Of a stretch of DNA of 5,032 nt, positions 1-5,032 are shown one piece after another. Origin of the DNA: Octopus sinensis (taxonomy: Eukaryota); contig NW_021830280.1 in the NCBI RefSeq assembly GCF_006345805.1, positions 1-5,032 of the forward strand. The letters are read 5' to 3'. The notes beneath the pieces are model-generated. The model did no database searches. It was not told where the DNA came from and was given only the letters and a program-made list of their open reading frames with translations. Both the position numbers and the translations under genes were made by a program. Each line of letters begins with the position of its first letter. The first letter of the stretch is position 1.

Positions 1-243
1 GAGAGACACACACACACAGATATAGACACACCCACCACACACACACACACAAACACACACAGAGAGTCACACAACATGCACACACAGTTATGTGTGTATA
101 TATGTATACGTATGTATGTATATGTATGTATATATTTATGCATATATATATATATGTATGTATATAAATATCTATGTATGTATATATATGTATGTATATA
201 TGTATGTATATATGTATGTATGTATAATATATATATATATATG

Positions 244-282
<39 letters not shown>

Positions 283-355
283 TTGGTATATATATATATA
301 TGTACATATACATACATATATATATGTATATATATATATATATATTAGATATATT

Positions 356-415
<60 letters not shown>

Positions 416-431
416 CGTGCGTGTGTGTGTG
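1..431. repeat. Compound microsatellite: (CA)n/(GA)n, then (TA)n/(TATG)n, then (GT)n
   Basis: Directly visible: CA-rich 1-87, TA/TATG-rich about 88-380, (GT)n 381-431. Explains the Y/I/M/C/V ORFs at 76-348 and 92-280. Confidence 0.97.
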
Positions 432-451
432 TAATACAAATATATAGATAG

Positions 452-935
452 TTTTTGTTAACTGTTGTAAAGTAATAGGTATATAGTATGAGTGTTCTGT
501 TAGGTTTACCACTAAAACTCCGGCTCGAACTGCAACTGAAAGTGTGGTGTTTAGACTGCTTATCAGTTAGATATATTGAAACTAAATATGAAAAAGCAAA
601 ACGTTTGGCATCACCTGAAAAGGATATTTAACTTAGTTAGAGAATATAAATATACAGAGTCTCTTACAGCTGTTTGTAGAATAACCCAGCATGTGGATCA
701 TCATATTGAGTAAGATTCCATAAACTGATTATTCAGTCATCAGAGAGAAAGAACTCAGAGAGAATTGAAAATGAGGGTATATCCGTAGTGGCAGATATTA
801 GTATATTCCAGTTTGTCAAAAATAGGGAAAGGATCAGAGTAAAATAGTTATGCCTGAGGTAGTTCCGTGATCAAATAAGTAATACAGTTATAGGTAAGGG
901 CCATTAGCTATTTCAAAATGAGAGTGTTCGATGAT
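452..935 (-). mobile_element. Probable Penelope-like element pLTR/UTR segment, inverted relative to the adjacent endonuclease remnant (boundaries approximate)
   Basis: Contains a PLE-type hammerhead motif (657-756, -) and abuts the GIY-YIG remnant at 940. Its 855-920 part is a diverged inverted copy of 3114-3179. Confidence 0.45.
657..756 (-). ncRNA. Degenerate type I hammerhead ribozyme (HHR1), PLE-type with palindromic short stem III
   Basis: Minus strand reads GAGU-ucuuu-CUCU, CUGAUGA (plus 737-743), a long imperfect stem II (GAAUAAUCAG...CUGGGUUAUUC; plus 714-734 and 679-699), CAAA in place of GAAA (plus 673-676), C-AGCU-G, UA, then AGAG-ACUC. Predicted cleavage is after GUA, between plus 665 and 664. 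G12 is replaced by C, so it is likely inactive. Confidence 0.68.
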
Positions 936-939
936 AATT

Positions 940-1087
940 CATGGCAAAGAACTGTCGAAGTTATGTTATATATAACATAGCTTGGTCCATCGCTGACTCG
1001 GGTTCTCCATACGAAAGCCAACATGACCCATGTTGGCTGTGTTTGAGAGAATCTTTACAAACCCTGTCACATAAGCCTGTGAGTTAA
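940..1087 (+). pseudogene. Remnant of the C-terminal part of a Penelope-like element GIY-YIG endonuclease domain (5' piece)
   Basis: 940-969 reads HGKELSKLCY. After a frameshift or deletion, 971-1087 reads YNIAWSIADSGSPYESQHDPCWLCLRESLQTLSHKPVS*. This resembles the recalled PLE pattern ELSKY.W...Y.I.W.I......Y......C.LCL.E.L. Confidence 0.68.
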
Positions 1088-1357
1088 TTCAATTCAATTC
1101 AATTCAATTTTTATTGGCTCAAAAAGCAAAAGCAAGGCCATGTAGGGGGACAGGGAGTTATCTACAGGGAGGGTGGTCATACAAAGAGTTCAGGCCATTT
1201 CTGGTCAAGAGAGACTTTGAACCGAGCGGTCGTCTACATCTTCACTATCTCGTCCGGCAGCGTATTCCACGGATCCGCAACCCGGAGGGAGAAAGCTCCT
1301 CTCCTTCCATTGAGATGAAATCGTCGTAGATAAAGCTTTTCGGAGTGACCCCCGCAG
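1086..1357 (-). mobile_element. 5'-truncated CR1-clade LINE 3' end (ORF2 C-terminus, 3' UTR, (GAATT)n tail)
   Basis: Minus frame 1350->1177 reads GHSEKLYLRRFHLNGRRGAFSLRVADPWNTLPDEIVKM*TTARFKVSLDQKWPELFV*, matching the typical CR1 ORF2 end (RGH..KL...FS.RV...WN.LP..V....FK..LD). One in-frame stop at 1234-1236. AATAAA lies at plus 1110-1115, followed by the (GAATT)4 tail (plus AATTC x4, 1086-1105). Confidence 0.88.
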
Positions 1358-1423
1358 CATGAAGCCTTCTCTATGTGTGTCCACAATTCTTTTCAGTCAC
1401 TCAAGTTTCTACTACAGGTCTAA
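1358..1423 (+). pseudogene. 3' piece of the PLE endonuclease remnant, resuming after the CR1 insertion
   Basis: Reads HEAFSMCVHNSFQSLKFLLQV*, matching the recalled terminal PLE motif E..S.C.H...KFLL that follows C.LCL.E. Confidence 0.6.
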
Positions 1424-1827
1424 GTGTAGTAAAGCAATTACTTCTGATTCTTACTAACATGTAGTTTAGACCATATGAGCTGACTTTATTTAATTAATGT
1501 CCACAGAGTCGTCATACCTCTTTATCGTTTCTTTGTAGATACTCATTTTCTCCTATATTTCATAATTAACGTATTCCATCTAGGTTATAACTAATGAAAT
1601 ATCCTATCATTAACAACACTCTCCTAATTAATAGAACATCACCTGCCCTTTCCTCCCATTGTTTAGAGTTATACACGAATTAATAAAATACATACAAATG
1701 AATCTAAGTTTCCAGTTCTCTTCACTAATTTATTTACTATGATATCTAGTCTCTATTATCCATTAGCAGAGTATTTCCTTCATCCTTAAGTATATCACTA
1801 CACTTAAGCTTAATAAGTAAAAAAATG

Positions 1828-1870
1828 AATAAATAATAAATAAATAAATAATAAATAAATAAACAAACAA
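1828..1870. repeat. (AAAT)n/(AAAC)n microsatellite, followed by T-rich low complexity to about 1950
   Basis: Directly visible. Confidence 0.9.
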
Positions 1871-2103
1871 GTAGATAAATGTCCTTTATTTACTTTTTAT
1901 CTTTATTTTTGACTTATTTTTGATTTATCATTTTTAAATCTTTATTTTCATTCTTCTGTTCCCAATGAGCACCCACCTTCATTAACACTACTAATCTTTA
2001 AATTTAATACTATGGGCACCACCACAACCAGGCGAGGCCGAAAATCGCCTCACTTCTAGAAGTATCAGACCCCCTTTAGTTTTTTGTGATCATTAAGACA
2101 GCA

Positions 2104-2500
2104 TAGTTTATAACATCGTCCTTTATAGAACCGCCACATTCTGTTAGTAAATAAACTTTACTATTCCGTACTGATATTTAAAACAAGTTGTTTTTCTCTA
2201 TACGAGATCAGTGACTGTGTGTCGCTTACAGAATTATATAGTGTTTGCGAGTGGAGAAAGCTTTATCAACAACCAGTGATTGTCTCACACTGAGAACGGG
2301 TAACTACTCAGAAACCATGGTCTGTGAGTATCACGTAAGGCTGGAAATGGGAGCGATTACCTCCCTTGCAAACACTATACGGACACAGACTGTGTGTCGA
2401 TAGCCAGCAGGAAAAGATATTTCCCTGGGGTATAAACAAAAGTAAGATTGTCCTTTATAGGAGCGACATATTCTGTTGGCAAATAAACTGTATTAGTTTA
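2104..2500 (+). mobile_element. Retrozyme-like non-coding element, copy A (monomer 332 nt plus terminal redundancy)
   Basis: 40-bp direct repeats at 2118-2157 and 2450-2489 (34/40 identical, period 332). Central hammerhead at 2284-2328, enclosed by stem 2237-2256/2361-2379. Homologous to 3928-4577 (-). Confidence 0.7.
2276..2334 (+). ncRNA. Minimal type I hammerhead ribozyme (HHR2)
   Basis: Stem I is CUCACA (2284-2289)/UGUGAG (2323-2328), extended by GUGAU (2276-2280)/AUCAC (2330-2334). Core is CUGAGAA (2290-2296; canonical CUGANGA). Stem II is GGGU-aacu-ACUC, then GAAA (2311-2314), stem III C-CAUG-G within palindrome ACCATGGT, and the GUC triplet at 2320-2322. Confidence 0.8.
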
Positions 2501-2876
2501 CTAGCAGTATCGCCCGGTGTTGCTCGGGTTTGTTTCGACCCTTTAGAATTGGAATTTTTGGAAAAGTAACAATTTTGCATTATGTAGCTTGTTATTCTCT
2601 TTAAGTGAACATTTTTCTGGTTAAAATACACCGAAAAATGGCGACATAGCGGTAAAAAAATCGTAAAAAATAGGAGTTTTCATAGAAAAAAAGCACATTT
2701 TTGATGTAAATAATTGTTGGTCTTAACATGGTCCGATTTCAGAAGGAAGATCAAGCCTTCTTCTATCATACTCTCAATTTTGGTCAACTTGCGCCGCAGG
2801 GTCTCGGAGGAGATAGTGTTAGTTGAAGGCTACCAAACCTGCCATACACAGACAATTTCAGCTTTATATATATAGA
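2501..2876 (-). mobile_element. Non-autonomous Helitron (376 bp)
   Basis: Minus strand starts TC (plus GA 2875-2876) and ends CTAG (2501-2504), with a GC-rich subterminal hairpin CCCG...CGGG (2513-2528). It sits between A2500 and T2877 with no target duplication, all canonical Helitron hallmarks. Confidence 0.88.
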
Positions 2877-3113
2877 TGACATCTTCATCCCTTTATCTAT
2901 CCGTTTATATACATACATGCCCTAACATCTCTCGACATGCATACCCCCACTATACTGACTGGTATATGTTTACTCTACTACATCTACCCATCTGTCTTTC
3001 CTCCACATTCCAGTATAACATTCCTGTTAAACTATCATCCATCATCATTCTCTATTCAAAATAGGAACTGGTAACTTCCACATTTCCTCGCTATGGATTG
3101 TCATTGGATATTT

Positions 3114-3179
3114 TTATTTCAAACTATTAATTGATCTTACATATAAGTGTATTATCTATTTGATCTTGGAACTACCTCA
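3114..3179 (+). repeat. Diverged inverted-orientation copy of 855-920 (probable PLE UTR sequence)
   Basis: CTTACATATAAGTGTATTATCTATTTGATCTTGGAACTACCTCA here versus CTTACCTATAACTGTATTACTTATTTGATCACGGAACTACCTCA from the reverse complement of the 855 region. Confidence 0.75.
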
Positions 3180-3358
3180 CATCCTTAGAAAAATCCTATC
3201 AATTTAAATATCTGTGTTGTATTACATAAATATATTTTACTATCGTCCCTGCCAGACCCCTCCCCTGTACATACTGTAACATCTCTTACCATACACTTGC
3301 TCTAGGAGACTGGGTGTGTCTCGGCAAGTGTTTGTAACAAACATGCAGATTAAAAGCG

Positions 3359-3388
3359 AATAATAATAATAATCATAGTAATAATAGT

Positions 3389-3422
<34 letters not shown>

Positions 3423-3441
3423 TAACAACAATAATAATAAT
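3359..3441. repeat. (AAT)n/(AAC)n compound trinucleotide microsatellite
   Basis: Directly visible; explains the poly-C/Y/L/V/I ORFs on the minus strand. Confidence 0.95.
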
Positions 3442-3578
3442 ATAGGTATAGATATATGTGTGTATGTATATAGCATATGTATAGCGCTTCCGCTAGGTTC
3501 TTGCTTTGAATATCAAGAAATCGTATATGTCGACTAGCGATGTGTATATATGTATATATATATATATATACTGGACAT

Positions 3579-3870
3579 GGAGGCCCAGTGGTTAGGGCAG
3601 CGGACTCGCGGTCGTAGGATCGCGGTTTCGATTCCCAGACTGGGCGTTGTGTGTGTTTATTGAGCGAAAACACCTAAAAGCTCCACGATGCTCCGGCAGG
3701 GGATGGTGGTGATCCCAGCAGTACTCCTTCACCACTCTTTCTCTCACTCTTTCTTCTGTTGGCCTGCTCGCTTAGCCATGGGGTGGCGTCAATTCGAAGG
3801 CTAAAACAATGCGAACGCATTGTGACCAGCGATGTGTAGCAACATCTGATGGTCTGGTCAGTCACGTGAT

Positions 3871-3877
<7 letters not shown>
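3579..3877 (+). mobile_element. tRNA-derived SINE, near full length, with structured 3' end and (TA)n tail
   Basis: A-box-like AGGCCCAGTGG (3581-3591) and B-box-like GGTTTCGATTCC (3624-3635), CpG-rich body, 3' hairpins, ending TCACGTGATCACGTGA then (TA)n. Resembles an abundant octopus SINE (from recall). Confidence 0.85.

Positions 3878-3928
<51 letters not shown>
3878..3928. repeat. (TA)n microsatellite / SINE tail
   Basis: Directly visible; another TA-rich tract lies 5' of the SINE at 3545-3570. Confidence 0.97.
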
Positions 3929-3932
<4 letters not shown>

Positions 3933-4143
3933 AGAAAAGCAATTAGTTTTAAATCTCTGAGCAAGAAATAAGTAGCCAAAGTATTAGACTAAAGTCTATT
4001 TGCCAACGTAAAGTGGCAGTCCTGATTAGGACGATGTTTACTACATTTTTTAGCCCCCGGTAAACACCTTTTCCAGCTGGCTATCGACGCACAACTGCAT
4101 CCTTATACCTCGAATGAGGGACCTAATGTCCCCACTCAACCTT

Positions 4144-4373
4144 AAGGCGACGAGCTGGCAGAATCGTTAGCACGCCGGGCGAAATGCGTAGCCGTATTTC
4201 GTTACGTTCTGAGTTCAAATTCCGCCGAGGTCGACTTTACCTTTCATCCTTTCGGGGTCGATGAATTAAGTACCAGTTACGCACTGGGGTCGATATAATT
4301 GACTTAATCCGTTTGTCTGTCCTTGTTTGTCCTCTCTGTGTTTAGCCCCCTGTGAGTAGTAAAGAAATAGGTA
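4144..4373 (+). mobile_element. tRNA-derived SINE (second family), apparently full length
   Basis: A-box-like TGGCAGAATCG (4156-4166) and B-box GAGTTCAAATTC (4211-4222). The central CCGAGGTCGACTT..CCTTTCATCCTTTCGGGGTCGAT..ATTAAGTACC block resembles conserved invertebrate SINE central domains (which superfamily is not resolved). Ends in A-rich AAAGAAATAGGTA. Confidence 0.87.
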
Positions 4374-4419
4374 CCTGCGGACTAATGGTTTCTGCGTTAT
4401 TTCTCTTCATCGGCATAGG
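4374..4419 (-). ncRNA. Degenerate minimal type I hammerhead ribozyme (HHR3)
   Basis: Minus strand reads CCUAUG, CCGAUGA (plus 4407-4413; U4C), AGAGAAAUAACGCA (decayed stem II), GAAA (plus 4389-4392), C-CAUUA-G, UC, CGCAGG. It occupies the same position in the element as HHR2. Confidence 0.65.
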
Positions 4420-4602
4420 ATAACCTTGGCTGGAGATGGCAGCATTGGGCCCTTGCTTGAGGTATATAATTTTAAAGTGACACACACTCACTGATGTTGT
4501 AAGGAGAAAAACAATTAGTTTTAAATCTGTGAGCGAGAAATAAGTAGTAACAGTATTACAGCGTAAAGTCTATTTGCTACTGAACAGTCTAGTACTGCCA
4601 TT

Positions 4603-4903
4603 GCAAGTGTCTTCTACTATAGTCTCGGGCCGACCAAAGCCTTGTGAGTGGATTTGGTTGATGGAAACTGAAACAAGTAAAAGAAAAGAATATATTTATA
4701 TATGCATATATATGTTTGTGTATCTATGTTTGCTCCTCTATCATCGCTTGACAACCGATGCTGGTGTGTTTACGTCTCCGTAATTTAGCGGTTCGGCAAA
4801 ATAAACCGATAGAATAAGTACTAGGCTTACAAAGACTAAGTCCTGGTGTCGATTTGTTCGACTAAAGGCGGTGCTCCAGCATGGCCGGAGTCAAATGAAT
4901 GAA
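4603..4903 (+). mobile_element. 5'-truncated SINE (third family): body and 3' region with internal TA/TG microsatellite
   Basis: Starts at GCAAGTGTCTTCTACTATAG, the segment that normally follows a tRNA head, and runs to GGCGGTGCTCCAGCATGGCC.GAGTCAAATGA. Recognised from recall as a common octopus SINE body. Confidence 0.75.
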
Positions 4904-4957
4904 TACTCACAAATAAATGAATACTCACACAAACATATACGTATAGAAATCCATATA

Positions 4958-5032
4958 GGTGCAGGAGTGGTTGTGTGGTAAGTAGCTTGCTAAACACCAC
5001 ATGGTTCCGGGTTCAGTCCCACTGCGTGGCAT
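4958..5032 (+). mobile_element. tRNA-derived SINE head, truncated by the window end (probably same family as 4603-4903)
   Basis: A-box-like TGGTTGTGTGG (4968-4978) and B-box-like GGTTCAGTCC (5010-5019) at tRNA-like spacing. Confidence 0.8.

What the first reader, a model, noticed from the sequence alone, without database searches (positions are those of the whole stretch)
2237..2379. Hammerhead sits at the apex of a long stem that keeps pairing but not sequence between copies
Seen: in copy A, TATAGTGTTTGCGAG-t-GGAG (2237-2256) pairs with CTCC-CTTGCAAACACTATA (2361-2379), 19 bp with one G-U. At the same position in copy B, the quite different TATACCTCGAATGAGGGACCTAATG (4104-4128) is complementary to CATTGGGCCCTTGCTTGAGGTATA (4443-4466); the outer 8 bp are perfect, and the inner wobbles fit the plus strand better than the hammerhead strand. 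Stem I also differs (CUCACA/UGUGAG versus CCUAUG/CGCAGG). Inference: this compensatory turnover indicates selection on a viroid-like RNA fold in the parent families.
Basis: partly seen in the sequence, partly recalled or inferred. Interest (0 to 1): 0.75.

Follow-up and report, generated by a model that had tools for sequence, protein, structure and literature searches.

The report
Retrozymes keeping a long RNA rod
Two decayed copies of a small jumping element carry a hammerhead-ribozyme motif on top of a stem of about 45 base pairs whose letters changed in matched pairs across nine subfamilies of this genome, which likely means the parent elements were selected for their RNA fold; it is a new member of a known group, the animal retrozymes, not a viroid.

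Summary
The stems are real and positionally homologous. Copy A (+) and copy B (-, split by a SINE) belong to two subfamilies of a 350-360-nt repeat with a type I hammerhead; G000 holds at least nine subfamilies (627 core-pattern matches, control 5). Hammerhead stem I continues as a ~45-bp interrupted rod in all nine. Eleven pairs anchored on the core pair in 99 of 99 family cells (90 Watson-Crick, 9 G-U, 0 A-C on the hammerhead strand; shuffles 74, maximum 88). Insertions have Penelope-type anatomy and run through the cleavage site, which fits a circular or uncleaved multimeric template. Verdict: non-LTR retrozyme, likely mobilised by Penelope-like elements; new member of a known kind, with an unusually clear covariation record. 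Cleavage, circles and expression are not shown. Nothing indicates viroid-type replication.

The parts
2111..2495 (+). Copy A: about 1.15 units of retrozyme subfamily A1 (unit 353-354 nt in other copies; this copy lacks 22 nt after 2176), 5'-truncated partial tandem
2211..2225 (+). Conserved 5-bp hairpin 5' of the rod
   Evidence: (helix 1, 92% of cells paired)
2237..2256 (+). 5' arm of the outer stem, copy A
2276..2334 (+). Helix Ib (2276-2280 with 2330-2334), conserved internal loop, and type I hammerhead (stem I 2284-2289 with 2323-2328; core CTGAGAA, a G8A change from the family's CTGAGGA; palindromic stem III; predicted cleavage after 2322)
2361..2379 (+). 3' arm of the outer stem, copy A
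2382..2398 (+). Conserved 6-bp hairpin 3' of the rod
   Evidence: (helix 8)
3927..4145 (-). 3' part of copy B (subfamily B, unit 351-354 nt), ending on the (TA)n array at 3877-3929; holds the 3' arm (4104-4128) and the 3' hairpin (4086-4101)
4146..4370 (+). SINE-like repeat (tRNA-like head at 4146; label recalled, no call names it) inserted into the 3' strand of helix Ib of copy B, without a visible target duplication
4374..4419 (-). Type I hammerhead of copy B (core CCGATGA; 3-nt loop III variant; G-to-A changes break one pair in stem I and one in stem III)
4443..4466 (-). 5' arm of the outer stem, copy B
4371..4588 (-). 5' part of copy B, including the 5' hairpin at 4477-4491

Best explanation
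Copies A and B are decayed genomic insertions of two subfamilies of a non-coding 350-360-nt repeat with a type I hammerhead motif, a non-LTR retrozyme, and the matched changes in the rod below the hammerhead likely record selection on the RNA fold of the parent elements. Shown: the anatomy, the subfamilies, the covariation, its strand bias, neutral decay of the copies, Penelope-type insertion structure. Inferred mechanism: tandem source copies are transcribed; two hammerheads pair through their palindromic stem III and cut out monomers, which are ligated to circles; the rod clamps the two ends together (the cleavage site lies at its tip, so the arms are the 5' and 3' ends of the monomer) and nucleates the ribozyme fold; the reverse transcriptase and GIY-YIG endonuclease of an autonomous Penelope-like element start at one of two fixed points in mid-unit at a (TA)n target and copy round the template, giving partial tandems and inverted 5'-truncated partners. 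Only lineages whose RNA keeps the fold make the next wave of copies, so pairing is kept and sequence is not.
For: Covariation: 99 of 99 anchored cells paired in 9 families, 90 Watson-Crick, 9 G-U, 0 A-C; 0 of 100000 shuffles reach it (mean 73.7, maximum 88); all 11 pairs show at least two Watson-Crick types, at least 16 double changes in all. Outer stem: 15 of 15 pairs in A1, A2, B and C, 14 of 15 in I, 11-12 of 15 gap-free in D, E, G, H; seven consecutive pairs differ on both sides between A1 and B; cross-family arms pair at 4-12 of 15, except A1 with A2; 10 of 16 pairs with double changes in 29 copies. RNAalifold on 34 copies of ten groups: 23 of 29 predicted pairs have a double change. Strand: arm duplex stronger on the hammerhead strand in 9 of 9 families, G-U 28 against 10, p = 0.005; circular fold of a real family D monomer z = -5.7 against -3.1 (60 shuffles). 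Stem III loop: AT, TA, CG or GC as majority in all 10 groups counted; of the first 100 of 627 genome matches, 66 are palindromic, 19 are the TG/CA decay products of CG, 15 other (counted by hand). Neutral copies: non-CpG substitution rate 0.068 at paired, 0.067 at unpaired arm sites in 215 copies. Insertions: partial tandems and head-to-head inversions; family D has two fixed 3' ends 56 nt apart, mostly on (TA)n; 47 of 52 D segments cross the cleavage site, 5 cross it twice, 2 stop within 3 nt of it (about 1 expected). Penelope-like elements with RT and GIY-YIG and their own hammerhead-like motif are in the genome. The model matches PMC7229834, PMC4209133, PMC8557442 and 10.64898/2026.07.22.740005.
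Against: No cleavage, circle or transcript was shown. Rfam found no hammerhead in three stretches. Stem II of family B is weak (middle pair broken in 14 of 29 copies), B, C and I carry the U4C core variant, which lowers activity in vitro (PMC3088659), and 8 of 42 B copies have a non-palindromic 3-nt loop. Families are related, so the shuffle controls overstate significance; A versus B alone is one branch. D loci were chosen for holding a full unit, which inflates the crossing count (18 of 23 in the group with the shorter 3' end, mostly inverted partners). No sequence-sharing autonomous partner was found in 30 GIY-YIG loci of 150 listed or in 24 of 25 loci of a second Penelope-like family. In-register fold-back switching between arms exists (2 of 217 hammerheads) and could add perfect pairs without selection. 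RNAalifold on the ten-group alignment recovered only 4 pairs of the outer stem, because indels shift its register.
Confidence: 0.85

Rival explanations
1. The matched changes are a copying artefact: during reverse transcription the enzyme switches between the complementary arms and overwrites one arm with the mirror of the other, so no selection on RNA is needed.
For: Two of 217 distinct hammerhead copies have the 5' arm replaced in register by the reverse complement of the 3' arm (L056, L100). The A-to-B difference in the outer stem is one block of seven pairs, and the outer stems are almost all Watson-Crick.
Against: Mirror copying gives no strand bias, yet 9 G-U and 0 A-C are fixed near the core. 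Asymmetric internal loops persist in all nine families. Intermediates exist: group F shares part of the A-to-B change and B copies show a G-U state at one of the seven pairs. Only 1 of 25 inversion junctions in family D uses a predicted stem. It cannot explain the palindrome switches in stem III.
Confidence: 0.08
2. The unit is the terminal repeat (pLTR) of an autonomous Penelope-like element, and the rod works on long linear transcripts, without a circular stage.
For: Same insertion anatomy as Penelope-like elements. One B copy is joined directly behind a frameshifted RT/GIY-YIG reading frame (L045). An uncleaved multimer would also let reverse transcription cross the cleavage site.
Against: Units follow one another head to tail at 353-366 nt without coding sequence. 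The L045 junction is unique: 24 of 25 related copies continue with their own sequence. The Penelope-like 3' ends seen carry a different, minimal hammerhead.
Confidence: 0.1
3. The circles replicate RNA-to-RNA like a viroid between rounds of genomic integration, and the rod evolves in that phase.
For: The literature raises this for retrozymes from sequence heterogeneity and negative-polarity RNA (PMC7761336). The opposite strand of D also folds better than shuffles (z = -3.1).
Against: G-U bias favours one strand only; no opposite-strand ribozyme was seen in the scans run; subfamily succession is explained by ordinary master-copy turnover; a self-complementary strand always gives a fairly stable mirror strand.
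Confidence: 0.04

Closest known systems
Metazoan non-LTR retrozymes (Cervera and de la Pena 2020, PMC7229834; coral, mussel, axolotl)
   Same: Non-coding units of 150-450 bp with one canonical type I hammerhead, short palindromic helix III, GC below 50%, no LTR, PBS or PPT, self-paired predicted fold, Penelope-like elements in the same genome. Mussel units are 350-390 bp.
   Different: Here mostly dispersed 1-2.4-unit insertions with inversions, not long arrays; at least nine subfamilies of different age (2.5-14% from their majority) give a covariation series; no cephalopod example and no covariation analysis in the parts of the papers read.
Penelope-like elements and their pLTR hammerheads (PMC4209133, PMC8557442; 10.64898/2026.07.22.740005)
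   Same: Partial tandems, inverted 5'-truncated partner, a tail on one end, (TA)n targets, type I hammerhead predicted to work as a dimer.
   Different: No reading frame; tail is 56 nt against 30-40 bp described; canonical rather than minimal hammerhead; no shared terminal sequence with the autonomous elements inspected.
Newt satellite 2 and axolotl Rtz331/353
   Same: About 330-350-nt unit, weak palindromic helix III, dimer-dependent cleavage (PMC7229834).
   Different: Different phylum and sequence; the resemblance was not tested by alignment.
Hammerhead viroids (Avsunviroidae; features recalled)
   Same: Size near 350 nt, non-coding, hammerhead, self-paired fold with compensatory changes.
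   Different: Encoded in the genome and spread by reverse transcription; ribozyme seen in one polarity only; hammerhead free at the tip of a stem, not sequestered; no evidence of infection or RNA replication.

Membership tests
Type I hammerhead ribozyme | Core CUGANGA / GAAA / UH with three stems, stem I open | tested here: met
   Family majorities; 627 core-pattern matches against 5 in the reversed control. U4C variant in B, C, I; U3 variant in many D copies; window copy A has G8A.
Type I hammerhead ribozyme | 6-bp helix I and an internal loop 1 conserved for contact with loop 2 | tested here: met
   6-bp stem I then a 3 x 1 loop (TGT, TAT or TAC opposite T) at the same offset in 9 of 9 families; the contact itself is inferred from PMC4209133.
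Type I hammerhead ribozyme | Match to an Rfam hammerhead model | tested here: not met
   No hammerhead family at E <= 1 in the window or E <= 5 in L238 and L120. A library miss, not a defining biochemical feature.
Type I hammerhead ribozyme | Site-specific self-cleavage | not testable with these tools
   Needs in vitro transcription.
Non-LTR retrozyme | Non-coding unit of 150-450 bp with one type I hammerhead | tested here: met
   Units 351-366 nt; no frame of 80 codons or more over either window copy apart from one that runs through the TA array.
Non-LTR retrozyme | Tandem copies with two or more hammerheads | tested here: met
   Same-strand hammerheads 353-366 nt apart in L015, L136, L140, L152, L153, L195, L224, L261, L275; the window copies themselves have one each.
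Non-LTR retrozyme | No LTR, PBS or polypurine tract | tested here: inconclusive
   Terminal repeats are partial tandems with random 5' ends, not LTRs; PBS and PPT were not searched for.
Non-LTR retrozyme | Expressed as monomeric circular RNA | tested here: inconclusive
   Only contigs of runs whose RNA nature is guessed were available.
Non-autonomous Penelope-like element | Partial tandem, inverted 5'-truncated partner, tail on one end | tested here: met
   fixed 3' ends at unit positions about 179 and 235; 25 head-to-head junctions in 33 D loci, one pair of loci being a duplicate.
Non-autonomous Penelope-like element | Autonomous RT + GIY-YIG element in the same genome | tested here: met
   (L163: RVT_1 and GIY-YIG over cut-off; open frames up to 883 codons listed).
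Non-autonomous Penelope-like element | Terminal sequence shared with the autonomous partner | tested here: inconclusive
   None in 30 of 150 listed GIY-YIG loci or in 24 of 25 loci; most Penelope-like families were not inspected.
Viroid (Avsunviroidae) | Hammerheads in both polarities | tested here: inconclusive
   None seen on the opposite strand by Rfam or by the motif scan for this family's core; other ribozyme types were covered only through Rfam.
Viroid (Avsunviroidae) | No DNA form; autonomous RNA-to-RNA replication | tested here: not met
   Hundreds of genomic DNA copies with retrotransposition scars.

The most novel reading that the evidence does not exclude
The youngest subfamily (D, near-identical copies) is a live circular RNA that also replicates RNA-to-RNA, and the nine or more subfamilies in this genome are a dated fossil series of a viroid-like replicon whose rod evolved in the RNA phase and was periodically written into DNA by a Penelope reverse transcriptase.
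Probability: 0.06. Interest if true: 0.88.

Novelty: new member of a known kind. Interest (0 to 1): 0.45.

Why it matters
The self-paired folds of animal retrozymes rest on energy predictions in the parts of the papers read here. This genome gives comparative evidence: a strand-specific covariation record for a ~45-bp rod beyond the ribozyme, and four different palindromes in stem III that fit the dimer model. Two open questions become testable with one young subfamily: whether Penelope-like enzymes mobilise retrozymes, and whether their template is the circle (insertions start mid-unit and run through the cleavage site up to twice). It extends retrozymes to what looks like a cephalopod genome (inferred from size, 2.72 Gb, and recalled SINEs). 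It is not a new class of element.

Tried and rejected
Rfam scans found no hammerhead; the miRNA hits are TA/TG microsatellites. No tRNA gene. RNA evidence: no RNA holder listed. Contigs of four runs guessed to be RNA were laid on tandem locus L136: a 391-nt contig in X1 and a 390-nt contig in X5 lie wholly on the tandem, which equals one 361-nt unit plus about 30 nt, as a closed assembly cycle would; X2 and X8 gave only pieces or a contig running into other sequence. A tandem array in DNA or a multimeric transcript gives the same cycle and depth was 8-12, so this is not counted as evidence. Contigs laid on copy A were short, mostly under 90% alike, and ran on into unlike sequence. Search for the autonomous partner: a HTH family accession was not in the library; 30 GIY-YIG loci showed no shared end (the hit in L182 is a separate insertion behind a TA array); the L045 junction is a one-off. 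The idea that inversion junctions generally use the rod was rejected for family D (1 of 25). The idea that the plus strand of B is the functional fold was rejected. A first structure string was wrong and was not used. Groups F (4 copies, mixed) and J (2) were left out of the anchored counts. The search of earlier findings by sequence returned nothing. Literature: retrozyme + hammerhead + octopus gave 2 papers, neither read as describing this family (PMC8557442 passages read, PMC10886601 listing only); hammerhead ribozyme + cephalopod 2; Penelope + octopus + non-autonomous + ribozyme 0; retrozyme + covariation 7, listings only. The supplement of PMC7229834 could not be read, and Repbase and Dfam are not searchable here; either may already list this family.

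Full report
Observation. Copy A's arms form 19 pairs with one G-U; copy B's outer 8 pairs are perfect, and its + strand duplex is stronger than its hammerhead-strand duplex, -29.7 against -20.4 kcal/mol. Copy A is on the + strand (2111-2495, hammerhead 2284-2328); copy B is on the - strand (about 4588-3927, hammerhead 4419-4374) and is split by a SINE-like repeat at 4146-4370. The flanks of the arms align at 72-83%, so the arms are positional homologues.

What it is. The window is G000:C6751:1-5032 of a 2.72-Gb genome; that it is a cephalopod is my inference from size and recalled SINEs. Searches with A and with the two halves of B gave 1799, 577 and 1553 first-look candidates, 40 scored each. 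Pattern searches for the hammerhead core gave 5, 180, 278 and, with any loop III, 627 matches against controls of 0, 4, 0 and 5. These led to further subfamilies. From 300 loci, 221 copies covering both arms were assigned by best seed to A1 (32), A2 (6), B (42), C (29), D (41), E (37), F (4), G (15), H (9), I (4) and J (2); F and J were left out of most counts; divergence from the family majority runs from 2.5% (D) to about 14%. Units measure 351-366 nt.

Covariation. To avoid alignment choices I counted the 11 pairs at fixed offsets from the core: stem I and the next 5-bp helix. All 99 cells of nine families pair: 90 Watson-Crick, 9 G-U, no A-C. Shuffling 3' letters among families gives 73.7 +/- 2.7, maximum 88 in 100000; with only five distinct lineages, 55 of 55 against 39. 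Every pair shows at least two Watson-Crick types, at least 16 double changes in all. Between the A1 and B majorities seven consecutive pairs differ on both sides; C and I have further versions; A1's 5' arm pairs with B's 3' arm at 11 of 15 and with C's at 6 of 15. In D, E, G and H the outer stem has extra loops (11-12 of 15 gap-free), yet the whole arm duplex has 40-47 pairs in every family. RNAalifold on 34 copies recovered stem I, helix Ib, two flanking hairpins and four outer pairs, 23 of 29 pairs with a double change. Relatedness inflates all shuffle controls; the lower bound on distinct pair types does not depend on them.

Strand. The duplex is stronger on the hammerhead strand in 9 of 9 families, with 28 G-U against 10. 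Copy B differs from its family by several changes, three of them G-to-A in the outer arms, which make A-C on the hammerhead strand and G-T on the other. With the SINE in place the + strand of B folds at -120.9 against -95.8, part of it within the SINE.

Where selection acted. In 215 copies non-CpG sites change at 0.068 when paired and 0.067 when unpaired; CpG sites at 0.128. Single changes give 391 G-U and 306 A-C, and double changes 66 against 43 expected; both excesses are largest in A1 and B, which contain sub-lineages, and I read them as hidden family structure (inference). Both window copies look inactive: A has G8A in the core and a 22-nt deletion; B has broken pairs in stems I and III and the insertion.

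Stem III. The octamer ACC-NN-GGT has AT in A1, B, C, D, TA in A2 and F, CG in E, G, H and GC in I: always self-complementary, so at least three double changes. In the first 100 of 627 matches 66 are palindromic, 19 are TG or CA, 15 other (hand count). Short palindromic helix III and dimeric cleavage are described for metazoan type I hammerheads (PMC4209133, passages). Against: 8 of 42 B copies, and window copy B, have a 3-nt loop.

Mobilisation. Copies occur as partial tandems, often with an inverted 5'-truncated partner, the anatomy of Penelope-like elements (PMC8557442, passages). In family D the 3' ends fall near unit positions 179 and 235 after the cleavage site, mostly on (TA)n, and 5' ends are scattered. 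Of 52 segments (three duplicate loci and four short or irregular pieces dropped), 47 cross the cleavage site, 33 exceed one unit, 5 cross twice, 2 stop within 3 nt of it. The loci were selected for a full unit; in the group with the shorter 3' end, 18 of 23 cross. A cleaved linear monomer cannot be the template of these; a circle or an uncleaved multimer can. Elements with RT and GIY-YIG are present, and 14 of 30 such loci carry a minimal hammerhead-like motif with a U3-A8 core and a palindromic ACATGT downstream of the endonuclease match. No shared terminus was found, so the partner is unidentified.

Rivals. Fold-back switching between the arms occurs (2 of 217) and may contribute, but it predicts no strand bias and would erase asymmetric loops. 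A pLTR acting on linear RNA remains possible. RNA-to-RNA replication is raised in PMC7761336 (passages) but nothing here requires it.

Comparison and novelty. The element meets the sequence-level features of metazoan non-LTR retrozymes (PMC7229834, parts 2-4 of 6 read plus passages; supplement unreadable) and fits their reading as non-autonomous Penelope derivatives (10.64898/2026.07.22.740005, parts 1-3 of 5; supplements not seen). PMC3088659 (passages) documents the U4C and U3-A8 variants; PMC5680766 (passages) does not mention cephalopods. Four searches found no description of this family; repeat libraries were not searchable. Cleavage, circles and expression are untested. Verdict: new member of a known kind with a good covariation series; interest 0.45.

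Noticed in passing
L136:900-2270 (G000:C15), L140, L152, L153: Family D is young (2.5% from its majority; a subset has identical cores), has a 361-nt unit and head-to-tail tandems; its core comes in two forms, CCGACGA and TTGACGA.
   Followed up: partly
L045:400-1860: A frameshifted Penelope-like RT/GIY-YIG frame is joined without spacer to a family B unit that ends on (TA)n; unique among 25 related copies. Could be a template-switch chimera, which would tie this family to retrozyme mobilisation, or an insertion with deletion.
   Followed up: partly
L163:2362-2398 and 13 more of L156-L185: Penelope-like elements carry a minimal hammerhead-like motif with a U3-A8 core and palindromic stem III near their 3' end; L164, L168, L169, L170 and L174 have other versions.
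   Followed up: partly
L100:1416-1633, L056: Inversion junctions in register with the rod: the 5' arm is replaced by the mirror image of the 3' arm.
   Followed up: yes
L109:1315-1706: Three hammerheads in tandem at about 87-nt spacing, a minisatellite made from the ribozyme-proximal part of an A2-type unit.
   Followed up: no
window 3575-3870: A second SINE-like repeat with a tRNA-like head at about 3580, next to the TA array on which copy B ends; further SINE-like pieces at about 4590-4900 and 4960-5032 (labels recalled).
   Followed up: no
window 855-963 and 3072-3179: Inverted repeat of 109 nt at 75% identity, 2.1 kb apart, enclosing copy A; possibly two fragments of another repeat.
   Followed up: no
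window 1075-1400 and 2880-3340: Short stretches that read like decayed LINE 3' fragments (by eye, no call).
   Followed up: no
L095: The same SINE-like repeat that splits copy B also sits in a family C copy, at the end of its 3' arm.
   Followed up: no
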